From contig VGBM01000008.1 of NCBI GenBank assembly GCA_016870485.1, forward strand, positions 23,999-87,998: 64,000 nucleotides of DNA. The letters run 5' to 3'. This stretch comes from Actinomycetota bacterium (GTDB lineage: Bacteria > Actinomycetota > Thermoleophilia > Gaiellales > F1-60-MAGs149). Below the pieces are notes generated by a model that saw only the letters and a program-made list of their open reading frames with translations, did not search any database and was not told the DNA's origin. Below, piece by piece: positions 1-64,000 of the stretch; positions within the stretch are counted from its first letter, which is position 1, and each line of letters begins with the position of its first letter. The translations under genes were made by a program, and so were the position numbers.

Positions 1-370
1 ACGGGCGCGACGCCGCGGGGCGGCCGCTCGTGCGCGACCTGCGGCTCGTGGCCGGCAGCGCCGTCCGGCCCGGTGTGCGCGGGCTGCGGCTGTCCTGGGA
101 GGGCATCCTGCCCGGGGAGCGCGAGGGCACCGCGGTCTGCCGCGCCGCCGAGCGCGTCGTCTCGGGCGCCGGCGGAGCGCTCGCGGGCGGCTGCCGCACG
201 CGCGGGGCGTGGGCGGCGGCGCGCTGGCGGCTCGTCTACGACCCGGGCAGCTCGGATCCCGGGGCCGCGCCGTTTCTCCCCGCGGCGAGCGCCTGGTCGC
301 GGCCCGCGACCCGTCCGGGCGCGTCCGCCTCCGTCCCGGTCCTGCCGCGGGCCTGCGCTACCCTTCGCGC

Positions 371-613
371 GTGGACCTCGGCGTCGTCAAGGAGCTCATC
401 GAGGGCGCGCTGCCGGGCAGCCGCGCTACGGTCGAGGACTTCATGGGCGCCGGCGGCGACCACCTCGCCGTCCGCGTCGAGGCCGAGCAGTTCGCCGGCA
501 AGAGCCTGATCGAGCAGCACAAGCTGATCTACGCCGCGGTGCAGGCCCAGCTCGACTCGGGCGAGATCCACGCGCTCTCCATCACCACCGTCCCGATCCA
601 GCCTGGAGCCTGA
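371..613 (+). CDS. BolA family protein
   Basis: Tail of ORF 209..613: VKELIEGALPGSRATVEDFMGAGGDHLAVRVEAEQFAGKSLIEQHKLIYAAVQAQLDSGEIHALSITT matches the BolA fold signature (H...F.G.s...rH..vy..L...iHAL). In-frame GTG at 371. The gene ends 2 nt before the Grx gene. Start uncertain. Confidence 0.8.
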   Translation: MDLGVVKELIEGALPGSRATVEDFMGAGGDHLAVRVEAEQFAGKSLIEQHKLIYAAVQAQLDSGEIHALSITTVPIQPGA

Positions 614-615
614 GC

Positions 616-954
616 ATGAGCGTCATGTCCGACGAGCAGATCTACGACGAGATCGTCGCCATCATCAACGGCAACCGCATCGCCCTGTTCATGAAGGGCA
701 CGCCCGAGGAGCCCCGCTGCGGGTTCTCGGCGCGGGTCGCCGAGCGCCTGATCGAGTCCGGCGTCGAGTTCGTCTCGGTCGACATCCTGCCGGATCCGCG
801 GATCCGCCAGCAGTTGACCGCGTTCTCGAGCTGGCCGACCACGCCGCAGCTGTTCGTGTCGGGCGAGCTGATCGGCGGCTGCGACATCGTCGAGGAGCTG
901 CACGCCACGGGCGAGCTGGCCGGCATCCTCGCGGCCGACGCGCCCGCGGAGTAG
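616..954 (+). CDS. grxD: Monothiol glutaredoxin, Grx4 family (CGFS active site)
   Basis: MSVMSDEQIYDEIVAIINGNRIALFMKGTPEEPRCGFSARV...TTPQLFVSGELIGGCDIV. CGFS motif with the canonical flanks. ATG at 616 within ORF 73..954. Confidence 0.92.
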   Translation: MSVMSDEQIYDEIVAIINGNRIALFMKGTPEEPRCGFSARVAERLIESGVEFVSVDILPDPRIRQQLTAFSSWPTTPQLFVSGELIGGCDIVEELHATGELAGILAADAPAE

Positions 955-1094
955 CCCCGCCGGCCCTCTGTTAAGGGCCTGAACACGGACTACGCGGAGG
1001 CGCTACGGAGCGTTCACGTCCGCGCAACTTCGGCCTCGCACCATGGATCTGCGACCCCGCCCACCGCGGGGTCCCGGATCACACGGAGGCCGAC

Positions 1095-1814
1095 ATGAAC
1101 CCGCACATCCTCACCGCCGTCCGGGAGACCCGCTTCTTCGAGGGCCTCTCCCCGGATCGGGCGACGCGCGCCGCCAGCGCGTTCCACCTGCGCACGTGCG
1201 AGCGGGGGGAGACGATCTCCGGCGTCGCCGACCAGGAGCCCAGCACGTACGTGATGGTCTCGGGCGTCGCTCGCGCCGTGCGGGTCAACCACGACGGCCG
1301 CTGCCTGACCAGCGGGCTCCTCGACGGCGGGATGGCCTTCGGCCGACTGCCGTACGCCGCCGACGAGGCGACGGAGCAGGTCGAGGCGCTCGTCGAGTGC
1401 GAGGTGCTGCGCGTGCCGACGCGCGACCTCGAGTCCCTCGCCGCCGTCGACCCCCTGATCGCGCGCAGCCTCGCCCAGTCGAACGCGCAGCGCCTGCGCG
1501 CCGCCGAGGCGCGGCTCGCCGCGCTCGCCTTCCAGCCGGTGCCGGCGCGCCTCGCGGGCGTCGTCCTCGAGCTCGCCGACCACTTCGGCAAGGTCACGCC
1601 GGAGGGCGTTCGCCTCGACGTTCGGCTCACGCACGGCGCGCTCGCCGAGATGACCGGCACGACGCGCGAGACCCTGACCAAGGTCTCCGGCTGGCTGCGC
1701 ACGGAGGGCATCAGCTCGATCGAGCGCCGCGCGATCTGGGTGATGGACTGGGAGGCCCTCGAGGCCGTCCACGCCGGCGCACGCTGCATGCCCGGGCGCA
1801 CGGCGCGGGCCTAA
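1095..1814 (+). CDS. Crp/Fnr family transcriptional regulator
   Basis: N-terminal cNMP-binding-like beta-barrel (FFEGLSPDRATRAASAFHLRTCERGETI) and C-terminal HTH (THGALAEMTGTTRETLTKVSGWLRTEGI). Confidence 0.85.
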   Translation: MNPHILTAVRETRFFEGLSPDRATRAASAFHLRTCERGETISGVADQEPSTYVMVSGVARAVRVNHDGRCLTSGLLDGGMAFGRLPYAADEATEQVEALVECEVLRVPTRDLESLAAVDPLIARSLAQSNAQRLRAAEARLAALAFQPVPARLAGVVLELADHFGKVTPEGVRLDVRLTHGALAEMTGTTRETLTKVSGWLRTEGISSIERRAIWVMDWEALEAVHAGARCMPGRTARA

Positions 1815-1835
1815 CCGACTGCTAGGGTCCCGGCC

Positions 1836-2747
1836 GTGCCCCGCCTGGTCGCCGTCGGCTCGATCGCGTACGACTCGCTCGAGACGCCCTTCGGGCGCCG
1901 CGAGCGGGCGCTGGGCGGCTCCGCGGTCCACTTCGCCCTCGCCGCGCGCCTCTTCACCGAGGTCGGCGTGGTCGGGGTGGTCGGCGACGACTTCGACGGC
2001 GAGCCCGTGCTCGCCGAGCGCGGCGTCGACACGAGCGGCATCCAGGTCGTCACGGGCGGCGCCACGTTCGCCTGGGAGGGGCGCTACGGCTACGACCTGA
2101 ACGTGGCGGAGACGCTCGACACCCGCCTCGGCGTGTTCGAGCACTTCGACCCGCAGCTCGGTCCCGCGCACCGAGACGCGCCGGTGCTCTTCCTCGGCAA
2201 CATCCAGCCGGACCTGCAGCGCTCCGTGCGCGCCCAGTCGAACGCGGCCTTCGTGGCCCTCGACTCGATGAACCTCTGGATCGAGATCGCGCGGGACGCG
2301 CTCGTGGCGGCGATCGGCGAGGTCGACGCCGTCATCCTCAACGACGGCGAGGCGCGCCAGCTGACCGGCGAGGCGACCCTCGTGCGGGCGGCCCGCGCGA
2401 TCAGCGCGCTCGGCCCGCGCATCGTCGTCATCAAGCGCGGCGAGTACGGGGCGGCGCTGTTCGTCGACGGGCGCTTCTTCGGGGTGCCCGGCTACCCGCT
2501 CGAGGAGGTCTTCGACCCGACGGGGGCGGGGGACTCGTTCGCCGGCGGCTTCGTCGGCTACCTGGCCGCCTCCGGCCAGACCAGCCCGGACCTCGAGCAC
2601 CTGCGCCGCGCCGTCGCCTACGGCTCGATCGTCGCCTCCTTCAACGTCGAGGAGTTCGGGACGGAGCGGGTGCAGCGGCTCGCACGCGACGAGGTCGACG
2701 GGCGCGTGCGCGACTTCCACGCGATGACGTCGTTCGTCCTCGGCTGA
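1836..2747 (+). CDS. PfkB family carbohydrate/nucleoside kinase
   Basis: 303 aa ending with the PfkB signature DPTGAGDSFAGGFVGYL. Ribokinase-like layout. Confidence 0.85.
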   Translation: MPRLVAVGSIAYDSLETPFGRRERALGGSAVHFALAARLFTEVGVVGVVGDDFDGEPVLAERGVDTSGIQVVTGGATFAWEGRYGYDLNVAETLDTRLGVFEHFDPQLGPAHRDAPVLFLGNIQPDLQRSVRAQSNAAFVALDSMNLWIEIARDALVAAIGEVDAVILNDGEARQLTGEATLVRAARAISALGPRIVVIKRGEYGAALFVDGRFFGVPGYPLEEVFDPTGAGDSFAGGFVGYLAASGQTSPDLEHLRRAVAYGSIVASFNVEEFGTERVQRLARDEVDGRVRDFHAMTSFVLG

Positions 2748-2796
2748 GGGGCGCACCCGCGTCGCCGGACGGGCGCCGGTTGGTAGCCTGCGGGCC

Positions 2797-4710
2797 GTGA
2801 AGGTCCACCTCCCCGACGGCACCGAGCTCGAGCTCCCCGACGGCGCGACCGGACTCGACTGCGCGCGCGCGATCGGCGAGCGCCTCGCGAAGGCCACGGC
2901 TGCGGTCGAGGTCGACGGCGAGCTGCGCGACCTGCGCCTGCCCCTGCCCGACGGCGCGCACGTGCGCATCATCCGCGTCGGCGACCCCGAGGCCCTCGCC
3001 GTGCTGCGCCACTCGACGGCGCACGTCCTCGCTGAGGCCGCCCGCCACGTCTTCCCCGGCGTGAGGATCTCGATCGGTCCGGCGATCGACAACGGCTTCT
3101 ACTACGACTTCGACTTCCCCGAGCCGATCGGCGAGGCGGACCTGCAGCGGCTCGAGGACGAGATGCGCCGGATCCTCAAGACGCGCCACGCCTTCGAGCG
3201 CGGCACGGTGGAGCGCGACGCGATCCGCCAGCGCTTCGTCGACGAGGACGAGGCGTACAAGGTCGAGCTGATCGACGACCTGCCCGTCGACGAGCCCCTG
3301 ACGGTCTACACGCAGGACGACTTCACCGACCTCTGCCGCGGCCCGCACCTGCAGGACACGGGCCCGATCAAGGCCTTCACCCTGACGCACCTCGCGGGCG
3401 CCTACTGGCGCGGCGACGCGACGCGGCCGATGCTGACGCGGGTCTACGGCACCGCCTTCTTCACGCAGGAGGACCTCGACCAGCACCTGCGCAACATCGA
3501 GGAGGCGCTCAAGCGCGACCACCGCCGGCTCGGGCGCGAGCTGGACCTCTTCTCCTTCAACGACGCCTCGCCGGGCGCGCCCTTCTGGCACCCGAAGGGC
3601 ATGGTCGTCTGGAACACCCTCGTCGACATGTGGCGCGAGGAGAACGGGGCGCGCGGCTACCAGGAGGTGAAGACGCCGATCCTCTACGCGTCCGACCTCT
3701 GGAAGACCTCCGGCCACTGGGACAAGTTCCGGGACAACATGTACCTGCTCGAGATCGAGGAGCGCGCCTTCGGCATGAAGCCGATGAACTGCCCGGCGCA
3801 CTGCCTGATCTTCGGCAGCGAGCGCCGCTCCTACCGCGAGCTGCCGCTGCGCATGAACGAGGTCGGCCTCGTGCACCGCCACGAGCCCTCCGGCACGCTG
3901 CACGGGCTGATGCGGGTGCGCCACATCACGCAGGACGACGCGCACCTCTTCATCACGGTCGACCAGATCGAGGAGGAGGTGCAGGGGGTGCTCCGCTTCG
4001 CGCTCGACCTCTACGAGCTGTTCGCGATGGACTACCGGATCGAGCTCTCCACACGGCCCGCGGTGCGGGTCGGGGACGACGCGATCTGGGACAAGGCCGA
4101 GGAGGCCCTGCACCGCGTCCTGCAGGCCCGCGGGATCGAGTACCGGGTCAATGAGGGCGACGGCGCCTTCTACGGCCCGAAGATCGACCTGCACCTGACG
4201 GACTCGCTCGGCCGCTCCTGGCAGTGCGGCACGGTCCAGCTCGACTTCAACCTGCCGGAGCGCTTCGAGCTCGCCTACACGGGCGCGGACGACCGCGACC
4301 ACCGACCCGTGATGATCCACCGCGCGCTGCTCGGCAGCTTCGAGCGCTTCATCGGCATCCTGATCGAGCACTACGGCGGGGCGTTCCCGCTCTGGCTTGC
4401 GCCGGTGCAGGCCGTGATCCTGCCGATCTCGGACCGCCACCACGAGGCCGCTGAGCTCGCCTGCGCGACGCTGAAGGCGGCCGGGCTGCGCGCCCAGGTC
4501 GACGCCCGCGGCGAGTCGATCGGCAAGCGCATCGCGGAGGCCGAGACGCAGAAGGTTCCGGCGATGCTCGTGATCGGCGACCGCGAGGCGGAGGCGGGGG
4601 CGGCGGCGGTGCGCCGCCACGGCGGCCACGACCTCGGCACGCAGCCGCTCGCCCGCGTCGTGGAGGAGCTCGCGCAGGAGCGCGACGCCCGCGTCGTCCA
4701 CGGCGCGTAG
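2797..4710 (+). CDS. thrS: Threonine--tRNA ligase
   Basis: 637 aa with TGS domain, second additional domain (RHSTAHVLAEA), class II core (FGMKPMNCPAHCLIF, HRHEPSGTLHGLMRVR) and anticodon-binding domain. Confidence 0.97.
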   Translation: MKVHLPDGTELELPDGATGLDCARAIGERLAKATAAVEVDGELRDLRLPLPDGAHVRIIRVGDPEALAVLRHSTAHVLAEAARHVFPGVRISIGPAIDNGFYYDFDFPEPIGEADLQRLEDEMRRILKTRHAFERGTVERDAIRQRFVDEDEAYKVELIDDLPVDEPLTVYTQDDFTDLCRGPHLQDTGPIKAFTLTHLAGAYWRGDATRPMLTRVYGTAFFTQEDLDQHLRNIEEALKRDHRRLGRELDLFSFNDASPGAPFWHPKGMVVWNTLVDMWREENGARGYQEVKTPILYASDLWKTSGHWDKFRDNMYLLEIEERAFGMKPMNCPAHCLIFGSERRSYRELPLRMNEVGLVHRHEPSGTLHGLMRVRHITQDDAHLFITVDQIEEEVQGVLRFALDLYELFAMDYRIELSTRPAVRVGDDAIWDKAEEALHRVLQARGIEYRVNEGDGAFYGPKIDLHLTDSLGRSWQCGTVQLDFNLPERFELAYTGADDRDHRPVMIHRALLGSFERFIGILIEHYGGAFPLWLAPVQAVILPISDRHHEAAELACATLKAAGLRAQVDARGESIGKRIAEAETQKVPAMLVIGDREAEAGAAAVRRHGGHDLGTQPLARVVEELAQERDARVVHGA

Positions 4711-4882
4711 GCCGTCGCAGATGGTGCGAGACGCGGTGGAAACCGCGTACTGATGCGGGTGGAGCGCACGGGCGGGGCGTCCGTACCGTGCTACGATCGC
4801 CCGCGTCGGTCGGCCCCGGGCCTGCCGTCACCCACCCGATCAACGAACGGAGACCACCACCCTTGCGCACGGAGCACCAGCC

Positions 4883-5983
4883 TTGAGGCCACGCGGCGGA
4901 TTCGACCGCCCGCCGGACGAACCGCGCGTCCGCATCAACGAGGCCATTCGGGTACCGCAGGTGCGCCTGATCGGCGCAGACGGTGAGCAGATCGGGGTCA
5001 AGGACCGGGACGAGGCGCTGGAGTACGCCTGGAACCTGAACCTGGACCTCGTCGAGGTGGCCGCCGACGCTCGCCCGCCCGTCTGCCGGGTGATGGACTA
5101 CTCGAAGTACAAGTACGAGCAGGAGCAGAAGGCCAAGCTCGCCCGCAAGCACCAGAACGTCATCGTCATCAAGGAGATCAAGCTGCGCCCGAAGGTCGGC
5201 CAGCACGACTACGAGACGAAGCGCGGGCACGTGATCCGGTTCCTCAAGAAGCGCGACAAGGTCAAGGTCACGATCATGTTCCGCGGCCGCGAGATGACGC
5301 ACCCCGAGCGCGGCCGCGACCTCCTGCTGCGCCTCGCCGAGGACCTCAAGGAGCTCGCGGTCATCGAGTCGGAGCCGCTGCAGGACGGCCGCAACATGGT
5401 GATGATGTTGGCCCCCTCCAAGCAGCTGATGAAGGAGGACGGCAAGGCTGAGAGCGGAGAGGACGAGGATCGCCCCGTCAAGCCCGCGCCCACCGTCAAG
5501 CCCACCCCGACGCCCGTCGCCACGGAGACCCAGGCGCCCGAGCCCGCCGTGGTGGGGGTCGCCGAGGTCGTCGCCGAGGTTGAGGAGGCCGCACCGGCGG
5601 CCGCGGAGGCCGAGCCCGTGGAGGCGGTCGCCGAGATCGTGGTGGCGGAGACCGCTGCCCCGGTTGCGGACCCGAAGCCGGAGCCCGCCACGGCCCCGGC
5701 CGCCGCCAAGCCGGTGGCGAAGCCGAAGGCCACGGCGAAGCCGAAGGCGCCCGCCAAGCAGAAGGCCGCTGCGGCGGAGAAGCCCGCGGCGAAGGCCCCG
5801 GCCAAGCCGAAGGCGCCCGCCAGGCCCAAGGCGGCCGCGGCGGAGAAGCCCGCCGCGAAGGCCCCGGCCAAGCCCAAGCCGGCGGCCGCCGCGAAGGCGC
5901 CCGCCAAGCCGAAGACGACCACCACCCGCAAGACGACCACCGCCAGGAAGCCTGCTGCCGCGCCCGACGCCGACAACGGGTAG
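4883..5983 (+). CDS. infC: Translation initiation factor IF-3 with a long C-terminal low-complexity extension
   Basis: Residues ~17-180 are canonical IF3 (RINEAIRVPQVRLIGADGEQIGV...IKEIKLRPKVGQHDYETKRGHVIRFLKKRDKVKVTIMFRGRE). Residues 181-366 are an acidic then Lys/Ala/Pro-rich tail. The TTG start at 4883 is uncertain, because IF3 genes often use atypical start codons. Confidence 0.93.
   Translation: MRPRGGFDRPPDEPRVRINEAIRVPQVRLIGADGEQIGVKDRDEALEYAWNLNLDLVEVAADARPPVCRVMDYSKYKYEQEQKAKLARKHQNVIVIKEIKLRPKVGQHDYETKRGHVIRFLKKRDKVKVTIMFRGREMTHPERGRDLLLRLAEDLKELAVIESEPLQDGRNMVMMLAPSKQLMKEDGKAESGEDEDRPVKPAPTVKPTPTPVATETQAPEPAVVGVAEVVAEVEEAAPAAAEAEPVEAVAEIVVAETAAPVADPKPEPATAPAAAKPVAKPKATAKPKAPAKQKAAAAEKPAAKAPAKPKAPARPKAAAAEKPAAKAPAKPKPAAAAKAPAKPKTTTTRKTTTARKPAAAPDADNG
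5762..5880 (+). repeat. In-frame 66-nt tandem duplication inside the infC tail (KAAAAEKPAAKAPAKPK unit)
   Basis: aaggccgctgcggcggagaagcccgcggcgaaggccccggccaagcc at 5762 recurs nearly identically at 5828 (aaggcggccgcggcggagaagcccgccgcgaaggccccggccaagcc). The period is 66 nt. Confidence 0.85.
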
Positions 5984-6009
5984 TCTGCCGCGCAGCTCGA
6001 GGACGCACG

Positions 6010-6207
6010 ATGCCGAAGGTCAAGACCAACTCCAGCGCCAAGAAGCGCATGAAGGTGTCCGGCAAGGGCAAGATCGCCCGTCGCCAGGCCATGGAGTCGC
6101 ACCTGCGCGGCAAGATGACGGCCAAGCGCCGCCGCAAACTGAGCCAGGATCAGCCGATGGCGAAGGCCGACTACAAGGAGGCCCTGCGCCTCCTCGGGAA
6201 GCGGTAG
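6010..6207 (+). CDS. rpmI: 50S ribosomal protein L35
   Basis: MPKVKTNSSAKKRMKVSGKGKIARRQAMESHL... Position between infC and rplT. Confidence 0.97.
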   Translation: MPKVKTNSSAKKRMKVSGKGKIARRQAMESHLRGKMTAKRRRKLSQDQPMAKADYKEALRLLGKR

Positions 6208-6216
6208 GGACGCCCG

Positions 6217-6579
6217 ATGGCCCGCGTCAAGCGCTCCGTCAGCGCCAAGAAGAAGCGCCGCAAGGTCCTCGAGGAGGCCTCCGGGTACTGGGGCCTCAAG
6301 TCGAAGCTGTACCGCCAGGCGAAGATGCAGGTCGCCCGCTCGGGCAACTACGCCTACCGCGACCGCCGCGTCCGCAAGCGCGACTTCCGCTCGCTCTGGA
6401 TCGTCCGCATCAACGCGGGCGCCCGCCAGCACGACCTCTCGTACTCGCAGTTCATGCACGGCCTCAAGGTGGCCGGCGTGACCGCGGACCGCAAGGTCCT
6501 CGCGGACCTCGCGCTGAACGAGCCCGCGGCCTTCGGCGCCCTCGCCGAGAAGGCCAAGGCCGCGCTGGCCGCCGCGTAG
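6217..6579 (+). CDS. rplT: 50S ribosomal protein L20
   Basis: [26 protein letters not shown]...[24 protein letters not shown]. Confidence 0.97.
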
Positions 6580-6590
6580 GCGGCGCCCGC

Positions 6591-7337
6591 GTGGAGCCGA
6601 TCCGCAGCCTGCGGAACCCGGCGCTGCAGCGCGTGCGCGCGCTCCGGCGCACCTCCGAGCGCCGCGCGCAGGGCCGGTTCGCCGTCGAGGGCGAGGACCA
6701 GGTCCTGGCGGCGATCCGCGCCGGTGCCGTGCTCGAGGACCTGCTCGTCCGGGAAGGCGCTTCCGCGCCCGCGGGGGCGGGGGTCGAGCCCCTCGTCGTG
6801 GCGGCGGAGGCGATGGACCGCATCTCGGCGGTCGCCTCGGGCAGCCGCGTGATCGCCGTCGTGCGCGCCGACTCGATGCCGCAGCCGCCCGCCGGGCTCT
6901 CGGGCGTGGGCCTCGTCCTCTGCGGCGTCTCCGACCCGGGCAACGTCGGCACGCTCCTGCGCACCGCTGCCGCCTTCGCCGCCGAGGTCGTGGTGCTGGG
7001 GGCGCCGAGCGCCGACCCGACGGCCCCGAAGGCGGTGCGGGCCGCGACCGGGGCGACGTTCGCCGTGCCCACTCTCGCCGTGGACGACCCCGCGCTGGCC
7101 TACCCGGAGGCGCGCCTCGTGGCCCTCGACGCCAAGGGGGACCGCGACCTCGCCGGCTGCGACCTGACGGGCCCCGTCCTGATCGCACTCGGCGCCGAGC
7201 GCGAGGGTCTGCCCGCGTCGGTGCGCGACCGCGCCGACGTCGTCTGCCGCATCCCGCAGTCGGACCGCGCCGAGTCGCTCAACGTCGCGGCGGCCGGCGC
7301 GATCGCGCTGTCGATGGCGTACCGGCTCAGCACCTGA
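6591..7337 (+). CDS. TrmH/SpoU family RNA 2'-O-methyltransferase
   Basis: GTG at 6591 in ORF 5580..7337. RSLRNPALQRVRALRRTSERRAQGRFAVEGEDQV (substrate-binding N domain), then the SPOUT motifs GVSDPGNVGTLLRTAAAF, LGAEREGL and IPQSDRAESLNVAAAGAIAL. The position after rplT is typical. Confidence 0.88.
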   Translation: MEPIRSLRNPALQRVRALRRTSERRAQGRFAVEGEDQVLAAIRAGAVLEDLLVREGASAPAGAGVEPLVVAAEAMDRISAVASGSRVIAVVRADSMPQPPAGLSGVGLVLCGVSDPGNVGTLLRTAAAFAAEVVVLGAPSADPTAPKAVRAATGATFAVPTLAVDDPALAYPEARLVALDAKGDRDLAGCDLTGPVLIALGAEREGLPASVRDRADVVCRIPQSDRAESLNVAAAGAIALSMAYRLST

Positions 7338-7400
7338 CCCGCCCCGGCGGCATCGATATCGATCGGCGCGTCGCAACTCGCCGAGGCGGGGCCGGCGCTC

Positions 7401-8120
7401 CTAGCGCCGCTGCGCGATCACCACGAGGTCGCCCGTGCCGTCCTCGCGCACGGGCCCGCCGGCGAAGTCGCCCCAGGCGGTGATCACCTCGAAGCCGGCC
7501 TCCTCGACGAGCCGCAGCCAGTGCTCGGCGGGCACGGGGTGGAGGATGAGGGTCGTGGTGCGGCCGCGCATCTCGACCTCGATCCGCGTGGTGCCGTCGG
7601 CGCGGTGCCAGTCGGCCCGCTCCTTCGCGCCCGAGTCGCGGTGGTACCACTGGCCCTGCGTGGCGTCGATGTCCTCGGGCGTGGGCGAGAAGACGTCGAA
7701 GGCGAGGAAGCCGTGCTCCGCGAGCAGGTCGCGGGCGGCCCCGAAGGCGGCCAGGCGTGCGGCGTCGTCGGGCAGGTGCAGGAGGCTCCGGAAGGGGATC
7801 AGGACGCGGTCGTACGCACCCTCGACACCGGGCGCGAGCAGGTCGCCGGTGCGGACCTCGACGCGCTCGAGGACGCCGGCCTCCGCGGCGTTCAGGCGCA
7901 GGCGCTCGCGCATGGCGTCGGAGGGGTCGACGGCGATCACGTCGTAGCCGGCCTCGGCTAGCGGGATCGCGATGCGGCCCGTGCCGGCGGCCAGCTCGAC
8001 GATCGGCGCCTCGGACCCCTGCGCCATCCCGAGGTAGTGGGGGATGTCCTCGACGACCTCGAGGCACCACGCGTCGTAGATGTCGGCGATCGCCGCGTAC
8101 TCGTCGACGGGGTCCGCCAC
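7401..8120 (-). CDS. Class I SAM-dependent methyltransferase, substrate unknown
   Basis: GTG at 8120 in ORF 7401..8642. Motif I VELAAGTGRIAIPLAEAGYDVIAVDPSDAM. The start lies 2 nt after the hisIE stop, so it is probably co-transcribed with the his operon. Confidence 0.8.
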   Translation of the reverse strand: MADPVDEYAAIADIYDAWCLEVVEDIPHYLGMAQGSEAPIVELAAGTGRIAIPLAEAGYDVIAVDPSDAMRERLRLNAAEAGVLERVEVRTGDLLAPGVEGAYDRVLIPFRSLLHLPDDAARLAAFGAARDLLAEHGFLAFDVFSPTPEDIDATQGQWYHRDSGAKERADWHRADGTTRIEVEMRGRTTTLILHPVPAEHWLRLVEEAGFEVITAWGDFAGGPVREDGTGDLVVIAQRR

Positions 8121-8122
8121 GG

Positions 8123-8761
8123 CTAGCCCCGGAGCCAGCGCGGTGCCAGGCCCTCGCGCTCGGCGAGGACGTCGAGGACGCGCAGGGGGTCGGTGCCGTC
8201 GCGGGCGAGCAGCACCAGCAGGTGGAAGAGGACGTCGGCGGCCTCCTCGGCCTGGTGGTCGCTTCCGGGGGCGGCCTCGAGCACCTCCGCGGCCTCCTCG
8301 GCCACCTTGCCGGCGGCCACGTCGCGGTCGGCGGCGAGCAGGCGCGCCACGTAGGACGTCTCGGGGTCGACGCCGCGGCGGGCCGCGATCGTCCCGGCGA
8401 GGCGACTGAGCAGGGGGCCGGCGTCGTCGCCCCAGCAGGAACGGGTCCCGGTGTGGCAGGCGGGGCCGGCGGGCGAGACCAGCACGAGCAGCGCGTCCCG
8501 GTCGCAGTCGAGCCGGACCGACTCGACCTCGAGGACGTTGCCGCTCGTGGCGCCCTTCTCCCAGAGCTCGTGGCGCGAGCGCGACCAGAAGGTCGCCCGG
8601 CGCGTGGTGAGCGTCTGCGCGAGAGCGTCGGCGTTCATCCACGCCATCATCAGCACGGTGCCGTCGACGGCGTCCTGGCAGACCGCGGGGATCAGCCCGG
8701 CGTCGTCGTAGACCGGCTCGCCCGTGAGGGTCAGCGCATCGGCAGGCTCCTGGCTCGGCAT
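8123..8761 (-). CDS. hisIE: Bifunctional phosphoribosyl-AMP cyclohydrolase / phosphoribosyl-ATP pyrophosphatase
   Basis: ATG at 8761 in ORF 8123..9139. HisI part [26 protein letters not shown]...[28 protein letters not shown]. HisE part [25 protein letters not shown]...[14 protein letters not shown]. The start overlaps the hisF 3' end by about 31 nt. Confidence 0.92.
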
Positions 8762-9483
8762 GCGTCCTTCACCTCCTCCACCGTCGAGATCGCGTCGTGG
8801 AAGATGCTCGCAGCCAGGGCGGCGGAGACCCCGGCCTCCAGCACGTCCGCGATGTCCGCGGGGCCGCTGGCGCCGCCCGAGGCGATGATCGGCACGTCGA
8901 CGGCGTCGAGGAGGCGCGCGTAGAGGTCGAGCGCGTAGCCGGCCTGCGTCCCGTCCTGGTCCATGGCGGTCACGAGCAGCTCGCCCGCCCCGCGCTCCAC
9001 GGCCTCCACGGCCCACGCGACGGCGTCCCGGCCGGTCGGGCGGCGGCCGCCCGCGGCGACGGCCTCCCAGGCCCCGTCGGGGCCCCTGCGGGCGTCGATG
9101 GCGACCACGATGCACTGCGAGCCGTGGCGCTCGGCGCACTCGGCCACGAGACCGGGGCGGTCGAGGGCCGCCGAGTTGATCGACACCTTGTCGGCGCCGG
9201 CGCCGAGCAGGTCGCGCACGTGCGGCTCGTCGGAGACGCCGCCGCCGACGGTCAGCGGCACGTCGATCCGGGTGCCCGCGCCCTCGACCTGCGCGAGCAG
9301 CCCCTGCCAGGACTCGTCGCCCGCGGTGATGTTGAGCCAGCAGATCTCATCGGCACCCTGCTCGGCGTAGCGCAGGGCGGCGTCGACGGGCTCCCCGCAG
9401 TCGCGCAGGTTGACGAACTCGACGCCCTTGACGACGCGGCCGCCGGAGACGTCGAGGCAGGGGATGATGCGACGGCGCAGCAT
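8731..9483 (-). CDS. hisF: Imidazole glycerol phosphate synthase, cyclase subunit
   Basis: [33 protein letters not shown]...PLTVGGGV...[17 protein letters not shown] overlap with the hisH stop at 9483. Confidence 0.96.
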
Positions 9484-10088
9484 CAGGCGGGCTCCCAGGC
9501 GAGGAAACGCGAGAGGAGCTGCCGGCCGGCCTCGGCCGAGCGCTCCGGGTGGAACTGCGCCCCGGCCACGGAGCCGCGCACGACCATCGAGGCGATGGTC
9601 GCGTCGTCGATGCTCGTGATCGCGAGGGCGGACGGGATGTTGGCGGTGACCGCGTAGGAGTGCGCGAAGTACGCCACGGCGGGCAGGTCCCGGGTCAGCG
9701 GGTGGTCCTGCAGGGGCTCGACATCGTTCCAGCCGAGGTGGGGCAGGCGTGCGGCGCCGCGGATCCGGTGCACGCTGCCGTGCAGGAGCCCGAGGCCCGC
9801 GCAGTCGTCCTCCTCGGAGCGGTCGAAGAGGACCTGCAGCCCGACGCAGACGCCGAGCAGCGGCACGTGGCGTCGCGCGGCGTCGCGGAGGGCGTCGGCG
9901 AGCCCACGGGACTCGAGCGCGGCCATGGCGGCCCCGGCCGCGCCCTGGCCGGCCACCATCAGGCGCTCGGCGCCCGCCACGGCGTCCGGATCGGCCGAGA
10001 CCGCCACCCGCGCGCCGCAGCGCTCGAGCGCGGCGGTCAGCGAGCGCACGTTGCCGCCCCCGTAGTCGACGATCAGGACCGAGGCCAC
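9483..10088 (-). CDS. hisH: Imidazole glycerol phosphate synthase, glutamine amidotransferase subunit
   Basis: VLIVDYGGGNVRSL...LLGVCVGLQVLF...GAQFHPERS (Cys-His-Glu triad context). Confidence 0.95.
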   Translation of the reverse strand: MASVLIVDYGGGNVRSLTAALERCGARVAVSADPDAVAGAERLMVAGQGAAGAAMAALESRGLADALRDAARRHVPLLGVCVGLQVLFDRSEEDDCAGLGLLHGSVHRIRGAARLPHLGWNDVEPLQDHPLTRDLPAVAYFAHSYAVTANIPSALAITSIDDATIASMVVRGSVAGAQFHPERSAEAGRQLLSRFLAWEPA

Positions 10089-11794
10089 TACAGGGAGCCC
10101 TTGGTCGAGGCGATCGCGCCGGCCCGGCGCGGATCGATCGACCAGGCCGCGCGCAGCGCGCGGGCGAGCGCCTTGAAGGCCGCCTCGGCGACGTGGTGGT
10201 CGTCCTCGCCGGACGCCTCCACGTGGATGGTGGCGCGGGCATTGACCGCGATGCAGTCGATCAGGTGCGCGACGAGGCTGGTCGGCAGCTCGCCGATCCG
10301 GTCGGCGGTGAAGGCGATCCGCACGGTGCTGGAGCCACGGCCCGAGAAGTCGACGACGGCCCGGCCGAGCGCCTCGTCGAGCGGTGCGGAGGCGTCGCCG
10401 AAGCGTTGGATGCCGACGCGGTCGCCGAGCGCCGCGTCGATGGCCTGGCCGAGCACGATGCCGCAGTCCTCGACCGTGTGGTGCGGGTCGATGTGCGTGT
10501 CACCCGTGCAGGCGAGGTCGAGGTCCATCAGGGAGTGGTGCCCGAGCGCGGTCAGCATGTGGTCGAGGAAGCCGATGCCCGTGGCCACGAGCGCCTGCCC
10601 GCCGCCGTCGAGGGTGGCCTGCAGCCGGATCGCCGTCTCCTTCGTGGTGCGCTCGATCAGCGCGCCGCGGCCGAACGTCGCCGCGCCGACGGCCGGATCG
10701 TGCGGCGCGGGGGCGGGGCGGCCCAGCAGCTCGGCGAGGCCGGCCAGCAGCCGGTCGTTGTCGGCCGGGACCGACACGCAGGCGCGGATGCAGTCGGCGA
10801 GCAGGGGCTCGTGCCCGAACGTGCGCACCACGAGCCCGCGCGCCGCGAGCTGCGCGAAGGCGTCATCGCCCTGCCAGGGCGTGCGGGCGAGCACGAAGTT
10901 GGCGGCTTCGCCCACGACCTCGAGGCCGAGCTCGCGCACGCCGGCGGCGAGCCGCTCGCGCTCCGCCCGGTAGGCCGCCGTGTCGCGCCGCATGACGTCG
11001 ACGTGGCGCAGGGCCAGCTCGGCGCCGAGCGCGGAGCCGGTGGAGAGGGAGCCGGGCGGGCGCAGCGCGTCGATCGAGCCCGCGATCCCGGGATTGGCGA
11101 TCGCGTAGCCGGCGCGCAGGGCGCCGAGGCCCCAGCCCTTCGAGAAGGTGCGGACGATTACGAGGTTGGGGCAGTCGTCGAGGAGTCCGCTGTGGTCCTG
11201 CGCACCCCCGAACTCGAGGTAGGCCTGGTCGACGGCCACGACGCCGGGGCAGCGCGCGGCGATGGCCCGGATCCGCTCGGCGGGGACCTCCTCCCCCGTC
11301 GGGTTGTTCGGCGAGCAGAGCCAGACGAGGCGCGCCCCCTCGGCGCGGCGCTCGACCTCGTCGAGGTCGAGGCGCAGCCCGCCGCCGGGCAGCGGGTCGA
11401 CGAGGTCGACCTCGGCGCCGGCCATGCGGGCGCCCGTGGCGTGCAGCTGGTAGGTGGGGCGCGGAACGACGGCGCGATCGCCGCGCCCGAGCGCGATCCA
11501 GGCGGTCAGGAGGATGGCCTCGTCGCCGCCCGCGGTCGGCACGACGTGGTCGGGCGTCAGCCCGACGTAAGCCGCGATCGCGCGCTTGAGGTCGGCGTAG
11601 TCGGCCTCGGGGTAGGAGGAGACCGACTGCGCGGCGATCGTGCGCGCGATGCCGGGCCACCACGAGGGGTTCAGGGGCAGCGTGTTGAGGTCGAAGCGGG
11701 CGACGTCGCCCGCGGGCACGCCCTCCTGCCAGCGGTACGGCGACGGCTTCGCCAGCTCCGGGCGGATCCAGGGGATGTCGAGGGGCTCGCTCAC
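10088..11794 (-). CDS. hisC-hisB: Fusion protein: histidinol-phosphate aminotransferase (N) + imidazoleglycerol-phosphate dehydratase (C)
   Basis: One uninterrupted 568-aa frame. Residues 1 to ~365 are HisC-like (SYPEADYADLKRAIAAY, CSPNNPTGEEV, VRTFSKGWGLGALRAGY). Residues ~375-568 are IGPD (ERTTKETAIRLQATLDGGG, GIGFLDHMLTALGHHS, DPHHTVEDCGIVLGQA, HHVAEAAFKALARAL). I saw no in-frame start or stop in the PAPAPHDPAVGAATFGRG linker. Confidence 0.9.
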   Translation of the reverse strand: MSEPLDIPWIRPELAKPSPYRWQEGVPAGDVARFDLNTLPLNPSWWPGIARTIAAQSVSSYPEADYADLKRAIAAYVGLTPDHVVPTAGGDEAILLTAWIALGRGDRAVVPRPTYQLHATGARMAGAEVDLVDPLPGGGLRLDLDEVERRAEGARLVWLCSPNNPTGEEVPAERIRAIAARCPGVVAVDQAYLEFGGAQDHSGLLDDCPNLVIVRTFSKGWGLGALRAGYAIANPGIAGSIDALRPPGSLSTGSALGAELALRHVDVMRRDTAAYRAERERLAAGVRELGLEVVGEAANFVLARTPWQGDDAFAQLAARGLVVRTFGHEPLLADCIRACVSVPADNDRLLAGLAELLGRPAPAPHDPAVGAATFGRGALIERTTKETAIRLQATLDGGGQALVATGIGFLDHMLTALGHHSLMDLDLACTGDTHIDPHHTVEDCGIVLGQAIDAALGDRVGIQRFGDASAPLDEALGRAVVDFSGRGSSTVRIAFTADRIGELPTSLVAHLIDCIAVNARATIHVEASGEDDHHVAEAAFKALARALRAAWSIDPRRAGAIASTKGSL

Positions 11795-12645
11795 GGGATC
11801 AGGTGCTCGATGGGGACGACGAGCAGTCCGCTCGCGCCCGCCTCCTTGAGAGGATGCAACAGCCGGGGCAGATCCGCGACATCGACGACCGCGTGCACCG
11901 CGTGCATGTCGGCCCGGGCCAGCGGCAGCACCGTCGGGGCGTCGAGCCCGGGCAGGAGCGCCAGGATGCGGTCCAGCGCCACGTCCGGGGCGTTCAGCAT
12001 CAGGTAGCGCTTGGGCCGGGCGGCCAGCACCGACTCGACGGCGGTCCGCAGCACGGCGACGCGGTCGTCGTCGGCCACGCGGTCGGCGGCGATCAGGACC
12101 GCCTCGGAGCGCAGCACCGTGTCGATGATGCGCAGGCCGTTCTGGCGCAGCGTCTCGCCGGTGGAGACGAGGTCGCAGATCGCGTCGGCGGCGCCGATCG
12201 TGGGGGCCAGCTCGATCGACCCCGACAGGGTCGTCACGTCGGCCTCGACGCCGTGCTCCGCCAGGTGGGACCGCAGGACGTGGGGGTGGGAGGTGGCGAT
12301 CCGGCGGCCCGCCAGGTCGCCCACGGTCGCGATCCCCGCCTCGACGGGAGCGGCGAGGGCGAGCGTGCAGGCCCCGAAGCCGAGCGCCACGAGCACGCCG
12401 AGGCCGGCAGCGCCGTGCTCGGCGAGCTGGTTGCCTCCGACGACGCCGACGTCCGCCGCGCCGTCGCGCAGCAGGGTGGGGATGTCGTCCGTGCGCGCGT
12501 AGAGGAGCTCAACCCCCTGACCCGCGACCGGCACGAGCAGCCGCCGGTCGTCGCCGGGGATGGGGATCCCGGCGTCGGCGAGCAGGCTGCGCGTCGGGTC
12601 GGCGAGGCGCCCCTTGGAGGGCACCGCGATGCGCAGGGCGCTCAT
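11791..12645 (-). CDS. hisG: ATP phosphoribosyltransferase, long form
   Basis: ATG at 12645 in ORF 11791..12705. MSALRIAVPSKGRL...DLVSTGETLRQNGL, plus a C-terminal regulatory domain (KRYLMLNAP...). ATGA overlap with the upstream regulator gene and GTGA overlap with the hisC-hisB start. Confidence 0.94.
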   Translation of the reverse strand: MSALRIAVPSKGRLADPTRSLLADAGIPIPGDDRRLLVPVAGQGVELLYARTDDIPTLLRDGAADVGVVGGNQLAEHGAAGLGVLVALGFGACTLALAAPVEAGIATVGDLAGRRIATSHPHVLRSHLAEHGVEADVTTLSGSIELAPTIGAADAICDLVSTGETLRQNGLRIIDTVLRSEAVLIAADRVADDDRVAVLRTAVESVLAARPKRYLMLNAPDVALDRILALLPGLDAPTVLPLARADMHAVHAVVDVADLPRLLHPLKEAGASGLLVVPIEHLIP

Positions 12646-12947
12646 CGGGGCCGGCCCAGCCGGTCCAACACGGCCCGATAGCCGCCTTCGCCGTGGCGCA
12701 GCCACTGGGCGACGCGGGTGACGGTGGCGGTCGAGGCGCCGAGGCGCTTGGCGACCTCGGCGTAGGGCAGGCCGGCGTCGACGAGGCGCGCCGCCTCCAG
12801 CCGCTGGGCCAGCGCCCCGAGCTCGGTGAAGGAGCAGACGTCGCGCAGGAACGCGAGCATCGTCTCGCGGTCGTCGATCTCGATAAGCGCGTCGGCGAGC
12901 TGCTCGACGGCCGGGGTCCTCCAGGTGGTCTCCGCAGATTGTTTCAT
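12642..12947 (-). CDS. TrpR-like YerC/YecD family DNA-binding protein (candidate his regulator)
   Basis: 101 aa: ...LADALIEIDDRETMLAFLRDVCSFTELGALAQRLEAARLVDAGLPYAEVAKRLGASTATVTRVAQWLRHGEGGY. This is the typical YerC/YecD (Trp repressor-like) layout. It is the first gene of the his operon. Confidence 0.8.
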   Translation of the reverse strand: MKQSAETTWRTPAVEQLADALIEIDDRETMLAFLRDVCSFTELGALAQRLEAARLVDAGLPYAEVAKRLGASTATVTRVAQWLRHGEGGYRAVLDRLGRPR

Positions 12948-12948
12948 C

Positions 12949-12966
12949 GTGTTAGCATGCTAACAC
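12949..12966. promoter_or_regulatory. 18-bp perfect palindrome GTGTTAGCATGCTAACAC, candidate shared operator with overlapping divergent -10 elements
   Basis: It fills the 20-bp gap between the regulator start codon (12945-12947, minus) and the hisA GTG (12968). The dyad centre is equidistant (10.5 bp) from both start codons. TAGCAT (TANNNT-like -10) reads outward on both strands. Confidence 0.65.
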
Positions 12967-12967
12967 A

Positions 12968-13726
12968 GTGAACGGCCCCCGTGACGACTTCCTGCTCTAC
13001 CCGGCGATCGACCTGGTCGCCGGCCGGGCGGTGCGGCTTCTGCACGGGCAGTTCGACCAGATCCTGACGAACGAGCTGGACGACGCTCTCGAGCGGGCGC
13101 GCCGCGTCTGGGAGGCCGGCTCGCGCGCCCTGCATGTGATCGACCTCGATGCGGCGCGCAGTGGGGAGCCCGCCGAGCCGAACCGCGGCCTCGTCCGCGC
13201 GATCGCCGCCGCGAAGCCCCCGACGGGGCTCCTGCAGGTCGGCGGGGGCCTGCGCAGCGCCGCGGCCGTGGACCGCCTGATCGCCGATGGCGTCGACCGC
13301 GTCCTGATCGGCACCATGGCCTTCCGGGAGCCCGAGCTCCTCGACGCCCTGATCGCGCACCACGGCGCGGCGATCGCCGTCGCCATCGACAGCCGCGGGG
13401 GCAGCGTGCGCATCGCCGGCTGGCAGGAGGACGCGGGCGTCCCCGTGGCGGAGGCGGCGCGCGAGCTCGTCGACCGCGGCGTACGGCACCTCCTCGTCAC
13501 CGGGATCGACCGCGACGGCTCCCTCGCCGGTCCCGACCTCGCGCTCCTGGAGGGCGTCCTGGCGGCCGTGGCGGGGGGCCGGGCCGGGGTGATCGCCGCC
13601 GGGGGCGTGACCACGGCGGGGGACGTGCGGAACGCCCGCGCCCTCGGCTGTGCCGGCGCCGTCGTCGGCCGGGCGCTCCTGGACGATCCGGACCTGCTCG
13701 CCGAGCTGCTCGCCGCGGCCGCCTAA
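12968..13726 (+). CDS. hisA: ProFAR isomerase HisA (a PriA-type bifunctional HisA/TrpF cannot be excluded)
   Basis: LLYPAIDLVAGRAVRLLHGQFDQ...LQVGGGLRS...LLVTGIDRDGSLAGPD...IAAGGVTTAGDV. Confidence 0.92.
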   Translation: MNGPRDDFLLYPAIDLVAGRAVRLLHGQFDQILTNELDDALERARRVWEAGSRALHVIDLDAARSGEPAEPNRGLVRAIAAAKPPTGLLQVGGGLRSAAAVDRLIADGVDRVLIGTMAFREPELLDALIAHHGAAIAVAIDSRGGSVRIAGWQEDAGVPVAEAARELVDRGVRHLLVTGIDRDGSLAGPDLALLEGVLAAVAGGRAGVIAAGGVTTAGDVRNARALGCAGAVVGRALLDDPDLLAELLAAAA

Positions 13727-14044
13727 CAGCGCCGATCCGACCACCGCCTCGAAGGGTGATTGAGGGGTACGCATGAACCTCAGGCTCAGATTTCTGCGGT
13801 TTCACTTGAGCGTTTTCGGCCGCCTGGGCGTGATCGAGACCGTTCCGTTACGCACAGCTTCTCGCGACGAAACACGATAAATAAGCCAAAGATGGGGAAT
13901 ACCCTCAGCCTTCGGTTGAGGCATTTACGAAAACGCAACCGGCTCGAGCTTGCGGGTAGCATGGGATTGCCCGTACAGTCTCGATCTCTTTAGAGGGTTC
14001 TGCCCTCAGTCAGAGACCGAGACTCCTAACCGTCGATCTGAGAA
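13727..14044 (+). promoter_or_regulatory. AT-richer structured 5' leader upstream of the NlpC/P60 gene (candidate riboswitch or cis-regulatory RNA)
   Basis: Visibly lower GC than the flanks (GATAAATAAGCCAAAGAT, CATTTACGAAAAC). Hairpins at 13903-13921 (CCUCAGCC/GGUUGAGG) and 13952-13974 (GCGGG/CCCGU). A three-tier hairpin at 13978-14023 (GUCUCG/CGAGAC, UCUCU/AGAGA, GAGGG/CCCUC) ends 21 nt before the ATG. Confidence 0.5.
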
Positions 14045-15115
14045 ATGACTTTCCAGCGTACCACCCGCACCGTCGCCCTCGTCCTGGTCGTCCTCGTCGC
14101 GTTCTCGGGGGTCGCCGACGCCAAGCGCAAGAAAAAGCGCAAGCCCGCCCGCGCCGTCGCCACGCTCCCCGCCGAGGGGCGCAACCTCCACCAGAGCGCG
14201 ATCTCGGTCGTGCTCGCCGCCGGCGTGATGCCGGGCGCGACCGCCGAGACGATGCGCCCGGATGAGCCGCTCGACGGGCCGGCGCTGCAGGCGTTCGTGC
14301 AGGCCGCCTTCCCCAAGACCGGCAAGCGCGTGCGCCAGATCGCGGCGGGGCAGACCGTGACCATGGGCGACGTCAACGCGATCTTCGTCGAGGCCGCCGG
14401 GATGGGCCCGACCGCGGTGCGCGCGGAGGAGCTGATCGCGAACGCCGGCTACGTGGTGCGCCCGGGCCTCGGCACCGAGATCGTCGCCCGCCTGATGCGG
14501 CTGCGGACGAACCTCGATCAGGCCGAGGACGCCAAGGAGCACGCCTGGTACGAGCAGGCCTCCCGCGGCGACGCGATCTGGTCGACGGCGGTCGTCCTGA
14601 AGTGGGGTGGCTGGGAGAAGCAGTCCGCGATCGACACGGTCGAGCTGCTCGCGCAGGTCCCGCAGACGGCAGGCCCTCAGCACGACGCGATCCAGCGGGC
14701 CTTCGACTTCATCGGGATGCCCTACATCTGGGGCGGCACCTCCGAGCAGCCGCAGATCCTGTTCGGGGCGAACACCGCGGGCGGGTTCGACTGCTCCGGC
14801 TTCACATGGCGCATCCTTGCGCTCGACCCGACGGCGCCGAAGCAGGCCGCGAAGAACTTCGGCGGCCGCACCACGTTCGAGATGGCCCGCACGGCCAAGC
14901 CCGAGCAGCGACTGCCGCGCGAGGCGATCCAGCCCGCCGACATCCTCCTGTTCGGCCCGGGCGGCCTGACCGGGGCCTCCGACGGCATCAACCACACCGG
15001 GATGGCGATCTCGCCGCAGCTGTTCATCCACTCCTCGGGGCAGGGCGTCGCCCTGGCCCGCTGGGACACGGGCTACTACCTCGACCGGCTCGCCTTCGGC
15101 AAGCGGATCCTCTAG
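14045..15115 (+). CDS. Secreted NlpC/P60 family peptidoglycan hydrolase
   Basis: Signal peptide MTFQRTTRTVALVLVVLVAFSGVADA. C-terminal NlpC/P60 domain PYIWGGTSE...GFDCSGFTWRI...INHTGMAISPQLFIHS (Cys and His catalytic residues). Confidence 0.9.
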   Translation: MTFQRTTRTVALVLVVLVAFSGVADAKRKKKRKPARAVATLPAEGRNLHQSAISVVLAAGVMPGATAETMRPDEPLDGPALQAFVQAAFPKTGKRVRQIAAGQTVTMGDVNAIFVEAAGMGPTAVRAEELIANAGYVVRPGLGTEIVARLMRLRTNLDQAEDAKEHAWYEQASRGDAIWSTAVVLKWGGWEKQSAIDTVELLAQVPQTAGPQHDAIQRAFDFIGMPYIWGGTSEQPQILFGANTAGGFDCSGFTWRILALDPTAPKQAAKNFGGRTTFEMARTAKPEQRLPREAIQPADILLFGPGGLTGASDGINHTGMAISPQLFIHSSGQGVALARWDTGYYLDRLAFGKRIL

Positions 15116-15139
15116 GCGCGGCCGGCGCCCGCGGGGCCG

Positions 15140-15628
15140 CTAGGCCCCGTGGCAGCGCTTGTACTTGCGCCCGGACCCACAGGGGCAGGGGTCGTTGCGC
15201 CCGACCTTCGCGCCGCCGAAGCGGGCGTCGAGGCTCGGCAGATCGTCCACCGCGGTCTCGATCGGCCCGGCGTCGGTGGCGGCGCGGACCCGCTCGAGCT
15301 CCAGCACCTCGTCGTGGTCAAGGGTCAACACCGTCTCGACGGGATCGGGGTGCGCGACGGGCCGCGGCGGGTCGCCCGCGGCGAGGCCGAGGCCCTCGAG
15401 CAGGGCGACGGCCTCTTCCGCGTCGAGCTCGCTCGGGACCGCCGGCACGTCGAGGCGCGACGGGGCCACGAGGCGGAAGCGCTCCCACGCTGCGAGGTCG
15501 CCGGGGCCCTGCGGGCCGACCAGGCCCTCGAGCGCGCGCCGGCGCCGGCCCGCGGGGCCGTCGAGGGCCCGCAGGACGTCCGCGAGGCGGGGCGGGAGCC
15601 AGTGCGTCCAGCCGAGATCCAAGCGCAC
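15140..15628 (-). CDS. SEC-C metal-binding motif protein
   Basis: The C-terminus [20 protein letters not shown] is the SEC-C zinc motif. The rest is unassigned. Confidence 0.75.
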
Positions 15629-15675
15629 AGCCTAGCGGCGTCGGGTAGGCTGGCCCCGACCGAAGGAGGGGTGCC

Positions 15676-16587
15676 GTGGCGGACGCCGATCTCGACCAGA
15701 TCCTCGACGACGTGGAGGAGCTCAGGGAGCGCACGCGGGTCGTGGATCTGGCCGGCGGGCTGACGAACCACAACTACCGCGTCGACGCCCCCGGCGGCGC
15801 CTACGTGGTGCGGATCTCCGACCCGGACACGGGCCTCCTCGCGATCGACCGCGACAACGAGCACGTCAACACGGTCGCCGCCGCCGAGGCCGGCGTCGGG
15901 GCCCGCGTCGTCGCCTATCGGCCCGAGCATACGATGCTGGTGCTCGAGTTCCTTGAGGGCATGGAGACGATGTCGAAGGAGGCGATGCAGCGCGGCGACC
16001 GCCTCGCGCAGGCGGCGGACGCCATGCGCCGGCTGCACGCCGGGCCGGCCTTCCGCGACCGCTTCGACATGTTCCGGATCCAGGCGGGGTACCGGGAGGT
16101 CTGCGGCGCGCGTGGCTTCGCGCTGCCCGACCGCTACGACGACTTCGCCGCGCAGGTGCGGCGGCTCGAGGAGGCGATGCGCGTCTGGCCCGAGCCGCTC
16201 GTGCCGTGCAACAACGACCTGCTCGCGGAGAACTTCCTCTGGGACGGGTCCGGCTTCCGGCTGATCGACTACGAGTACTCGGGCATGAACGAGGCCTCGT
16301 TCGAGATCGGCAACGTCTGGAGCGAGTCCGACCTGACCCTCGACCAGCTCGAGGAGCTCGTCGGCGCCTACTGGGGCGAGGCGACGCCGGCCAGGGTCGC
16401 GCGCGCCCGCATGTGGGGGCTGATGTCGAAGCACGGTTGGACCCTCTGGGGCGTCATCCAGCACAACCTCTCCACCATCGACTTCGACTTCTGGGAGTGG
16501 CTGATGGACAAGCACGAGCGCGCCATCGCCGAGTTCGACGGCCCCGCCTTCGACGGCCTGCTCGCCGACATCGCCGAGGATGGCTGA
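15676..16587 (+). CDS. Phosphotransferase, APH / choline-ethanolamine kinase family
   Basis: GGLTNHNYRV nucleotide-loop region and Brenner/catalytic motif CNNDLLAENFLW...RLIDYEYSGMN. Confidence 0.82.
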   Translation: MADADLDQILDDVEELRERTRVVDLAGGLTNHNYRVDAPGGAYVVRISDPDTGLLAIDRDNEHVNTVAAAEAGVGARVVAYRPEHTMLVLEFLEGMETMSKEAMQRGDRLAQAADAMRRLHAGPAFRDRFDMFRIQAGYREVCGARGFALPDRYDDFAAQVRRLEEAMRVWPEPLVPCNNDLLAENFLWDGSGFRLIDYEYSGMNEASFEIGNVWSESDLTLDQLEELVGAYWGEATPARVARARMWGLMSKHGWTLWGVIQHNLSTIDFDFWEWLMDKHERAIAEFDGPAFDGLLADIAEDG

Positions 16588-17515
16588 GCGCCCGCTCCTG
16601 CTCGTCCGCTACCGGATCGGCGGGGGGCTGTTCGACCGGGTCGCGGAACGCTGCGAGGTCGCCTTCATGGACGGCCCCGTGCTCGACCGCGCCACGGACG
16701 ACCAGCTGGCCCGCGCCTGGGGCGTCTGGACGTTCGGCGAGCGGATCGACGCGGACCTCCTCGCGCGGATGCCCGCGTTGCGCTGCGTCGTCAACTTCGG
16801 CGTCGGCGTCGACGGGGTCGACCGGGCGGCGCTCGCCGCGCGCGGGATCGCCTTCGTCTGGCCGGTCGGCGCGAACGCGGAGGCGGTCGCCGACCACGCG
16901 CTCGCCCTGATTCTCGCCGTCCGCCACCGGATCGTCGAGGGCGACCGGCTCGTGCGCGCGGGCGGCTGGGAGGCGCCCGGCTACCTGCCGCTCGAGAGCG
17001 CCGACCTGCACGCCGCCCGCGTCGGCCTGGTCGGGCTCGGCGCGATCGGCCGCGCCACGGCGCGCCGGCTCGCCGGCTTCGGGGCCGAGCTCGCCTACGC
17101 GACGCCGCGCCGCCAGCCGGCCGACGTCGAGGCGGCGCACGGCATCCGCCACCTGCCGCTCGACGAGCTGCTCGCGTGGGCCGACATCGTCAGTCTGCAC
17201 TGCCCGCTGACCGACGAGACGCGGGGGCTGATCGACGCGCGCCGGATCGGCCTCCTGCGCCCCGGCGCCGTCCTCGTCAACACGGCCCGCGGCGGGGTGG
17301 TCGACCAGGACGCGCTCGTCGCGGCCCTCGCGGAGGGCCGCCTCGGCGGCGCCGGCCTCGACGTCTTCGCCGACGAGCCGCACGTGCCGCCCGCGCTGCG
17401 CGCGCTGCCGCAGGTGGTCCTCACCCCGCACGTCGCCGACGCCACGCCGGGCGCCGAGGCCGCGCTGATCGCGCACTGCGCCGCCGCGGCGCTGGCGCTC
17501 CTCGACGCGGGCTAG
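16580..17515 (+). CDS. D-isomer-specific 2-hydroxyacid dehydrogenase (glyoxylate/hydroxypyruvate reductase-like)
   Basis: NAD motif VGLVGLGAIGRATARRL, LVNTARGGVVDQDAL, and catalytic His context TPHVADAT. Confidence 0.88.
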   Translation: MAERPLLLVRYRIGGGLFDRVAERCEVAFMDGPVLDRATDDQLARAWGVWTFGERIDADLLARMPALRCVVNFGVGVDGVDRAALAARGIAFVWPVGANAEAVADHALALILAVRHRIVEGDRLVRAGGWEAPGYLPLESADLHAARVGLVGLGAIGRATARRLAGFGAELAYATPRRQPADVEAAHGIRHLPLDELLAWADIVSLHCPLTDETRGLIDARRIGLLRPGAVLVNTARGGVVDQDALVAALAEGRLGGAGLDVFADEPHVPPALRALPQVVLTPHVADATPGAEAALIAHCAAAALALLDAG

Positions 17516-18357
17516 CTGCGGCCGCCGCGGCGCGGCCGGAAGACCTGCTCGAGCTCCGCGGCCGTGAAGCCGGGGGCGACCGCGCCGTCCGTGGCGTAGC
17601 GGAAGACGACGACGCGGAAGACGGCGCCGACGATCTGGCTGATCACCAGCGTCACCACCAGCATCCCGATGCCGACGACGACGAGCGGGATGCCGGCCGC
17701 GGCCGTGCCGTTCGACCAGACGATCGCGCCGGGGACGATCAGGGCCAGGGCGAGCAGGACGCCGAGCAGGGACACGATCCCGATCGCCGCGTTGCCGACC
17801 AGGGACTCGCCCCAGCGCTCGCGCACGACGCCCGTGGAGCGCTTGAGGGTCGCGAACGGGCCGAGGCCCTCGAGGGCGAGGATCGGCAGGGCGAAGAAGC
17901 TGGCGATGCCCCAGGCGAGGCCGCCGAGGCCCTGCACGAGGGCGCCGCCGATCCCGCCGAGCTTGTCGGCGAGGATCTGCAGGACCAGGCCGACGGTGGC
18001 GCTGACGAGGCCCCACTGGACGATCACGCCGAGGCGGCTCACGGCCATCCGCAGCCCGCCGCCGAGCGTCGGGTCGCGGCCCTCGAGCGCCTCGTTGGCG
18101 TTGTGGGCGGCGGCGACGCCGAAGAAGGTCGCGCCGATCGAGGCGCCGAGGAGCAGGATCGCGAGCAGGACCCAGCCGAGCAGCGTCGCGTCGCCGAAGG
18201 CGAGGAAGCCGCCGATCCCGATCGGCAGCACCACGAGCAGGGTGTAGGCGATCGCCGCGGCGGCGCTGAGGAGCGGGAACGCGACGAGGCTCGGCTCGGA
18301 GCGCACGATGCGCCAGCTCGCGCCGGCCAGCCGGAAGCCCATGCGGATCCGTCCCAT
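17512..18357 (-). CDS. Polytopic membrane protein of unknown function
   Basis: 281 aa with about 6 hydrophobic helices and strong GC3. No catalytic motif recognised. Confidence 0.7.
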   Translation of the reverse strand: MGRIRMGFRLAGASWRIVRSEPSLVAFPLLSAAAAIAYTLLVVLPIGIGGFLAFGDATLLGWVLLAILLLGASIGATFFGVAAAHNANEALEGRDPTLGGGLRMAVSRLGVIVQWGLVSATVGLVLQILADKLGGIGGALVQGLGGLAWGIASFFALPILALEGLGPFATLKRSTGVVRERWGESLVGNAAIGIVSLLGVLLALALIVPGAIVWSNGTAAAGIPLVVVGIGMLVVTLVISQIVGAVFRVVVFRYATDGAVAPGFTAAELEQVFRPRRGGRS

Positions 18358-18388
18358 CCCGGGGACCGTACCACGGGCCCGCGCGGGC

Positions 18389-19642
18389 TCAGGAGTCCGG
18401 GTCGACGGGCGGCCGTGCGTCGAGGAGGCCGAGCCTTCCGGCCAGCCAGCCGGCCGTGGTGGCCTGCAGAAGCAGGGTCGTCGCGACTGCGAAGGTGACC
18501 AGCGTGGCGACGAGCTCGGCCCCGGGCACGCCCTGCGCGAGCAGGCTGCCGGCGAGCGCGACGGGCACGACGCCCGTCTCGCGGCACCAGGCGATGAAGC
18601 CCGCCTCCGGCAGGGTCCAGCCGGCTCGGCGGTCGAGGCCGAGCCCGACGGCCACCGTCAGGGGCCGCGCGACGAGGATGAAGACGGCCATCACGGCGAG
18701 GCCCGCCCAGAGGTTGTCGTAGAGCAGGCCGAGGTCGAGGTTGAGGCCGAGCACCACGAAGATCGTGAGCACCACGAGGTCGACGGTCTCCGCGGTGTAC
18801 GTCTCGAGCGCCTGCTCCTGACGGTGGTCGTGGTCGATCCGGAAGAGGTCCTTGTTGCCCACTACGAGGCCCGCGATGAAGGCGGCCAGGTACGGCGAGC
18901 CGCCGAACACCTCGCTCTCCACGTATCCGATCGCGACGATCGCGAGCAGGGTCGCGGCGGCCGACTCGCGCAGGACGCCGAAGCGGCTGCTCGACAGGAG
19001 CAGGGCGATCAGGAGCCCGCCGCCGAGGCCGAAGCCGACGCCGATCACGATCGCCTGGAGCAGGTCCAGGACGGGGCCGCCGGCGATCTCGAGGCCGCTG
19101 CCGATCGCGCCGCCGGCGACGACGATGCCCGTCACGGTGACGGTGGCGATCGCCGCTATCGTGTCGTTGAGGGCGCTCTCGGCGATCACGGTCTGGGCGA
19201 CGCGGGGGCGCAGGCCGAGCCGGTCGAAGAGCGGGATCAGGATCGCCGGGTCGGTGGCCGACAGCACGGCCCCAGCCAGGAGGCCGATCTGCCAGGGTAC
19301 GCCGAAGGCGAGCGAGACGGCGACGGCGACGACGCCGGCGGTGATCATCACGCCGGGCCCGGCGAGCAGGAGCAGGCCGACGGCGGAGCGGGAGATGACG
19401 CGCAGCGAGATGCCGAGGCCGCCGTGGAAGAGGATCAGCGCGACGCCGATCGTGAACAGGAGCTCCGCGCCGAGGCTATCGATCGGGACGTCGACGAGGC
19501 CGAGGACGGTCGGGCCGGCGAGCACGCCGAGCACGACCAGCACGACCATCGAGGGCAGCCGCAGGGTTCGGGCGATCGGCAGCGCGAGGAGCGCCACGGC
19601 GAGGACGATGCCGGTGGTGAGAAGCACCTGCGCGGCGTCCAT
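18389..19642 (-). CDS. Cation:proton antiporter (Na+/H+ exchanger, CPA1-like)
   Basis: ATG at 19642 in ORF 18389..19975. MDAAQVLLTTGIVLAVALLAL...LFHGGLGISL...GAVLSATDPAILIPLF...ESALNDTIA. Confidence 0.88.
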   Translation of the reverse strand: MDAAQVLLTTGIVLAVALLALPIARTLRLPSMVVLVVLGVLAGPTVLGLVDVPIDSLGAELLFTIGVALILFHGGLGISLRVISRSAVGLLLLAGPGVMITAGVVAVAVSLAFGVPWQIGLLAGAVLSATDPAILIPLFDRLGLRPRVAQTVIAESALNDTIAAIATVTVTGIVVAGGAIGSGLEIAGGPVLDLLQAIVIGVGFGLGGGLLIALLLSSSRFGVLRESAAATLLAIVAIGYVESEVFGGSPYLAAFIAGLVVGNKDLFRIDHDHRQEQALETYTAETVDLVVLTIFVVLGLNLDLGLLYDNLWAGLAVMAVFILVARPLTVAVGLGLDRRAGWTLPEAGFIAWCRETGVVPVALAGSLLAQGVPGAELVATLVTFAVATTLLLQATTAGWLAGRLGLLDARPPVDPDS

Positions 19643-19793
19643 AGCGATGATTGTACGCCCCCCCCCGGCGGGCGGGGGGCGCGCCGCCGCCCGGATGCCG
19701 TCCGACCCACTCGCTAACGTTGCGTTCCCCGTCGAATGAGCGGGACCTAGGTTACGAGCCGCCACCGATGGGGTGGACGAAGAGGAGAGCAGG

Positions 19794-23333
<3,540 letters not shown>

Positions 23334-23358
23334 GCCGCCGCGAGAGCTGACGGAACCC

Positions 23359-23384
23359 GACGGGGCGCCTACGGGCGCCCCGTC
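23359..23384 (+). terminator. Stem-loop after nrdJ (GACGGGGCGCC-UACG-GGCGCCCCGUC)
   Basis: Perfect 11-bp GC-rich stem with a 4-nt loop, 26 nt after the nrdJ stop. The U-tail is weak (GUCGUU). Confidence 0.6.
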
Positions 23385-23460
23385 GTCGTTCCGGCCCGAC
23401 CATCGCGCCCGTGCGGGCCAGCGCGTAGGCTTCCCCGCAGTCCGACCAGGGGAGAGCAAC

Positions 23461-24459
23461 ATGGCCGACACCTTCAAGGCGCTGATGCTGCGCGAGACCG
23501 ACGACGGCGTGGCCGCCGCGATCGAGGACGTGCCGGTGGCCGACCTGCCCGAGGGCGAGGTGCTCGTCAAGGTGGAGCACTCGACGCTCAACTACAAGGA
23601 CGGGCTCGTCGTCGACGGCAACAAGGGCCGCCTGGCCCGCACCTTCCCGCATATCCCCGGCATCGACCTCGCGGGCACGGTGCTGGAGTCGTCGGACGCG
23701 CGCTACGCCGAGGGCGACTGCGTCGTGATCACGGGCTGGCACATGGGCGAGCGCTACTGGGGCGGCTTCTCGGAGCTCCAGCGGGTGCGCGCCGACTGGC
23801 TCGTGCACGTCCCGGAGGGAATGACCACGCGCCAGGCGATGGCCGTCGGCACCGCCGGGCTGACCTCGATGTTCGCGCTGATGGCGCTCGAGGCGCACGG
23901 CCTCGCGCCCGGCGGCGAGCGCCCCGTGCTCGTGACGGGCGGCGCCGGCGGCGTCGGCTCCGTGGCGATCGCGCTGCTCGCGCGCAACGGCTACGCGGTC
24001 GCGACCTCCACCGGCCGGCCCGAGCTCGGCGACTACCTGCGCTCGCTCGGCGCGTCGGAGATCATCGAGCGCGCCGAGCTGACGGAGGAGTCGTCCGCGC
24101 CGCTCGAGGGCGAGCGCTGGGCGGGCTGCATCGACGCCGTCGCCGGCCCGACCCTCTCGCGCGTCCTGCGCCAGGTCGAGAAGGGCGGCTCCGTGGCCGC
24201 CTGCGGCCTCGCCGGCGGTGCCACCTTCGAGGGCCACATCATGCCGTTCCTCCTGCGCGGCGTGAACCTGCTCGGGATCGACTCCGTGACGGTGCCGTAC
24301 GCGCACCGCGTCGAGGCGTGGCGGCGGGTCGCCGCCGAGCTCGACCTTGCGCTCCTTGACGAGATGACCTCGGGCTGCGCGCTTGAGGACGTGCCGGGGC
24401 AGGCCAAGGCGATCCTCAAAGGCCAGGTCCAGGGCCGCCTCGTCGTGGACATCGGCTGA
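23461..24459 (+). CDS. YhdH/AcuI-type NADPH-dependent quinone/acrylyl-CoA reductase (MDR family)
   Basis: FKALMLRETDDGVAAAIEDVPVADLPEGEVLVKVEHSTLNYKDGL...PGIDLAGTV...VLVTGGAGGVGS. Confidence 0.85.
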   Translation: MADTFKALMLRETDDGVAAAIEDVPVADLPEGEVLVKVEHSTLNYKDGLVVDGNKGRLARTFPHIPGIDLAGTVLESSDARYAEGDCVVITGWHMGERYWGGFSELQRVRADWLVHVPEGMTTRQAMAVGTAGLTSMFALMALEAHGLAPGGERPVLVTGGAGGVGSVAIALLARNGYAVATSTGRPELGDYLRSLGASEIIERAELTEESSAPLEGERWAGCIDAVAGPTLSRVLRQVEKGGSVAACGLAGGATFEGHIMPFLLRGVNLLGIDSVTVPYAHRVEAWRRVAAELDLALLDEMTSGCALEDVPGQAKAILKGQVQGRLVVDIG

Positions 24460-24464
24460 GCCAG

Positions 24465-25616
24465 ATGAGCACCCCGGCGCCCATCGAGATGCCCGCCGAC
24501 ATCGCGCAGGCGGTGCGCCGGCAGAAGGGCGCCCTGCGCACGCTGCGGGCCGAGGGGCTGATCCTCCCGCTGCTGCTGCTCGTGCTCGTGCTCGGCTCGA
24601 CCGGACTGGAGGCCGGCGTCGGCACCGGCATCGCGCTCGTGCTCGCCTTCCTGCCCCTGCCGCTCATCGCGGCGATCATGTTCCGGCTCGACCGCTTCGA
24701 GCCCGAGCCCACCCGCATCCTCGTGCGCACGTTCCTATGGGGCGCGGGTGCCGCCACCTTCGTCGGCATCGTCATCAACACGACGGTCGGGCTGACGGCG
24801 GGGGACTTCGCCGCCACGGTGATCTCGGCGCCCGTCGTCGAGGAGAGCGCGAAGGCGCTCGCGCTTCTGTTCGTGATTCGCAGGCGGCCGGGGTTCCTCG
24901 ACGGCGTCCACGACGGCCTCGTCTACGCCGTCTGGGTCGCGCTCGGCTTCGCGATGGTGGAGAACGTCCTCTACTACGCCGAGGCCTTCATCACCGAGGG
25001 CTGGGGCGGGATCACGCTCCTGTTCGCGCTGCGCGGGGTGATGACGCCGTTCTGTCACCCGATCTTCACCGCGATGACCGGCATCGGGATCGGCGTCGCG
25101 GTAGCGCGGGGCTGGGGCCGCGGCGGGCTCGCGTTCGGGCTCCTGCTCGGCCTCGCCGTGGCGATCATCCTCCACGCCCTCTGGAACCTGTCCGCGATGA
25201 CGGGCGCCACGATCACGGTGTACCTCGTCGGCTACCTGCCGCTGGCCGCGATCGGCATCGCGCTGCTGCTCGGCGGCTCCCGCCGCGAGCGCCGCATCCT
25301 GACCCGCGGCCTCGCCCCCGAGGAGGCGGCGGGCACCCTGCCGGCCGCGGAGGTGGCGCTCCTGACCGCCCGCGGACGCGCGCGGGCTAAGCTGCGGCGC
25401 CGGGCCCGGCGCGCCGGGCGCGAGGCGCGGCGGATGCTGCACCAGTACGAGGCGGCCGCCTACGAGCTGGCGCACGCCAACGCCGTCGGCCGGCGTCCGG
25501 GTGGCCCCGAGCCCGCCGCGGCCGCGGCCGCCTACCGGGCCTGCCTGGTCGAGGCGCGGGCGTGGCTCGTGCGCGACGCGCCCGGCGTCCTGCCCGCCGT
25601 AGCCTCCGCGGGCTAG
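24465..25616 (+). CDS. prsW: PrsW family intramembrane glutamic/metallo-protease
   Basis: FRLDRFEPEP, VVEESAKALALLFV, YAVWVALGFAMVENVLYY, and HPIFTAMTGIGIG motifs. Confidence 0.85.
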   Translation: MSTPAPIEMPADIAQAVRRQKGALRTLRAEGLILPLLLLVLVLGSTGLEAGVGTGIALVLAFLPLPLIAAIMFRLDRFEPEPTRILVRTFLWGAGAATFVGIVINTTVGLTAGDFAATVISAPVVEESAKALALLFVIRRRPGFLDGVHDGLVYAVWVALGFAMVENVLYYAEAFITEGWGGITLLFALRGVMTPFCHPIFTAMTGIGIGVAVARGWGRGGLAFGLLLGLAVAIILHALWNLSAMTGATITVYLVGYLPLAAIGIALLLGGSRRERRILTRGLAPEEAAGTLPAAEVALLTARGRARAKLRRRARRAGREARRMLHQYEAAAYELAHANAVGRRPGGPEPAAAAAAYRACLVEARAWLVRDAPGVLPAVASAG

Positions 25617-25625
25617 GGTGCCGTC

Positions 25626-26876
25626 ATGCGCGTGGTGATCATCGGCGGTGGCGTCGTCGGCCTCGCCTGCGGCTGGTCGCTCGCCCGCCGGGGCGCCGAG
25701 GTGGTGGTGCTCGAGCGCGCCGTGATCGGCGAGGGCGCCTCCAAGGGCAACACGGGCTGGGTGTCGCCGACGATCTCGACGCCGCTCGCCTCGCCCGGCA
25801 CGCTGGCGATGGGGCTCAAGAGCGCCCTCGACCCCAACGGCGCCCTGGTCATCCGCCCCGAGCTCGACACGCGCTGGCTGCGCTGGCTGTGGTCGTTCCG
25901 GGCCGCCGCCTCCCGCGAGCGCTTCCTGCGCGGCGTCGAGGCGCTGCACAGCCTCAACCGCCGCACGTTCGAGGTGCTCGACGCGTACGCCGACGACGGC
26001 GTGCCGTTCGAGATGCACGGCGGCGGCATCCTCGTCCTCGGCAAGACGGCGAAGGGCATCAGCTGGTTCGCACCCGTCTTCGAGGACCTCCGCAAGGTCG
26101 GCTTCGAGGGCGGCATCGAGGAGCTCACGCCCGAGGAGGCGCGCCGCATCGAGCCGGCGCTCAGCGACGACATCGGCCACGTGATCCGCACGACCGTCGA
26201 CCGCTACGTGCAGCCGCAGAGCCTGATGCGCGGCCTCGCCGACCGCCTCGTCGCGCTCGGGCACGACGTCCGCGAGGGCGTGGCCGTCGCGGGGCTTGCG
26301 CCGGCCGGGGACGGGCGCTGGCGCGTCGCCACCGACCAGGGCCCGGTCGAGGCGGACCGCGTGATCGTGGCCTCCGGGGCCCAGAGCCCGGCGCTGCTCG
26401 GCCCGCTCGGCCTCGACGTGCCGATCGTGCCCGCCAAGGGGTATTCGATCACGCTGCGCGGCGAGGGCACGCGGCCCTCGCAGGCGCTCTACATGACGGA
26501 GGCCAAGATCGGAGTCTCCGGCTTCGACGAGGGCGTGCGCATCGCGGGCGTCTTCCAGCTGCCCGGCCGCGACCTGATGGTGGACCGCCGCCGGCTCGAC
26601 CACGTGGTCGAGCAGGCCTGCTCGTACCTGCGCGACTGGCACCCGGCCGCCACCGAGGCCTCGGTCGAGGGCTGGGCCGGCTGGCGGCCCGCCACGCCCG
26701 ACTCGCTGCCCCTGCTCGGGCCCGTCCCGGGCCGCGACGGGCTGTTCCTCGCCACCGGCCACGGGATGCTCGGCGTGACGCTCGCGCCGTCCACCGGCGA
26801 GCTCCTGGCCGAGATGGTGGTCGACGGCGCGCGGCCCGCCTGGGTCGAGCCGATGCGGCCCGACCGGCGCTTCTGA
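25626..26876 (+). CDS. FAD-dependent oxidoreductase (DadA / D-amino-acid dehydrogenase-like)
   Basis: MRVVIIGGGVVGLACGWSLARRGAEVVVLER dinucleotide fold. DAO-family length and C-terminal GHGMLGVTLAPSTG. Confidence 0.8.
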   Translation: MRVVIIGGGVVGLACGWSLARRGAEVVVLERAVIGEGASKGNTGWVSPTISTPLASPGTLAMGLKSALDPNGALVIRPELDTRWLRWLWSFRAAASRERFLRGVEALHSLNRRTFEVLDAYADDGVPFEMHGGGILVLGKTAKGISWFAPVFEDLRKVGFEGGIEELTPEEARRIEPALSDDIGHVIRTTVDRYVQPQSLMRGLADRLVALGHDVREGVAVAGLAPAGDGRWRVATDQGPVEADRVIVASGAQSPALLGPLGLDVPIVPAKGYSITLRGEGTRPSQALYMTEAKIGVSGFDEGVRIAGVFQLPGRDLMVDRRRLDHVVEQACSYLRDWHPAATEASVEGWAGWRPATPDSLPLLGPVPGRDGLFLATGHGMLGVTLAPSTGELLAEMVVDGARPAWVEPMRPDRRF

Positions 26877-26908
26877 CGCTCCGTCGGGGCGCTGGTTAGC
26901 ATGGCGCC

Positions 26909-27541
26909 ATGCATCCGAGACTGCACGTCAGCGAGCACCCGCTCGTCCAGCACAAGATCGCGCTCCTGCGCGACGCCGAGACCTCGACGCGGGACTTCCG
27001 GGCGCTGTCGAGCGAGATCGCGGGCGTGCTCGCCTACGAGGCGACGCGCGACCTGCAGCTCGAGGACGTCGAGGTCACCACGCCGATCAAGGCCACGGTG
27101 GGCCGCAAGGTGACGGGCAAGAAGGTGGGGGTGGTGCCGATCCTGCGCGCCGGCGTCGGCATGCTCGACGGCGTGCTCGCGATGATCCCGGTCGCCCGCG
27201 TCGGCTTCCTCGGGGTCTACCGCGACGAGGAGACGCTGCAGCCGGTCTCGTACTACGAGAAGCTGCCGCGGGAGCTCGGCGAGCGCACGATGCTGATCCT
27301 CGACCCGATGCTGGCCACGGGCGGCTCGGCCTCGTTCGCGGCCACGGTCTGCAAGGAGCGCGGGGCGCGCTCGGTCAAGCTCCTGTCCATCATCGCGGCG
27401 CCCGAGGGCGTCGAGCGGATGGCCGCCGACCACCCCGACGTGGAGGTGCACGTCGCCTCGCTCGACGAGTGCCTCAACGAGCACGGCTACATCGTGCCGG
27501 GGCTCGGCGACGCCGGCGACCGGCTCTGGGGCACGCGGTAG
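26909..27541 (+). CDS. upp: Uracil phosphoribosyltransferase
   Basis: HPLVQHKIALLRD...VPILRAGVGMLDG...LDPMLATGGSA...YIVPGLGDAGDRLWGT. Confidence 0.96.
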   Translation: MHPRLHVSEHPLVQHKIALLRDAETSTRDFRALSSEIAGVLAYEATRDLQLEDVEVTTPIKATVGRKVTGKKVGVVPILRAGVGMLDGVLAMIPVARVGFLGVYRDEETLQPVSYYEKLPRELGERTMLILDPMLATGGSASFAATVCKERGARSVKLLSIIAAPEGVERMAADHPDVEVHVASLDECLNEHGYIVPGLGDAGDRLWGTR

Positions 27542-27549
27542 TCAACAAA

Positions 27550-27596
27550 GGGGTCTGGTCTTCAGAGGGGCCAGACCCCGCTGTAAACCAGACCCC
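27550..27596. terminator. Hairpin between convergent upp and the permease remnant, with duplicated 3' arm
   Basis: GGGGTCTGG (27550-27558) is complementary to CCAGACCCC at 27571-27579 and to a second copy at 27588-27596 (direct repeat CCAGACCCCGCT twice). AT-richer context. Confidence 0.5.
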
Positions 27597-27604
27597 GCTA
27601 TCAA

Positions 27605-28392
27605 CTACCGGCTTGGCCACGCCAGCCGGATCGCCGCGGCGAGCAGGAACGCCGGCAGGGTGGCGCCGAGCGCGCCGTCGAACAGCGGCGCGATGTGGTC
27701 GCTCACGCCCAGGATGCGCGTCGGGCTGAGCCACTCGTAGAGCAGGAAGCCCGCGACCCAGGCGATGATCGTGGCGTGCGGGGCGACGGGGCGGATGCGG
27801 TCGGCGAAGACCGCGCCGAACAGCGGCACGAACACCGCGCCGAGCAGGTACACGATCGCGATGGCCACGAGCGGCGTGACGAAGCGCTTGAGCACGCGGC
27901 GCGTGACGTTCTCCGGTCCCACGATCGAGAGCACGGTGCCGATGACTCCCGCGGCGACGGCGAACGGCCAGCGCGCGTGAACGCCGACGATCAGCCGCGC
28001 GGCCTCCGCGATGACGAGGATCTCGAAGGTCCCCAGCCGAAGCCCTGGATGATGTTCAGCGCGGTGGGGAGGTACGAGCCGCGATCGCCGAGCGCGCGCC
28101 GCAGCACCACCATGCCGGGCTGCCCCGAGGCTGCGCCGAGCGCGCCGGCGGCGGCGAGCATCGGTCCGCCGATCACACCGCCGACGACGGTCGCGATCAG
28201 CGCGCGCGTGGACCCGGCGCCGTAGGCGATCAGCCCGGCGCCGGCCACGATGCCGAGCAGGCTGATGCCCATGTTCGACCAGAGGACGGCGACGTCGAAG
28301 CCGGTCAGGTGCCGCCGTTCGACGGGGATCGGCTCGGTGACCGGACGGGTGTCGGACTCGAGGTGAAGGGGAACGTGCGTGATCTCCGGCAG
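27605..28392 (-). pseudogene. Decayed NCS1 (purine-cytosine/uracil-type) permease
   Basis: Fragments lie in two frames: ...PVTEPIPVERRHLTGFDVAVLWSNMGISLLG...GQPGMVVLRRALGDRGSYLPTALNIIQGFGWG, then a -1 shift near 28030-28032 into TFEILVIAEAARLIV...PLFGAVFADRI.... There is no ATG/GTG/TTG upstream of the conserved IPxxER segment. About 260 codons remain, which is much shorter than I expect for an NCS1 permease. Confidence 0.6.
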
Positions 28393-28443
28393 CGATGGAA
28401 ATGGATGCCGGCACGCTGTCCCGCGCCGTCGAACGCCGTGATC

Positions 28444-29700
28444 TTAGCCGAGCAGCAGGGAATTGATGTGCGCCGCAGCGGCGGCGCCGCTGATCAGCGC
28501 GCCCTCGAACCAGCCCGCCTCCTCGTGCGCCACGTCGGAGCCGGCGAATGCGACACAGGCAAACGGTGCAAAGCGCGCAGGATCCACGAGGTCGGCCTGT
28601 CCGGCGGGGGCGGTCAGCCACGTGCCGAGTGAGCGCTCGTCGCCGACCCAGTCGTGATGCGTGAACTGCACGAGCTCGCCCTCGGGGAAGAAGGCATGCA
28701 GCGCACGCTCGATGTCGCTACGGCTGCCGGGATCGAAGCCGTCAACGGTCCACCCGAAGCCCGTGACGCGTACGACGTCGTCGATCGCGTCATCGGCGTA
28801 CCACCAGTGGAGGCCCTCGCCGGCGCCCACGGCGATGCCGTGCGGCTCGATGTCGCGCACGAGCATGAGGACCTTGAGCGCCGACCCGGCGTTGGCGCCG
28901 GCGGCCTCGGCGACGGGCACGGGCCAGGCGGGCGAGCACGAGATCGCGGGCAGGCAGTTGATGGGGACCGCGATTACGACGGCGCGGGCGCGCCACGTGC
29001 GCCCGTCGGCTGTCGTGCAGACGGCGCCGTCAGTCACGTCGAGCGCGGTGACAGGCGCGTCGAGCTCGACGGTGATGCCATCGGCGGCCATCGCCTCGGC
29101 GAGGGCGCTCCAGCCGGCGCCGGGGCCGTGTGCCAGACAGGTGAGCAATCCGCTGAGACCACCGTGCCCGGCGATCGATCCAATCGCGTCGACGACGGAG
29201 CCGGCCTCCGGCGGCGCGCCGCCCGTCAACTGCCACCAGCCGAGCAGGAAGTCGCGCACGGCGGGCGTCGGTTCCAGATCATCGATGTACTGGAGGGCGG
29301 AGCGATCCGCCCCCGTGAAGGTGCCCACGCCGTAGTCCTCGGCATCGGCGGCAATCCGCGCCAGCGCGTGCTCCAGCGACGGCAGCTCGTCCCATGGGAC
29401 TGGCAGGCCGTGTCGGAGCTCGCCACCCGTGCGCCAGCGCGCGCGCAGCTGCGTGGGGAAGTCCCGCGTGGGCTGCTCGTAGCGCGCGAGCTCGGACTTC
29501 ACCTGTACGTGCTCGGGCGTGAACCACGAGCCGCCGAGCTCGACGAGGCGACCGTCCAGGGTCGAAGTGCGACCGCGGCCGCCGACGCGGTCGCGTGCCT
29601 CGAGCACGACGACGGAGTGGCCCTGATCCGCGAGATCGCGCGCAGCGCGCAGACCCCCGAGGCCGGCGCCGATCACAACCACGTCACAGAAGGCGTCCAT
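28444..29700 (-). CDS. Flavin-containing amine oxidase family protein
   Basis: DVVVIGAGLGGLRAARDLADQGHSVVVLEARDRVGGR... C-terminal FAGSDVAHEEAGWFEGALISG. Confidence 0.88.
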   Translation of the reverse strand: MDAFCDVVVIGAGLGGLRAARDLADQGHSVVVLEARDRVGGRGRTSTLDGRLVELGGSWFTPEHVQVKSELARYEQPTRDFPTQLRARWRTGGELRHGLPVPWDELPSLEHALARIAADAEDYGVGTFTGADRSALQYIDDLEPTPAVRDFLLGWWQLTGGAPPEAGSVVDAIGSIAGHGGLSGLLTCLAHGPGAGWSALAEAMAADGITVELDAPVTALDVTDGAVCTTADGRTWRARAVVIAVPINCLPAISCSPAWPVPVAEAAGANAGSALKVLMLVRDIEPHGIAVGAGEGLHWWYADDAIDDVVRVTGFGWTVDGFDPGSRSDIERALHAFFPEGELVQFTHHDWVGDERSLGTWLTAPAGQADLVDPARFAPFACVAFAGSDVAHEEAGWFEGALISGAAAAAHINSLLLG

Positions 29701-29726
29701 GAAGGGGACTCTAGTCGCCGTGGGCG

Positions 29727-30455
29727 TCAGAGACCCAGTGCCGAGCCATCAACGAGACGCGTGGCGGCGGCTTCGCCGATCACTTCTGCGGCCATGTCGC
29801 GCGCGATATCGAGACGCACGGGTGAATGCGCACCATGCCCATCGGAGCCGATCAGGTTGATCAGTCCCTCGGCGAGCAGGCGACGCGACTCGACGTCGGT
29901 GTTGGGCCCATCGGCGCCGGTCAGGCCGGACGCGTCGATCTGCAGCAGCGCGCCGGCGTTCTTCATGCGCTCGGCGAACCCGGGATCGGGCGGCTCGCGG
30001 CGCCAGGCGGCGCGGCGCTCGGGGTGCGCGAGGATCGGCGTCAGTCCCTCGGCGCGGATGCGCCGGATCAGGCGCTCCATCGTGGCGTCGCCGAACCAGG
30101 GGCCGGCCTGCGGGCCGTCCATCAGCACGATCTCCGTGCCCTCGAGACGGAAGCGCGCGGGATCGTCGTTGGGGCGCAGGCGGTGCGGGCGTGCCGTCAC
30201 TTCGAAGCCGAGGCGCACCTCGATGCCCGTGGGCGCCTGCGCCTGCAGGGCGGCGAAGTGGCGGCGGATGCGCGCGACGCGCTCCTGCGAGGCGTTCCAG
30301 TCGTGATACGGCGGCACGACGTGCGGCGTCGCGAAGACGAGCCGCGTGCCGCTGTCGCGCGCCTCGGTCAGCAGTTCGATCGCGTGCTCGAGCGACTGCG
30401 CACCGTCGTCCACGCCGAAGACGAGGTGGGAGTGGACATCGACGAAGCCGGGCAC
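29727..30455 (-). CDS. PHP-domain protein-tyrosine phosphatase (CpsB/YwqE-like)
   Basis: GTG at 30455 in ORF 29727..30671. FVDVHSHLVFGVDDGAQSLEHAIELL...ATPHV...ILAHPER...GSDGHG. Confidence 0.8.
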   Translation of the reverse strand: MPGFVDVHSHLVFGVDDGAQSLEHAIELLTEARDSGTRLVFATPHVVPPYHDWNASQERVARIRRHFAALQAQAPTGIEVRLGFEVTARPHRLRPNDDPARFRLEGTEIVLMDGPQAGPWFGDATMERLIRRIRAEGLTPILAHPERRAAWRREPPDPGFAERMKNAGALLQIDASGLTGADGPNTDVESRRLLAEGLINLIGSDGHGAHSPVRLDIARDMAAEVIGEAAATRLVDGSALGL

Positions 30456-30513
30456 GAGGCCAGTGTGCCAAGCCGCATCCCGTGCCCGTGGCAGCCCCTG
30501 CGACGATCCGACG

Positions 30514-31161
30514 GTGCTGTTCCTGCTGCCGCCCAGCGAGGGCAAGGCCCAGCCCGTCAAGGGCCGACCGCTCGACCTCGTACGCCTCTCCTTTCCGTCC
30601 CTCACCGCCGAGCGCGAGCGTCTGCTCACATCCGAGCTGCGCGCGGCACCGGCGCTGCCGGCCCGCGACATCTACACGGGTGTGCTCTACGCCGCGCTCG
30701 ACCTGCCCACGCTGCCGGCGGCGATTCAGCGGCGCTTCGTGATCATCTCGGCGCAGTACGGCGCGGTGCGTCCCAGTGATCGCATCGCGACCTACAAGCG
30801 CGAGATCGACGCCAAGCGCTGGCGCCCGCTGTTGGATCCGGAACTCGTGAAGGCGGCAGGACGGGGCGTGATCCTCGACTGCCGGTCGGCGACGTACGTG
30901 GCCGCCTGGCGTCCGCGCGGCCCGCTGGCCGAGCGCACGGCGCACGTGTCGGTCGTCCGGGAGGTCGCCGGCGCGCGCACGGTGGTCTCGCACGACGCGA
31001 AGAAGACGCGCGGTGAGGTCGCGCGCTTCGTGGCGGAGACGGGGGAGACGCCGCGGACCGTGGACGCGCTCGCCGCGCTGGTTCGGCTGCGATTCCCTTG
31101 CGAGCTGGATCAGCCGGAGCAGCCCGACGCCCCTTGGCGCCTCAGGATCGTGACGACCTAG
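30514..31161 (+). CDS. yaaA: YaaA (UPF0246/DUF328) peroxide-stress family protein
   Basis: GTG at 30514 in ORF 30346..31161. VLFLLPPSEGK hallmark, ARDIYTGVLY, SHDAKKTRGEVARF. Confidence 0.8.
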   Translation: MLFLLPPSEGKAQPVKGRPLDLVRLSFPSLTAERERLLTSELRAAPALPARDIYTGVLYAALDLPTLPAAIQRRFVIISAQYGAVRPSDRIATYKREIDAKRWRPLLDPELVKAAGRGVILDCRSATYVAAWRPRGPLAERTAHVSVVREVAGARTVVSHDAKKTRGEVARFVAETGETPRTVDALAALVRLRFPCELDQPEQPDAPWRLRIVTT

Positions 31162-32081
31162 GCGAGGTGCGCCGCGAGGCGCGCGAAGGTCTCGACTCCG
31201 AGCGGGTCGCGCTCGTCGCGCACGGGGTGGATCGCAACGTGATCGGCGCCCGCCGCGTGGTGCGCGCGCAGGCGCCCGACGATCGCGTCCTCGTCGCCCC
31301 AGAAGACGAGCTCGTCGACGAGCCGATCGGAGCCGCCGTCGGCGACGTCGTCCTCCGTGAAGCCGAGCCAGAGGAGGTTCTTGAGGTAGTTCTCGGCCCC
31401 GAGGTACCACTCGATCTCGGCCCGGGCTTTGGCGCGGGCGACATCCGGGTGGGTCTCGAGCACGACCTTGTGCTCGACGAGGAGCAGCGGATCGGGGCCC
31501 ATCACCTCGCGGGCGCGGCGCGTGTGGTCGACCGTCACGAGGTACGGGTGAGCGCCGAGCGAGCGCTCGGCCGCGAGCCGCAGCATCGGCGGGCGCAGCC
31601 CCGCCAGGACGACGTGAATCGGCGGCTGGTCGTCGCCGAGCGGCACGGCGTCACCCGCCTGCGCCATCGCGTCCAGGTACGCGCGCATCGTGGCGACGGG
31701 CTTGTCGTACACGTAGCCGCGGGCGGTGACCAGCGGGCGGTGGCTCACTCCGAGGCCGAGGATGAAGCGATCATCGGAGGCGTCGGCCAGTGTGCGCGCG
31801 GCCTGCACGGATGCGCGGGCATCGCGCGACCAGATGCTGGCGATGCCGGTGGCGACATGCAGCCGCTCGGTCGCAGCGAGCAGCGTGGCAGCGTTGGTGT
31901 ACGCCTCGTGGCTGTCGAGCGTCTCGGGGTACCAGAGGCAGCCGTAGCCCGTCGCCTCGATCGCCCGTGCTGCGTCGCGCATCGCCGCAACAGGGGCGTA
32001 GGCGAACCCGAACGACCACGCGCCCCACGGCCCGATCGCGCTGCGGGTCCGTGCGCGGTCGGCGGCGAGGTCGGCGTCCAT
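31158..32081 (-). CDS. LLM-class (luciferase-like) F420-dependent oxidoreductase
   Basis: ATG at 32081; the longer ORF start would run into the tRNA. FILGLGVSHRPLV...GAHPYLV...DELVFWGDEDAIVGRLRAHHAAGADHV. Confidence 0.75.
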   Translation of the reverse strand: MDADLAADRARTRSAIGPWGAWSFGFAYAPVAAMRDAARAIEATGYGCLWYPETLDSHEAYTNAATLLAATERLHVATGIASIWSRDARASVQAARTLADASDDRFILGLGVSHRPLVTARGYVYDKPVATMRAYLDAMAQAGDAVPLGDDQPPIHVVLAGLRPPMLRLAAERSLGAHPYLVTVDHTRRAREVMGPDPLLLVEHKVVLETHPDVARAKARAEIEWYLGAENYLKNLLWLGFTEDDVADGGSDRLVDELVFWGDEDAIVGRLRAHHAAGADHVAIHPVRDERDPLGVETFARLAAHLA

Positions 32082-32084
32082 CGA

Positions 32085-32155
32085 AGCGGGTAGGGAGAAT
32101 CGAACTCCCGTATTCAGCTTGGAAGGCTGCTGCTCTACCATTGAGCTATACCCGC
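32085..32155 (-). tRNA. tRNA-Gly (anticodon UCC)
   Basis: Reverse complement GCGGGTATAGCTCAATGGTAGAGCAGCAGCCTTCCAAGCTGAATACGGGAGTTCGATTCTCCCTACCCGCT folds as a cloverleaf. The anticodon loop is CUUCCAA. Confidence 0.93.
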
Positions 32156-32252
32156 GGGAGCCCGCCGGAGGGGTCCAGTGCGCAGTGTACGCGGGGCCGC
32201 CGGGCGCCCGTGGCGCCAGCGTTGATGCGGGGAATTCGGTGATTTACATCTT

Positions 32253-32283
32253 TTAGTCCCGAACCACTTGCATTTCGGACTAA
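32253..32283. promoter_or_regulatory. Imperfect inverted repeat TTAGTCCCGAA-N9-TTTCGGACTAA upstream of the ECF sigma gene
   Basis: 10 of 11 arm positions pair, with one bulged C. It lies in an AT-richer 172-bp gap 45-75 nt upstream of the sigma ATG and about 100 nt upstream of tRNA-Gly on the other strand. Confidence 0.4.
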
Positions 32284-32327
32284 GTCGTGTATAACTACCT
32301 CCAACACCGGAGCTGAAAGGCACTGCG

Positions 32328-32894
32328 ATGTCCCTCATCCGACCTACCGATACCGACGAGTCCCTTGTCGCCCGCACCGCACAGGGCGACACGGACGCCT
32401 ACGCGGAGCTCTACAGGCGCTACCTTCCCGTCGTCCGTGCGTTCGCTCGGCGCCGCACCGGCGACGTCGATCGCGCCGACGAGCTGACGCAGGAGATCTT
32501 TCTCGACGCGTGGCGTAGCGCCGGCCGCTACGACCCGAAGGTCGCCCCGGTCGCCGCGTGGCTGCGTACCATCACCGCGCGCCGCGCCGTCGACTGGACG
32601 CGCCGGGCCGCCGTGCGCCCGCCGCTGGCCCAGCACGAGGGCCGCGAGGTCGCCGAGGACAGCAAGGACGCCGAACTGGTCGAGCGCATCGACTTCGTCG
32701 ACGCCATCAAGGATCTGCCTGAGGCGCAGCGCGAGACGCTCGCCCTCGCCTTCTACGGGGACCTCACGTACCCGGAGATCGCCGAGCGCACGGGCACTCC
32801 GCTCGGCACGGTCAAGAGCCGCGCGCTGCTGGGCATGCGCCGCCTCGCGACGAACGCCGCCGCGACGGACGCCCGCCCGCACCTCACGGGCTAA
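32328..32894 (+). CDS. ECF (sigma-24 type) RNA polymerase sigma factor
   Basis: Region 2 (YAELYRRYLPVVRAFARRRTGDVDRADELTQEIFLDAW) and region 4 (LPEAQRETLALAFYGDLTYPEIAERTGTPLGTVKSRALLGMRRL). Confidence 0.9.
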   Translation: MSLIRPTDTDESLVARTAQGDTDAYAELYRRYLPVVRAFARRRTGDVDRADELTQEIFLDAWRSAGRYDPKVAPVAAWLRTITARRAVDWTRRAAVRPPLAQHEGREVAEDSKDAELVERIDFVDAIKDLPEAQRETLALAFYGDLTYPEIAERTGTPLGTVKSRALLGMRRLATNAAATDARPHLTG

Positions 32895-32931
32895 CCACGC
32901 CCGGCCCGTCCCCCAAAACCGAAGGACTCTT

Positions 32932-33831
32932 ATGAGCGATTCCCCCGTCCTCGTCACTGGCGCCACCGGCTTCATCGGTGGCCGCCTGGCCCGCCGCCTC
33001 GTCGACGCCGGCGTCCCCGTCCGCGCGATGGCGCGCAGCGCGTCGGCCGCCATCGCCCCGGGCGCCGAGCTCGTGATCGGCGACCTGACCGACCGGACCT
33101 CGCTCGAGGCGGCCTGCGCGGGCGTCTCCGCCGTCATCTCGTGTGCGGCCATCACCGGTGACAAGAAGGCGCCCCCGGGCGGCTACGACGTCGTCAACGC
33201 CGACGGCATCGGCGCGCTCGCCGAGGCCGCGACCGCGGCCGGCGTCGGCCGCCTGATCCACTTCGGCGGCATCGACACCGCCGGCGCGAAGCCGGGCCCG
33301 TACCTGACGGGCCGCCGGCGCGGGGAGGAGCGCATCAAGGCCGCGGGCGTCCCCTGGACGATCCTGCAGCCCTCCGTGCAGTTCGGGCCGGGCTCGCCCT
33401 TCATCCGCGCGATGGCCGGCCTCGTCAAGGCCCCCGTGGCCCCGGTCGCCGGCAGCGGCCGCACGCGGATCCAGATGATCCACGTCGACGACGTTTGCCG
33501 CGCCGCCCAGGACTGCCTGACGGGCGACGGGCGGCTCGGCCGCTACGTCGAGCTCGGCGGCCCCGAGGCCGTCGAGTACGACCGCGTCCTCGACATCATC
33601 GGCGGCGCCATGGGTAAGGCGAAGGTGCGCAAACTGCACGCCCCGCTCGCGCTCGTAAGGCTGCAGGCGACGCTCCTGCAGGTGCTGCCGAATCCACCGG
33701 TCACGCCGGCGGCCGTTGAACTGCTCGAGAAGGACAACGTCGCCGCGTCGCTGGACGTGGTCGAGCGCGAGTTCGGCTTCCAGCCGGTCGGCTTCGCCGC
33801 GCACGTCGCCTCGCACGGCCTCGAACTCTGA
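32932..33831 (+). CDS. NAD(P)H-binding atypical SDR (NmrA/NDUFA9-like)
   Basis: VLVTGATGFIGGRLARRLVDAGVPVRAMARS Rossmann motif. 299 aa. Confidence 0.75.
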   Translation: MSDSPVLVTGATGFIGGRLARRLVDAGVPVRAMARSASAAIAPGAELVIGDLTDRTSLEAACAGVSAVISCAAITGDKKAPPGGYDVVNADGIGALAEAATAAGVGRLIHFGGIDTAGAKPGPYLTGRRRGEERIKAAGVPWTILQPSVQFGPGSPFIRAMAGLVKAPVAPVAGSGRTRIQMIHVDDVCRAAQDCLTGDGRLGRYVELGGPEAVEYDRVLDIIGGAMGKAKVRKLHAPLALVRLQATLLQVLPNPPVTPAAVELLEKDNVAASLDVVEREFGFQPVGFAAHVASHGLEL

Positions 33832-33850
33832 TCGCGGATACTGCGGCCCC

Positions 33851-34444
33851 GTGGGCCGCCTGATTCTCGCCTCGACGTCGCCGCAGCGGCGCGCCATCCT
33901 CCAGGAGCTCGGCGTCGACTTCGAGGTCGTCGCGCCGGCCTACGACGAGGTGCCGCTGCCGGGCACGGCCGCGGAGGTGGTCGCGGCGCGCGCGCTCGGC
34001 AAGGCCCGTACGGTGGCGGCGCTGCGTCCTGAGCGGCCCGTGGTGGGCGTCGACACCGAGGTCGTCCTCGCCGACGACGCGGTGCTCGGGCAGCCTGCGG
34101 ACGCCGCCGCGGCCGTGGCGATGCTGCGGCGCCTCGCGGGCCGCGAGCACCGCGTCCTGTCCGGGGTGGCGGTGATCGGGGCGGGGGAGGCGACCGCGTG
34201 CGTCGAGACCCGCGTGCGGCTGCGGGCGCTGACCGACGCGGAGCTCGCGGACTACGTGGCCACGGGCGAGTGGCGAGGCCGGGCCGGGGGCTACGCGATC
34301 CAGGCGGGCGGCGGCGGCCTCGTGGCGTCGATCGACGGCGACCTCGACAACGTGATCGGCCTACCCGTGGCGGCCCTGCGCGCGCTCCTGGCCGCGGAGG
34401 GCCAGCTCCTGCCCGTGGCGGGAGGGAACCCCGCGACGACGTAG
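33851..34444 (+). CDS. maf: Maf-like nucleoside triphosphate pyrophosphatase
   Basis: GTG at 33851 in ORF 33716..34444. LILASTSPQRRAILQELGVDFEVV...GVDTEV...GKP-like segment...AGGYAIQ. Confidence 0.9.
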   Translation: MGRLILASTSPQRRAILQELGVDFEVVAPAYDEVPLPGTAAEVVAARALGKARTVAALRPERPVVGVDTEVVLADDAVLGQPADAAAAVAMLRRLAGREHRVLSGVAVIGAGEATACVETRVRLRALTDAELADYVATGEWRGRAGGYAIQAGGGGLVASIDGDLDNVIGLPVAALRALLAAEGQLLPVAGGNPATT

Positions 34445-34507
34445 AATCCGACAGCAGAAGCGGCTGTTCCTGCCGCTGAGGGGGCTCCCATCGGTATCAA
34501 GAACTGG

Positions 34508-35542
<1,035 letters not shown>

Positions 35543-35586
35543 CGCGCGGCGTGCCGGGCGCCGACCCTGTGCGAGACTGACGGCCG

Positions 35587-36543
35587 ATGCAGTACGCCAA
35601 CCTCCCGACTCCCAGGAGCACCGACCAGCGGCCGCTCGCGGCCGGGATCGTCGGCGCCTCCGGCTACGCCGGGCAGGAGCTGGCGCGGATCCTGACGGGC
35701 CACCCGCAGATCCGCCCCGCGGTCCTGCAGGCGCGCTCGGACGGCTTCGACCCGATCGACGCCGCCGGCCTCGCGGGCTGCGACGTGGTCTTCCTGGCGC
35801 TGCCGCACGGCGAGTCGCGCGCGCTCGGGGGGGAACTGCTCGAGCGCGGCACCCAGGTCGTCGACCTCGGCTCGGACTTCCGCGTCGACGGCTGGACGTA
35901 CGGCCTGCCCGAGCTCAACCGCGAGGAGGTGCGCGTCGCGCGCGCCATCGCGAATCCCGGCTGCTACGCGACCGCCGCGATCCTCGGCCTGGCGCCGCTC
36001 GCCGCCGCCGGCTTGATCGACGGCCCCGTGCACCTCGACGGCAAGTCGGGCGTGACGGGCGCGGGGCGAACCCCCTCGGAGAAGACGCACCTGCCGGAGC
36101 TCCACGGCGGCGTCACCCCGTACGCCGTGACGGGCCATCGCCACCTCGCCGAGATCGAGCAGGAGTTGACGCGCCTCGCCGGCACGGAGCGGCAGGCCAC
36201 CTTCGTGCCGCACCTCCTGCCCACCTCGCGGGGGCTGCTCGTGACGGCCCACGTGCGCCTCGTTGAGCGGCTCGACCAGGCCGACGTCGACGACCTCTAC
36301 GCCGCCCGCTACGCGGACGAGCCGTTTGTGCGCCTCGGCGGCCACCCAGCGCCGCAGCGCCTCGCCGGCTCGAACGTCTGCTGGCTCAACGCCTGGGCGG
36401 ACGAGCGCACGGGCGCGGTGCTCGTGGAGTCCGCGCTCGACAATCTCGTCAAGGGCGCCGCGGGCCAGGCCATCCAGAACGCCAACGTCATGCTCGGCGT
36501 GGACGAGGCGGCGGGGCTCGACACCCAGGGGTTGTGGCCGTAG
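35587..36543 (+). CDS. argC: N-acetyl-gamma-glutamyl-phosphate reductase
   Basis: AGIVGASGYAGQELARIL...IANPGCYATAAILGLAPL...LDNLVKGAAGQAIQNAN. Confidence 0.95.
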   Translation: MQYANLPTPRSTDQRPLAAGIVGASGYAGQELARILTGHPQIRPAVLQARSDGFDPIDAAGLAGCDVVFLALPHGESRALGGELLERGTQVVDLGSDFRVDGWTYGLPELNREEVRVARAIANPGCYATAAILGLAPLAAAGLIDGPVHLDGKSGVTGAGRTPSEKTHLPELHGGVTPYAVTGHRHLAEIEQELTRLAGTERQATFVPHLLPTSRGLLVTAHVRLVERLDQADVDDLYAARYADEPFVRLGGHPAPQRLAGSNVCWLNAWADERTGAVLVESALDNLVKGAAGQAIQNANVMLGVDEAAGLDTQGLWP

Positions 36544-37697
36544 GCGCGGCGTACCCCCGCGGCTTCGCCGCCGCGGGCGTGACCGCCGGCCTCAAGGCCT
36601 CGGGCCGTCCCGACATCGCCCTCGTCGCCGCAGGGGCCGCGGTCCCCGCCGCCGCCGTCTTTACGAGCAGCCGCACGGCGGCGCCGCCCGTGGTCGTCTC
36701 CCGCCGAGCGATCGCGGACGGCCGGGCTCGCGCGGTCCTCGTGCAGAGCGGCAACGCCAACGCCGCGACCGGCGCGCAGGGCCTGCGCGACGCCGAGCGG
36801 ATGGCCGGGCTCGCCGCGCGGGCGCTCGGCGCCGAGGCGGGCGACGTGCTCATCGCGTCGACCGGGGTGATCGGCGTGCCCCTGCCGATGGACCTCGTCG
36901 AGCCCGGGATCGCCGCTGCTGCGGCCGCGCTCTCGCCCGACGGCGGCGCCGACGCCGCGACCGCGATCATGACCACCGACAACGCCCCGAAGACCGCGCA
37001 GCGCGACGCCGGTGGCGCGCGCGTGGGGGGGATGGCCAAGGGGGCGGGGATGATCCGCCCGGACCTCGGCACGATGATCGCCGTCGTGACCACGGACGCG
37101 GCGCTCCCGCCGGAGTCCGCTGACCGCATCCTCCGCGACGCCGTCGACCGCACCTTCAACCGCATCACCGTGGACGGCTGTGCGTCGACGAGCGACATGG
37201 TGGCCCTGCTCGCGAGCGGGGCCGCCGGCCCGGTCGACGAGGCCGCCGTCGCCGACGCCGTGGGCGCGGTCTGTGAGGACCTCGCGCTGCAGATCGTGCG
37301 CGACGGGGAGGGGGCCCGCCGGATCGCGCGCTGGACGGTGACGGGCGCGACCACGGACGCGGAGGCCCGCCGGGTCGCCTACGCGGTGGCCGAGGCTCAG
37401 CTTGTGCGCTGCGCGCTGCACGGCGGCGACCCCAACTGGGGTCGAATCATCGCCGCGATCGGCGCGAGCGGCGCGGACGTCGACCCCGAGCGGATCGCGG
37501 TCGCGATCGGCGGCATCCCGCTCTGCGCGGGCGGCACGGCGGTCCCTGTGGCCGACCCTGCGGCGCTCGACCGCGCCGCCGCGGCCGACACCGTCGAGGT
37601 CGCGATCGGCCTCGGCGACGGGGCCGGGACGGCCGTCGTCTGGGGCTCCGACCTCTCGCAGGCCTACGTCGAGCTGAACGCGGAGTACACCACGTGA
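36534..37697 (+). CDS. argJ: Bifunctional ornithine acetyltransferase / N-acetylglutamate synthase
   Basis: GFAAAGVTAGLKASGRPDIALV...NANAATG...KGAGMIRPDLGTMIAVVTTDA (autoprocessing Thr)...CALHGGDPNWGRI. Confidence 0.94.
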   Translation: MAVGAAYPRGFAAAGVTAGLKASGRPDIALVAAGAAVPAAAVFTSSRTAAPPVVVSRRAIADGRARAVLVQSGNANAATGAQGLRDAERMAGLAARALGAEAGDVLIASTGVIGVPLPMDLVEPGIAAAAAALSPDGGADAATAIMTTDNAPKTAQRDAGGARVGGMAKGAGMIRPDLGTMIAVVTTDAALPPESADRILRDAVDRTFNRITVDGCASTSDMVALLASGAAGPVDEAAVADAVGAVCEDLALQIVRDGEGARRIARWTVTGATTDAEARRVAYAVAEAQLVRCALHGGDPNWGRIIAAIGASGADVDPERIAVAIGGIPLCAGGTAVPVADPAALDRAAAADTVEVAIGLGDGAGTAVVWGSDLSQAYVELNAEYTT

Positions 37698-38371
37698 CCG
37701 GGGCGCTCGTGGCCAAGCTGGGCGGCAACGCCCTCGCGCTTCTGCCCGACGCGCTGGCGGCCGCCGACGGACGCCCGCTCGTGCTCGTGCACGGCGGCGG
37801 TGCGCAGATCACCGCGCTGATGGAGCGCCGCGGCATCCCCGCGCGGTTCGTCGACGGCCGCCGCTTCACGGACCTGCCGACGCTCGCCTGCGTCCGCGTC
37901 GCCCTCGCTGACGTCTCCGACGAGCTGGTCGGCGTCCTGCGCGGCCTCGGCCGCGAGGCGCAGCCCTTCCGCCACGGCGAGCTCGTCACCTGCAGCCGCC
38001 GCGCGGACCTCGGCCTCGTCGGGGATCCCGTCGCCGTCGACACTCGGCCGCTGCTGGACACCTGGGAGCTCGAGCGCGTCCCCCTGATCGCGCCGATCGG
38101 GTGCGACGGCGACTCGCCCCGCCTCCTCAACGTCAACGCCGACGACGTGGCGAGCGCGGTCGCGGTGGCCGTTCGGGCCGACGAGCTCGCCTTCCTGTCC
38201 GACGTGCCGGGCGTCCTCGACGACGCGGGCGACGTCCTCGCCGAGATCTCCGCTGCGGCGCCGCCCGCGGCCTCCGGCGGGATGCTGCCGAAGCTCGAGG
38301 CCTGCGCCGCGGCGCTCGCGGGAGGCGTGCGGCGCGTCCGCATCGGCGCCGGCACGGAGGTGCAGCTGTGA
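37694..38371 (+). CDS. argB: Acetylglutamate kinase
   Basis: VAKLGGNAL...LVLVHGGGAQI...NVNADDVASAVA...GGMLPKLEA. GTGA overlaps at both ends. At 225 aa it is rather short. Confidence 0.88.
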   Translation: MTGALVAKLGGNALALLPDALAAADGRPLVLVHGGGAQITALMERRGIPARFVDGRRFTDLPTLACVRVALADVSDELVGVLRGLGREAQPFRHGELVTCSRRADLGLVGDPVAVDTRPLLDTWELERVPLIAPIGCDGDSPRLLNVNADDVASAVAVAVRADELAFLSDVPGVLDDAGDVLAEISAAAPPAASGGMLPKLEACAAALAGGVRRVRIGAGTEVQL

Positions 38372-39540
38372 GCCTGTCCGAGCGCGGTGAGCGCGTGATG
38401 ATGACGAACTACCCGCCGCGCCCGCTCGGGCTCGTGCGCGGGGAGGGCTGCTGGGTCTGGGACGAGGACGGCAACCGCTACCTCGACCTGATCGCCGGGA
38501 TCGCGGTCGTCACGCTCGGCCACGGCCATCCGGCGCCCGCACGCGCCCTCGCCGAGCAGTCGGCCGTGCTCGGGCACGTCTCCAACCTCTACTGGACCGA
38601 GCCCGTGCTCGCCCTCGCCGAGCGGCTGTGCGCGCTGAGCGGGATGGAGCGCGCCTTCTTCTGCAACTCGGGCGCCGAGGCCAACGAGGCCGCGATCAAG
38701 CTGATGCGCCGCCACGGCCGCGAGACGGGCGGTGCCGCGAAGCACCGCATCGTCTGCCTCGAGGGCGCCTTCCACGGCCGCACGCTCGGGGCGCTGCAGG
38801 CGACCTGGGCTCAGCCGAAGAAGATCCCGTTCGAGCCCCTGCCCGCCGGCTTCGATCACGCGCCGCGCGACGACCCCGACGCCCTCGAGGTGCTGGTCGG
38901 CCCGGAGACCGCGGGGGTCCTGATCGAGCCGATCCAGGGCGAGGGCGGTGTCAACGTCATCGACGAGACGGTGCTGGAGCGGGCCCGGGCGGCCTGCGAC
39001 CGCCACGGCGCGCTGCTCGTCTTCGACGAGGTGCAGACGGGGATCGGCCGCACGGGCGCGTGGTTCGCGTACCAGCGCACGGGGGTGCGGCCCGACGCGG
39101 TCGCGCTCGCCAAGGGCCTCGGCTCGGGCCTGCCGATCGGCGCGCTGCTGTCCCGCGACCTCGCGACCGGCTTCCAGCCGGGCGACCACGGCACCACGTA
39201 CGGCGGCTCGCCGGCGATCTGCGCGGGCGCCCTCGCGGTCCTCGACGCCGTTGCCGCCGAGGACCTCGTCGGCAACGCCGCGCGGATCGGCGAGCGCCTC
39301 CAGCGCGACCTCGGCGCCCTCGCGGGGGTCGGCGCGGTGCGCGGCGCGGGCCTCCTGCTCGCCGTCGAACTCGAGGCGGGCGACGCGGCCGGGGTCGCCG
39401 CCGCCTTGCGCGCCGAGGGCGTCCTCGTTAACGCGGTTACCGAGACCGCGCTGCGGATCGCGCCACCCCTCGTCCTCGACGCCGACCAGGCCGACCTCCT
39501 CGTCGCCGCGCTCGGCCGCGTCCTCGCGGCGCGCGGCTGA
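38368..39540 (+). CDS. argD: Acetylornithine aminotransferase
   Basis: GTG at 38368 in ORF 38101..39540. FFCNSGAEANEAAIKL...LVFDEVQTGIGRTGAWFAY...LAKGLGSGLPIGA. Confidence 0.93.
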   Translation: MSLSERGERVMMTNYPPRPLGLVRGEGCWVWDEDGNRYLDLIAGIAVVTLGHGHPAPARALAEQSAVLGHVSNLYWTEPVLALAERLCALSGMERAFFCNSGAEANEAAIKLMRRHGRETGGAAKHRIVCLEGAFHGRTLGALQATWAQPKKIPFEPLPAGFDHAPRDDPDALEVLVGPETAGVLIEPIQGEGGVNVIDETVLERARAACDRHGALLVFDEVQTGIGRTGAWFAYQRTGVRPDAVALAKGLGSGLPIGALLSRDLATGFQPGDHGTTYGGSPAICAGALAVLDAVAAEDLVGNAARIGERLQRDLGALAGVGAVRGAGLLLAVELEAGDAAGVAAALRAEGVLVNAVTETALRIAPPLVLDADQADLLVAALGRVLAARG

Positions 39541-39582
39541 CCGCTTGCGGCGGGGCACCGGGTCTCGCACACTTCAGGCACC

Positions 39583-39780
39583 GTGAAGCGCGCCTACGAC
39601 TACCTCGTCTCGTTCGGGCTCGGCTACTTCTTCGGACTCGGGGCGCTCGCGCTCCTGCACTTTCTGACCTCGTGGCCCGAGTCGTACGACCAGGCGGCGC
39701 TCCTGGCGATCCTCAGCGGCGCCGGCGCCGTCGGCACCCGCCTCTACAACGAGCGGCTGCGGTCGGACGCCGGCGAGTAG
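39583..39780 (+). CDS. Small two-helix membrane protein, unknown function
   Basis: 65 aa with high GC3. YLVSFGLGYFFGLGALALLHFL and AALLAILSGAGAVG hydrophobic segments. Confidence 0.55.
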   Translation: MKRAYDYLVSFGLGYFFGLGALALLHFLTSWPESYDQAALLAILSGAGAVGTRLYNERLRSDAGE

Positions 39781-39790
39781 GCTCCGGGGC

Positions 39791-40444
39791 GTGACGCGCC
39801 TCGCCGAGCGGATCCGCCCCGCGCAGGGCCGGCCCGCGGGGGCGCTCGTCCTCCTGCACGGCCGCGGCGCAGATGAGCACGACCTGACCGCCCTGATCGA
39901 GGTGCTCGACCCGGACCAGCGGCTCGTCGGGGTGACGCCGCGGGCGCCCGCGCTGTCGCCGGGCGGGGGGCATCACTGGTATGAGGTGGAGCGGGTCGGC
40001 TATCCCGACCCGGCGAGCTTCACGGCCGCGGCCGAGGCGCTCGGGGACTGGCTCGACGACCTGCCCGCCCGGATCGACGTCCCTGCCGAGCGGATCGTGC
40101 TCGGCGGCTTCTCGCAGGGCTGCGTGATGGCCTACGCGACGGGCCTCGCCGCCGACCGCGAGCCGCCGGCGGCCCTGCTGGCCCTCGTCGGTTTCGTGCC
40201 GCACGTCGCCGGCCACGCGCTCGACCTCGCCTCCGTCGACCGCCCGCCCGTCGCGATCGCGCACGGCTCGCGCGACCCCGTCATCGACGTCTCGTTCGGG
40301 CGTGCGGCTCGCGACGAGCTGGTCGCGGCCGGAATGGACGTGACCTACCGGGAGACAGCGGTCGAGCACACGATCGATGCGGACTGGCTGCCCGACCTGC
40401 GCCGCGCGATCGGCCTCGCCCTGCGCCCGCCCGCGCACGGCTGA
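39791..40444 (+). CDS. Alpha/beta hydrolase (phospholipase/carboxylesterase family)
   Basis: VLLHGRGADEHDL..., nucleophile elbow GGFSQGCVMA, HGSRDPVI. Confidence 0.85.
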   Translation: MTRLAERIRPAQGRPAGALVLLHGRGADEHDLTALIEVLDPDQRLVGVTPRAPALSPGGGHHWYEVERVGYPDPASFTAAAEALGDWLDDLPARIDVPAERIVLGGFSQGCVMAYATGLAADREPPAALLALVGFVPHVAGHALDLASVDRPPVAIAHGSRDPVIDVSFGRAARDELVAAGMDVTYRETAVEHTIDADWLPDLRRAIGLALRPPAHG

Positions 40445-40447
40445 GGG

Positions 40448-41245
40448 CTACTGGATGGTCGCGGCGGTCCAAGCCAGCGGCTTGAGCTGCATCAGCTCGC
40501 TCGTCACCGGCATCGGCGCCGTGGTGACGGTGACCTTCGCGCCCGGGCGCACCTGTCCGACCAGCTCGACGGGGGCCCGAAGGGCGATCGCGCCGCGCCG
40601 GTCGATGCGCTCGCCGGACGACGACGTGACCGAGGTCGGGCGGATCACGAGCCGCCCGGCGTCGCCGTGCGTGGCGGCCCAGGCCACGGTGCCTCGGATC
40701 GTCAGCGTCATCTGGTTCGCCTCGGTGGCCATCGCGGGGTCGTTCGGGTTCGCCTGCACGATCGTCGCGCGCTGCAGCCACTGAAACGGCGAGACGGCGG
40801 GCTGGCCGTAATGGAGCTCGAAGTGGAGGTGGCACGGCGTGCCCTGCGCGTCGCCCGTGCGGCCCACGTACGAGATCACCTGGCCCTCCTTGACGCGGGA
40901 GCCGTTGCGCAGGCCCTTCGCCATCGCGCTCGATTCGTTGCCGGCGACGCCCATGTGGATATAGCGGTACCAGGAGCCGCGGCCGACGAGTGTGACCATC
41001 CAGCCGGAGCGCGACCCCCAGTCGAGTCGGACCGTGCCGTCGACGACGGCGATCACGGGCGTGCCGCAGGGGGCGAGCAGGTCGTTGCCCTCGTGCACGC
41101 CGGCGCCGCGGGGTACGCCGAAGTCGTCGGTGTAGGTCGCACCGCCGACGACGGGGAACAGCGTGAACGGCGCGTTGCGCGGTGCCGCCACGGCGGCGGG
41201 GGCGGCGGCGATCAGGCCGATGAGGGCGATCAGGACGAGGCGCAT
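40448..41245 (-). CDS. Secreted M23 family metallopeptidase
   Basis: ATG at 41245 in ORF 40448..41488. Signal peptide MRLVLIALIGLIAAAPAAVAAP. HEGNDLLAPCGTPV...YIHMG...GTPCHLHFELH (HxxxD / HxH zinc motifs). The C-terminal ~100 aa are unassigned. Confidence 0.88.
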   Translation of the reverse strand: MRLVLIALIGLIAAAPAAVAAPRNAPFTLFPVVGGATYTDDFGVPRGAGVHEGNDLLAPCGTPVIAVVDGTVRLDWGSRSGWMVTLVGRGSWYRYIHMGVAGNESSAMAKGLRNGSRVKEGQVISYVGRTGDAQGTPCHLHFELHYGQPAVSPFQWLQRATIVQANPNDPAMATEANQMTLTIRGTVAWAATHGDAGRLVIRPTSVTSSSGERIDRRGAIALRAPVELVGQVRPGAKVTVTTAPMPVTSELMQLKPLAWTAATIQ

Positions 41246-41465
41246 GGTTCCGCGCCGGCAGGCTGCGCCGACGGGGCGAAGACTACCCGCGGAACGCCCG
41301 CAGGGGTGTAACGGTTCGGTCTCCCGTGCGCCGCGGGTCCTCCGAAGCCGCTCGCGGAGCGGGAATCCGCCGTTGCGGCGTGCGCGGTTAGCCAGTCCGG
41401 GTATCATCCGCACGAAAGCACCGCACGCGCCCGGGTCGCCGCGTCGGACCTCGCCCCGCAGACCG

Positions 41466-42566
41466 ATGGCCAACGATCCCCGCCGCACGCCGCTCTACGA
41501 CCGGCACGTCGAACTCGGTGCGCGCATGGTCGATTTCGCGGGCTGGGAGATGCCCGTCTACTACGTCGGCATCAACGAGGAGCACCGCGCCGTGCGCGCC
41601 CGCGCCGGCCTCTTCGACGTCTCCCACATGGGCCAGATCGAGGTCACGGGCTCCGGCGCCGAGGCGCTTCTGCGCAAGGCGCTCGCGAGCGACATCGACC
41701 GCCTCGAGGAGGGCCGGGCCCAGTACTCGTTCCTGCTCAACGACAAGGGCGGGATCGTCGACGACCTGATCGTCTACCGGCTGCCCGCGGGCCGCTGGCT
41801 GCTCGTCGTCAACGCGGGCACCACGCAGACCGACGTCGTGCACCTGAGGGCCCTCAAGCAGCGCGGGGCGGCCCTGCGCGACCTCAGCGCCGAGACGGCG
41901 ATGGTGGCGCTGCAGGGGCCCGTGGCGCTCGAGCTGCTCGCCGACATCTGGCCCAAGAGGACGCCGGCGCCCGAGACGATCCCCGTCTTCGGCTGCGTGG
42001 AGCGCGTCGTGGCCGGCGTGCCGTGCCTGGTGGCCCGCACGGGCTACACGGGCGAGCCGGGCGTCGAGCTGATGTGCGCCGCGGACCGCGGCGGCGACCT
42101 CTGGGACGGCATCCTCGCCCGTCGTGAGCACGGCGTGGTGCCGAGCGGGCTCGGCGCGCGCGACACGCTGCGCCTCGAGATGGGCTACCCGCTGCACGGC
42201 CACGACATCGACCCCAAGACGACCCCGATCGAGGCCGGCCTCGGCCGCTTCGTGCACCTCGGCCGCCCGTTCGTCGGCAGCGCGGTGCTCGAGCGCCAGG
42301 TGGCCAAGGGCGTCAAGCGCCGCCTCACCGGCCTGCGCCTGATGGACCGCGCGATCCCGCGCGAGGGCTACGCGGTCCTCCAAGACGGCGCCAAGGTGGG
42401 GGCGGTGACCAGCGGCACGCTGTCGCCGAGCATCGACCGCGGCATCGGCCTCGCCTACATCCCGCCGGAGATCGCCGAGCCCGGCACCGTCCTTCAGATC
42501 GACATCCGCGGGCGCGAGCGCGACGCCGAGGTCGTTCCCCTGCCGTTCCACAAGAAGGAGGGCTGA
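41466..42566 (+). CDS. gcvT: Glycine cleavage system aminomethyltransferase (T protein)
   Basis: ATG at 41466 in ORF 41163..42566. RTPLYDRHVELGARMVDFAGWEMPVYY...GLFDVSHMGQIEVTG. Confidence 0.96.
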   Translation: MANDPRRTPLYDRHVELGARMVDFAGWEMPVYYVGINEEHRAVRARAGLFDVSHMGQIEVTGSGAEALLRKALASDIDRLEEGRAQYSFLLNDKGGIVDDLIVYRLPAGRWLLVVNAGTTQTDVVHLRALKQRGAALRDLSAETAMVALQGPVALELLADIWPKRTPAPETIPVFGCVERVVAGVPCLVARTGYTGEPGVELMCAADRGGDLWDGILARREHGVVPSGLGARDTLRLEMGYPLHGHDIDPKTTPIEAGLGRFVHLGRPFVGSAVLERQVAKGVKRRLTGLRLMDRAIPREGYAVLQDGAKVGAVTSGTLSPSIDRGIGLAYIPPEIAEPGTVLQIDIRGRERDAEVVPLPFHKKEG

Positions 42567-42570
42567 GCAC

Positions 42571-42957
42571 ATGCCCGCCGAGGAGAGCTACCCCGACGAC
42601 CTGCGCTACCACCGCGACCACGATTGGGTGCGGGTCGACGGCGACGAGGCGGTGTTCGGCATCACCTGGCATGCGCAGGACGCGCTGGGCGAGGTCGTCT
42701 ATTTCGAGCCCCCCGCCGTCGGCGCGGCGGTGGCCGCGGACGGCTCGTACGGCTCCCTCGAGTCGGTCAAGGCCGTCTCCGACGTGATCGCGCCCCTGGC
42801 GGGCACCGTGACCGCGGTCAACGACCGCGTCGTCGAGTCCCCCGAGCTCGTCAACGAGGACCCGTACGGCGACGGCTGGCTGATCCGCGTCACGCTCGCG
42901 GACCCCGCGTCGGTCGAGACGCTGCTCGACGCCGCGGCCTACCGCGCCCTGCTCTGA
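42571..42957 (+). CDS. gcvH: Glycine cleavage system H protein
   Basis: LRYHRDHDWVRVDGDEAVFGITWHAQDALGEVVYFE...SLESVKAVSDVIAPLAG (lipoyl-lysine motif). Confidence 0.96.
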   Translation: MPAEESYPDDLRYHRDHDWVRVDGDEAVFGITWHAQDALGEVVYFEPPAVGAAVAADGSYGSLESVKAVSDVIAPLAGTVTAVNDRVVESPELVNEDPYGDGWLIRVTLADPASVETLLDAAAYRALL

Positions 42958-42997
42958 TCCGACGCGGGGCGCCGCCCCGTGCGACGATGAGGGCCTG

Positions 42998-43375
42998 ATG
43001 GAGGAGCGCGAAGGGTCCTGCCGGCGCTGCCGGGTCTACTGCGACTGGGTCGTCGACCCGCTCGGCTGCTTCGGCTGCGCGCGCCTCTACGCGTACGACG
43101 CCAAGGACGGCCGCCGCTACGTCGGCTGCGTCGAGGGCGTGCACGGGGCGGAGGTCGATCTCGCCGTGCTCGAGGCCTGCCGTGACGAGGGACGCCCGTT
43201 CGGCGGCATCCGCGCGCTGCGCGCGCCGCTCGCCGTCTGCGCGGCCCAGGTCGAGCGCGCCTACCCGCGGCGCGAGCCGGACATCGGCTGCGTCAACCCG
43301 GAGTTCGACGAGCCGCCCGGCGGCGGCGCGTTCACGGTCACCGTGCGCGACGCGCCCGGGCCGCGCGAGCGCTGA
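42998..43375 (+). CDS. Cysteine-rich hypothetical protein (9 Cys; CxxCxxxC...CxxC)
   Basis: 125 aa with nearly uniform G/C at third codon positions. MEEREGSCRRCRVYCDWVVDPLGCFGCARLY... I recognise no family. The 3' end overlaps convergent nfo by 38 nt. Confidence 0.6.
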   Translation: MEEREGSCRRCRVYCDWVVDPLGCFGCARLYAYDAKDGRRYVGCVEGVHGAEVDLAVLEACRDEGRPFGGIRALRAPLAVCAAQVERAYPRREPDIGCVNPEFDEPPGGGAFTVTVRDAPGPRER

Positions 43376-44225
43376 CGCCGCGCCTGTGCATGGCGCGCAG
43401 CGCCGTGATCTCCTCGGCATCCGGGCCCTGCCCGTCGTGGCCGGGCGTCTCCAGCAGCATCGGCAGGTCCCGCAGCTTCGGATGCGACAGGGCCACGGCG
43501 AGGCCCGCGCCCATCTCGCCCGCGCCGACGTTGGCGTGGCGGTCGCGGTTCGAGCCGCACGCGGCCTGCGCGTCGTTGACGTGCAGGCAGCGCAGGCGCT
43601 CGATGCCGACGCGCTGATCGAGCTCGCGCACGAGCCGGTCGAGCGCGTCGGGATCGGTCATGTCCACGCCCGACACCCACGCGTGGCAGGTGTCGATGCA
43701 GAGCCCGAGGCGGGGGTCGTCGACGGCGTCGATGATGGCGGCCAGCTCGACCGGGTCGCGGCCGATCGTGCCGCCCGCGCCGGCCGAGTTCTCGAGCAGG
43801 AGCCACGGGCCGTCGAGGCGCTTGAGCGCAGCCTTCAGCTCGCGCGCGATCTGGGGGAGGGTGGCGTCGAGCCCGCGGCCCTTGTGCGACCCGACGTGCA
43901 GCACGACGCCGTCGGCGGCGATCGCGTTGGCCACGTCGATGGTGGTGCGCAGTGCGGTGCGGCTCTTCTCGAGCAGGTCGGGATCGTCGGTCGCGAGGTT
44001 GATGAAGTAGATCGCGTGGCAGACCAGGTAGGCGACCTCGCCCGACTCGCGCGCCGCGCGCAGGGCCGCGAGGTCCTCGGGCCGGTGGTTGGTCGGCTTC
44101 CACGTACGCGCGCTCTGGATGAAGACCTGGGCCGCGTCCGCGCCGATGGCCCGCGTGCGGCCCGGCACGTTGCCGAGGCCGCCCGCGGCGGAGATGTGCG
44201 CGCCGGCGATCACCCGTCGCAGCAT
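43338..44225 (-). CDS. nfo: Deoxyribonuclease IV (endonuclease IV)
   Basis: ATG at 44225 in ORF 43338..44318. IAGAHISAAGG...VCHAIYFINLA...VLHVGSH...LLLENSAGAG...CIDTCHAW...LHVNDA. Confidence 0.92.
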   Translation of the reverse strand: MLRRVIAGAHISAAGGLGNVPGRTRAIGADAAQVFIQSARTWKPTNHRPEDLAALRAARESGEVAYLVCHAIYFINLATDDPDLLEKSRTALRTTIDVANAIAADGVVLHVGSHKGRGLDATLPQIARELKAALKRLDGPWLLLENSAGAGGTIGRDPVELAAIIDAVDDPRLGLCIDTCHAWVSGVDMTDPDALDRLVRELDQRVGIERLRCLHVNDAQAACGSNRDRHANVGAGEMGAGLAVALSHPKLRDLPMLLETPGHDGQGPDAEEITALRAMHRRGVSARAARARRAR

Positions 44226-44253
44226 AGGGACGGGGGCCGATACGGTTCCCGTC

Positions 44254-45690
44254 ATGAGCGTCCGCGTCCGCTTCGCACCCTCGCCCACCGGCTTCCTGCA
44301 CGTCGGCGGCGTGCGCACGGCGCTCTACAACTGGCTGTTCGCCCGCCACCACGGCGGCACGGCCGTCCTGCGCATCGAGGATACGGACACCGAGCGCGAG
44401 ACCGCGGGGGCGATCGAGCAGATCCAGCGCTCGCTCGACTGGCTCGGGCTCGACTTCGACGAGTCGCCCGCGACGGGCGGCCCGCACGGCCCGTACCGCC
44501 AGTCGGAGCGGATGGAGCGCTACCGGGACGCCGTCGAGCGCCTGCTCGAGGCGGGGCACGCCTACCGCTGCTACCAGACCGCCGAGGAGCTCGAGGCGGC
44601 CCGCGAGCGCGCCCGCCACACGGACGACCCGGCGGCGCCAACGCGGCTGCACCGCGACCTCACGCACGAGCAGGTCGCGCGCTTCGCGGCGGAGGGGCGG
44701 CCGGCGATCATCCGCTTCCGCACGCCGCTCGAGGGCGAGACGGTGGTCGAGGACCTCGTGCGCGGGCGGATCGCCTTCGAGCACCGGCTGCTCGGCGACA
44801 CGGTGCTGATGCGCGGCGACGGCGGCTCGACCTACCAGCTCGCCAACCCGCTCGATGACCTCGAGATGGGCATCACCCACGTGATCCGCGGGGAGGACCT
44901 GCTGCCTTCGACGCCGCGTCAGCGGCTCCTCGTCGAGGCCCTCGGCGGCGCGTTCCCGCAGACGGCGCACCTGTCGATGATCCTCGGGTCCGACAAGAAG
45001 CGCCTCTCGAAGCGCCACGGCGCGGCCAGCGTGGAGGAGTTCCGGGAGGCGGGCTACGTGCCGCAGGCCCTTGTCAACTTCCTCGCCCTGTGCGGCTGGA
45101 GCTGGGACGCCGAGACGGAGATCATGTCGCTCGCGGAGCTCGTCGAGCGCTTCTCCCTCGAGCGGGTGAACCCGGCGCCCGCTGTCTTCGACCACGAGAA
45201 GCTGGCGTGGATGAACGGGACCTACCTGCGCGCCCTCGACGCGGACGCCTACGCCGGGGCGCTGCGCGCGCACCTCGCCGACGCGGCGTCGCCCCTTGCG
45301 GACGCCGAGCGCCTCGACGAGCTCGTGCCGCTGGTGCAGGAGAAGCTCGGGGCGCTGGGCGAGTTCGACGGGCTCGTCGGGTCGCTCGTCGAGGAGCGCG
45401 ACCCGGACCCCGAGGCGTGGGCCCGGCTGACCGCCGACGAGCGCGCCGGCGCCGTCCTCGAGGCGGCGGCGGCGGCCCTGACCGGCCTCGAGCCGTTCGA
45501 TGCCGAGGCGGTGGAGGGGGTGCTGCGCGGCGTCTGCGAGGCGCTCGACCTGAAGCCGCGGCAGGCGTTCCTGCCGATCCGCATCGCGATCGCCGGCTCG
45601 ACGGTGGCCGCGGGGCTCTACGAGTCGATCGCGTTCCTCGGCCCGGACGAGGCGCTGCGGCGCCTCGCCCGCGCCCGCGCTGCCGTGTGA
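44254..45690 (+). CDS. gltX: Glutamate--tRNA ligase
   Basis: ATG at 44254 in ORF 44089..45690. VRVRFAPSPTGFLHVGGVRTALYNWLFA (HIGH-type) and KLSKRHG (KMSKS). Confidence 0.96.
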   Translation: MSVRVRFAPSPTGFLHVGGVRTALYNWLFARHHGGTAVLRIEDTDTERETAGAIEQIQRSLDWLGLDFDESPATGGPHGPYRQSERMERYRDAVERLLEAGHAYRCYQTAEELEAARERARHTDDPAAPTRLHRDLTHEQVARFAAEGRPAIIRFRTPLEGETVVEDLVRGRIAFEHRLLGDTVLMRGDGGSTYQLANPLDDLEMGITHVIRGEDLLPSTPRQRLLVEALGGAFPQTAHLSMILGSDKKRLSKRHGAASVEEFREAGYVPQALVNFLALCGWSWDAETEIMSLAELVERFSLERVNPAPAVFDHEKLAWMNGTYLRALDADAYAGALRAHLADAASPLADAERLDELVPLVQEKLGALGEFDGLVGSLVEERDPDPEAWARLTADERAGAVLEAAAAALTGLEPFDAEAVEGVLRGVCEALDLKPRQAFLPIRIAIAGSTVAAGLYESIAFLGPDEALRRLARARAAV

Positions 45691-45736
45691 GCGGGCGCGC
45701 AGGAGGTCGGGCGGACAGCGCGTATCGTGGGCCTGG

Positions 45737-46249
45737 ATGGCCACCAAGCAGCGCAGGGCGAAGCGGGACGAGCCGGACGCGTCCGAGCCGCGCTCGCGCA
45801 CGGGCCGGCAGATCCTCGCCGCGATCATCGCGGCGGTCGTGCTCGTCGGCGTGACCGCGACCGCGACGGCGATCGTGGTGTCCGCGACGACGGGCGGGAC
45901 GGCGGCGAGCGCGACGGCCTCCGATCCGACCGGCCAGGACGGCGGCGTTGCCGACGAGGCGCTCGAGCGGGCCCGCGCAGCCGGCTACAAGGAGGGCGCG
46001 CGCGACACGCGCCAGCAGGCCAAGGAGCAGCTGCAGGCGCGCTACCGGCAGGGCTACGCGAAGGGCTACGCGGAGGGGCGCGAGGAGGTGATCGACTCGG
46101 CCAGCTCGTCCGGGGGCTTCCAGGACGGCTACAACACCGGCGTGAAAGCCGCCGAGGAGGCTTACAGGAAGATCATCCAGCAGGCCCAGCGCATCATCGC
46201 CGAGGCCAACCAGACGCCCGTGGCGACGGCGCCCGACGTCCAGCCCTAG
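45737..46249 (+). CDS. Membrane-anchored hypothetical protein with GYxxGxxxG-type repeats
   Basis: Basic N-terminus, one TM helix (ILAAIIAAVVLVGVTATATAIVV), then AAGYKEGARD...RQGYAKGYAEGREE...GFQDGYNTGVKAAEEAY. Confidence 0.65.
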   Translation: MATKQRRAKRDEPDASEPRSRTGRQILAAIIAAVVLVGVTATATAIVVSATTGGTAASATASDPTGQDGGVADEALERARAAGYKEGARDTRQQAKEQLQARYRQGYAKGYAEGREEVIDSASSSGGFQDGYNTGVKAAEEAYRKIIQQAQRIIAEANQTPVATAPDVQP

Positions 46250-46273
46250 CGATCGGCCCCCGGCGGGGTCAGG

Positions 46274-47659
46274 TCAGGCGGTGAGGTCGGACGCCATCTC
46301 CTCGAAGGCGTCGACGAAGCGCGCGCAGTCGTCGATCGTGTGGGCGATCGACAGCGTCCACTCCTCCTCGCGGCCCGGGGTCATGAAGACGCCGCGGTTC
46401 ATGTTGTAGAGCCACGCGAGGTCGCAGAGCTCGCCGTCCTGCTGGGCCTTGAACGACTCGTAGTCGACGATCGGGTCCCTGGCGAACGTGACGCAGCCCT
46501 TCGAGCTGATGCCGACGGTGTAGCCGGGCAGGTTGTGCTGCTCGAGGATCGTCGAGCAGCGGTCCAGCATGTAGTCGTTGAGGGCATCGAGGTGCGCGTA
46601 GGCCTCGGGCGTGAGCACGTCGATCAGGTTGGCGCGCGCCGCGGCCATGCCGAGCGGGTTGCCGTTGTACGTGCCGACCTGGTAGACGGAGCCGTCGCGG
46701 ACGCACTCCATCGCCTCGTCGGTGCCGCCGATCGCGCCGATCGGCAGGCCGCCGCCGAGCGCCTTCGCCAGCGTGACCATGTCGGGCGTCACGCCGAACT
46801 TCTCGACGGCGCCGCCGGCGGCGATCGTCATGCCGGTCTTGACCTCGTCGAAGATCAGGATGATCCCGTGCTTCTTCGTGATCGCGCGGACGGCCTCGAG
46901 ATAGCCCGGCTCCGGCAGGACGACGCCGAGGTTCATCATCGCCGCCTCCATGATCACGCAGGCGGGTAGGCGGCCCTCGGCGGCCAGCGCCTCGACGCGG
47001 CGCTCCATCGCCGGCGCGTCGTTGAACGGCACCGGGATCGTCAGGTCGGAGACGGACTTCGGGATGCCGCCGCCGTAGGGCAGCGACTCGTAGTTCTCGC
47101 GGTCGCCGATCGCGGCGTACGGGACGCCGATCGAGACCATCACGTAGTCGTGGTGGCCGTGGTACGACCCGAAGATCTTCATGATCGTGTCGCGCCCCGT
47201 CGCGGCCCGCGCGATCCGGATCGCGTCCATCGTGGCCTCGGAGCCGGAGTTCGTGTAGCGCCACTGCGGCAGGCCCCAGCGCCGCTGGAGCTCCTCGGCG
47301 ACGACGATGGCGTCCTCGGTGGGCGCCGCGAAGTGCGTGCCCTCCTGCATGCGCCGCGTCACGGCCTCCGTGATCACGGGGTGGGCGTGGCCCTGCACCA
47401 TCGAGCCGAAGCCGTTGTGGAAGTCGATCATCTCGGTGCCGTCGACGTCCCAGACGTGGCTGCCGACGCCGCGCTCGAGGTAGATCGGCCACGGATCGCG
47501 CAACTGGTACGAGGAGGCGACGCCGCCCGAGAGGGCGTGGGAGGCGCGCTCGTACATGCGGCCGGAGCCCGCCGTGTTCGCGTCCAGCTTCGTGGCCTCG
47601 CGCGCGGTCAACTCGGCGATCCGCTCGCGGTCCAACTCGATGGGGGTGCGCACGGCCAT
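46274..47659 (-). CDS. Class III (GSA-aminomutase-like) PLP-dependent aminotransferase
   Basis: ATG at 47659, preceded by GGAGGA (reverse complement of tcctcc at 47667-47672). FHNGFGSMVQGHAHP...YTNSGSEATMDAIRIAR...IFDEVKTGMT (PLP Lys). It lacks the HemL SPVRAF motif. Confidence 0.85.
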   Translation of the reverse strand: MAVRTPIELDRERIAELTAREATKLDANTAGSGRMYERASHALSGGVASSYQLRDPWPIYLERGVGSHVWDVDGTEMIDFHNGFGSMVQGHAHPVITEAVTRRMQEGTHFAAPTEDAIVVAEELQRRWGLPQWRYTNSGSEATMDAIRIARAATGRDTIMKIFGSYHGHHDYVMVSIGVPYAAIGDRENYESLPYGGGIPKSVSDLTIPVPFNDAPAMERRVEALAAEGRLPACVIMEAAMMNLGVVLPEPGYLEAVRAITKKHGIILIFDEVKTGMTIAAGGAVEKFGVTPDMVTLAKALGGGLPIGAIGGTDEAMECVRDGSVYQVGTYNGNPLGMAAARANLIDVLTPEAYAHLDALNDYMLDRCSTILEQHNLPGYTVGISSKGCVTFARDPIVDYESFKAQQDGELCDLAWLYNMNRGVFMTPGREEEWTLSIAHTIDDCARFVDAFEEMASDLTA

Positions 47660-47744
47660 GATCAATCCTCCTCGCGCTGATCGCGCGTCCGATGCGCTGT
47701 ACGATAGGGCCACCCGGGGCGGCCCGTCAACGTTGAGGCGCCCC

Positions 47745-48479
47745 TCAGGAGGCGGTGAAGATCGACTCCGCGGCGGCCTGGCGCTCGCGGATCAGCCGCT
47801 CGACGGCCTCGTCGTCGCCGGTGCGCAGGAGCTCGACGGGATCGGGGTCGCCGTTGACGATCCCCTCGAAGAAGACCTTGCGGTCCTCGTACGTGGGGAA
47901 CAGGTCCTTGGCCCAGCCGCGCAGCCCGTTGAGGCGCTCGGCGAGGCGCGCGTAGGGCTCGCCGTACATGTCGGCGATCTCGCGCTTCATGCGCTTGGCG
48001 AGCGCCGGGCTGGCGCCCGACGTCGAGATCGCGATCGCGATCGGCCCGGACCGCACGATCGCGGGCAGGATGAAGTTGCACAGGGGCGGCACGTCGACGA
48101 CATTGACGAGCATCGCGCGCGCCTCGGCCTGCTCGTAGATCTCGACGTTGAGGGCGGTGTCCTCGGTGGCGGCGACCACGAGCAGGTGCCCCTCGAGGTC
48201 GGCGGGCGCGTAGGGGCGCTCCGCGAGCGTGATCGCGCCCTCGGCGGCGAGCGCGCGGACCTCGTCGCCCGCGTGCTTGGCGACGACGTGGACGCGGGCG
48301 TTGGCGGCGAGGAGCCCCTCGACCTTCTCGAGGCCGATCGGGCCGGCGCCGACGACGAGGCAGGACCGGTCGCCGAGGTCGAGGCAGGCCATGTAGAAGG
48401 ACTTCTCGAGCATCTTGGCGTTGCAGGTGGCGTCGCAGCGCTCGAGCTTGGCCGGGCAGACGCAGGGACGGTAGGGCAT
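47745..48479 (-). CDS. sirC: Precorrin-2 dehydrogenase / sirohydrochlorin ferrochelatase (CysG N-domain, SirC/Met8-like)
   Basis: LDLGDRSCLVVGAGPIGLEKVEGLL...NVVDVPPLCNFILPAIV...IAISTSGASPALAKRMKREI. The N-terminal 22 aa (MPYRPCVCPAKLERCDATCNAK) keep high GC3. An alternative start is the ATG at 48413. Confidence 0.82.
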   Translation of the reverse strand: MPYRPCVCPAKLERCDATCNAKMLEKSFYMACLDLGDRSCLVVGAGPIGLEKVEGLLAANARVHVVAKHAGDEVRALAAEGAITLAERPYAPADLEGHLLVVAATEDTALNVEIYEQAEARAMLVNVVDVPPLCNFILPAIVRSGPIAIAISTSGASPALAKRMKREIADMYGEPYARLAERLNGLRGWAKDLFPTYEDRKVFFEGIVNGDPDPVELLRTGDDEAVERLIRERQAAAESIFTAS

Positions 48480-48533
48480 GGCACGAAGCCTATCGTGGGC
48501 CGCGCGGCGCCGGATGGGTCACCATGGGGCCCG

Positions 48534-49622
48534 ATGAGCGCCGTTCGCCACCTCTACGTGCACGTCCCGTTCTGCGCCCACCGCTGCGGCTACTGCGACT
48601 TCACGACGGTGACGGGGCACGATGAGCGCCACGCGGCCTACGTGGACGCGCTGGTCGCGGAGCTCGCCGTGCGCGGCGGCTGCCTCGCGGACCCGCTGGA
48701 GACCGTCTACCTCGGCGGCGGGACGCCGTCGCGGCTCGGCCCGGACCTCCTCGGCGCCCTGCTCGAGCGGCTGCCGGGGGCGCAGGCGGAGACGACGGTG
48801 GAGTGCAACCCCGAGGACGTCACGGACGACCTCGCCCGCGTCCTCGCCGCCCGTGGCTGCCGGGTGTCCCTCGGCGCGCAGACCTTCGCGCCGGAGCTCC
48901 TCGCGGTGCTCGAGCGGCGCACCGGCCCCGACGGGGTCCGCGCGGCCGTCGGCCGGCTGCGTGCGGCCGGCGTCGCCTCGCTGTCTCTGGACCTGATCTT
49001 CGGGATCCCGGGCGAGCGCGCCGACGACCTTGAGCGCGACCTCGACGCCCTCGTCGAGCTGGCCCCCGACCACGTCTCCGCGTACGAGCTCGAGGCCAAG
49101 CCGGGCACGCGCTTCACGGTCCACCACGGCGCGGCCCTGGTGGAGCAGGCCGAGCGCCTCGAGGACCACCTCGACCGCGTCATCGACCGCCTCGGGGCGG
49201 CCGGGTACGACTGGTACGAGGTCGCCTCGTTCGCGCGGGGTCCGGGGCACCGCGCCGTCCACAACACCGCCTACTGGCAGGGGCGCGACTACCTCGGCCT
49301 CGGCATCGGGGCCGTCTCCACGGTGGCCGGGGAGCGGCGCGCGAACGGGCCCCGGCTCGCCGCCTACCTCGACGACCCCGCGGGGGCGCCGCACGCGCTC
49401 GAGCCGATCGACGCCGAGACGGCGGCGCGCGAGCGGCTGATGCTCGGCCTGCGCCTCGCCGACGGCGTCGCGCTCGACGGCGACCTCGCCGGCCTCGTCG
49501 ACCCGGCCGGCGTCGACCGGCTCGTGCGCGCCGGGGTGGCCCGCCACGAGGGCGGTACACTGCGCCTCGAGCGGCGCGGCCGGATGCTCCTGCACGACTG
49601 CGTCAAGGAGATCCTGCGATGA
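48534..49622 (+). CDS. hemW: Radical SAM heme chaperone HemW (HemN-like)
   Basis: ATG at 48534 in ORF 47556..49622. LYVHVPFCAHRCGYCDF (CxxxCxxC), YLGGGTPS, and position upstream of hrcA. Confidence 0.92.
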   Translation: MSAVRHLYVHVPFCAHRCGYCDFTTVTGHDERHAAYVDALVAELAVRGGCLADPLETVYLGGGTPSRLGPDLLGALLERLPGAQAETTVECNPEDVTDDLARVLAARGCRVSLGAQTFAPELLAVLERRTGPDGVRAAVGRLRAAGVASLSLDLIFGIPGERADDLERDLDALVELAPDHVSAYELEAKPGTRFTVHHGAALVEQAERLEDHLDRVIDRLGAAGYDWYEVASFARGPGHRAVHNTAYWQGRDYLGLGIGAVSTVAGERRANGPRLAAYLDDPAGAPHALEPIDAETAARERLMLGLRLADGVALDGDLAGLVDPAGVDRLVRAGVARHEGGTLRLERRGRMLLHDCVKEILR

Positions 49623-50668
49623 GCGCCGACCCGCCCGACATCGAGCTGACCCCGCGCCGGCGCGAGGTGCTGCGCGCCGTGATCGAGGAGCACATCTCGA
49701 CGGGCCAGCCCGTCGGCTCGCAGACCCTGGTGCGCCGGCACGGCTTCGAGACCAGCGCGTCCACGCTGCGCTACGAGCTCGCCTGGCTCGAGTCGGTCGG
49801 CCTGCTCGGCCATCCCCACACCTCGGCCGGGCGCGTGCCGACGGAGCTCGGCTACCGCTTCTACGCGGGCGTGCTGCTCGAGGAGCGCCCGGCGGTGCAG
49901 CCCCTGCCCGTGGAGCTCGGTGACGCGAGCCGCGAGGTCGACGAGGCGCTGCGGGCGACCACCGAGGCGCTCTCGCAGGTGACCAGCCTGCTGGCCATCG
50001 CCAGCGCGCCGTCCTTGCCCGTCGCCGACATCCGCCACGTCGAGGTGCTGGCCCTGCAGCCGCAGGTCGTGATGGTGGTCGTGATTGCGGGCTCGGGCGC
50101 GGTCGCCAAGCGCACGATCGTGTTCGACGCCCCGGTCGACCCGGGGCTCGTCGAGTGGGGCCGCGCGTACCTCAACGAGACGCTCGCCGTCGGGTCGATC
50201 ACGGAGCGCGCGGTGCGTTCCCGCCTCGAGGACCCCGGCCTCGACGTGCGGGAGCGCGCGTTCCTCGACCCGATCGCCCCGGTCTTCCACGACCTCTTCG
50301 AGGCCGGCCCCGACCGGCTCGTGGTCGGCGGGGCGTCGCGCCTGATGCGCGAGCTGAGCGCGCGCGAGCGCGACCAGGAGGGCCTCAGCGCCCTCGCCGG
50401 CGCGCTCGAGGAGCGCGCCGACATGCTCGACCGCCTGCGCGCCGCGCTGCGCGGCGACGCCGTGACGGTGCGGATCGGCGAGGAGCACGGCGAGCCGGCG
50501 CTCAGGCCCGTGGCGATGATCACGGCGGGCTACGGCCCGCCGCGGCGCGCGCTGGGCGCCGTCGGCGTGATCGGGCCGGTGCGGATGGACTACGCGCAGG
50601 CGATCGTCGCCGTGCGCGGCGCGGCGGCCGTGCTGAGCGCGTACGTCGAGGACGTCTACGAGGACTGA
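49619..50668 (+). CDS. hrcA: Heat-inducible transcription repressor HrcA
   Basis: LTPRRREVLRAVIEEHISTGQPVGSQTLV...STLRYELAWLESVGLLGHPHTSAGRVPT. ATGA overlap with hemW. Confidence 0.95.
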   Translation: MSADPPDIELTPRRREVLRAVIEEHISTGQPVGSQTLVRRHGFETSASTLRYELAWLESVGLLGHPHTSAGRVPTELGYRFYAGVLLEERPAVQPLPVELGDASREVDEALRATTEALSQVTSLLAIASAPSLPVADIRHVEVLALQPQVVMVVVIAGSGAVAKRTIVFDAPVDPGLVEWGRAYLNETLAVGSITERAVRSRLEDPGLDVRERAFLDPIAPVFHDLFEAGPDRLVVGGASRLMRELSARERDQEGLSALAGALEERADMLDRLRAALRGDAVTVRIGEEHGEPALRPVAMITAGYGPPRRALGAVGVIGPVRMDYAQAIVAVRGAAAVLSAYVEDVYED

Positions 50669-50678
50669 GCGGGCGCCG

Positions 50679-50876
50679 GTGAACTGGGCGCTCCTCGGCG
50701 CCGGGGCGGCCCTCGCCGCGTACCAGGCGTGGGCGATCAGCGTGCGCTGGGCGGAGGCGCGCGGGCTGCCCCCGGCAGAGCGCCGCGTGATGCTGTGGGT
50801 GCTCGCGTTCACGCGCGGCCTCGGGCTCCTGCTCGGCCTCGTCCTGATCGGCGGCGCGCTCCTGCGCATGGGCTGA
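50679..50876 (+). CDS. Small membrane protein, unknown function
   Basis: 65 aa with two hydrophobic helices and high GC3. It lies between hrcA and dnaJ. Confidence 0.5.
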   Translation: MNWALLGAGAALAAYQAWAISVRWAEARGLPPAERRVMLWVLAFTRGLGLLLGLVLIGGALLRMG

Positions 50877-50915
50877 CCCGGAGGGGCCGCCGCCCGAGGC
50901 GGGATACCATCCCCG

Positions 50916-52037
50916 GTGATGGCGGCCAAGCCCGACTACTACGACGTGCTCGGGGTGCCGCGCGACGCCTCCGACGACGACATCAAGCGCGCCTTCCGCG
51001 GCCTCGCGCGGCAGCTGCACCCCGACGTCAACCCGGGCGACCCCGCGGCCGCGGACCGCTTCCGGATCGTGGCGGAGGCCTACGAGGTGCTGTCCGTGCA
51101 GGAGACCCGCCTGCAGTACGACCGCTTCGGGCACGCCGGTGTCTCGGGGGCCGGGATGGGCGGCCAGGGCTTCGGCAACCTCGACGACATCCTCGGCATG
51201 TTCTTCGGCGACGGCCTCTTCGGCGGGCGGGCGCGCGGGCCGATGGCCGGCGCGGACGCGGCCACCGCGACCTCGCTGACCCTGCGCGAGGCCGCGCGCG
51301 GCGTCCAGCGCGACCTCGACGTCGAGGTCGTGATCCACTGCGACCGCTGCGCCGGCTCCGGTGCCGAGCCGCCGACGCGGCCGATCCCGTGCCCCACCTG
51401 CGGCGGCGCGGGGGAGGTGCGGCAGGTCTCGAACACGCCGCTCGGGCAGATCGTGCGGCAGCTGCCGTGCAGCGCCTGCCGCGGGCGCGGCGCCACCGTC
51501 GAGACCCCGTGCGCGGACTGCGGCGGGCAGGGCCGGCGCCCGGAGCGGCGCACGGTCAGCGTCGGCATCCCCGCGGGCGTCGACTCCGGTCAGCGCGTGC
51601 GCGTCGTCGGGCAGGGCCACGCCGGCGATCCGGGCGCGCCGCCCGGCGATCTCTACGTGGGCATCCAGATCGAGGACGACCCCGCGCTCGTGCGCGACGG
51701 CCTCGACCTGCACGTCCTCGTCGACCTCACGGCCACCCAGGCGATGCTCGGCGCGACCGTGCACGTGCCGACGCTCGACGGCATGGAGACGATCGTGCTG
51801 CAGTCCGGCACCCAGCCGGGCGAGCGGCGCACGCTCCGCGGGCAGGGCGTGCCGATGGTCGGCAACGAGGCGCGCCGCGGCGACCTCCACGTCACGTTCG
51901 CGGTGCACATCCCGCGCAAGCTCGAGCCCACGGCCCGCCAGCTCGTCGAGGAGCTCGACCGGCAGATCCCCGAGGACGCCTACAAGGCCGACACGGGCCT
52001 GTTCGGGCGGCTCCGGCGCGGGTTCGGCAGTGGCTGA
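50916..52037 (+). CDS. dnaJ: Molecular chaperone DnaJ
   Basis: J domain DYYDVLGVPRDASDDDIKRAFRGLARQLHPDVNP. Four CxxCxGxG repeats (CDRCAGSG, CPTCGGAG, CSACRGRG, CADCGGQG). The start is GTG 50916 or ATG 50919. Confidence 0.96.
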   Translation: MMAAKPDYYDVLGVPRDASDDDIKRAFRGLARQLHPDVNPGDPAAADRFRIVAEAYEVLSVQETRLQYDRFGHAGVSGAGMGGQGFGNLDDILGMFFGDGLFGGRARGPMAGADAATATSLTLREAARGVQRDLDVEVVIHCDRCAGSGAEPPTRPIPCPTCGGAGEVRQVSNTPLGQIVRQLPCSACRGRGATVETPCADCGGQGRRPERRTVSVGIPAGVDSGQRVRVVGQGHAGDPGAPPGDLYVGIQIEDDPALVRDGLDLHVLVDLTATQAMLGATVHVPTLDGMETIVLQSGTQPGERRTLRGQGVPMVGNEARRGDLHVTFAVHIPRKLEPTARQLVEELDRQIPEDAYKADTGLFGRLRRGFGSG

Positions 52038-52531
52038 GCCGGCGCTCCGCCGGCTTGAGGTCGCGATGGACGCGGCGCGCCGGGAGGAGGCGATCGCCGT
52101 GCTCGTCGAGCGCTTCCCGGACGGCTTCGAGGAGACCGCCGCGGGGTTCGCGGTTGTCGTGGACGCCGCCGCGCCCGACCCCGGGCCTCCTCTCGATCCT
52201 GGCCGCCGTCTGGGGGCACGGGCGCGTCACCGCGCGGGAGCTCGATCCGCACGCCGTGGCCGCGGCCCGGGCCAACGTCGAGCACAACGCGCTCGGGGAC
52301 CGGATCGCCGTCCAGCAGGCCGACGTCCTGACGGCGCCCCTGCCCGCCGGCGACCCGGCGCTCGCGAACATCGAGTGACGCGTGGTCGAGGCCCTGCTCG
52401 CCCGTGACGGGTTGCCCGCGCGGGTGATCGCGAGCGGCCTGCGCGCCAACGATCCGCTCGTCCTCGGCCCGAGGCGGGTCGAGGCGGAGCGGGTCGGGGA
52501 CGGCTGGCGGACGCCGCTTCTGACCCGCTAG
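52030..52531 (+). pseudogene. prmA: Remnant of ribosomal protein L11 methyltransferase gene
   Basis: N-domain-like LRRLEVAMDAARREEAIAVLVERFPDGFEETAAGFAVVV (frame of 52030). After a frame change near 52180-52190 comes LLSILAAVWGHGRVTARELDPHAVAAARANVEHNALGDRIAV...ALANIE. An in-frame TGA follows (52376-52378), then VVEALLARDGLPARVIASGL...GDGWRTPLLTR. The central AFGTGxHxTT...DxGxGSG part is absent. Confidence 0.6.
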
Positions 52532-52534
52532 GGG

Positions 52535-54274
52535 TCAGCGCATCGTCTCGATGAAGCTGTCGATCGCGATCGGCGGCGTCGGCGGGCTCGTCGTGGCGTC
52601 GCCGAACCAGGCCTTGAAGGCGGCCTGCTGCGCGGGCCGCAGGCTCTCCGGCAGGGGCGCCTGGATCTCGGTGGCCATCGCTACGCCCAGGAGCGCCTTG
52701 AGGGCCTTGACGCCCGTCGCGCGGTCGGGGTCCGCGTAGACGTTGTCGAGCTCCCGGCGGCCCCGCGGCGTGCGGTAGTCGTACGCCTCCCAGTCGATCT
52801 CCTGCGCGTGGTCGATCTGGTACCCGCCGTCCTTCCAGTACGCGTAGCGGGCGATCTTGCCGAGGCGGGTGCGCACCGCCGTGATGTGGTTGGCGCCCGG
52901 GTAGACCTGCGTGCCGTCGCCGCCGAGCTGCGCGGGCAGCGCGGCGATCTCGTCCGTGGCGTGCGCGACGAAGCGCCGGCCCGGCGCCTTCGGGTTCGTG
53001 AGCGCCTTCGCGATCGACGGGCGCTTGGCGATCTGCGCGTAGCGGCCGTCCTCGCGCCAGCTCTCGGAGCCCGTGGCCAGCGTCAGGAGCAGCGGGGCGA
53101 GGTCGACGCTCGAGAAGAGCTGCGGACGGTCGATCTTGGCCTGCGGGGTCCAGCCCCCGGTCGGGTCCTTGATGATCAGGGGCACGCGCGAGCCCTCCTC
53201 GTAGAAGGAGAAGCCCTTGCCGCGCATGCCGTGCGCGCCCGCGTACTCGCCGTGGTCCGACGTGAAGACGACGATCGTGTTGTCGGCGAACGGCGACTGC
53301 GAGAGCGCCTTCAGCGCCGAGAAGATCTCGAGGTCGACGTCGAACGTCATGCCCGCGTACGTGTCGAGCATCTTGCGCCACGGCTCGGGCACGCGACGGT
53401 CGTCGGGGAGGTCGCCGAACGAGTCGTTGTGGGCGTCGACGGACGAGCGCTGGAGCTGCGGCTTGCCCTGCGCCTCGCGCTCGGCGTTGGTCTCGTAGTT
53501 GGCGGCCATCTCGCGGAAGATCCGGCGCGGGTGCTGCTGGCCCTGGATGCGGCGCGTGTAGTACGGGTAGAACTGGATGTCGTGTGGGTTGATCAGGCTC
53601 AGCACGGTGCACCACGGGCCGCCGTCGGCCGGGCGGCTCCACAGCCACTCGCGGAACTGCTGGCGCGTGATCGGGTCCATGAACTGGCCCTGGCCGGCGC
53701 CGCCGTCGGGGGACGGGCAGGTGCCGTAGTAGGCGTCGGGGACGGTGAAGCCGTAGGCCTCGTAGGGGTTCGGCATGCAGCCGTTGACGGTGCCGGGCCC
53801 GGTCACGTCCGAGGGCGTGATGTGCCACTTGCCGACCCAGAAGGTCTCGTAGCCCTGCTGGCGCAGCATCGTCCCGAACGTCGGGAAGCCGGGGTTCAGC
53901 TCGGCCGAGCCCGTCGTGGCGAAGATGCCGATCTGGTGCGTGTAGAGGCCCGTCGCCTGGGCGGCGCGGGCCGGGGTGCAGTCGTTCGAGACCGTGTAGT
54001 AGTGGGTGAAGCGCACCCCGTCGTCGCCGAGCTTGGTGATCGACGGGCAGACCGCGCGCTGCATCGCCGGCCCCATGAACGCGTAGGGCGACCGCAGCTG
54101 GTCGACCATGATGAAGAGGATGTTCATCCCGCCCTTGGGGCCCGCCTGGCCCCGGGCGGCGGGCATCGTCCACTTCGGCAGGGCGGACAGCGCCCCGGCC
54201 GCCAGGCCGCCCGCGGCGGCGTACTGCAGCAGCGACCTGCGCGACAGGCCGCCCTCGTTCGTCGCTGTGCTCAT
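52535..54274 (-). CDS. Tat-exported Cys-type sulfatase
   Basis: Twin-arginine signal GGLSRRSLLQYAAAGGLAAGA. Sulfatase motifs ILFIMVDQLR and SNDCTPARAAQATGLY (C-x-P-x-R formylglycine site), SDHGE. Confidence 0.9.
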   Translation of the reverse strand: MSTATNEGGLSRRSLLQYAAAGGLAAGALSALPKWTMPAARGQAGPKGGMNILFIMVDQLRSPYAFMGPAMQRAVCPSITKLGDDGVRFTHYYTVSNDCTPARAAQATGLYTHQIGIFATTGSAELNPGFPTFGTMLRQQGYETFWVGKWHITPSDVTGPGTVNGCMPNPYEAYGFTVPDAYYGTCPSPDGGAGQGQFMDPITRQQFREWLWSRPADGGPWCTVLSLINPHDIQFYPYYTRRIQGQQHPRRIFREMAANYETNAEREAQGKPQLQRSSVDAHNDSFGDLPDDRRVPEPWRKMLDTYAGMTFDVDLEIFSALKALSQSPFADNTIVVFTSDHGEYAGAHGMRGKGFSFYEEGSRVPLIIKDPTGGWTPQAKIDRPQLFSSVDLAPLLLTLATGSESWREDGRYAQIAKRPSIAKALTNPKAPGRRFVAHATDEIAALPAQLGGDGTQVYPGANHITAVRTRLGKIARYAYWKDGGYQIDHAQEIDWEAYDYRTPRGRRELDNVYADPDRATGVKALKALLGVAMATEIQAPLPESLRPAQQAAFKAWFGDATTSPPTPPIAIDSFIETMR

Positions 54275-54402
54275 GTTCGGCCCCCCTCCGGTCTGCGGTT
54301 GCGCTGCCCGGGAGCGTACACCTCCGCGAATGCGGCTTCGGGATGACGGCGCACCTGTAGCCCGGGTTCGGTGCGGCCCGCGGGCGGGCTACGCTCCCGC
54401 GC

Positions 54403-55101
54403 GTGGCCCACGTCTTCCGCTTCTTCCTGACGCCCTCCGACGGCGTGGCGCCTGGGGCGACCGTCGCGCTCGATCCCGACGACGCCCACCGCGTGCGCAA
54501 GGTGCTGCGGCTCGGGGCGGGGGAGACGGTGGAGGCGGCGGACGGTGCGGGCCGGGTCTTCGCGGCCTCGGTCGGCGACCCCGGCCGCGGCACGCTCGTG
54601 ATCGGCGCGGAGCTGCCCGGCCAGCCGGACCTCGCGCCGATCCGGGTCCTGCTCGCGCAGAGCGGGCCGCGTGCCGACGACGCCGTCGAGAAGCTCGTCG
54701 AGCTGGGGGTGGCCGAGATCGGCCCGCTGCTCGCCGCGGGGCGCCGCCAGAAGGCCCGCCTCGACCGCTGGGAGCGGGTCGCCCGCGGCGCGGCCGCGCA
54801 GGCCAAGCTCGCCCGGGTGCCCGCGATCCTGCCGCCCGTGGCCCTCACCGACGCCCTCGCGTCCGCTGCGGTGGTCTGCTCGCATGAGGGCGCCGACGCG
54901 CAGCCGCACGCCGCCTTCGCCGCGGCCGGAAGCCCGCTCGTCCTTCTCGTCGGTCCGGAGGCCGGGTTCTCCCCGGACGAGCTGGACGCGGCCCGGGCGG
55001 CGGGTGTCCCGATCGTCTCGCTGGGACCGACGGTGCTGCGCACGGAGACCGCGGCGATCGTCGCGGCGACGCTCGCCCGCGCGCATCTCGCGCACGCCTG
55101 A
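54403..55101 (+). CDS. rsmE: 16S rRNA (uracil1498-N3)-methyltransferase
   Basis: HVFRFFL...DDAHRVRKVLRLGAGE...LLAQSGPRADDAVEKLVELGV...LLVGPEAGFSPDEL...LGPTVLRTETAA. Confidence 0.9.
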   Translation: MAHVFRFFLTPSDGVAPGATVALDPDDAHRVRKVLRLGAGETVEAADGAGRVFAASVGDPGRGTLVIGAELPGQPDLAPIRVLLAQSGPRADDAVEKLVELGVAEIGPLLAAGRRQKARLDRWERVARGAAAQAKLARVPAILPPVALTDALASAAVVCSHEGADAQPHAAFAAAGSPLVLLVGPEAGFSPDELDAARAAGVPIVSLGPTVLRTETAAIVAATLARAHLAHA

Positions 55102-55160
55102 CGCGGCTACCCTGCGCCGCCCGCCTCGACGGCGCGGGCCTCGAGGGGATCGATCCGCGC

Positions 55161-55265
55161 GTGCGCGTGGTGCGGGAGTCCGCCGAGGTGGTCGGGCGGG
55201 TGGTGGCGGCCCGCGGGACGGCTATCCTCCGGGACGGCAGGATCTACGGCGAGGTGACGGCATGA
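55161..55265 (+). CDS. Possible unannotated 34-codon ORF translationally coupled to yqeY
   Basis: The frame ending TGA 55263-55265 overlaps the yqeY ATG (ATGA). G/C dominates third positions across 55101-55262 in this frame only. The first canonical start is GTG 55161, with GAGGGG 12 nt upstream. No homology recognised. Confidence 0.3.
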   Translation: MRVVRESAEVVGRVVAARGTAILRDGRIYGEVTA

Positions 55266-55699
55266 TCGAGCGGGTCGAGGCGGATCTGAAGGCGGCGCGC
55301 CTCGCGCGTGACACGGAGCGCGTCGGCGCGCTCTCGCTGCTGCTCGCCGCGCTCAAGGACGTGGAGAAGGCGCAGGGGTCGCTCGACGAGTCCGCGGCCA
55401 TCCAGGTCTTGACGCGCGAGCGCAAGCGCCGCGCCGAGGCGGCGGAGAGCTTCCGGGAGGGCGGCCGCGAGGCTGACGCCGTCAAGGAGGAGGCGGAGGC
55501 CGCCTTGATCGACGGCTACCTGCCCGCGGCGCTCGGCTCCGACGAGCTGCAGGAACTCGTCCAGCAGGCGATCGCGGAGGTGGGGGCGACCGAGGCCAAG
55601 GACCTCGGCGCCGTGATGAAGGTGCTGACGCCGCGCACCCAGGGCCGCGCCGACGGCAAGGCGGTCTCGACGGCCGTCCGCGAGGCGCTCGGCGGGTGA
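55262..55699 (+). CDS. yqeY: GatB/YqeY domain protein
   Basis: ATG at 55262 in ORF 54671..55699. MIERVEADLKAARLARDTERVGALSLLLAALKDVEK...ELQELVQQAIAEVGATEAKDLGAVMKVL. Confidence 0.88.
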   Translation: MIERVEADLKAARLARDTERVGALSLLLAALKDVEKAQGSLDESAAIQVLTRERKRRAEAAESFREGGREADAVKEEAEAALIDGYLPAALGSDELQELVQQAIAEVGATEAKDLGAVMKVLTPRTQGRADGKAVSTAVREALGG

Positions 55700-56643
55700 C
55701 GCGGACCGCGTTCACCGTCTCCGACGCCTTCGCGCGCGAGCTGGCCTCGCGCGAGGACGAGGTGCTGCGGGCGGTGGCGCAGGCCGCGACGTGCCGGGTC
55801 TACCTGCGCGGCGACGAGGTGGTCCTCGACGGCGACGACGGCCAGGTCGGCCGCGCGCGGTCGGTGTTGGCCGAGCTCGGCGCCCTCGTCGACCGCGGGC
55901 TGCCGCTCGAGACGCAGACCGTCGAGGCCGTGACGGGCGTCCTGTCGGCCGCCGGCAAGGCGGACGACGTGCTCGGAGGCGTCGTCTGGCGCCACCGCAC
56001 GACCACGATCCGCCCCCGCACGCTCAACCAGAAGCGCTACGTGGACGCGATCCGCTCCTCGACGATGACGTTCGGCTGCGGCCCGGCCGGCACCGGCAAG
56101 ACCTACCTGGCGATGGCGCTCGCGGTCGCCGCCCTCGACGAGCGCCGGGTCTCCCGCATCATCCTGACGCGCCCCGCCGTCGAGGCGGGCGAGCGGCTCG
56201 GGTTCCTGCCGGGCGACCTGATGGCCAAGGTCGACCCCTACCTGCGGCCGCTCTTCGACGCCCTCTACGACATGATGGACGGCGAGCGCGTGACCGCGCT
56301 GCTGGAGCGCGGCGTGGTCGAGGTGGCGCCGCTCGCCTTCATGCGCGGCCGTACCCTCAACGACGCCTTCATCATCCTCGACGAGGCGCAGAACACGACG
56401 CGCGAGCAGATGCGGATGTTCCTGACGCGGCTCGGGATGGGCTCCAAGGTGGTGGTGACGGGCGATCCGACCCAAATCGACCTGCCGCGCGACTCGGCCT
56501 CCGGTCTGATCGAGGCCCGCGACGTCCTGCGCGGCGTCGAGGGCATCGAGGTCATCGACTTCGACCGCGACGACGTGGTCCGCCACAAGCTCGTCCAGCG
56601 GATCGTCGAGGCCTACCGCAGCGCGGACGACGCCGGGGCCTAG
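55696..56643 (+). CDS. phoH: PhoH family ATPase (PhoH/YbeZ)
   Basis: Walker A GPAGTGKTYLAMALAV, ILTRPAVEAGERLGFLPGD, ILDEAQNTT, and VVTGDPTQIDLP. Confidence 0.94.
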   Translation: MTRTAFTVSDAFARELASREDEVLRAVAQAATCRVYLRGDEVVLDGDDGQVGRARSVLAELGALVDRGLPLETQTVEAVTGVLSAAGKADDVLGGVVWRHRTTTIRPRTLNQKRYVDAIRSSTMTFGCGPAGTGKTYLAMALAVAALDERRVSRIILTRPAVEAGERLGFLPGDLMAKVDPYLRPLFDALYDMMDGERVTALLERGVVEVAPLAFMRGRTLNDAFIILDEAQNTTREQMRMFLTRLGMGSKVVVTGDPTQIDLPRDSASGLIEARDVLRGVEGIEVIDFDRDDVVRHKLVQRIVEAYRSADDAGA

Positions 56644-56645
56644 CG

Positions 56646-57089
56646 GTGGTCGACGTCGACGACCGCGCGGGCTCGGGCGCGGACCCGCTGGCGGTCTCCG
56701 ACGTGGTCGAGGCCGTGCTCGCCGCCGAGGGCGCCGGCGAGTGCGAGGTCGGCGTCGTGATCCTCGACGCGGGGGCGATGCGCGAGCTGAACCGCGAGCA
56801 CCGCGGGATCGACGAGCCGACCGACGTGCTGGCCTTCCCGATCGACGACGAGCCCGCGGAGCTGCCGGGCGTGCCGCGCCTCCTCGGCGACGTCGTGGTC
56901 TGCCGCGAGGTGCTCGAGGCCCAGGCGGGCGAGGCCGGCATCGCCGTGGGGGCGGAGCTGACCGACCTGCTCGTGCACGGCGTCCTGCATCTGCTCGGCC
57001 ACGACCACGAGACCGATCAGGGCGAAATGCTCGCCCGCCAGGACGCGCTGGTCGCCGGGCTCGCGCCGATCCCGTACCCCGCGGCCTGA
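56646..57089 (+). CDS. ybeY: rRNA maturation endoribonuclease YbeY
   Basis: GTG at 56646 in ORF 55791..57089. TDVLAFP...HGVLHLLGHDHE zinc motif. Confidence 0.93.
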   Translation: MVDVDDRAGSGADPLAVSDVVEAVLAAEGAGECEVGVVILDAGAMRELNREHRGIDEPTDVLAFPIDDEPAELPGVPRLLGDVVVCREVLEAQAGEAGIAVGAELTDLLVHGVLHLLGHDHETDQGEMLARQDALVAGLAPIPYPAA

Positions 57090-57196
57090 CCCCGACGCGC
57101 CGCCGTGCGCCCTCGGTGCGCCCCCGCGCCGGAGCGGCGCGCGTCCACGCGGGACCGGTCCGCCGCCGCGCCCCAGGTCGCGGGCAGACTCGGGCC

Positions 57197-58153
57197 ATGG
57201 ACTGGGAGCCGGGTGCACGCGGGACCATCATCGCCGGGCGCTATCGCGCGTCCGGCGAGCTGCGCCGCCGCGGGATGATCGAGGCAACGGACCTGGAGGC
57301 TCCGCCGCAGCGCGCCGCGTGCCGGCTGATCGGCGTGCCGGGCGACCCGCAGACCGTGGACGCGTGGCAGCGCGCCTGGGTCGACGCGGAGGCCGCCGCC
57401 CGGATCCCGTCCCTCCGTGCCATCGTCCGCGACGACGAGGGCGACGCGTGGGCCGTGCTCGACCCGCCCCGGGGCGTGCCCGGTCAGGCCCTGCCCGCCG
57501 ACGCCCGCGCCCAGGCCCGGGCGATGGGGATTGCGCTGGCCCGCACGGGCCTCGACGCCGGCGACGTGACGGCCTCGATGCTGGAGGTCGACCCCGACGG
57601 GGCGCTCGTGATCGACGGCGTCGCGTGGCTCGGCGGCGACCTGCCGCCGTGGTCCGCGGGCGAGCGCCTCGCGGCGCTCCTGCCGGAGGCGGAGGCCGCC
57701 CCGGCGCCGGAGCCCCCGCTGCGCCGGCGGGCCCGTGCGCGGCGTGCGCCCCGACCGGGCCGGCGTCTGCTCGTCGTCGCCCTCGCGCTCCTCTGCCTCG
57801 CCGGCGCGGGCCTCGCCCTCGCGCTGCCGACGCGCTCGCAGGAGCTCGCCCCGGCGCCGGCCGACGACGCCCTCGTCGCACCCGCGGAGCCGGACATCCT
57901 GCTCGACGCGATCGCCGTCCCGGCGCCCGCCGCCGCACCGGAGCCGCCGGTCGCCGCCGAGCCGACGCCGAAGCCCGCGGCCCCGCCGCCTCCGCAGACC
58001 GTCACGGTGGTCGTCACGGTGGAGGCGCCCGCGCCGGCGCCCGACCCGGCCGCGGCGACCGCGCCGCCGGCGCTGCCGGCTCCCGCGGCGGCCGTGCCCG
58101 AGCTCCCGCTGGCCGGCGCCGCCGCGCCCGAGCTGCCCGTCGCCGACGGCTGA
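57197..58153 (+). CDS. Single-pass membrane protein with degenerate kinase-like N-domain and Pro/Ala-rich exterior
   Basis: ATG at 57197 in ORF 56741..58153. IIAGRYRASGELRRRGMIEATDL...AACRLI resembles Ser/Thr kinase subdomains I-II, but the Gly loop, VAIK Lys, HRD and DFG are not conserved. Then an Arg-rich stretch, a TM helix LLVVALALLCLAGAGLALAL, and a PA-rich tail. Confidence 0.6.
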   Translation: MDWEPGARGTIIAGRYRASGELRRRGMIEATDLEAPPQRAACRLIGVPGDPQTVDAWQRAWVDAEAAARIPSLRAIVRDDEGDAWAVLDPPRGVPGQALPADARAQARAMGIALARTGLDAGDVTASMLEVDPDGALVIDGVAWLGGDLPPWSAGERLAALLPEAEAAPAPEPPLRRRARARRAPRPGRRLLVVALALLCLAGAGLALALPTRSQELAPAPADDALVAPAEPDILLDAIAVPAPAAAPEPPVAAEPTPKPAAPPPPQTVTVVVTVEAPAPAPDPAAATAPPALPAPAAAVPELPLAGAAAPELPVADG

Positions 58154-58166
58154 TAGCGTCCCGCGC

Positions 58167-59027
58167 ATGGCCGTGCGCGACATCGAGGTGCGGCCCGTCG
58201 GGCCCTACGACCTCGTGCGCAGCGCCCGCGCCTGCGACCGCCTGACCCGGCGGCTCGAGGACGGCGTCCTCATCACTGCCGTCGGCCGCGACGGCACGGC
58301 CCGCATCCGCCAGCGGCCCGACGACACGCTCGGGATCCGGCTCGAGGCGGACGATCTCGACGCGGCGTGGGCGCGCCTGCGCTTTGAGCTCGCCCTCGAC
58401 GACGACCCCTCGCCGCTGCTGCGCGCGCATCGCGCCGATCCGCTGCTCGGCCCGCTCCTGCGCCGCTGCCCCGGGCTGCGGCCGCTGCGGGCCGGCAGCG
58501 CGGCGCACGCGGCGCTGCGGGCCTTCACCGGGCAGCTGATCAGCTTCCGGGAGGCGCAGGCGATCGAGCGGCGCATCCTGCGGCTCGCCGCCCCCGCGGC
58601 GGGGGCGGGGTTACTCCGGTCGCCGACGGCGGCGGAGATCAGCGGGCTGGGGACCGCGCGCATCACCGGCTGCGGGCTCGCCCCCAAGCGCGCCGAGGCG
58701 ATGGTGCGGCTGCTCGGCCGCGTCGACCTCGAGCGGCTCGGCGGGCTCGACCCCGCCGCCGTCGACGTGCGGCTCCGGCGCGAGGCGCAGGTCGGGCCGT
58801 GGAGCGTGGGGGTGATCGCGCTGCAGGGCTGGGGCTGGCCCGACGCGGGCCTCGTGGGTGACCTCGGCCTGATGAAGCTGGCCGGAGCGCTCAACGGGCG
58901 CGCCCCGGAGGTCGCGGACACCGCGGCGCTGCTCGCGCCCTACGCGCCGTGGCGCGGGTTGGCGAGCATGCACCTGATGGGACACCCCCTGGCGCGGCAG
59001 CGGCGGCCCATGCGGGCCGCCGCCTGA
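58167..59027 (+). CDS. HhH-GPD DNA glycosylase (AlkA-like 3-methyladenine glycosylase II)
   Basis: ATG at 58167 in ORF 57735..59027. FTGQLISFREAQAIERRI...GCGLAPKRAEAM...VGPWSVGVIALQGWGWPDAGLVGDLGL. Confidence 0.78.
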   Translation: MAVRDIEVRPVGPYDLVRSARACDRLTRRLEDGVLITAVGRDGTARIRQRPDDTLGIRLEADDLDAAWARLRFELALDDDPSPLLRAHRADPLLGPLLRRCPGLRPLRAGSAAHAALRAFTGQLISFREAQAIERRILRLAAPAAGAGLLRSPTAAEISGLGTARITGCGLAPKRAEAMVRLLGRVDLERLGGLDPAAVDVRLRREAQVGPWSVGVIALQGWGWPDAGLVGDLGLMKLAGALNGRAPEVADTAALLAPYAPWRGLASMHLMGHPLARQRRPMRAAA

Positions 59028-59029
59028 GG

Positions 59030-59102
59030 CGCCCCCGAGACGATTTGAACGTCTGACCCCAGCCTTCGGAGGGCTGTGCTCTATCCCCTGAGCTACGGGG
59101 GC
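59030..59102 (-). tRNA. tRNA-Arg (anticodon CCG)
   Basis: Reverse complement GCCCCCGTAGCTCAGGGGATAGAGCACAGCCCTCCGAAGGCTGGGGTCAGACGTTCAAATCGTCTCGGGGGCG. The cloverleaf has anticodon loop CUCCGAA. Confidence 0.93.
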
Positions 59103-59158
59103 GGGCGCAGGGAGGATAGCGGAGGGCCCCGGGTCCCCCCTGACCTAGGGTTCCGGGC

Positions 59159-60169
59159 ATGGAGCTGCGCGCCCGGATCCAGGAGCTCGTCCTCGCCGAG
59201 CCCTTCGAGATCGCGCGCGGCGTCTCCACGCACGAGCCGACCCTCGTCGTCGAGATCGAGCACGGCGGGATCGTCGGGTTCGGGGAGGGGGCGCCCGTCG
59301 ACTACCACGGCGAGACGACCGCGGCGATGTTCGCCGAGGCCACCGGCGACGTGCCCGCGCTGATCGGCGAGGACCCGTTCGCGCTCGAGGCGACCATGCG
59401 GCGGCTGCGCTCCGAGGGCCTGATGGGCGGGACGCGGATGGCCGTCGACGGTGCGCTGCACGACTGGATCGGCAAGCGCCTGGGCCAGCCCACGTGGCGG
59501 CTGCTCGGCCTCGAGCCCGTCAGCCCGGCGACCTCGTTCACGATCGGCATCGACACCGTCGCGGGCACCGCGGACAAGGTCCGCCGCGCCCAGGACTACC
59601 GGATCCTGAAGGTCAAGGTCGGCGGTGCCGCCGACCTCGAGCGCCTCGAGGCGGTCCGCGCCGGGTTCGCCGGTCCGATCCGGATCGACGGCAACGAGGG
59701 CTGGGACCTCGACATCGCGCGCGCCATCACTCCGGACCTCCTGCGCCTCGGCATCGAGTTCGTCGAGCAGCCGTTCCATCGCGACGACCTCGACGCCTAC
59801 CGCGCCTACCGCGAGCTCGACCGCCGCCTGCCCGTCATCCTCGACGAGTCCTGCCAGGACGCGTCCGACGTGCCCGTGGCCGCGGAGCTCGCGGACGGCG
59901 TCAACATCAAGATCGCGAAGACCGGCGGCATCCGCGGTGGCTTCTCCTTGGCGCGGGCGGCGCGCGCGCACGGCCTCGACGTGATGATCGGCTGCATGAT
60001 CGAGTCCGAGCTCGGGATCGGGCAGGCCGCGCAAATCGCGTCGCTGACCGACTACGTCGATCTCGACGGCCACCTGCTGATCGAGGACGGCCCCTTCGGC
60101 GGGCTCGGCCTCGTCGACGGCGTCGTCACCGTCAGCGATCGGCCCGGGATCGGGGTGGAGGCTCGGTGA
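59159..60169 (+). CDS. Enolase-superfamily dipeptide / N-acyl amino acid epimerase (MR/MLE family)
   Basis: ILKVKVGG, IRIDGNEGW, FVEQPF, ILDES, NIKIAKTGGI, and GCMIESELG metal and acid-base motifs. Confidence 0.88.
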   Translation: MELRARIQELVLAEPFEIARGVSTHEPTLVVEIEHGGIVGFGEGAPVDYHGETTAAMFAEATGDVPALIGEDPFALEATMRRLRSEGLMGGTRMAVDGALHDWIGKRLGQPTWRLLGLEPVSPATSFTIGIDTVAGTADKVRRAQDYRILKVKVGGAADLERLEAVRAGFAGPIRIDGNEGWDLDIARAITPDLLRLGIEFVEQPFHRDDLDAYRAYRELDRRLPVILDESCQDASDVPVAAELADGVNIKIAKTGGIRGGFSLARAARAHGLDVMIGCMIESELGIGQAAQIASLTDYVDLDGHLLIEDGPFGGLGLVDGVVTVSDRPGIGVEAR

Positions 60170-61218
60170 CGGAGCGCCTCGCGATCTTCGCGGAGGGCCT
60201 CTGGGAGCGCTCCGATGCCAAGACGGGGCACGGCGTCCTGCGCTTCGGCGACCGCGACGTGGCCTGCGTGATCGACAGCAGCCGCGCCGGCGAGCGCAGC
60301 GCCGAGGTCGTGCCGTTCGCGCGGCGCGACGTCCCGATCGTCGCCGACGTCGACGCCGCGATCGCGCTCGGGGCGACGGCGATTCTGATCGGGGTGGCCC
60401 CGTCCGGCGGCCGCCTGACGCCGGCCTGGCGCGAGGCGCTCCTGCACGGGATGTCGCAGGGGCTCGACGTGGAGGCGGGCCTGCACACGCTCCTCGCCGA
60501 CGACCCCGACCTCGCGGCCGCGGCGCAGCAGTACGGCGTGCGTCTGCGCGACCTGCGCACGTCGCCGACCGATCTCGGCGTGCCGCGCTTCGACCTCTCG
60601 CGCCCGCCGGGGCTGCGCGTCGCCCACACCGTGGGGACGGACTGCGCGATCGGCAAGATGTCCACGGGGCTTGAGCTGCACCACGGGGCGCTGGCCCGCG
60701 GCGAGCGCTCCGCGTTCGTAGCGACCGGGCAGACGGGCATCGCGATCACAAGGTGGGGGATCGCCGTCGACCACGTCATCGCCGACTACATCGCCGGGGC
60801 GGCGGAGCGGCTGGTCGACATGGGCGCCGAGCACGGCGACCTGCTCTGGGTCGAGGGCCAGGGGTCGCTCTTGCACCCCGGCTACAGCGGCGTTACCCAC
60901 GGCCTCCTGCTCGGCTGCCAGCCCGACGTGCTGATCCTGCAGCACCTCGCGGGGCAGACGGTCAACGACGACTACACGACCCGGCCGATCCCGCCCCTCG
61001 CCGACGTGATCGCGCTCTACGAGGACGCGGTGCGCGCGGTCAAGGCGGCGCCGGTGGCCGCGATCGCCCTCAACACGAAGGACCTCGACGACGCGGGGGC
61101 CCAGCGCGCCATCGCCGCCGCCGAGGACGCCACCGGGCTCGTCGCGGACGACGTGGTGCGCAACGGGCCCGTGCGCGTGCTGGACGCCGTGCTGCAGCGC
61201 CTCGCGGCCGTGACGTGA
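60166..61218 (+). CDS. DUF1611 family protein (DgcN-like putative N-acetyltransferase)
   Basis: GTG at 60166 in ORF 59494..61218, with a GTGA overlap with the epimerase. AIFAEGLWERSDAKTGHGVLRF...GTDCAIGKMST...LWVEGQGSLLHPGYSGVT. Confidence 0.75.
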   Translation: MTERLAIFAEGLWERSDAKTGHGVLRFGDRDVACVIDSSRAGERSAEVVPFARRDVPIVADVDAAIALGATAILIGVAPSGGRLTPAWREALLHGMSQGLDVEAGLHTLLADDPDLAAAAQQYGVRLRDLRTSPTDLGVPRFDLSRPPGLRVAHTVGTDCAIGKMSTGLELHHGALARGERSAFVATGQTGIAITRWGIAVDHVIADYIAGAAERLVDMGAEHGDLLWVEGQGSLLHPGYSGVTHGLLLGCQPDVLILQHLAGQTVNDDYTTRPIPPLADVIALYEDAVRAVKAAPVAAIALNTKDLDDAGAQRAIAAAEDATGLVADDVVRNGPVRVLDAVLQRLAAVT

Positions 61219-61225
61219 TCGTTAC

Positions 61226-61253
61226 TTGACCCGAACGCGTGTTCGGGTAAAGT
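61226..61253 (+). promoter_or_regulatory. Sigma-70-type promoter TTGACC-16 nt-TAAAGT for the LysM gene, near-leaderless
   Basis: TTGACC at 61226-61231 and TAAAGT at 61248-61253. The ATG is at 61263, 10 nt after the -10 element, with no Shine-Dalgarno sequence. Confidence 0.6.
61232..61245. promoter_or_regulatory. LexA operator (SOS/Cheo box) 1: CGAACGCGTGTTCG
   Basis: Perfect CGAAC-N4-GTTCG palindrome that almost fills the -35/-10 spacer. Confidence 0.7.
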
Positions 61254-61255
61254 TC

Positions 61256-61269
61256 CGAACATATGTTCG
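61256..61269. promoter_or_regulatory. LexA operator (SOS/Cheo box) 2: CGAACATATGTTCG
   Basis: Perfect CGAAC-N4-GTTCG palindrome spanning the predicted transcription start. It contains the LysM ORF ATG (61263-61265). Confidence 0.7.
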
Positions 61270-61532
61270 ACGTCCGCATCATCCGCTCGCTCGGCCTCCT
61301 GCTCGCCATCCTCGCCCTCGTGATCGCCATCGGGCTGCGCACGGCGCCCGCGAGCGACGCCACCGCGCCGCCCGTGGCCTACACGGTGCAGCCCGGGGAC
61401 ACGCTCTGGGACATCGCCGACCGCACCTACGCCGGTGACCCGCGCGACCGGCTGGGGGAGATCCGGGAGCTGAACGACCTCGAGGGGGGCACACTCCAGG
61501 CCGGTCAGACCCTGCTCCTGCCCGGCGACTGA
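61263..61532 (+). CDS. Small membrane-anchored LysM domain protein (YneA/ChiZ-like)
   Basis: 89 aa. TM helix IIRSLGLLLAILALVIAIGL, then a LysM domain YTVQPGDTLWDIADRTYAGDPRDRLGEIRELNDLEGGTLQAGQTLLLP. Confidence 0.85.
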   Translation: MFDVRIIRSLGLLLAILALVIAIGLRTAPASDATAPPVAYTVQPGDTLWDIADRTYAGDPRDRLGEIRELNDLEGGTLQAGQTLLLPGD

Positions 61533-61677
61533 GCCCGCCACGACACCGCAAGATGTTGGCGTTGTGTTGCGCCGGTGAGGCCTCGAGCCGGGGCGTGTGA
61601 GGATCGTGTTAGGAGTCCGGCAGGATTCGGCTCCGGGGCTGGAAGCGGGTCGCGGGCCGCGGGATCCTGACCGGGCC

Positions 61678-62631
61678 ATGACTGCCACCGCCTCCCCCAA
61701 GCGCCCCGCGCGCACCCTCAAGGCCGTCCCCTCGGATGGCGCATTCGACGACGCCGCCCAGGCCGACGAGGTCGAGATCGACGACTCGTTCGACGACACG
61801 CCCGAGGTCGACCTCCTGTTCACCTACGTCCGCCAGATCGGCGATGGGCGCCTGCTCACCGCCGGCGAGGAGGCCGCGCTCGCCCGCCGCAAGGACCTCG
61901 GCGACGAGGCCGCCAAGCGCGAGCTCGTCGAGCGCAACCTGCGCCTCGTGATGTCGATCGCCCGGCCCTACAGCCAGGCCTCCGGCGTGCCGCTCCTCGA
62001 CCTGATCCAGGAGGGCAACGTCGGCCTGATGCGGGCCGTGGAGAAGTTCGACCACACCAAGGGCTTCAAGCTGTCCACGTACGCGACCTGGTGGATCCGC
62101 CAGGCGATCAGCCGCGCGATCGCGGACCAGGGCCGCACGATCCGCCTGCCCGTCCACGTCGTCGACAACCTCAAGCGGCTGCGCAAGGCCGATCGGCGCC
62201 TGCGCCAGGAGCTCGGTCGCCCCGCGACCCCCGAGGAGCTGTCGGAGGCCACCGGACTCGGCCTCAAGAAGGTGACCGCGCTGCTCGATATCGTCGACGA
62301 CCCGGTGTCGCTCGACGTCGGCGTCGGCGACGGCGACTCGGACATCGCCGACCTCGTCGAGGACCCGCACGCCGTGCGCCCGGACCAGCGCATCAGCGAG
62401 GGCAGCGTGACCCGCGACCTCGCGGAAGCGCTCGACCAGCTCCACGACCAGGAGCGCCGCGTCGTCGAGCTCCGCTTCGGCCTCGACGGCGAGGGCACCC
62501 GCACCCTCGACGAGGTGTCGAGCGAGCTCGGCTGCACCCGCGAGCGGGTCCGGCAGGTCGAGGGGCGGGCGCTGAGCACGCTGGCCAAGGCCAACCCCGA
62601 GCTGCGCGAGTACCTCGCCCAGACCGCCTGA
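61678..62631 (+). CDS. RNA polymerase sigma-70 factor, group 1/2 (RpoD/SigA-like, short N-terminus)
   Basis: ATG 61678 (alternative GTG 61597). Regions 1.2-2 ([22 protein letters not shown]...[37 protein letters not shown]), 3, and 4 ([39 protein letters not shown]). Confidence 0.92.
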
Positions 62632-62640
62632 GGCGGTCTG
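62620..62640 (+). terminator. Perfect 9-bp hairpin whose loop is the sigma gene stop codon (CAGACCGCC-TGA-GGCGGTCTG)
   Basis: The inverted repeat is read directly from the sequence. There is no U-tract, so a role as an intrinsic terminator is uncertain. Confidence 0.4.
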
Positions 62641-62709
62641 TGATGGGGGGCCTCACGCCCGGGACCGCCGCACCCCCGTAGAATCAGGCCCGTGACGGCT
62701 ACGGGGGGG

Positions 62710-64000
62710 ATGCGCGTCTACCGCTTCGAGGAGCCGGTCGCGGACAGCCTCGGCCCGCGCACACCCCGGAGGAAGCCCCGGCGGCGCGTGCCCTGGAGGG
62801 CCGCGCTCGGCATCCTCGCGCTGATCGGCATCGCCGTGGGCGCGGTGCTGTGGCTCGGGCGCCCCACGGACGGGCTGATCCGTGAGGGCGTGCGCATCGA
62901 CGGCGTCGACGTGGGGGGGATGACCCCCGCGGAGGCGAAGGCGGCGGTGCGGGCGCACGGCGAGGCCGTGGTCGACCGGGGCCTCGTCGTCGTCGCGGAC
63001 GGCAACCGCTTCGTGATCGACACGGCGGCCATCGACCTGCGCCCGAACGCGGGCGCCGCGGTCAAGAAGGCGCTCGGCGAGCCGGACTTCGTGGAGCGGG
63101 TGCGGATGCGCCTCGGCCTCTACGAGTCCGTCGACCTGCCGCTGACCTTCCTCTTCAAGCGCAAGCCGTACATGAAGGCGACGCTGCCGATGCGCCAGGC
63201 GGTCACGTACGCGCCGCAGTCGGCGACGGTCGCGGCGGACGGGCGCCGCTTCCCGGTCACGCCGGCGCGCGACGGCCGCGTCCCCAACATGGTCGCGCTC
63301 GGCACCGCCGTGCGCACGCTCTCGACCAGCGGTCCCGTGATCGAGGTGCCCGTCAAGCCGGTGTCCCCGGCGATCTCCACCGAGCAGGCGGAGGAGCAGG
63401 CCGCCAGGGCCCGCACCTTCGTGGCCAGGCGGCACGACGTGGACCTCAAGGGCGACGTCAACCGCGTGCCCCAGGACGTGATCCGCCGCGCCGCCGGCTT
63501 CAAGGTCGGCAAGCGCACGATAACGTTCCGGATCAGCCAGGGGCCGCTGCGGGCGTGGTTCTCGCAGCTCTACGGCTCGCGCGAGCGCGCGCCGCGCGAC
63601 GCCCGCTTCACGATCAACAAGGACGGCTTCGTGCGCATCATCGGCGGCCGCCGCGGGCGCGGGGTGGACGTCGGCGGGCTCGTCGCCGCCTGGCAGGTCG
63701 ATCCGTCCCAGACCCTGACTCCGATCACGTTCGGGCCGCGCGAGCCGGCCCTGACCACGGACGAGGCGCGCACGCTCGGCATCAAGCAGGTCGTCGGCGA
63801 GTTCTTCACGCCGTACTCGGGCGGCGCCCGCGTCACGAACATCAAGCGCGCCGCCGAGATCCTCGACCAGATGATCATCCCCGCCGGCGGCACCTTCTCG
63901 CTCAACGAGGCGCTCGGGGAGCGCACCGAGGCGCGCGGGTTCGTCGAGGCGCCGATGATCGGCGAGGGCAACGTCCTCAAGGACGCCGTCGGCGGCGGCG
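62710..64000 (+). CDS. VanW family protein (partial, 3' end beyond the window)
   Basis: The frame is open from ATG 62710 (or GTG 62692) to the window end, so it is absent from the ORF track. One TM helix ([19 protein letters not shown]). VanW domain [52 protein letters not shown]. Confidence 0.8.

Follow-up and report, generated by a model that had tools for sequence, protein, structure and literature searches.

Translation initiation factor IF3 of a freshwater actinobacterium, class Thermoleophilia, carries beyond its two-domain core a 186-residue C-terminal tail, in which an acidic block is followed by a basic, repeat-built Lys/Ala/Pro block. In comparisons of sequence, this tail is no peculiarity of the gene: IF3 tails occur class-wide, vary greatly and are usually only acidic, and this one lies at their extreme. 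C-terminal extensions of IF3 are already known, and the variant described here is the long acidic-then-basic repeat tail. Our best explanation, in which our confidence is about evenly balanced, is that a translated and disordered tail, found class-wide, would grow and shrink by in-frame tandem duplication and serve an accessory electrostatic role.

Within the 64-kb window (the whole 64,000-nt stretch of DNA analysed), infC lies on the forward strand at 4883-5983 and comprises 366 codons followed by a TAG stop (5981-5983); its product is identical to MBM3680944.1 (P0124). The sequence reads as a GGAG Shine-Dalgarno motif (4871-4874), an 8-nt spacer and a TTG start codon (4883-4885), and aligned related Thermoleophilia loci start with TTG (n = 29) or GTG (n = 5). 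The family typically uses a rare start codon for autoregulation, such as AUU in E. coli and AUC in Streptomyces (PMC5472188); a start of this AUU/AUC type, customary in the family without being a strict requirement, is absent here. Residues 18-85 (4934-5137) match the IF3 N-terminal domain (PF05198, E = 1.5e-29; AF2 pLDDT 70-85) and residues 94-178 (5162-5416) the C-terminal domain (PF00707, E = 1.3e-34; pLDDT 78-93), while TIGR00168 scores 210 bits over residues 14-180 (cutoff 60). The AF2 model of this core, whose net charge is +8, shows a linker helix (75-90) along with two alpha/beta domains, and the linker that joins IF3_N to IF3_C is Lys-rich. By these matches the 366-aa protein is a canonical two-domain IF3 at the equivalog level, with predicted activities in 30S binding, subunit anti-association and start-codon proofreading. 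The setting is that of an IF3 operon, in the order thrS (2797-4710), infC, rpmI (L35; 6010-6207, starting 26 nt downstream of infC) and rplT (L20; 6217-6579), the latter two on the forward strand, with Pfam labels for the two ribosomal protein genes taken from the identical locus L081. No second, tail-less IF3 is encoded in the window, and IF3 is single-copy-looking as judged from these 64 kb. A search for promoter-like or terminator-like sites at the infC region found none. For RNA elements in the tail-coding region or the infC leader, including an L20/L35 operator, no Rfam match came near its gathering score across 4400-6700, and folding z-scores of +0.62 (5880-6030) and -0.65 (4711-4900) gave no signal of RNA structure.

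The infC frame runs 186 codons (5423-5980) past residue 180, an in-frame extension noted in the initial annotation and borne out by the ORF and by the Pfam and TIGR00168 boundaries. Five parts follow one another along the tail: a short helix, an acidic block, Lys/Ala/Pro repeats, a Lys/Arg-plus-Thr motif and an acidic tip. The proximal segment SKQLMKEDGKAES (residues 179-191; 5417-5455, forward strand) is predicted to form the short helix (AF2 helix 180-192, block pLDDT 64), and among close relatives sequence conservation in the tail is confined to it (SKQLLKED...); over the first 25 tail residues, alignments with relatives P0002 and P0011 score above shuffles (z = 5.6-6.3). The Ala/Glu/Pro/Val block at residues 181-270 (5423-5692, forward strand) holds 20 Asp and Glu against 6 Lys and Arg, for a net charge of -14, and the Lys/Ala/Pro(/Thr) block follows at residues 271-356 (5693-5950, forward strand). 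Counted to the C-terminus, residues 271-366 (96 aa) include 38 Ala, 21 Lys and 18 Pro and carry a net +20, so that the annotated order, acidic first and then Lys/Ala/Pro-rich, stands at -14 and then +20. The same annotation had the protein ending in KTTTTRKTTTARK; that sequence is present at 5906-5950 (forward strand) as KPKTTTTRKTTTARK, a Lys/Arg motif with a run of Thr, but the acidic tip PAAAPDADNG and the stop come after it (5951-5983, forward strand). Similar motifs occur in other basic-tailed relatives, and the last 40 tail residues resemble those of relatives modestly above shuffles (z = 1.2-2.9). Apart from its helix the tail is predicted to be intrinsically disordered, both charged blocks included: AF2 assigns it pLDDT 39-48, against 70-93 in the core, and no secondary structure after residue 192.

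Several features of this composition depart from genome bias or from chance expectation. Lysine makes up 22% of residues 271-366 with a K/(K+R) of 0.88, compared with 1.9% and 0.17 in the 34 other ORFs of the window, an approximately 11-fold enrichment that opposes the GC bias of this 74% GC genome; all 21 Lys codons of the basic block are AAG. Charge is separated along the tail beyond chance (p = 0.0003, label permutation), and its 32 prolines form no Pro-Pro pair where 5.4 are expected, a value of zero reached by 0.08% of shuffles, although internal repeats and shared ancestry inflate both the Pro-Pro statistic and that for charge order. A comparable Lys/Ala/Pro-rich stretch occurs nowhere else in the window. 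Together, the Lys enrichment, charge segregation, block order and absent Pro-Pro pairs are evidence that the composition of the tail is under selection.

The Lys/Ala/Pro region contains repeat periods of 12, 18 and 66 nt. TRF places the 66-nt (22-aa) tandem repeat at 5724-5878 on the forward strand, with 2.3 copies and 89% matches. The duplication is real, but in the register first proposed for it (copies at 5762 and 5828) only 54 of 66 positions are identical; the best codon register pairs 5744-5809 with 5810-5875, in which 60/66 nt and 20/22 aa agree and, of the six nucleotide mismatches, three are synonymous. Calling the duplication recent was an overstatement, because the copies differ at 9% of positions, and the duplication is older than the diversity seen in the population.

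That population also confirms, from conservation of the reading frame, that the tail is genuine and not an artefact, and on the same basis we judge it to be translated. Four independently assembled contigs from different samples are 99.8-99.9% identical and share the same uninterrupted 1101-nt ORF, and NCBI, JGI and Logan assemblies, made independently, yield at least eight sequence variants of the same 366-aa IF3, none of which has an indel or stop. High GC3 persists through the tail as annotated (0.946, against 0.956 in the core), and the GC contents of the three codon positions there (0.75, 0.61 and 0.95) mark the infC frame as the coding one. Population differences in infC amount to 2-3 substitutions, too few for a dN/dS rate test within the population, and all are nonsynonymous and fall in the acidic block (S191G, E242D and K265T). 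The polymorphisms of this gene are thus solely amino-acid changes in the tail, a pattern that fits weak constraint. A sequencing or assembly error that deleted a stop near 5425 or scrambled the repeat would leave a true protein of about 180 aa; repeats are difficult to assemble, and some close relatives (P0010, P0121 and P0123) end inside the tail at contig ends. A stop of this kind, named at the outset as the sign of a false read-through, was looked for across assemblies, all of which returned the same ORF free of stops and indels. With four independent contigs separated by 2-3 substitutions only, eight 366-aa variants from three data sources, GC3 of 0.95 across the tail and same-frame tails in dozens of related species, this reading is effectively refuted and retains a negligible probability. 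Tails of any length leave only a short infC-rpmI gap (median 16 nt), which likewise rules out read-through into a former intergenic spacer and shows the tail to be coding sequence that was inserted. The overlapping ORFs at 5580-7337 (forward strand) and 5209-7188 (reverse strand) were rejected as genes in another frame or strand, as they span known genes and are by-products of 74% GC.

Thermoleophilia are abundant in soil and freshwater, and IF3 tails recur throughout our sample of the class. Between species the tail measures anything from 0 to 188 aa, and its length shifts even between close relatives: 59 of 79 species have a tail of at least 20 aa and 20 of 79 a shorter one, with the ORF ending together with the aligned core in six loci. 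Most tails are acidic (net negative in 64/79), and these frequencies suggest that the sign of the charge, at least, is maintained. Six tails contain a basic block, nearly always distal, and among tails of at least 50 aa with a basic window that window is distal to the acidic one in 22 of 23 cases, drawn from lineages that are not independent. Basic-tailed relatives vary in net tail charge from -10 to +13, and relatives with cores about 90% identical (218-253 aa forms) lack the basic block. Between proteins with cores 81-94% identical the tails align barely above shuffles, yet block order is kept, and motifs of Lys/Arg plus a Thr run recur near the C-terminus in several lineages. Repeat units differ as well, with a 24-nt repeat in 8.8 copies at locus L001 and a 42-nt repeat in 5.6 copies at L058; like the 66-nt period here, both are multiples of three. 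In a sister lineage, a different 8-aa unit generates IF3 proteins of 310 to 375 aa in 8-aa steps with a constant C-terminal end. The suggestion that copy number varies between strains therefore fails in this population, where all full-length proteins have 366 aa, and holds in the sister lineage. Conservation of the tail across aligned infC genes was similarly found in part: tails are common and their charge order recurs, while sequence, length and repeat family vary. A neighbour-joining tree of the cores carries too little signal to separate repeated gain from repeated loss of the basic block. Given the 218-253 aa forms, the short tails in 20/79 species and the six tail-less loci, core IF3 function cannot depend on the tail.

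Most likely, by analogy with characterized extensions, the tail acts as an accessory electrostatic module, in which the basic block would be a non-specific tether to RNA or another polyanion and the acidic block a spacer or damper. From the 30S platform, where the IF3 C-domain lies at the subunit interface, the tail would point into the intersubunit space, as the extension of mitochondrial IF3 does. Repelled by rRNA, the acidic block could serve as a flexible spacer and damp the affinity of IF3 for 30S, as in Euglena IF3chl, while the Lys-rich block of about +20 would add another attachment, independent of sequence, to a polyanion, with rRNA or mRNA at or close to 30S the most probable partner, modelled on the way Lys/Ala/Pro tails of Hlp/HupB, Ku and TopA hold DNA. 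The net effect would be a tuned residence and local concentration of IF3, with no new catalytic role, by an accessory that may be readily gained or lost. Tethering to rRNA, mRNA or the nucleoid, as first suggested, is plausible by the same analogy. A more elaborate version, which we regard as unlikely, is a regulated RNA tether: the Lys block would catch mRNA or rRNA close to the 30S platform, and the acidic block, with phosphorylation of the Thr cluster, would switch this capture. Such a tether might help to recruit leaderless or poorly Shine-Dalgarno-dependent mRNAs, or alternatively hold IF3 on nucleoid-proximal ribosomes; in translation initiation it would parallel, on the bacterial side, the charge-regulated tails of H1, and it would recur across Actinomycetota (Thermoleophilia, Micrococcales and possibly mycobacteria).

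The same tail could also be near-neutral low-complexity growth, in which replication slippage expands Ala, Pro, Glu and Lys codons at a tolerant GC-rich terminus to give a translated, harmless and nonspecific extension. The span of tail lengths from 0 to 188 aa, the shifts between close relatives, tails barely alignable beside cores 81-94% identical, lineage-specific repeat families and the confinement of nonsynonymous population differences to the tail all speak for this possibility, which we nonetheless consider doubtful: the Lys richness (K/(K+R) 0.88 against 0.17) runs against genome bias, the acidic-then-basic order recurs, Pro-Pro pairs are absent, 59/79 species keep at least 20 aa and 64/79 tails stay net negative, and Lys/Ala/Pro tails probably arose again on Micrococcales IF3.

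Two further readings assign the tail a more specific activity. Its acidic block may fold onto the basic RNA-binding surfaces of IF3 or onto the basic block, making the tail autoinhibitory, with its charge toggled, as in histone H1 tails, when Ser/Thr kinases phosphorylate the Thr cluster of KPKTTTTRKTTTARK. The diblock charges of -14 and +20, the core charge of +8, the recurrence of Lys/Arg-plus-Thr-run motifs near the C-terminus in several lineages and the roughly 100-fold loss of 30S binding caused by Euglena IF3chl extensions (PMC2241858) fit such a switch, but the motif similarity lies just z = 1.2-2.9 above shuffles and net charges of -10 to +13 in basic-tailed relatives mean that exact neutralisation is not conserved; taken as a whole, we think the switch fairly unlikely. 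Alternatively, the H1-like block might bind nucleoid DNA or polyphosphate, or drive RNA-protein condensates, largely independently of the ribosome, and thereby place IF3 at the nucleoid or granules. Its composition fits the DNA-binding tails of Hlp, Ku and TopA (PMC3553676, PMC7398561), the histone H1-like AlgP organises polyphosphate granules (PMC9239181), a role in promoting phase separation has been suggested for disordered IF2 extensions (bioRxiv 10.64898/2026.02.08.704698), and segregated charge blocks, we infer, favour coacervation. However, the carrier is a ribosome-binding factor for which rRNA is the nearest and most abundant polyanion, the tail has no Hc1, HC2 or linker-histone Pfam match at E <= 1, and it is the sole Lys/Ala/Pro-rich stretch of the window, which makes this combined proposal very unlikely.

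Few translation factors are as conserved or as well studied as IF3, which is generally regarded as an invariant protein of about 180 aa. A fast-evolving, apparently disordered tail found across a class can double its size, and similar tails occur on Micrococcales IF3. If the tail alters 30S residence or mRNA contact, it would act as a 'charge dial', cheap and built of repeats, that tunes initiation kinetics and fidelity in these bacteria; if it is neutral, it shows the low-complexity load that an essential factor tolerates. The natural series at about 90% identical cores, from no tail through acidic only to acidic plus basic, suits the study of how charge-patterned disordered regions modulate a ribosome factor. 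Tailed species that can be cultivated include Cellulosimicrobium marinum, Micrococcus sp. and Conexibacter sp. S30A1.

Among known systems, the IF3 extension of Myxococcus xanthus Dsg, already invoked in the initial annotation, is a sound precedent: as summarized in PMC2241858, which rests for the tail on Cheng et al. 1994 and Kalman et al. 1994, it exceeds 60 aa and matters for vegetative and developmental functions, not viability. Both proteins have a long C-terminal tail past the IF3_C domain (186 residues after residue 180 here), but Dsg, compared by description only, belongs to another phylum and has a tail about one-third as long. Organellar IF3 proteins likewise append extensions to the homology core, and theirs modulate ribosome binding: that of human IF3mt juts into the intersubunit space and controls initiator tRNA binding (PMC6352543, whose authors also ascribe a C-terminal extension to mycobacterial IF3), and those of Euglena gracilis IF3chl are the ones that cut 30S binding (PMC2241858). 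Organellar tails are however about 30-60 aa long, with a single helix in IF3mt, and come with N-terminal extensions, whereas here some 13 residues precede the TIGR00168 match and the 186-aa tail is repeat-built and charge-blocked, with about 170 residues predicted by AF2 to be disordered after helix 180-192.

The annotated likeness to HupB/Hlp tails also stands and extends to Ku and TopA, likewise DNA-binding proteins of actinobacteria (PMC3553676, PMC7398561), as the tail is a low-complexity Lys/Ala/Pro region of short tandem units; with these tails and that of Pseudomonas AlgP it shares composition, short tandem units, fast evolution and patchy presence among related species. PAKKA repeats of Hlp and Ku, together with lysine repeats of TopA, affect DNA binding and processivity (PMC3553676, PMC7398561). 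M. smegmatis Ku bound DNA with higher affinity once its PAKKA tail was removed (PMC3553676), so tails of this type are not simple affinity boosters. Unlike in Hlp/HupB, Ku and TopA, the carrier here is the ribosome- and RNA-binding IF3 and not a DNA-binding domain, and a 90-aa acidic block precedes the basic one. Searches with the tail itself returned little: at E <= 1 the only Pfam or NCBIfam hit was a sub-threshold valS match (residues 139-332, 16 bits against 1783), the best match among PDB sequences was eL18 (E = 0.29, not meaningful), and none of 8000 candidates from a 5.8-billion-protein index matched the 96-aa basic block at E <= 0.001, an outcome expected from composition correction. 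Public records call MBM3680944.1 and its tailed relatives just translation initiation factor IF-3, and a full-text literature search found no study of such an IF3 tail. Close counterparts are two Micrococcales proteins, from Micrococcus sp. KRD153 (WP_206495949.1) and Cellulosimicrobium marinum (WP_229244743.1), also annotated IF-3, in which 150-190 aa rich in Ala, Pro, Lys and Thr follow the core and contain repeats of the ATAKP/AAKP type. Their proximal tail is basic (KKKADAKSEQRKR...) where ours is acidic, their cores are 55-59% identical to this one and their repeat units differ, and these Lys/Ala/Pro tails are probably of independent origin.

The infC gene (4883-5983, +; stop TAG at 5981-5983) encodes a 366-residue protein whose profile matches make it a full IF3 family member: the Pfam domains IF3_N and IF3_C lie at residues 18-85 and 94-178, and the NCBIfam equivalog TIGR00168 (infC) scores 210 bits over residues 14-180 (cutoff 60). 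The surrounding order, thrS (2797-4710), infC, rpmI (6010-6207) and rplT (6217-6579), is standard for infC. Translation begins at TTG, with GGAG 8 nt upstream (4871-4885), and among the aligned starts of related Thermoleophilia loci (L001-L080), 29 are TTG and 5 are GTG. Because TTG is unlike the rare AUU/AUC start through which E. coli and Streptomyces autoregulate IF3 (PMC5472188), autoregulation may take another form here or be absent. After an 11-nt gap, rplT is followed by a gene for a SpoU/TrmH-family RNA methyltransferase (6591-7337, +; PF00588 plus an MRM3-like substrate-binding domain), which may share a transcript with the infC operon; the arrangement is identical in three same-population contigs (L081-L083), and a fourth (L084) ends inside the methyltransferase gene. 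Elsewhere in the window, ARAGORN found a tRNA-Arg(CCG) at 59028-59102 (-) that a whole-window Rfam scan at gathering threshold did not; scanned alone, the region scores 63 bits, and the omission is a speed-filter miss of a real tRNA.

As the initial annotation had noted, the reading frame stays open beyond ...NMVMMLAPSK for 186 further codons. At 74% GC, an open frame alone is little evidence of coding. Several features of the sequence nevertheless support translation of this tail. GC by codon position is 0.75, 0.61 and 0.95, bearing out the earlier remark that GC3 stays high throughout; the tail's GC3 equals that of the IF3 core (0.956). The protein is identical to MBM3680944.1, and at least eight variants of 366 aa occur in NCBI, JGI and Logan assemblies. 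Repeat periods in this tail and those of relatives are all multiples of three, and its 32 prolines form no Pro-Pro pair (~5.4 expected; zero in 0.08% of shuffles, a statistic inflated by internal repeats). Tails of 31 species hold 30 such pairs versus 45 expected, a scarcity that fits avoidance of ribosome-stalling motifs. Sequencing error as the source of the tail is effectively excluded by its high GC3, its in-frame repeats and the 1101-nt ORF, free of indels and stops, common to all four same-population contigs, which were assembled independently from different samples (99.8-99.9% identity across 3.6-7.1 kb). Read-through into an old spacer is ruled out, since the infC-rpmI gap (median 16 nt) does not shrink with longer tails (Spearman +0.31, p = 0.10; 30 loci). 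Long ORFs on both strands within 5209-7337 (5580-7337, +, 585 aa; 5209-7188, -, 659 aa) also run across infC, rpmI, rplT and the gene after them; rich in Arg and Pro, these frames are spurious products of the 74% GC and might confuse gene callers.

Residue counts agree with the earlier description of an acidic Ala/Glu/Pro/Val part followed by a Lys/Ala/Pro part. Residues 181-270, with abundant Ala, Glu, Pro and Val, contain 20 Asp+Glu versus 6 Lys+Arg (net -14), and residues 271-366 (96 aa) contain 38 Ala, 21 Lys and 18 Pro (net +20), the mean positive position lying 52 residues distal to the mean negative (permutation p = 0.0003). Lys makes up 22% of this basic block, with K/(K+R) of 0.88 and AAG at 21/21 Lys codons, versus 1.9% and 0.17 in 34 other ORFs with high GC3 in the window. 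Tandem Repeats Finder confirmed a 66-nt period, at 5724-5878 (2.3 copies, 89% matches). The register first proposed, 5762/5828, is only 54/66 identical, and the best codon-register pair is instead 5744-5809 and 5810-5875 (60/66 nt), encoding KAPAKQKAAAAEKPAAKAPAKP and KAPARPKAAAAEKPAAKAPAKP with three synonymous differences and three giving K-to-R and Q-to-P.

The duplication had been called recent and its copy number suspected of varying between strains. At strain scale it is not recent, because the copies diverge by 9% versus <0.2% between strains, and the repeat is fixed in this population, since every full-length member is 366 aa. Copy number does vary in the sister lineage (P0002-P0009 and L001), where KAKAAPAA units (24 nt, 8.8 copies) form the Lys-rich block and proteins of 310, 312, 320, 328, 336, 342, 344, 368 and 375 aa differ, much of it in 8-aa steps, between unchanged ends. 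Relative to L081-L084, the window infC shows two to three differences, all nonsynonymous and all in the acidic block at 5423-5692 (S191G, E242D, K265T); there are no synonymous differences in the whole gene, and the core is unchanged.

The tail is a solid finding and is more widespread than initially thought. The source organism belongs to Thermoleophilia, its nearest relatives being Gaiellales-like and from freshwater metagenomes. Among 79 GTDB species representatives with complete infC, 59 have a tail of 20 aa or longer, 29 one of 50 aa or longer and 9 one of 100 aa or longer, and the ORF ends with the aligned core in six loci. Tails are net negative in 64/79 species and only 6/79 have a basic window (net +5 or more within 25 residues), which argues that the ancestral, class-typical tail is acidic and rich in Ala/Glu/Pro/Asp, with the Lys-rich block an add-on in some lineages. 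Besides the window's own and sister lineages, that block occurs in two further groups of IF3 relatives (P0069/P0086/P0088 and P0090-P0102); the tail of locus L058 contains 5.6 copies of a 42-nt repeat. Forms of 218-253 aa carry the acidic tail alone despite ~90% identical cores, and tails appear and vanish between close relatives. Because acid-only and basic-tailed lineages interleave on the low-resolution core tree, the basic block must, on this tree, have been repeatedly gained or repeatedly lost. The basic window lies distal to the most acidic one in 22 of the 23 tails of at least 50 aa that have one, although these cases are not independent. In two uncultured Actinomycetes MAGs (L005, L009) the distal basic patch is Arg/Gly-rich rather than Lys/Ala/Pro-rich (RRGGRRGGGPRRRRQRPRR; RRGGRRGRHRR), by its sequence an RGG-like variant of the acidic-then-basic layout.

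Tails on 81-94% identical cores align only slightly above composition-preserving shuffles (z = 1-5), and the first ~25 residues (SKQLLKED...) are the only clearly conserved stretch among the closest relatives (z = 5.6-6.3). Near the C-terminus, several basic-tailed lineages share a Lys/Arg and Thr-run motif with a short acidic tip after it (KPKTTTTRKTTTARK, KKTPTTRARK, KSTTTKKTTKKTT, RRKAPTTTSTTTE; modest support, z = 1.2-2.9), and in acid-only relatives the last residues are EEPATTS or EEPTTTS. AlphaFold2, run on a 32-sequence alignment, gave pLDDT 70-93 for the IF3 domains and linker helix, a short predicted helix at residues 180-192 (block pLDDT 64), and 39-48 without secondary structure from residue 193 to the end; intrinsic disorder is the best reading of the tail. 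No relatives of it were found in Pfam, NCBIfam or the PDB.

Combining the precedents of mitochondrial IF3, Euglena chloroplast IF3, Dsg, Hlp, Ku and TopA, we propose, at roughly even confidence, that the tail tunes IF3 residence. The +20 block would supply an additional grip on rRNA or mRNA, independent of sequence and sensitive to salt, and the acidic block would act as a spacer repelled by rRNA that damps affinity, possibly also competing intramolecularly for the basic surfaces of IF3; jointly they would set residence time and local concentration. Its Lys enrichment and the reappearance of Lys/Ala/Pro tails in Micrococcales argue for selection on composition, and the confinement of strain differences to amino-acid changes in the acidic block, together with differing tail presence in close relatives, argues for weak constraint on sequence. 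Neutral repeat growth is a rival reading, possible but doubtful. An autoinhibitory switch, perhaps set by phosphorylation of the Thr cluster, seems unlikely, and a moonlighting role, in binding DNA or polyphosphate or in driving condensates, comparable to AlgP (PMC9239181) and an IF2 extension (preprint, 10.64898/2026.02.08.704698), very unlikely.

C-terminal extensions of IF3 are already known, and low-complexity tails on conserved factors are unsurprising in themselves. No publication describing an acidic-basic or Lys/Ala/Pro tail on IF3 came up in full-text searches; a mycobacterial IF3 with a C-terminal extension is mentioned in passing (PMC6352543), and public records label the window protein and its tailed relatives simply IF-3. 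Lys/Ala/Pro(/Thr) tails occur in 4/112 scorable 50%-identity cluster representatives near the query, and in Micrococcales they are found in Micrococcus sp. KRD153 (WP_206495949.1) and Cellulosimicrobium marinum (WP_229244743.1). Several IF3 entries of Actinomycetes, among them the former (P0327), P0236 and P0334, carry 50-120 extra N-terminal residues before the conserved start region ...ISDPRINERIR, probably over-extended calls from a non-canonical infC start, so their annotated lengths would overstate the protein. The tail of Myxococcus Dsg, an IF3, is functional and not essential (PMC2241858); the window IF3 is likewise extended at its C-terminus. The mitochondrial extension off the C-domain points into the intersubunit space and can block initiator tRNA and IF2 (PMC6352543), and Euglena chloroplast extensions lower 30S binding ~100-fold (PMC2241858); unlike this organellar pattern, the window IF3 lacks an N-terminal extension and its tail is not a single helix. 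Lys/Ala/Pro repeats of Hlp and Ku modulate nucleic-acid binding (PMC3553676), and TopA gains processivity from lysine repeats (PMC7398561). By analogy, the basic block would work like such H1-like/PAKKA tails, but it falls outside their sequence families and, whereas they sit on a DNA-binding domain, it sits on a ribosome factor.

Follow-up and report, generated by a model that had tools for sequence, protein, structure and literature searches.

Results

Gene organization of the locus

In the window, by which we mean the whole stretch of 64,000 nucleotides analysed here, the genes of histidine biosynthesis form a compact operon on the minus strand and, divergent from it, hisA (Table 1). Between hisG and hisH lies a gene that we name hisCB, in which a histidinol-phosphate aminotransferase (HisC) domain is followed by an imidazoleglycerol-phosphate dehydratase (IGPD) domain. 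The preliminary description of this DNA had placed both enzymes in one ORF of 568 codons, and the ORF listing, Pfam and NCBIfam all bear this out. Its strand had been left unstated there.

Table 1. Coordinates of the hisCB gene, its parts and its neighbours in the window
Feature	Position	Strand	Remarks
hisIE	8123..8761	minus	PRA-CH + PRA-PH; second fused gene of the same operon
hisF	8731..9483	minus	cyclase subunit
hisH	9483..10088	minus	glutamine amidotransferase subunit; directly downstream of hisCB
hisCB	10088..11794	minus	one 568-aa ORF, 59.7 kDa, HisC-linker-IGPD; GTG start overlaps hisG stop (GTGA); TAG stop overlaps hisH GTG by 1 nt
IGPD domain	10088..10669	minus	residues 376-568 + stop; predicted Mn-dependent imidazoleglycerol-phosphate dehydratase
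Interdomain linker	10670..10723	minus	residues 358-375, ~18 residues, Pro/Ala-rich; GRPAPAPHDPAVGAATFG
HisC domain	10724..11794	minus	residues 1-357 (approx.); predicted PLP-dependent histidinol-phosphate aminotransferase
Schiff-base Lys219 codon	11138-11140	minus	
hisG	11791..12645	minus	long-form ATP phosphoribosyltransferase (HisG + HisG_C); directly upstream of hisCB, translationally coupled; likely ATG at 12645, overlapping hisR stop (ATGA)
hisR-like gene	12642..12947	minus	TrpR-family regulator (PF01371, E 7e-20); first gene of the operon
Palindrome	12949..12966		perfect, 18 bp, GTGTTAGCATGCTAACAC; within the 20-bp gap between divergent hisR and hisA
hisA	12968..13726	plus	divergent from the operon

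The order hisR-hisG-(hisD)-hisCB-hisH-hisF-hisIE with a divergent hisA is found again in the related loci L003-L007, L009, L010 and L014, and in L003-L007 and L014 the palindrome, too, is kept ahead of hisR. With its core TTA-N6-TAA it is a candidate operator for HisR, a regulator described previously (PMC9413887). A search with Rfam for T-boxes, attenuators and riboswitches ahead of the operon returned just a tRNA. The window holds no second hisC or hisB and no hisD.

As the G+C content of the window reaches 73.8% and long spurious ORFs are abundant in it, the length of an ORF is by itself weak evidence for a gene. The matches to Pfam and NCBIfam, with E-values of 2e-42 for Aminotran_1_2 and 5e-55 for IGPD, however exclude chance.

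Assignment of the two domains

In the N-terminal domain, Aminotran_1_2 covers residues 43-350 with 146 bits against a gathering score of 19.7, and the NCBIfam hisC model TIGR01141 matches residues 11-355 as the top aminotransferase model. Alignment with the solved HisC of E. coli and Klebsiella indicates that the counterparts of E. coli Y55, D85, Y110, N157, D184, Y187, T211, S213, K214, R222, R322 and R335 are all conserved. In the E. coli enzyme, K214 is the Schiff-base lysine of an S-K motif, D184, N157 and Y187 contact PLP, and R322 and R335 are the arginines for the substrate phosphate; these residues align with K219, D189, N164, Y192, R324 and R337 of hisCB, which are invariant across 13 diverse fused homologues. 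In Foldseek comparisons with solved HisC structures, the domain gave TMt values (TM-score normalised to the target) of 0.86-0.90.

For the C-terminal domain the Pfam IGPD profile is matched over its full length (positions 1-144 of 144) at residues 405-547, with 186 bits against 27. NCBIfam HisB/IGPD models match residues 376-568, and the equivalog cut-off of NF002114 is passed (196.7 bits against 189). Alignment with plant, fungal and amoebal IGPD, including 6fwh, 2f1d and 4mu0, locates two D-x-H-H-x-x-E metal motifs (D436-E442 and D531-E537), the further histidine ligands H412 and H510, and also R459/R464, R486, K541 and S563-T564-K565. The metal and substrate residues are likewise invariant in the fused family, as judged from the same 13 homologues. 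The domain is 52% identical to 6fwh and superposes on it with a TMt of 0.88 and an rmsd of 1.0.

All the motif strings quoted in the preliminary description were located in the protein, namely VRTFSKGWG at residues 214-222, DPHHTVED at 436-443, DDHHVAEA at 531-538 and the linker string RPAPAPHDPAVGAATFGRG at 360-378. The junction lies near the interval 10640-10720 singled out there. In the AF2 monomer model, the mean pLDDT is 83.7; most of each domain exceeds 85, and the linker lies at about 70-75.

Distribution and evolution of the fusion

Homologue clusters were drawn from ENA, NCBI, JGI and Logan. More than 110 of the 120 best homologues are full-length proteins with both Pfam domains at 47-94% identity, and for more than 100 clusters in this range of identity the query coverage is 98-100%, the match being co-linear with HisC N-terminal and IGPD C-terminal. 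Moreover, a single open frame runs through both domains in 11 species-level genomes of Thermoleophilia/Gaiellales/Gaiellaceae (GTDB), in each of them as part of the same his operon. A whole group of actinobacteria from soil and freshwater thus shares the fusion, and for Gaiellales-type Thermoleophilia it is the normal condition. When the two domains were analysed separately by neighbour joining, the Thermoleophilia fusions all fell into one clade in either tree, which points to a single origin within this group.

Of the 150 best cluster representatives, about 60 are full-length proteins with the fusion. Hosts with a taxon belong to Gaiellales/Gaiellaceae, Pirellulaceae/Planctomycetota and Phycisphaerales, and the distant fused representatives share 33-66% identity with the taxon-labelled loci. 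The fusion has emerged anew in other phyla, with an independent origin in Planctomycetota, and it recurs in many uncharacterised metagenomic lineages. Some representatives are larger fusions, with the architectures HisC-phosphatase-IGPD, HisD-HisC-IGPD and HisD-HisC-phosphatase-IGPD; a HisD-HisC-HAD-IGPD protein reaches 1401 aa. A genome scan found hisC followed by an adjacent hisB, split solely by a stop codon, in many other phyla, which suggests a likely route of fusion. Pairs in the same frame dominate the list of unfused hisC-hisB pairs, since one stop codon does not interrupt a tblastn alignment, so that their share carries no inference.

Reversal is also seen. In two relatives, L001 and L002, hisA, hisR, hisG, IGPD, hisH, hisF and hisIE are lost and the HisC domain is kept, which shows that the two domains are separable. 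We also considered P0035 and P0118 as fragments or frameshifted fusions and rejected this, for both are complete stand-alone genes with a methyltransferase gene directly after them.

Alternative explanations of the gene and its product

In DNA as rich in G+C as this, an indel at the junction might have joined a separate hisC and hisB, and where the two genes lie in the same frame one stop codon apart, as in the many phyla noted above, a single error could do so. However, the in-frame junction is shared by more than 110 independently assembled clusters from the four data sources and by the 11 separate species genomes, which makes such an artefact very unlikely, and linker length differs among homologues by whole codons with the frame preserved. 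The recurrence of the junction thus effectively refutes this explanation, to which we give a negligible probability. A different question is whether the one ORF yields two proteins, with internal initiation or proteolysis in the linker freeing HisC and IGPD, and the fusion being a device for co-expression only. The linker is flexible and rich in Pro and Ala, its length and sequence differ from one homologue to the next, and the HisC part does stand alone as a gene in close relatives. Nevertheless, the codon scan found no in-frame stop and no ATG, GTG or TTG in the linker, as the preliminary description had already read, and no such start codon occurs from the end of HisC to the first IGPD strand; nor did we see a site for a protease or anything resembling an intein. 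In addition, certain homologues have essentially no cleavable linker: in those with the shortest one, VRTF and RxTxET are 47 residues apart, where the two native termini would by themselves account for roughly 42. Separate products are therefore quite improbable in our judgement.

The identity of the N-terminal enzyme deserves equal care, since it might be mainly an aromatic aminotransferase or one of broad specificity, or else an enzyme resembling CobD, fused to IGPD by chance. Its score with TIGR01141 (227.2 bits) misses the equivalog cut-off of 276.55, and the CobD model TIGR01140 is close behind with 206 bits, so that the substrate specificity of the domain is deduced from context and residues. 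Besides, the precise retention of the HisC domain in L001 and L002 speaks for a function beyond the making of histidine, and aromatic activity is documented for enzymes of the HisC family (PMC3896937; PDB 4r2n). Against this, the substrate and PLP residues of E. coli HisC are all kept, including both phosphate-binding arginines, and in a sequence search of solved structures the matches to HisC are far better than those to CobD (E 1e-37 against 5e-20). Neither the operon nor the rest of the window offers another hisC, and the domain occupies the place of hisC in unfused operons. A chance fusion of an enzyme with mainly another function is accordingly a poor candidate, though a dual role, on histidinol phosphate and on aromatic substrates, would agree with the observations on either side and is compatible with a bifunctional hisCB.

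Discussion

From the evidence above we consider it highly probable that hisCB is a genuine bifunctional gene under selection, which arose when neighbouring hisC and hisB genes were joined in frame in an ancestor of Gaiellales-type Thermoleophilia. In the proposed scheme, the C-terminal Mn-dependent IGPD would convert imidazoleglycerol phosphate to imidazole acetol phosphate, and the N-terminal PLP-dependent HisC would then convert this product with glutamate to histidinol phosphate. The gene would be expressed within its tightly overlapping operon, probably repressed by HisR, and with one chain carrying both activities, these would be made at a strict 1:1 ratio and kept together.

Regarding known systems, the nearest likeness is the bifunctional HisB (HisN-IGPD) of E. 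coli, Salmonella and others, which likewise has a C-terminal IGPD with a histidine enzyme on its outward-facing N-terminus and was likewise born from operon neighbours (PMC8305728, PMC10978614). In HisB, however, IGPD is joined to a HAD-type histidinol-phosphate phosphatase, whose step does not directly follow that of IGPD, whereas in hisCB it is joined to a 357-aa PLP aminotransferase of the dimeric HisC family, which would catalyse the very next step. The HisNB model NF003937 matches only at its positions 167-355, the IGPD half (195 bits against a cut-off of 443), and Pfam gives no match to a HAD (DDDD) or Hydrolase domain in the hisCB product. The earlier statement that the fused enzymes catalyse consecutive steps and differ from the classical HisB is upheld by the Pfam and NCBIfam models, the alignments and Foldseek. 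With stand-alone HisC (E. coli 1fg3, C. glutamicum 3cq5, M. tuberculosis Rv1600 4r8d) the N-terminal domain shares the fold, the PLP and substrate residues and the place in the operon before hisB, but it is about 30% identical to these enzymes, stays under the TIGR01141 cut-off and has an IGPD attached at its C-terminus. With stand-alone IGPD (Acanthamoeba 6fwh, Arabidopsis 4mu0, M. tuberculosis 4gqu), an Mn-dependent 24-mer, the metal and substrate residues are shared, but the N-terminus is tethered to HisC through the linker. The same process of merging operon neighbours gave hisIE, which is fused in the hisCB operon too, hisHF/HIS7, HIS4, hisZ-hisG and hisJ-hisB.

How one chain could serve both enzymes is a structural question. 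IGPD forms a 24-mer of 432 symmetry with its N-terminal sheet facing outward (PMC10978614), and HisC forms dimers and has an N-terminal arm (PMC3896937). Since the active sites of both parent enzymes use more than one chain, both oligomeric states should persist; for the 24-mer, the conserved active-site residues that act between subunits point the same way. An octahedral 24-mer has 12 two-fold positions on its surface. Given the outward N-terminal sheet of IGPD, the particle is likely to be a 24-mer IGPD core with 12 outward HisC dimers on the two-folds, of about 1.43 MDa as we infer it. The preliminary description had seen a difficulty in reconciling the 24-mer with the dimer; one chain must indeed meet both, but symmetry allows it to do so. 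In some homologues the near absence of spare linker could put strain on either oligomer. The benefit of the fusion is probably co-assembly and proximity. It is tempting to go further and to suppose jointly that 12 HisC dimers lock the 24-mer into a natural cage of the 'trimer plus dimer' type, a particle of ~1.4 MDa, that imidazole acetol phosphate is channelled within it, that in other lineages the scaffold recruits the phosphatase and HisD, and that HisC has a second job such as aromatic transamination, but this whole combination is speculative and on balance we doubt it. If it were true, the HisD-HisC-HAD-IGPD protein would be a single-polypeptide machine for the late histidine pathway, and the second job of HisC would explain why exactly this domain is retained in the relatives that lost the operon.

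It had been foreseen that the architecture might prove common and already characterised. Common it is, both among clusters and among genomes, but our full-text literature search, covering his gene fusions and Actinobacteria, found no description of a HisC-IGPD or hisCB fusion, and neither sequence search nor Foldseek fold search found a solved chain spanning both domains. Matches to 'hisBC' or 'hisCB' in the literature proved to be operon shorthand or unrelated, and the published lists of his fusions (PMC1963479, PMC8305728, PMC9413887) do not include hisC-hisB. The names given by automated annotation refer to just one of the domains or are mistaken, reading 'IGPD/histidinol-phosphatase'. As a consequence, when the metabolism of Gaiellales and related uncultured actinobacteria is reconstructed, hisC or hisB may be overlooked, or a phosphatase wrongly assigned to these organisms.

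Histidine biosynthesis is a textbook case of gene fusion shaping pathways, yet the catalogued fusions (hisNB, hisIE, hisHF, HIS4, HIS7 and others) omit hisC-hisB. The hisCB family adds new data on how pathways evolve, with a fusion that is ancient and clade-wide in Thermoleophilia and has more than one origin, together with its extension by HisD and/or the phosphatase and its reversal to HisC alone. As a single chain that has to accommodate both an obligate 24-mer and an obligate dimer, it is also an attractive test case for cryo-EM and for substrate channelling.

Reading frame, catalytic residues and fold

Histidinol-phosphate aminotransferase (HisC) and imidazoleglycerol-phosphate dehydratase (IGPD) are encoded in the window by one ORF, hisCB, which is uninterrupted in both the ORF listing and the raw sequence. 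Pfam places Aminotran_1_2 at residues 43-350 (E 2e-42) and IGPD, over its full length, at 405-547 (E 5e-55), while the NCBIfam hisC model TIGR01141 spans residues 11-355 and several HisB/IGPD equivalogs match 376-568. Because the G+C content of the window is 73.8%, the ORF length is uninformative and the profile E-values are the proof. The preliminary description, whose quoted sequence strings were all found in hisCB, had claimed this fusion with a linker free of stops and internal starts, and both points are borne out: the junction GRPAPAPHDPAVGAATFG contains no stop codon and no in-frame ATG, GTG or TTG.

Features of hisCB, its operon and related fusions (L, loci from GTDB species genomes; P, protein-cluster representatives; HAD, the phosphatase domain type of HisN-IGPD)
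Feature	Source	Coordinates	Strand	Length	Remark
hisCB ORF	window	10088..11794	-	568 aa	GTG start
Interdomain junction	window	10670-10723	-		residues 358-375, between HisC and IGPD
hisIE, PRA-CH + PRA-PH fusion	window	8123-8761
hisF	window	8731-9483
Candidate HisR operator GTGTTAGCATGCTAACAC	window	12949-12966		18 bp	perfect palindrome; fills divergent hisR/hisA gap
HisC-IGPD	L019, Pirellulaceae	7866-9581		571 aa
HisC-IGPD	L024, Planctomycetota	7818-9635		605 aa
HisD-HisC	L064, MAG 'bacterium isolate DS3.bin64'	6762-9056		764 aa	one ORF
HisC-HAD-IGPD	P0127, P0144, P0162, P0165, P0170, P0183			~750-860 aa	metagenomic representatives
HisD-HisC-IGPD	P0182			1001 aa	three sources: JGI, ENA, NCBI
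HisD-HisC-HAD-IGPD	P0138			1401 aa	single ENA contig only

On alignment to the solved E. coli HisC (1fg3), residues Y61, D91, Y115, N164, D189, Y192, T216, S218, K219, R227, R324 and R337 of hisCB correspond to E. coli Y55, D85, Y110, N157, D184, Y187, T211, S213, K214, R222, R322 and R335, whose roles are known from E. coli structures. The IGPD half, 52% identical to Acanthamoeba IGPD (6fwh), retains both D-x-H-H-x-x-E motifs, H412, H510, the arginines and the C-terminal S-T-K. The catalytic positions of both halves are invariant across 13 aligned fused homologues with identity down to ~50%. In the AlphaFold2 model (mean pLDDT 83.7) both domains are mostly above 85, with lower values in the N-terminal arm, linker and C-terminal tail; by Foldseek the HisC half matches solved HisC structures with target-normalised TM-scores of 0.86-0.90 and the IGPD half matches solved IGPD with 0.88 (rmsd 1.0). 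Neither sequence nor fold search found a solved chain covering both. Since TIGR01141 scores the HisC half at 227 bits, below its cut-off of 276.55 bits (the CobD model gives 206 bits), specificity rests on the residues, the context and E-values that favour solved HisC over CobD (1e-37 vs 5e-20). Both halves look catalytically competent from alignment and model.

Distribution and origin

The survey of its spread that had been proposed finds the fusion widespread. The 120 best homologues among 5.8 billion proteins include more than 110 of 530-575 aa with both Pfam domains (query coverage 98-100%, identity 94% down to 47%), drawn from ENA, NCBI, JGI and Logan assemblies, with source names indicating Gaiellales. 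An exhaustive HMMER search covered 1.84 billion representatives at 50% identity, and among the best 150 the architecture occurs in ~60 full-length proteins; ~47 of the 150 are full-length single-stretch matches (31-50% identity), with 4 further two-stretch matches and 10 longer multi-domain fusions, and numerous fragments also span the junction. Scanning GTDB with one genome for each species gave 80 loci, and an explicit frame check found a single open frame across both domains in 11 genomes (L003-L012, L014) from Thermoleophilia, Gaiellales, Gaiellaceae and Gaiella. Linkers differ in length by multiples of a codon: the VRTF and RxTxET motifs lie 47-66 residues apart (median 54; 59 in the window protein). 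The fusion is not an artefact; it is real and common.

In neighbour-joining trees, whether of the HisC or of the IGPD half, all Thermoleophilia fusions fall in one clade, which fits a single old fusion. L019 and L024, with long (~40-60 aa), unrelated linkers and the context hisG-hisCB-hisH-hisF, branch outside this clade in both trees, so the Planctomycetota fusions arose independently; P0131 is a Phycisphaerales member. In many other phyla a lone stop codon separates hisC from the hisB that directly follows it, an obvious precursor state. In L064 HisD is fused to HisC, and a gene of its own, overlapping and in a different frame, encodes IGPD; this is another fusion solution within the same operon layout.

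Complete HisC-only genes also occur, in P0035 (359 aa, 76% identity) and P0118 (365 aa, 62%). The L001 contig, which shares synteny and ~78% nucleotide identity with the window, lacks the parts corresponding to window 11777-13904 (hisG, hisR, hisA) and 8106-10725 (linker, IGPD, hisH, hisF, hisIE), and its HisC part lies between an NlpC/P60 gene and a methyltransferase gene. Stand-alone HisC matching window 10725-11777 is seen in two close relatives, at L001 4001-5080 and L002 581-1678, in both cases flanked by the NlpC/P60 and methyltransferase genes, the rest of the operon being gone. As P0035 (sister to the window protein) and P0118 nest within the fused clade of the HisC tree, the HisC-only state is a secondary loss by two separate deletions sparing exactly the HisC domain. 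The catalytic residues stay invariant in these relatives; the domain would fold and work alone, and the pattern suggests histidine auxotrophy with a histidine-independent role of HisC. Aromatic transamination is documented in the HisC family (PMC3896937).

Operon and regulation

The conserved layout is a divergent hisA, then hisR-hisG-(hisD in Gaiellaceae)-hisCB-hisH-hisF-hisIE. Gaiellaceae relatives (L009, L010, L014) have hisD between hisG and hisCB; hisD was found neither in the window operon (7401-13726) nor in the whole 64 kb, and no histidinol-phosphate phosphatase candidate was identified within the operon. Overlaps at every gene junction (ATGA, GTGA, TAGTG) indicate tight translational coupling. 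Upstream, hisG ends in a TGA that shares bases with the GTG start of hisCB; downstream, hisH begins with a GTG that has one base in common with the TAG stop of hisCB; and the predicted start of hisIE reaches ~31 nt into the end of hisF, a pattern resembling that in L003, L004 and L007. The first gene encodes a TrpR-family HisR-like regulator (HisR, PMC9413887). The palindrome between the hisR ATG at 12947 and the hisA GTG at 12968, whose core TGTTAGCATGCTAACA is kept upstream of hisR in L003-L007 and L014, is a candidate Thermoleophilia HisR operator and shares a TTA-N6-TAA core with published HisR motifs. Rfam at the gathering threshold gave no T-box, attenuator or riboswitch in window 1-64000. 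Its sole match is tRNA-Gly at 32085-32155; ARAGORN adds a tRNA-Arg(CCG) at 59028-59102, which has no Rfam match at threshold.

Discussion

Judged by its sequence, hisCB is one polypeptide with intact IGPD and HisC catalytic sets, encoded in a translationally coupled operon. IGPD activity requires a Mn-dependent 24-mer with sites shared between chains. An octahedral 24-mer, with its six two-fold axes, has 12 two-fold positions at its surface, each with a subunit on either side, so that 12 HisC dimers could be placed with the symmetry intact. HisC is obligately dimeric and carries an N-terminal arm (PMC3896937), and in the 24-mer of 432 symmetry the N-terminal sheet of IGPD makes the outer surface (PMC10978614); N-terminal fusions therefore face outward, as in HisN-IGPD. 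The need to reconcile a 24-mer with a dimer, raised in the preliminary description, can be satisfied within this symmetry, and we infer as the fit an IGPD core carrying 12 outward HisC dimers at the two-fold positions, with a mass of 24 x 59.7 kDa = 1.43 MDa. Short linkers of some homologues imply fairly fixed docking. The fusion secures 1:1 stoichiometry and proximity, and imidazole acetol phosphate could be channelled directly.

Among known systems the nearest is HisN-IGPD, the bifunctional HisB, from which hisCB had rightly been distinguished: Pfam finds no HAD domain and the NCBIfam bifunctional model is matched by the IGPD half only, which places hisCB outside that family. Catalogued his fusions comprise hisD, hisNB, hisIE, hisHF, HIS4, HIS7, hisZ-hisG and hisJ-hisB (PMC1963479, PMC8305728, PMC9413887); hisC-hisB is absent from these lists, and we found no description in the open-access literature. 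Of the suspicion that the architecture might prove common and already characterised, only the former holds: in the open-access literature the fusion is uncharacterised. P0138 would unite the last five pathway reactions in one chain. Both functions often appear in names from the JGI pipeline. NCBI names of fused proteins cover one domain only ('aminotransferase class I/II-fold...', 'HisB'), and MDX6523695.1 (Gaiellales) is named 'imidazoleglycerol-phosphate dehydratase / histidinol-phosphatase', which is wrong for this architecture. Such misnamed or part-named members of clusters P0121, P0124 and P0131 (e.g. MDX6523695.1, MGZ4399462.1, NRA58372.1) amount to a systematic annotation gap in the public names for HisC-IGPD proteins.

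Follow-up and report, generated by a model that had tools for sequence, protein, structure and literature searches.

A predicted HisR operator filling the 20 bp between divergent hisR and hisA genes in a Thermoleophilia (Gaiellales) genome

Here we describe a histidine biosynthesis locus in a 64-kb stretch of DNA (the window) in which hisR, a gene for a 101-aa yerC-type protein of the TrpR family of repressors (12947..12642, minus strand), is the first cistron of the series hisR-hisG-hisC~B-hisH-hisF-hisIE and is divergent from hisA. The hisR stop codon TGA (12644-12642) overlaps the ATG of hisG (12645-12643) as ATGA. hisG (11791..12645, minus strand) encodes the long form of the enzyme with a C-terminal regulatory domain (HisG and HisG_C domains; TIGR00070, 189 bits), and its stop codon is overlapped by the start of a fused hisC~hisB reading frame (10088..11794, minus strand) for an aminotransferase and IGP dehydratase of 568 aa, with Aminotran_1_2 at residues 43-350 and IGPD at residues 405-547. 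The fusion is one continuous tblastn segment in relatives, and the 568-aa product is likewise called on public contigs. It is followed by hisH (9483..10088, minus strand), a glutamine amidotransferase subunit gene with a GATase domain and a 1-nt overlap with each neighbouring gene; by hisF, for the cyclase subunit (8731..9483, minus strand; His_biosynth, E=2e-67), whose start overlaps the hisH stop (TGATG) and whose N-terminus was read from the sequence; and by hisIE (8123..8761, minus strand), for PRA-CH and PRA-PH (PF01502, E=4e-34; PF01503, E=5e-13), the last recognisable his cistron, whose ATG lies 31 nt within the 3' end of hisF. A tblastn search of the 64-kb window for hisD found none. 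On the plus strand, hisA (12968..13726; 252 aa, GTG start) encodes ProFAR isomerase (His_biosynth, E=1.5e-53); it scores 188 bits with TIGR00007, under the 229-bit equivalog cut-off, and only 111 bits against 306 with the hisA-trpF model.

The ATG of hisR (12947-12945, minus strand) and the GTG of hisA (12968-12970, plus strand) are 20 nt apart (12948-12967), and the gap contains a perfect palindrome, GTGTTAGCATGCTAACAC (12949-12966), with C12948 and A12967 on either side. Its dyad falls between 12957 and 12958, at 10.5 nt from the hisR start and 10.5 nt from the hisA start. Neither start can sit further upstream, because TAG inside the palindrome closes both reading frames. The hisR ATG is conserved in all close relatives, the hisA start position is fixed in relatives while its codon switches between GTG and ATG, and genes called independently for identical metagenome contigs in public data include this pair, again 20 nt apart. 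The original prediction had described the 101-aa gene, the ATGA overlap, the 20-bp gap, the palindrome with its dyad and the TAGCAT hexamers reading outward from it, and every one of these details is correct. Besides a conserved HisR palindrome, the 20 bases probably hold both promoters.

HisR (YerC) is a histidine-dependent repressor of the TrpR family (Ashniev et al. 2022, BMC Genomics 23:558; PMC9413887), and the original prediction was right in noting that YerC was proposed as the histidine regulator HisR; its assignment of the protein to the YerC/YecD family with the Trp-repressor fold also stands. The 101-aa protein scores 75.3 bits with TIGR02531 (yecD_yerC; cut-off 42.2) and 71.3 bits with Pfam Trp_repressor (PF01371; cut-off 27; E=7e-20). 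An identification as TrpR proper was rejected, the TIGR01321 equivalog giving 27.2 bits versus a cut-off of 67.25 and the neighbours being his genes. Three solved structures, PDB 3G1C, 3KOR and 3FRW, match about 90 of the protein's 101 residues (E=2e-17 to 5e-15); the best solved relative, 3G1C (E=2.3e-17, residues 10-99; 38 of 90 aligned positions shared, by a hand count from the alignment), is the E. eligens protein treated as HisR by Ashniev et al. 2022 (PMC9413887). The segment Y62...GASTATVTRV aligns to GASTATISRV of 3G1C. Its recognition helix, STATVTRV, keeps the Ala/Thr/Arg DNA contacts (the equivalents of TrpR Ala80/Thr81/Arg84), and a tyrosine, Y62, stands where TrpR has Arg69. In helix 2 and the HTH, D36, C38, E42, R49, Y62 and STAT.TR are common to the protein and the E. 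eligens HisR structure, and S72, T73, T75-A80 and Y62 are invariant in 26 relatives, A74 being nearly so. From these comparisons, the protein is regarded as an orthologue of HisR.

Published HisR sites (PMC9413887) lie upstream of hisR itself and of his genes, and each is a palindrome of 20 bp (cacTTTAnnnnnnTAAAgtg). The entire start-to-start gap of the present locus is filled by a candidate HisR-type operator of the same length, CGTGTTAGCATGCTAACACA (12948..12967), the inner 18 bp of which are the perfect palindrome. cGTGTTAGCATGCTAACACa has the TTA-N6-TAA core of the published consensus, and the operator resembles published Coriobacteriia HisR sites, e.g. cgctttatcgtgctaaagtg; position 4 of the half-site is G here (GTTA) versus T (TTTA) in the published consensus, and a perfect TTTA-N6-TAAA is present in sister clades (cgTTTTAGCATGCTAAAAtg). 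A position weight matrix made from 81 regions upstream of hisR gives the operator 34.3 bits; no non-overlapping position of the window scores above 2.8 bits, and the highest score in mononucleotide shuffles is 9.6 bits. The length of the palindrome was dropped as evidence: G+C-rich palindromes of 18-20 bp arise by chance in this window of 74% G+C, in which four perfect 18-bp palindromes were observed versus 1.5 expected and most Markov simulations reach 18 bp. An A+T-rich 18-bp palindrome, with at least five A:T pairs per arm, is expected 0.0023 times per window. The real significance of the palindrome comes from its conservation.

The operator is nearly invariant in 19 aligned relatives and the flanking coding sequence drifts: CA[CT]-[TC]GTG[TC]TA[GAC]CATGCTAACACG-ATG is invariant or nearly so throughout the 19 sequences, the flanking codons diverge and HisA identity goes down to about 40%. 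A related site (consensus CATGTTAGCATGCTAACATG, 25 bits) lies just upstream of hisR in all 80 of the related genomes examined, which represent Thermoleophilia/Gaiellales, Acidimicrobiales and a few Chloroflexota. Divergent hisA was detected at 74 of these 80 loci; the gene directly 3' of hisR is hisG in 77 and hisC in the other three. At three Chloroflexia loci the site lies upstream of hisR without a detectable divergent hisA, and at some loci hisA is 200-800 nt off and the site still adjoins hisR, so the operator goes with hisR. Conservation in relatives, on which the original prediction had staked the palindrome, thus holds both in the aligned sequences and at the wider set of hisR loci, and the site at 12948-12967 can largely be accepted as a conserved, predicted HisR-type operator. 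The same comparison suggests that, across sister clades, the start codons have shifted with respect to the operator, that of hisR standing at +10.5 versus +18.5 (an 8-bp step) and that of hisA at -10.5 here versus a central ATG at +0.5. In relatives, too, the starts lie close against the operator: at 19 loci hisA can begin only at the ATG in the centre of the palindrome, downstream of TGATACCAT-N6. ACGATG after the hisR-side hexamer is conserved in two clades.

Searches for further sites returned a single operator in the whole 64-kb window, whether a second copy of the exact pattern with up to three mismatches, the 12-bp core with two mismatches or the matrix was used, the sole additional matrix match being an 8-bp-shifted self-overlap at 12940-12959 (19.6 bits). 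No second site was found in the +/-3 kb flanks of relatives apart from phased units by the main site, and a matrix scan of 114 loci gave secondary matches in the actinobacterial loci only +/-8 or +/-16 bp from it. In metagenomes, the exact 18-mer occurs on 30 contigs: about 15 matches fall between hisA and hisR, 12 are on contigs of low G+C, of which those inspected hold few long ORFs, three matches lie inside ORFs of high-G+C contigs, and two are on mid-G+C contigs (L092, L095) without his genes. The further copies of the palindrome suggested at the outset were found neither in the window nor at other genes among these 30 matches, which yielded no extra regulon member.

Two candidate extended -10 elements, TGT-TAGCAT, lie within the palindrome, one for hisA on the plus strand (12950..12958; hexamer 12953-12958, predicted transcription start at about 12965-12968) and one for hisR and its operon on the minus strand (12957..12965; hexamer 12962-12957, predicted start at about 12950-12947). 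The hexamers read outward and overlap by 2 bp (TAGCATGCTA core), and each is 9 nt from its start codon, hence a predicted leader of 0-3 nt. The window holds 70 TANNNT hexamers, of which about 22 precede the start of a long high-GC3 ORF by 5-9 nt, a signature that matches the leaderless pattern described for high-GC Actinobacteria (PMC3160421); the gap of 9 nt at hisR and hisA compares with a mode of 7 nt and, for most pairs, a range of 5-9 nt in the window, and with about 6-8 nt for leaderless-type actinobacterial promoters. Neither another TANNNT within about 900 nt on either strand, nor a Shine-Dalgarno motif before the hisR or hisA start, nor canonical sigma-70 -35/-10 pairs or terminators in 12500-13400 were found, and a search of 8000-16000 with Rfam gave no match at E<=1, be it to a T-box or to a His leader. 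In Gaiellaceae the outer arm carries a TAACAT hexamer; its counterpart here is TAACAC, stops 1 nt short of the start codon and was for these reasons rejected as a -10 element. The hexamer positions support the two TGT-TAGCAT elements as putative -10 boxes of near-leaderless transcripts, and the TAGCAT elements with short leaders put forward in the original prediction, whose use we infer, fit the window-wide signature.

Taken from the sequence data, it is likely that HisR together with histidine represses both divergent his units via the shared operator/promoter at 12948-12967. HisR would be a TrpR-family repressor with histidine as its co-repressor; when histidine is abundant, a HisR dimer would occupy the 20-bp palindromic operator with its two opposed, overlapping extended -10 elements, and RNA polymerase would therefore be kept off both promoters at once. 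When histidine falls, HisR would leave the DNA and the polymerase could engage in either of two mutually exclusive orientations, giving near-leaderless transcripts of hisR-hisG-hisC~B-hisH-hisF-hisIE leftward and of hisA rightward. With hisR in first place in the operon and coupled translationally, the circuit would be negatively autoregulated; the autoregulated layout foreseen for this locus is borne out in that hisR is the leading cistron, behind the predicted operator of its own product. The accompanying proposal that one dimer would occlude both promoters and both translation starts survives in part: one site would serve both divergent units, but occlusion of translation starts is no separate effect of a DNA-binding protein and matters only because transcription and translation starts nearly coincide. 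More tentatively, the 26-bp segment of start codon, 20-bp palindrome and start codon may be a complete and self-contained bidirectional control unit, in which a single HisR operator doubles as two crossed extended -10 promoters and holds both near-leaderless transcription and translation starts, and in which HisR occupancy and competition between polymerase orientations set how strongly the repressor and eight enzyme activities of the pathway are expressed; we give this fuller picture a little less than an even chance.

Repression by HisR with histidine was weighed against three other readings. It is unlikely that the protein binds the palindrome with another ligand, such as a pathway intermediate, or with a different regulatory sign: effector tests cover a single Firmicute protein, some described paralogues differ in specificity (tyrosine/tyramine, hut genes), and 38 of 90 positions are shared with 3G1C, but the helix-2 and HTH residues of the E. 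eligens HisR structure are kept, hisR is directly upstream of a his gene at each of the 80 loci, and a site over -10 elements and starts can hardly activate. We find it very improbable that the palindrome is solely a symmetric bidirectional promoter of two overlapping -10 elements, with HisR acting elsewhere or not at this locus. Since the same bases would act as promoter and as operator, the promoter by itself could account for some of the conservation; both hexamers lie within the palindrome and are the sole TANNNT elements nearby, and bacteria commonly have bidirectional promoters based on -10 symmetry (PMC12825309). Yet bases irrelevant to TANNNT, namely the core C8/G11 and the outer GTG/CAC, are conserved as well, and the motif accompanies hisR also where other hexamers must act as -10 elements, be it the TAACAT arms in Gaiellaceae or a TACCAT outside the palindrome in the TTTTAGCATGCTAAAA clade. 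Moreover, the palindrome matches the independently derived HisR consensus and the Coriobacteriia sites, and the motif persists upstream of hisR without a detected divergent gene (L043, L066, L074). That the true promoters lie upstream in the opposite coding regions, with the palindrome transcribed as part of long, overlapping 5' leaders and acting there as an RNA hairpin or a roadblock, is the least probable, for although the 20-nt gap leaves little room and the 9-nt hexamer-to-start gap is longer than the window norm, the roughly 900 nt upstream hold no TANNNT on either strand, neither start is preceded by a Shine-Dalgarno motif, no Rfam family matches, relatives with a base change in one arm (G->A in L004, G->C in L009, T->C in L006 and L018) have no compensating change in the other and therefore give no sign of an RNA pairing constraint, and L090 and L099 have a Shine-Dalgarno motif directly after the palindrome, as expected if transcription starts within it.

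The locus adds a further case to a regulator family described in 2022 and is neither a new kind of system nor a new mechanism; its novelty lies in the lineages and in how compact the bidirectional layout is. The claim that such a layout would be new for an actinobacterial-type genome has accordingly to be narrowed, HisR having been reported in 22 Actinobacteria (Coriobacteriales/Eggerthellales; PMC9413887), and holds for the lineage, for hisA as the divergent partner and for the extremely compact arrangement. The HisR regulon, so far known from Firmicutes, Coriobacteriia, some Proteobacteria and Synergistetes, would be extended to Thermoleophilia and Acidimicrobiia, which are large, mostly uncultured classes of Actinobacteriota, and to some Chloroflexota, the hisA<->hisR-hisG arrangement with its operator being broadly conserved there. 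For annotation of such genomes, a YerC/YecD protein could be read as HisR and the his genes as repressed by histidine. The locus is predicted to be an unusually small, symmetric natural case of a repressor-controlled bidirectional promoter for near-leaderless genes, and could serve as a model for the regulation of bidirectional promoters, a question called open by work in E. coli (PMC12825309).

Compared with the published HisR regulon (PMC9413887), the locus shares the TIGR02531/PF01371 family with homology to 3G1C, the 20-bp palindrome design with TA steps 8 bp apart (TTA-N6-TAA), and the targets, which are his biosynthesis genes and hisR itself. For R. gnavus HisR, binding to such a site occurs only with histidine present, as measured by fluorescence polarisation (PMC9413887). 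Thermoleophilia/Gaiellales and Acidimicrobiia are absent from that paper and its supplements, and in its 22 Actinobacteria hisR is never clustered with his genes, hisR-led his operons being reported in other phyla. The present lineage differs further in its consensus, whose centre GCATGC is conserved and whose half-site has G at position 4, in the single site shared with divergent hisA, and in the coincidence of the operator with both putative -10 boxes of near-leaderless genes.

With E. coli TrpR, the protein has in common the fold family and, by sequence, the Ala/Thr/Arg contacts of the recognition helix; both systems have a 20-bp palindromic operator with key TA units 8 bp apart and overlapping the promoter, and autoregulation with a co-repressor mechanism would be shared as well. 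The protein fails the TrpR equivalog (27 vs 67 bits), the operator sequence and the pathway differ, and the tryptophan-contacting residues are not conserved in HisR. Some Acidimicrobiales operators carry three 8-bp-phased units. TrpR dimers reportedly bind in tandem (Lawson and Carey, 1993), and the extra phased units of relatives recall such binding.

The third comparison is with PacrA/acrR, a bidirectional promoter with the auto-repressor AcrR and shared or overlapping -10 elements (Warman et al. 2021; 2026, PMC12825309). In both cases a short pseudo-symmetric sequence would drive divergent transcription, one direction encodes the repressor of both, and the two polymerase orientations would be mutually exclusive. 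The putative his hexamers overlap by only 2 bp, and the predicted separation of the his transcription starts is about 15-19 bp, which does not demonstrably place them in the common 18-bp class. Unlike PacrA/acrR, the his transcripts are predicted to be near-leaderless, and the repressor site would be the promoter itself.

The spacer between hisR and hisA reads ...tgtttCATcGTGTTAGCATGCTAACACaGTGaac... and separates two divergent start codons, the ATG of the 101-aa hisR ORF (12947..12642, minus strand; CAT at 12945-12947) and the GTG at 12968 of the 252-aa hisA ORF (12968..13726, plus strand). The 20-nt gap between them (12948-12967) contains a perfect 18-bp palindrome (12949-12966), whose dyad falls between 12957 and 12958, 10.5 nt from each start codon. 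Neither start can lie further out, because a TAG within the palindrome closes both ORFs upstream, and starts further downstream would cost conserved residues, namely W9/R10 of the regulator and the PAIDL strand of HisA. The hisR stop, TGA (12644-12642), shares an ATGA with the start codon of the following gene. Gene models called independently on public contigs with an identical regulator protein are the same and show a 20-nt HisA-regulator gap. All sequence details of the original prediction, among them the ORFs, gap, palindrome, dyad and ATGA overlap, proved correct.

The small protein scores 75.3 bits against TIGR02531 (YerC/YecD family TrpR-related protein; cut-off 42.2) and matches Pfam Trp_repressor with E=7e-20; true TrpR identity was rejected at an equivalog score of 27 bits, with 67 needed. 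Its nearest solved structures are 3G1C (Eubacterium eligens), 3KOR, and 3FRW (E=2e-17 to 5e-15, ~90 residues), and the recognition helix STATVTRV retains the Ala/Thr/Arg contacts, with Tyr in place of TrpR Arg69. The genes 3' of hisR are long-form hisG, which includes the HisG C-terminal domain, fused hisC~hisB, hisH, hisF, and hisIE, with very tight junctions (-4, -4, -1, -1, then a 31-nt overlap), and hisA (His_biosynth E=1.5e-53) runs divergently from them. The hisIE ATG (8761) sits 31 nt within the hisF 3' end (8731-8761), an unusually long overlap in an operon otherwise coupled by 1-4 nt. The hisC~hisB fusion (10088-11794, minus strand; 568 aa) joins in a single ORF the aminotransferase and IGP dehydratase, which catalyze consecutive steps. 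In many Gaiellales relatives tblastn aligns the fusion as one unbroken segment, and public contigs also carry a call for the 568-aa product; the his genes listed in fusions by Fani et al. 2007 (PMC1963479) do not include hisC. No hisD was found within the 64-kb window; the gene is missing from the operon there and in the related loci of the window's clade (L001-L018), unlike in 38 more distant relatives (L019, L026, L033 at 4115-5083, and 35 others), where it lies between hisG and hisC.

Palindrome length by itself is not persuasive evidence: at 74% G+C, the window contains four perfect palindromes that reach 18 bp or more, against 1.5 expected, and most Markov-1 simulations attain this length. 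This palindrome, however, is A+T-rich, and one of that kind is expected 0.0023 times per window; it exactly occupies the only 20-nt divergent gap, and no further copies with up to three mismatches occur in the window. It is the comparison of related sequences that we consider decisive for the palindrome being more than chance. One genome per GTDB species was scanned with the regulator alignment, yielding 479 confirmed relatives, the best 80 of which were compared (Thermoleophilia/Gaiellales, Acidimicrobiales, and a few Chloroflexota MAGs). In these 80 loci, hisG directly follows the regulator in 77 and divergent hisA lies upstream in 74, while an iteratively built 20-bp palindromic matrix (consensus CATGTTAGCATGCTAACATG, 25 bits) places a site immediately ahead of the regulator gene in all 80. 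The site remains beside the regulator when hisA is 200-800 nt off (L062, L068, L078) and in Chloroflexia loci without a detected divergent hisA (L043, L066, L074). In the window's clade, 14 species genomes and several metagenome contigs show little or no variation in the segment CA[CT]-[TC]GTG[TC]TA[GAC]CATGCTAACACG-ATG, which is also kept in more distant loci (HisR ~55%, HisA ~40% identical), while the neighbouring codons drift. The hisA start alternates between GTG and ATG at a fixed position, as a real start codon should. One of these loci, L018 (CAMDVX010000050.1), is titled 'MAG: Bifidobacterium breve isolate LH-05nov19-144'; its locus and operator are Gaiellales-type (hisA<->hisR-hisG-hisC~B), and it is probably a mislabelled lake MAG.

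A second operator was detected neither in the window by matrix scan, nor in the flanks of relatives, nor among exact metagenome matches. One half-site, GGTTAGCATGG (26895-26911), was rejected as a HisR site with a full-site score of only 2.8 bits; it lies upstream of a uracil phosphoribosyltransferase gene (ATG 26909) and resembles an ordinary leaderless -10 (TAGCAT + 6 nt). In the actinobacterial loci, every secondary matrix match sits exactly 8 or 16 bp away from the main site (L073 at 2911/2919/2927; L038, L047, L058, and L070 from Acidimicrobiales; window 12940-12959). The operator is composed of self-complementary 8-bp units, TGnTAnCA, with three or four phased units in Acidimicrobiales. 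The phasing is reminiscent of tandem TrpR dimers, which have an 8-bp spacing, and suggests that several dimers may bind at the Acidimicrobiales operators. Low-G+C metagenome contigs (0.37-0.47; L082, L083, L087-L089, L091, L096, L097, L100, L104, L107, L109), most of them belonging to a single metagenome (MDSQ01...), also contain the exact 18-mer. Long ORFs are few in those inspected, and L091, L097, and L100 carry more near-copies within ~100 bp; these have the look of an unrelated family of repeats, perhaps eukaryotic.

Only 70 TANNNT hexamers occur on the two strands of the window together. In ~22 cases a long high-GC3 ORF begins with its ATG/GTG 5-9 nt (mode 7) downstream of the hexamer; with some 55 gene starts assumed, the chance estimate is ~0.15 such cases. 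Window-wide, the leaderless signature is very strong, and the same pattern has been described for high-G+C Actinobacteria (PMC3160421). Examples of hexamer/start pairs are 1823/1836, 2784/2797, 18370/18357, 25614/25626, 29713/29700, 48492/48479, and 59146/59159, and a second divergent pair with leaderless-type hexamers lies at 44213(-)/44254(+). The two TGT-TAGCAT elements in the palindrome are the sole TANNNT within ~900 nt on their respective strands; each is 9 nt from its own start codon, and they overlap by 2 bp (TAGCATGCTA). Given the usual spacing, transcription would begin 0-3 nt ahead of each start codon. The leaders of ~3 nt originally predicted are therefore reasonable, though unproven, and the 9-nt gap is at the long end of the window range. 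The ACGATG after the hexamer is conserved in two clades.

Promoters further upstream, with the palindrome acting as a transcribed hairpin, are disfavoured: the locus offers no other -10 candidates and no Shine-Dalgarno motif before either start, and single-arm substitutions occur without compensation. It also has no canonical -35/-10 pair and no T-box or His leader. TAACAC, the outer hexamer in the window's clade, abuts the start codon; the crossed inner hexamers are the only ones that can serve there. Among relatives, the TTTTAGCATGCTAAAA clade has its only possible hisA start, an ATG, at the palindrome centre in 19/19 loci, and TGATACCAT/TGnTAGCAT + 6 nt lies before this ATG on its strand; Gaiellaceae carry outer arms (TGCTAACAT) 6-8 nt ahead of both starts; and in two loci (L090/L099) a Shine-Dalgarno sequence directly follows the palindrome. 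These layouts support this overall view of the promoters. In the sister clade with operator CGTTTTAGCATGCTAAAATG (L014-L017, L022-L025, L027-L032, L041, L044, L045; spacers near locus position 2920-2990), the sole canonical in-frame hisA start is the ATG in the operator centre (GCATGC), with TGATACCAT or TGnTAGCAT + 6 nt ahead of it. The hisR ATG there is at +18.5 from the dyad, 8 bp further than in the window's clade, and once AATGGTAT is removed, the spacer matches the hisR side of the window's sequence, starting at the TTAGCA core.

We propose that a histidine-bound HisR dimer would sit on the 20-bp operator and sterically keep RNA polymerase off both overlapping promoters, jointly repressing hisA and the hisR-hisG-hisC~B-hisH-hisF-hisIE transcript, and with it HisR's own synthesis. 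Feedback inhibition through the C-terminal domain is established for long-form HisG and would provide a second, enzyme-level control. Without histidine, polymerase would take one of two orientations that exclude each other, as it does elsewhere at bidirectional promoters (PMC12825309). A regulator with a different ligand or the opposite sign is unlikely, as both genomic context and site position speak against it. That the palindrome is a promoter only is contradicted by the conservation of bases outside TANNNT, by its company with hisR in clades using different hexamers, and by its fit to the published HisR consensus.

YerC orthologues were identified as HisR by Ashniev et al. 2022 (PMC9413887), whose reconstructed regulons span 395 genomes of Firmicutes and 97 others; they derived the 20-bp palindromic consensus cacTTTAnnnnnnTAAAgtg, took 3G1C as the HisR structure, and found that Ruminococcus gnavus HisR bound such a site only with histidine. 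The window site has the TTA-N6-TAA core in common with this consensus, a sister clade has a perfect TTTA-N6-TAAA (cgTTTTAGCATGCTAAAAtg), and published Coriobacteriia sites, e.g. cgctttatcgtgctaaagtg, are close to the window site. The protein and its predicted site thus pass every in silico test of HisR membership. In that study, Actinobacteria were represented by Coriobacteriia only, where hisR never clustered with his genes; Thermoleophilia/Gaiellales and Acidimicrobiia are absent from it and its supplements, and a full-text literature search turned up no further paper on HisR in Actinobacteria. The kind of system, HisR, is already known; new are the lineages, the conserved divergent hisA partner, and the apparent compression of operator, both candidate promoters, and both starts into ~26 bp.

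Follow-up and report, generated by a model that had tools for sequence, protein, structure and literature searches.

Probable transcription-control region of an NlpC/P60 peptidase gene, conserved downstream of hisA in one Gaiellales clade

Elements of the ydaO type occur upstream of cell-wall hydrolase genes in Actinobacteria. At the 5′ terminus of bacterial mRNAs, stabilizing stem-loops are exemplified by the ompA and ermC leaders, and the HspR operator HAIR has the form CTTGAGT-N7-ACTCAAG. The genes under MtrA control include ripA and rpf genes in M. tuberculosis; in C. glutamicum they include nlpC, mepA and mepB. In S. coelicolor, the MtrA consensus reads G/T-T-G/A-A-C-C-N5-G-T-G/T-A-C (PMC5650626), while M. 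tuberculosis MtrA recognizes a c-G-T/A-n-A-C/T-c direct repeat with a 4-nt gap (PMC6265350). The GlnR box is written gTnAc-n6-GaAAC (PMC10235972).

Our analysis concerns a 318-nt gap (13727-14044) between hisA and the gene of a secreted NlpC/P60 hydrolase. The gap lies in what we call the window, i.e. the whole 64,000-nucleotide stretch of DNA that was analyzed. We consider it probable that this gap is a conserved transcription-control region of the NlpC/P60 gene, found in one Gaiellales clade (class Thermoleophilia), and that it is not a riboswitch.

The gap and its conservation among relatives

The genes on either side of the gap are the following.
12968-13726, plus strand: hisA, the upstream gene (Pfam His_biosynth, E 1.5e-53)
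14045-15115, plus strand: NlpC/P60 (C40) peptidase gene (PF00877, E 2.7e-10)

An earlier sequence-only reading had placed the gap at 13727-14044 and had described it as the longest non-coding and an AT-richer stretch of the window. These coordinates are exact, with hisA ending at 13726 and the NlpC/P60 ATG at 14045, and the description was confirmed. By codon-phase GC, the gap is the longest stretch without a coding signature, followed by the tRNA region near 32.1-32.4 kb, and its GC content is 55.7% vs 73.8% across the window. The second-lowest-GC 150-nt stretch of the window also falls inside it. The lowest (32221-32370, 51% GC) lies upstream of a tRNA gene at 32085-32155 (minus strand), and a divergent plus-strand gene begins beside it, near 32331. 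The NlpC/P60 product has the N-terminus MTFQRTTRTVALVLVVLVAFSGVADA-KRKKK with a signal-like hydrophobic segment that ends in ADA-K, and this N-terminus reads as a putative signal peptide.

The gap is strongly conserved in 33 orthologous Gaiellales/Thermoleophilia sequences from six clades, where it is always located between hisA and NlpC/P60. A protein-guided scan restricted to one genome per species yielded about 20 loci in Gaiellales/Thermoleophilia metagenome-assembled genomes. The NlpC/P60 orthologues of these loci are 65-91% identical to the window protein, and their upstream regions align over the whole gap, invariant blocks included. A strict DNA-pattern scan of metagenome contigs gave 19 matches (13 true copies and 6 chance ones); all 13 true copies lie between hisA and NlpC/P60, and one is identical to the window. 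Protein searches combined with contig look-up added further clades, which are more distant (55-59% identity) and share this gene order. Overall, the NlpC/P60 orthologues share 55-94% identity with the window protein, and hisA is the upstream neighbor at every orthologous locus. The gene order common to all clades has hisBC, hisG and a trpR-like gene on one strand, and hisA, the gap and NlpC/P60 on the other, followed by SEC-C. Exactly one gap copy per locus was found by nhmmer, with no second copy in the window and none beside homologues at ≤35% identity.

Within clades, the identity of the gap's core is 0.92-0.94, whereas the adjacent gene reaches 0.62-0.73 at its synonymous third positions; between clades, the values are 0.65 vs 0.50. 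Since core identity exceeds that of synonymous third positions, selection acts on the nucleotides themselves. The gap is a real cis-regulatory region under purifying selection. The sequence-only reading had proposed a cis-regulatory region with a hairpin near the start codon and had held that a lack of conservation among relatives would speak against it; conservation across the 33 sequences is instead strong, and this part of the proposal stands.

Several features of individual loci should also be mentioned. A 1.8-kb metagenome contig (L086, Ga0194128_10102713) is identical to the window over the gap and the start of NlpC/P60, and its sequence suggests that it probably comes from the same population. 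At L018 (2809-2985, = L111; 65% protein identity) the gap is short, at about 177 nt, and its GC content is high (67%). What it keeps, as judged by eye, is limited to TACGAACGC, GTAGACTGGG, TTAGTC and a candidate hairpin. The candidate GGCGC/GCGCC stem, also picked out by eye, is absent from the predicted fold, and the region folds no better than shuffles. The NlpC/P60 gene of this locus has a GTG start and a GGAG Shine-Dalgarno. The short, GC-rich gap of L018 indicates that hisA and NlpC/P60 can be adjacent without the long AT-rich form between them. Upstream, a TrpR-like gene (PF01371) at 12642-12947 on the minus strand is 20 nt from the start of hisA, which lies on the opposite strand. In the window, hisA is set apart from the other his genes, and the 12642-12967 region leaves almost no space for a hisA promoter. 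Further upstream, 10088-11794 (minus strand) encodes an apparent fusion of about 565 aa between a HisC-like aminotransferase and HisB (imidazoleglycerol-phosphate dehydratase), and the corresponding Pfam domains, Aminotran_1_2 and IGPD, are found in orthologous loci (also L100 1-282).

Promoter motif and candidate regulator boxes

The elements of the central and right-hand parts of the gap are listed here.
13836-13851, no strand assigned: distal GTnAC-N6-GTnAC repeat (GAGACCGTTCCGTTAC), a candidate MtrA-type response-regulator box
13903-13921, no strand assigned: H3, inverted repeat CCTCA-N9-TGAGG upstream of the promoter
13924-13939, no strand assigned: proximal box TTTAC-GAAAAC-GCAAC (about −62 to −47), composed of two 5-nt half-sites that repeat with an 11-bp period
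13950-13955, plus strand: putative −35 element TTGCGG, its TTG invariant in 33/33
13974-13979, plus strand: putative −10 element TACAGT (TA[GC]AGT), invariant in 33/33
13986-14044, plus strand: predicted 5′ UTR of the NlpC/P60 mRNA, about 59 nt, placed by the promoter position
14040-14044, plus strand: weak Shine-Dalgarno-like GAGAA, read from the sequence and the sole such motif before the ATG

It is most likely that the gap contains a sigma-A-type promoter formed by the hexamers at 13950-13955 and 13974-13979. All 33 sequences carry TTG[CA]NN, a spacer of 17-18 nt (18 nt in the window) and TA[GC]AGT followed by CTC, and the −10 element is 65-66 nt from the ATG in every one of them. In clade E the spacer (TTACCGGAAAGCTGACC) is unrelated to that found elsewhere (GTAGAGTGGGGGTACGCA), with length, hexamers and spacing kept. 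With this change, the GTAGAGTGGGG block disappears and two candidate helices lose their partners, uncompensated. Conserved hexamers at a conserved spacing, separated by a spacer of free sequence, are the signature of a promoter. The pattern is also rare, as TTGNNN-N17/18-TANNNT has only two matches over both strands of the 64-kb window, each in a gap just upstream of a gene. The other match, at 47701-47730 (minus strand; TTGACG...TATCGT with an N18 spacer), sits in an intergenic gap, about 85 nt long, that separates a stop codon from GAGGAGG and an ATG at about 47658. Given its place directly upstream of a Shine-Dalgarno and an ATG, it is likely a promoter as well. A simple E. coli-type promoter scan did not call the 13950-13979 site because TTGCGG matches only three of the six positions of TTGACA. 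Two other assignments were considered and set aside: the first TAGAGT-GGGG block as the main −10 is absent from clade E without compensation, and an ECF sigma promoter with CGCAAC as its −35 would lack, by eye, a fitting −10 at 16-17 nt.

From the position of the −10 element we infer a transcript start at about 13984-13987, 5-7 nt downstream. The sequence-only reading had taken the whole 318 nt as a leader and had named a start downstream of the hairpins as evidence against itself; the predicted start falls within the 5′ arm of its hairpin at 13978-14023, which we count as that outcome. With a promoter-like motif inside the supposed leader, the leader is predicted to be about 59 nt rather than 318 nt long, and this stretch has no insertions or deletions across clades. 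The motif directly before the ATG is GGAG in clades C to F, and there is none in clade B (L004, L006, L007, L009, L013, L014, L017 and L090), where the 15 nt before the conserved ATGAC are without a Shine-Dalgarno (TATCACAACGATG). In clade B, GGAG is found 26 nt upstream, 5′ of a small AGAC/GUCU hairpin that would be able to bring it nearer the ATG.

Upstream of the promoter motif, the proximal box is the most conserved block of the gap, with [GT]TTAC and GCAA[CT] present in 33/33 sequences, although its second half-site (GCAAC) is one position off the consensus. Judged by sequence, its layout matches that of actinobacterial OmpR/PhoB-family boxes such as those of GlnR and MtrA. The distal box agrees with the S. 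coelicolor MtrA consensus KTRACC-N5-GTKAC, a consensus from Streptomyces, at 10 of 11 positions. Of 26 sequences, 21 have a match of at least 9/11 at the corresponding place in the alignment. Matches of this type number only three in the 64-kb window (P about 0.03 against shuffles). The distal box is absent in clades D and E, which have a different inverted repeat there, and its sequence fits a short inverted repeat just as well. Since MtrA controls the same gene class elsewhere, the gene class fits MtrA, which is the obvious candidate for a regulator that we infer to act on these boxes.

Between the H2 hairpin (described below) and the distal box, 11-12 nt (alignment columns 107-117, about 13818-13828 in the window) are missing in clades B and E and in L016 and present in clades A, C and D. 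This length corresponds to one helical turn, so flanking DNA sites would stay on the same face of the helix. In H3, CTC...GAG and the 9-nt spacing are conserved. Its z-score is −1.55 in the window, and its stability is inconsistent among clades. The variable stem positions of H3 show A-T, G-C, G.T and A.C in close relatives; all four combinations are thus present, as expected of independent change.

Hairpins and rival explanations

Four hairpin structures are considered on the plus strand.
13747-13765, plus strand: H1, CCTCGA-N7-TTGAGG, just after the hisA stop codon
13784-13816, plus strand: H2, GCTCA...TGAGC, then G and TTTT; its H2a helix is 87.8% paired
13978-14023, plus strand: three-tier hairpin, −23.6 kcal/mol, z = −4.59, with 0/200 shuffles as stable
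13985-14016, plus strand: 5′-proximal stem-loop of the predicted leader (inner tier 13993-13998/14002-14007, middle tier 13985-13989/14012-14016)

Every clade has H1, although the register of the stem differs (ACCCTC/GAGGGT, CTCAAG/CTTGAG, CTCTC/GAGAG). Its z-score is below −0.9 in 14/17 representatives (mean about −2.6), 84.6% of cells are paired, and four pairs have changed on both sides. H2 has invariant TTGAG and TTT, and its 5′ arm can pair instead with the 3′ arm of H1 (GAGGGT/ACCCTC), again with 87.8% pairing. Taken together, H1 and H2 have z < −1 in 15 of the 17 representatives (mean about −2.7). H1 is probably the 3′-end structure of the hisA mRNA, and H2 is a possible weak terminator. 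The U-tract after H2 consists of only four T, and there is none in L104, which falls short of an intrinsic terminator. A terminator scan of the window, L100 and L005 found no plus-strand terminator after hisA; the few terminator-like matches in the window have no bearing on the promoter model. As there is no canonical terminator after hisA, read-through into the gap is possible.

The three-tier hairpin folds as the sequence-only reading had described it, ending 21 nt before an ATG with a weak ribosome-binding site. Clade D, L016 and the L010 subclade have lost its outer tier (13978-13983/14018-14023), the 5′ arm of which overlaps the −10 element and the bases that follow. Results of a duplex test ranged from p = 0.008 to 0.79 among clades, and the outer tier was rejected as a conserved helix because it is significant in some clades only. 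At the position of the leader stem-loop, each clade has a hairpin (z −1.0 to −5.3 in the 17 representatives), and the stem differs in clade E (GAGCCC/GGGUUC).

Folding of the whole gap is no better than that of shuffled sequences (z −1.33 on the plus strand, −1.64 on the minus strand). The only parts that fold better than shuffles in nearly every clade are the hairpins after hisA and the hairpin after the predicted start; in the 17 representatives, the central part, where H3 and the most conserved block are located, gave no consistent thermodynamic signal. RNAalifold returned a consensus of −11.1 kcal/mol over 389 columns for the whole gap (covariation term −1.67), and −2.46 kcal/mol (covariation term −0.03) for the region from −35 to the ATG in 21 sequences from all clades. 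Covariation in relatives, a check proposed by the sequence-only reading, was weak. In a hand-built 11-helix model, 79% of cells are paired and 19 pairs have changed on both sides, while shuffles average 16.9 (127/500). For the covariation score, the values are 0.140 vs 0.126 (10/500), a difference within the range that relatedness alone can give. The weak covariation reflects stems that are kept by invariance.

CTCA and TGAG are enriched 8-10-fold in the gap, where they form five alternating segments of the CCCTCA/TGAGGG type, a pattern that a promoter alone would not account for. Within the window, hairpins of CTCA/TGAG are confined to the gap, and nhmmer found one copy per locus, which led us to reject a genome-wide REP-like repeat. 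A long-range GGGG/CCCC helix was also discarded, since it is absent in clade E and uncompensated. The same applies to an HspR HAIR operator: the resemblance amounts to 10/14 positions by eye, in one clade only, and the gene is not a heat-shock gene.

With regard to other roles for the gap, it had been proposed that it is a divergent member of the ydaO-yuaA (c-di-AMP) riboswitch family. Genomic context is the sole support for this, the gap lying 5′ of a gene of the cell-wall/osmoprotection/transport kind, here NlpC/P60. Scanning the whole window against Rfam 15 at gathering thresholds gave a tRNA as the sole match, and the eight orthologous loci gave none at gathering score. Permissive scans (E ≤ 10) returned three chance-level matches for 13600-14200 and two for L007 2650-3050, none of them ydaO. 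Both RF00379 and all other Rfam models therefore fail in these scans, the covariance model does not bear out the proposed resemblance of some segments to conserved ydaO pieces, and the ydaO fold would not fit into the predicted leader of about 59 nt. Based on these results we reject the ydaO assignment and give it almost no weight. Scarcely more credible is that the gap encodes a small protein or leader peptide, for example from the ATG at 13893 to 13993 (MGNTLSLRLRHLRKRNRLELAGSMGLPVQSRSL). One frame does give similar peptides in several clades (..TL..LR.LRKRN..ELA..), with a superficial likeness to a helix-turn-helix N-terminus; however, a TAG interrupts this frame in clade B, the start codons lack conservation, and a conserved block is displaced by 1 nt from one clade to another, so that the frame is broken. 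Moreover, the core is invariant at all three codon positions whereas the neighboring genes vary at third positions, and no Pfam match was obtained at E ≤ 10. The small ORF was rejected on these grounds. An independent sRNA gene in the left part of the gap, or an sRNA derived from the hisA 3′ UTR, is improbable to a lesser degree. In its favor, no other structures are as consistently stable as H1 and H2, which start at the hisA stop codon, but no signature of a separate promoter or terminator was found, and the region has no Rfam match and no other copy elsewhere.

A novel long leader or attenuator RNA deserves more attention. Here, most of the gap would be transcribed, through read-through from hisA or from an upstream start, and the alternating segments CCCUCA, UGAGGG, CCCUCAA, UUGAGAC ... 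GUCUCGA, CUGAGG, CCUCAG and GAGAC would pair with either neighbor. The fold would respond to a protein, a ligand or the ribosome by switching, and NlpC/P60 expression would be set accordingly. This is consistent with the enrichment of CTCA and TGAG, with the ability of each segment to pair in either direction, to the segment before or after it, with about 85-88% conservation, and with the stability of the three-tier hairpin, the z-score of which is −2.3 to −3.4 in several clades besides the window. Conservation of the bases after −10 (CTCGAT) goes beyond what a promoter needs. In several clades these bases can pair with a segment further downstream (z to −4.6), and in clades E and F the invariant GUCUCGA has different 3′ partners of its own, of 7 bp; such pairing would need a transcript start further upstream. 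The lack of a canonical terminator after hisA and the fixed, indel-free distance from −10 to the ATG also point in this direction, and the missing Shine-Dalgarno of clade B suggests that structure may matter for translation. Against a long leader stand the non-significant covariation and weak consensus energies reported above, and the fact that at variable positions of the stems, otherwise kept by invariance, A.C mismatches are as frequent as compensations. In addition, the helices of the GGGG block and of CGCAA/TTGCG are lost uncompensated in clade E, the outer tier of the three-tier hairpin is lost in the lineages named earlier, and the middle of the gap and the gap as a whole lack a consistent thermodynamic signal. 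Weighing the enrichment, the five pairing segments, the CTCGAT conservation and the lack of a terminator, we retain the long leader as an unlikely explanation, although one well ahead of those in the preceding paragraph. A slightly smaller likelihood is given to a more specific version, in which the region of about 300 nt, from the hisA stop to the NlpC/P60 start, would be a new lineage-restricted cis-regulatory RNA of freshwater Gaiellales with mutually exclusive hairpins. Its fold would couple hisA read-through, or a protein or ligand, to the hydrolase, and the promoter-like motif would be secondary. If a long leader were real, it would represent a new class of RNA attenuator that serves a single gene in a single clade.

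Current evidence does not support a structured RNA of 318 nt, and of the sequence-only reading it is the conserved cis-regulatory region with its hairpin that survives, while the ydaO riboswitch and the 318-nt leader do not. Instead, we favor a transcription-control region, most likely with a layout of four parts. One or two hairpins at 13747-13816 most likely belong to the 3′ end of the hisA mRNA, where they would act as a U-poor terminator or a stabilizer. These would be followed by about 130 bp of control DNA that holds the 13836-13851 repeat, the 13903-13921 inverted repeat and the invariant TTTAC-n6-GCAAC box at 13924-13939, and to which an OmpR/PhoB-family regulator, with MtrA as the candidate, would bind. 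The predicted sigma-A-type promoter (TTGCGG at 13950-55, an 18-nt spacer, TACAGT at 13974-79) would come next. Finally, the first 30 nt of the 5′ UTR of about 59 nt would form a stem-loop that probably guards the 5′ end of the mRNA or tunes translation from the weak ribosome-binding site.

If the transcription-control reading is correct, the gap is an ordinary promoter region that is unusually well conserved. For the uncultured freshwater Gaiellales, it would provide a first promoter/operator model, which combines TTGnnn-N17/18-TAnAGT with a GTnAC-type box, and it would extend MtrA-like control of cell-wall hydrolases to the class Thermoleophilia. An AT-rich, hairpin-rich gap before a hydrolase gene is also seen to be insufficient for a ydaO call.

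Comparison with known systems

Compared with ydaO-yuaA (RF00379), the locus has the same kind of downstream gene (NlpC/P60) in the same phylum; however, the gap lacks a sequence or structure match at the thresholds tried, and its predicted leader is far shorter. HspR HAIR is approached by the leader hairpin of clade B, CCTGAGG-N7-CCTCAGG, which has the same spacing and the partial identity noted by eye. Across clades only GAG...CTC is conserved, however, the stem of clade E is unrelated, and the gene is of a different class from heat-shock genes. The locus also has a likeness to 5′-terminal stabilizing stem-loops. Here, too, a stable hairpin lies a few nt from the 5′ end, and its presence is conserved even where, in clade E, the stem sequence is different; the 5′ end at this locus differs in being a predicted one.

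Actinobacterial sigma-A (HrdB/SigA) promoters share with the motif described here the invariant positions, namely TTG, the spacer length and T1, A2 and T6 of the −10, together with a free spacer sequence and a suitable distance upstream of the gene. In contrast to those promoters, the −35 element (TTGCGG) is weak, CTCGAT after the −10 is unusually conserved, most clades have a second TAGAGT-GGGG block within the spacer, and the start is a predicted one.

With respect to MtrA and GlnR, the second half-site of the proximal box is GCAAC and not GTnAC or GaAAC, and the distal box is missing in two clades; MtrA is named here as a candidate. Nevertheless, the NlpC/P60 gene is of the same class as the MtrA-controlled hydrolase genes ripA and rpf of Mycobacterium and nlpC, mepA and mepB of Corynebacterium, and half-sites of the GTnAC type recur every 11 bp, as in MtrA/OmpR/PhoB boxes. 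Activators of the OmpR/PhoB family bind just upstream of the −35 element, which is where the proximal box is located.
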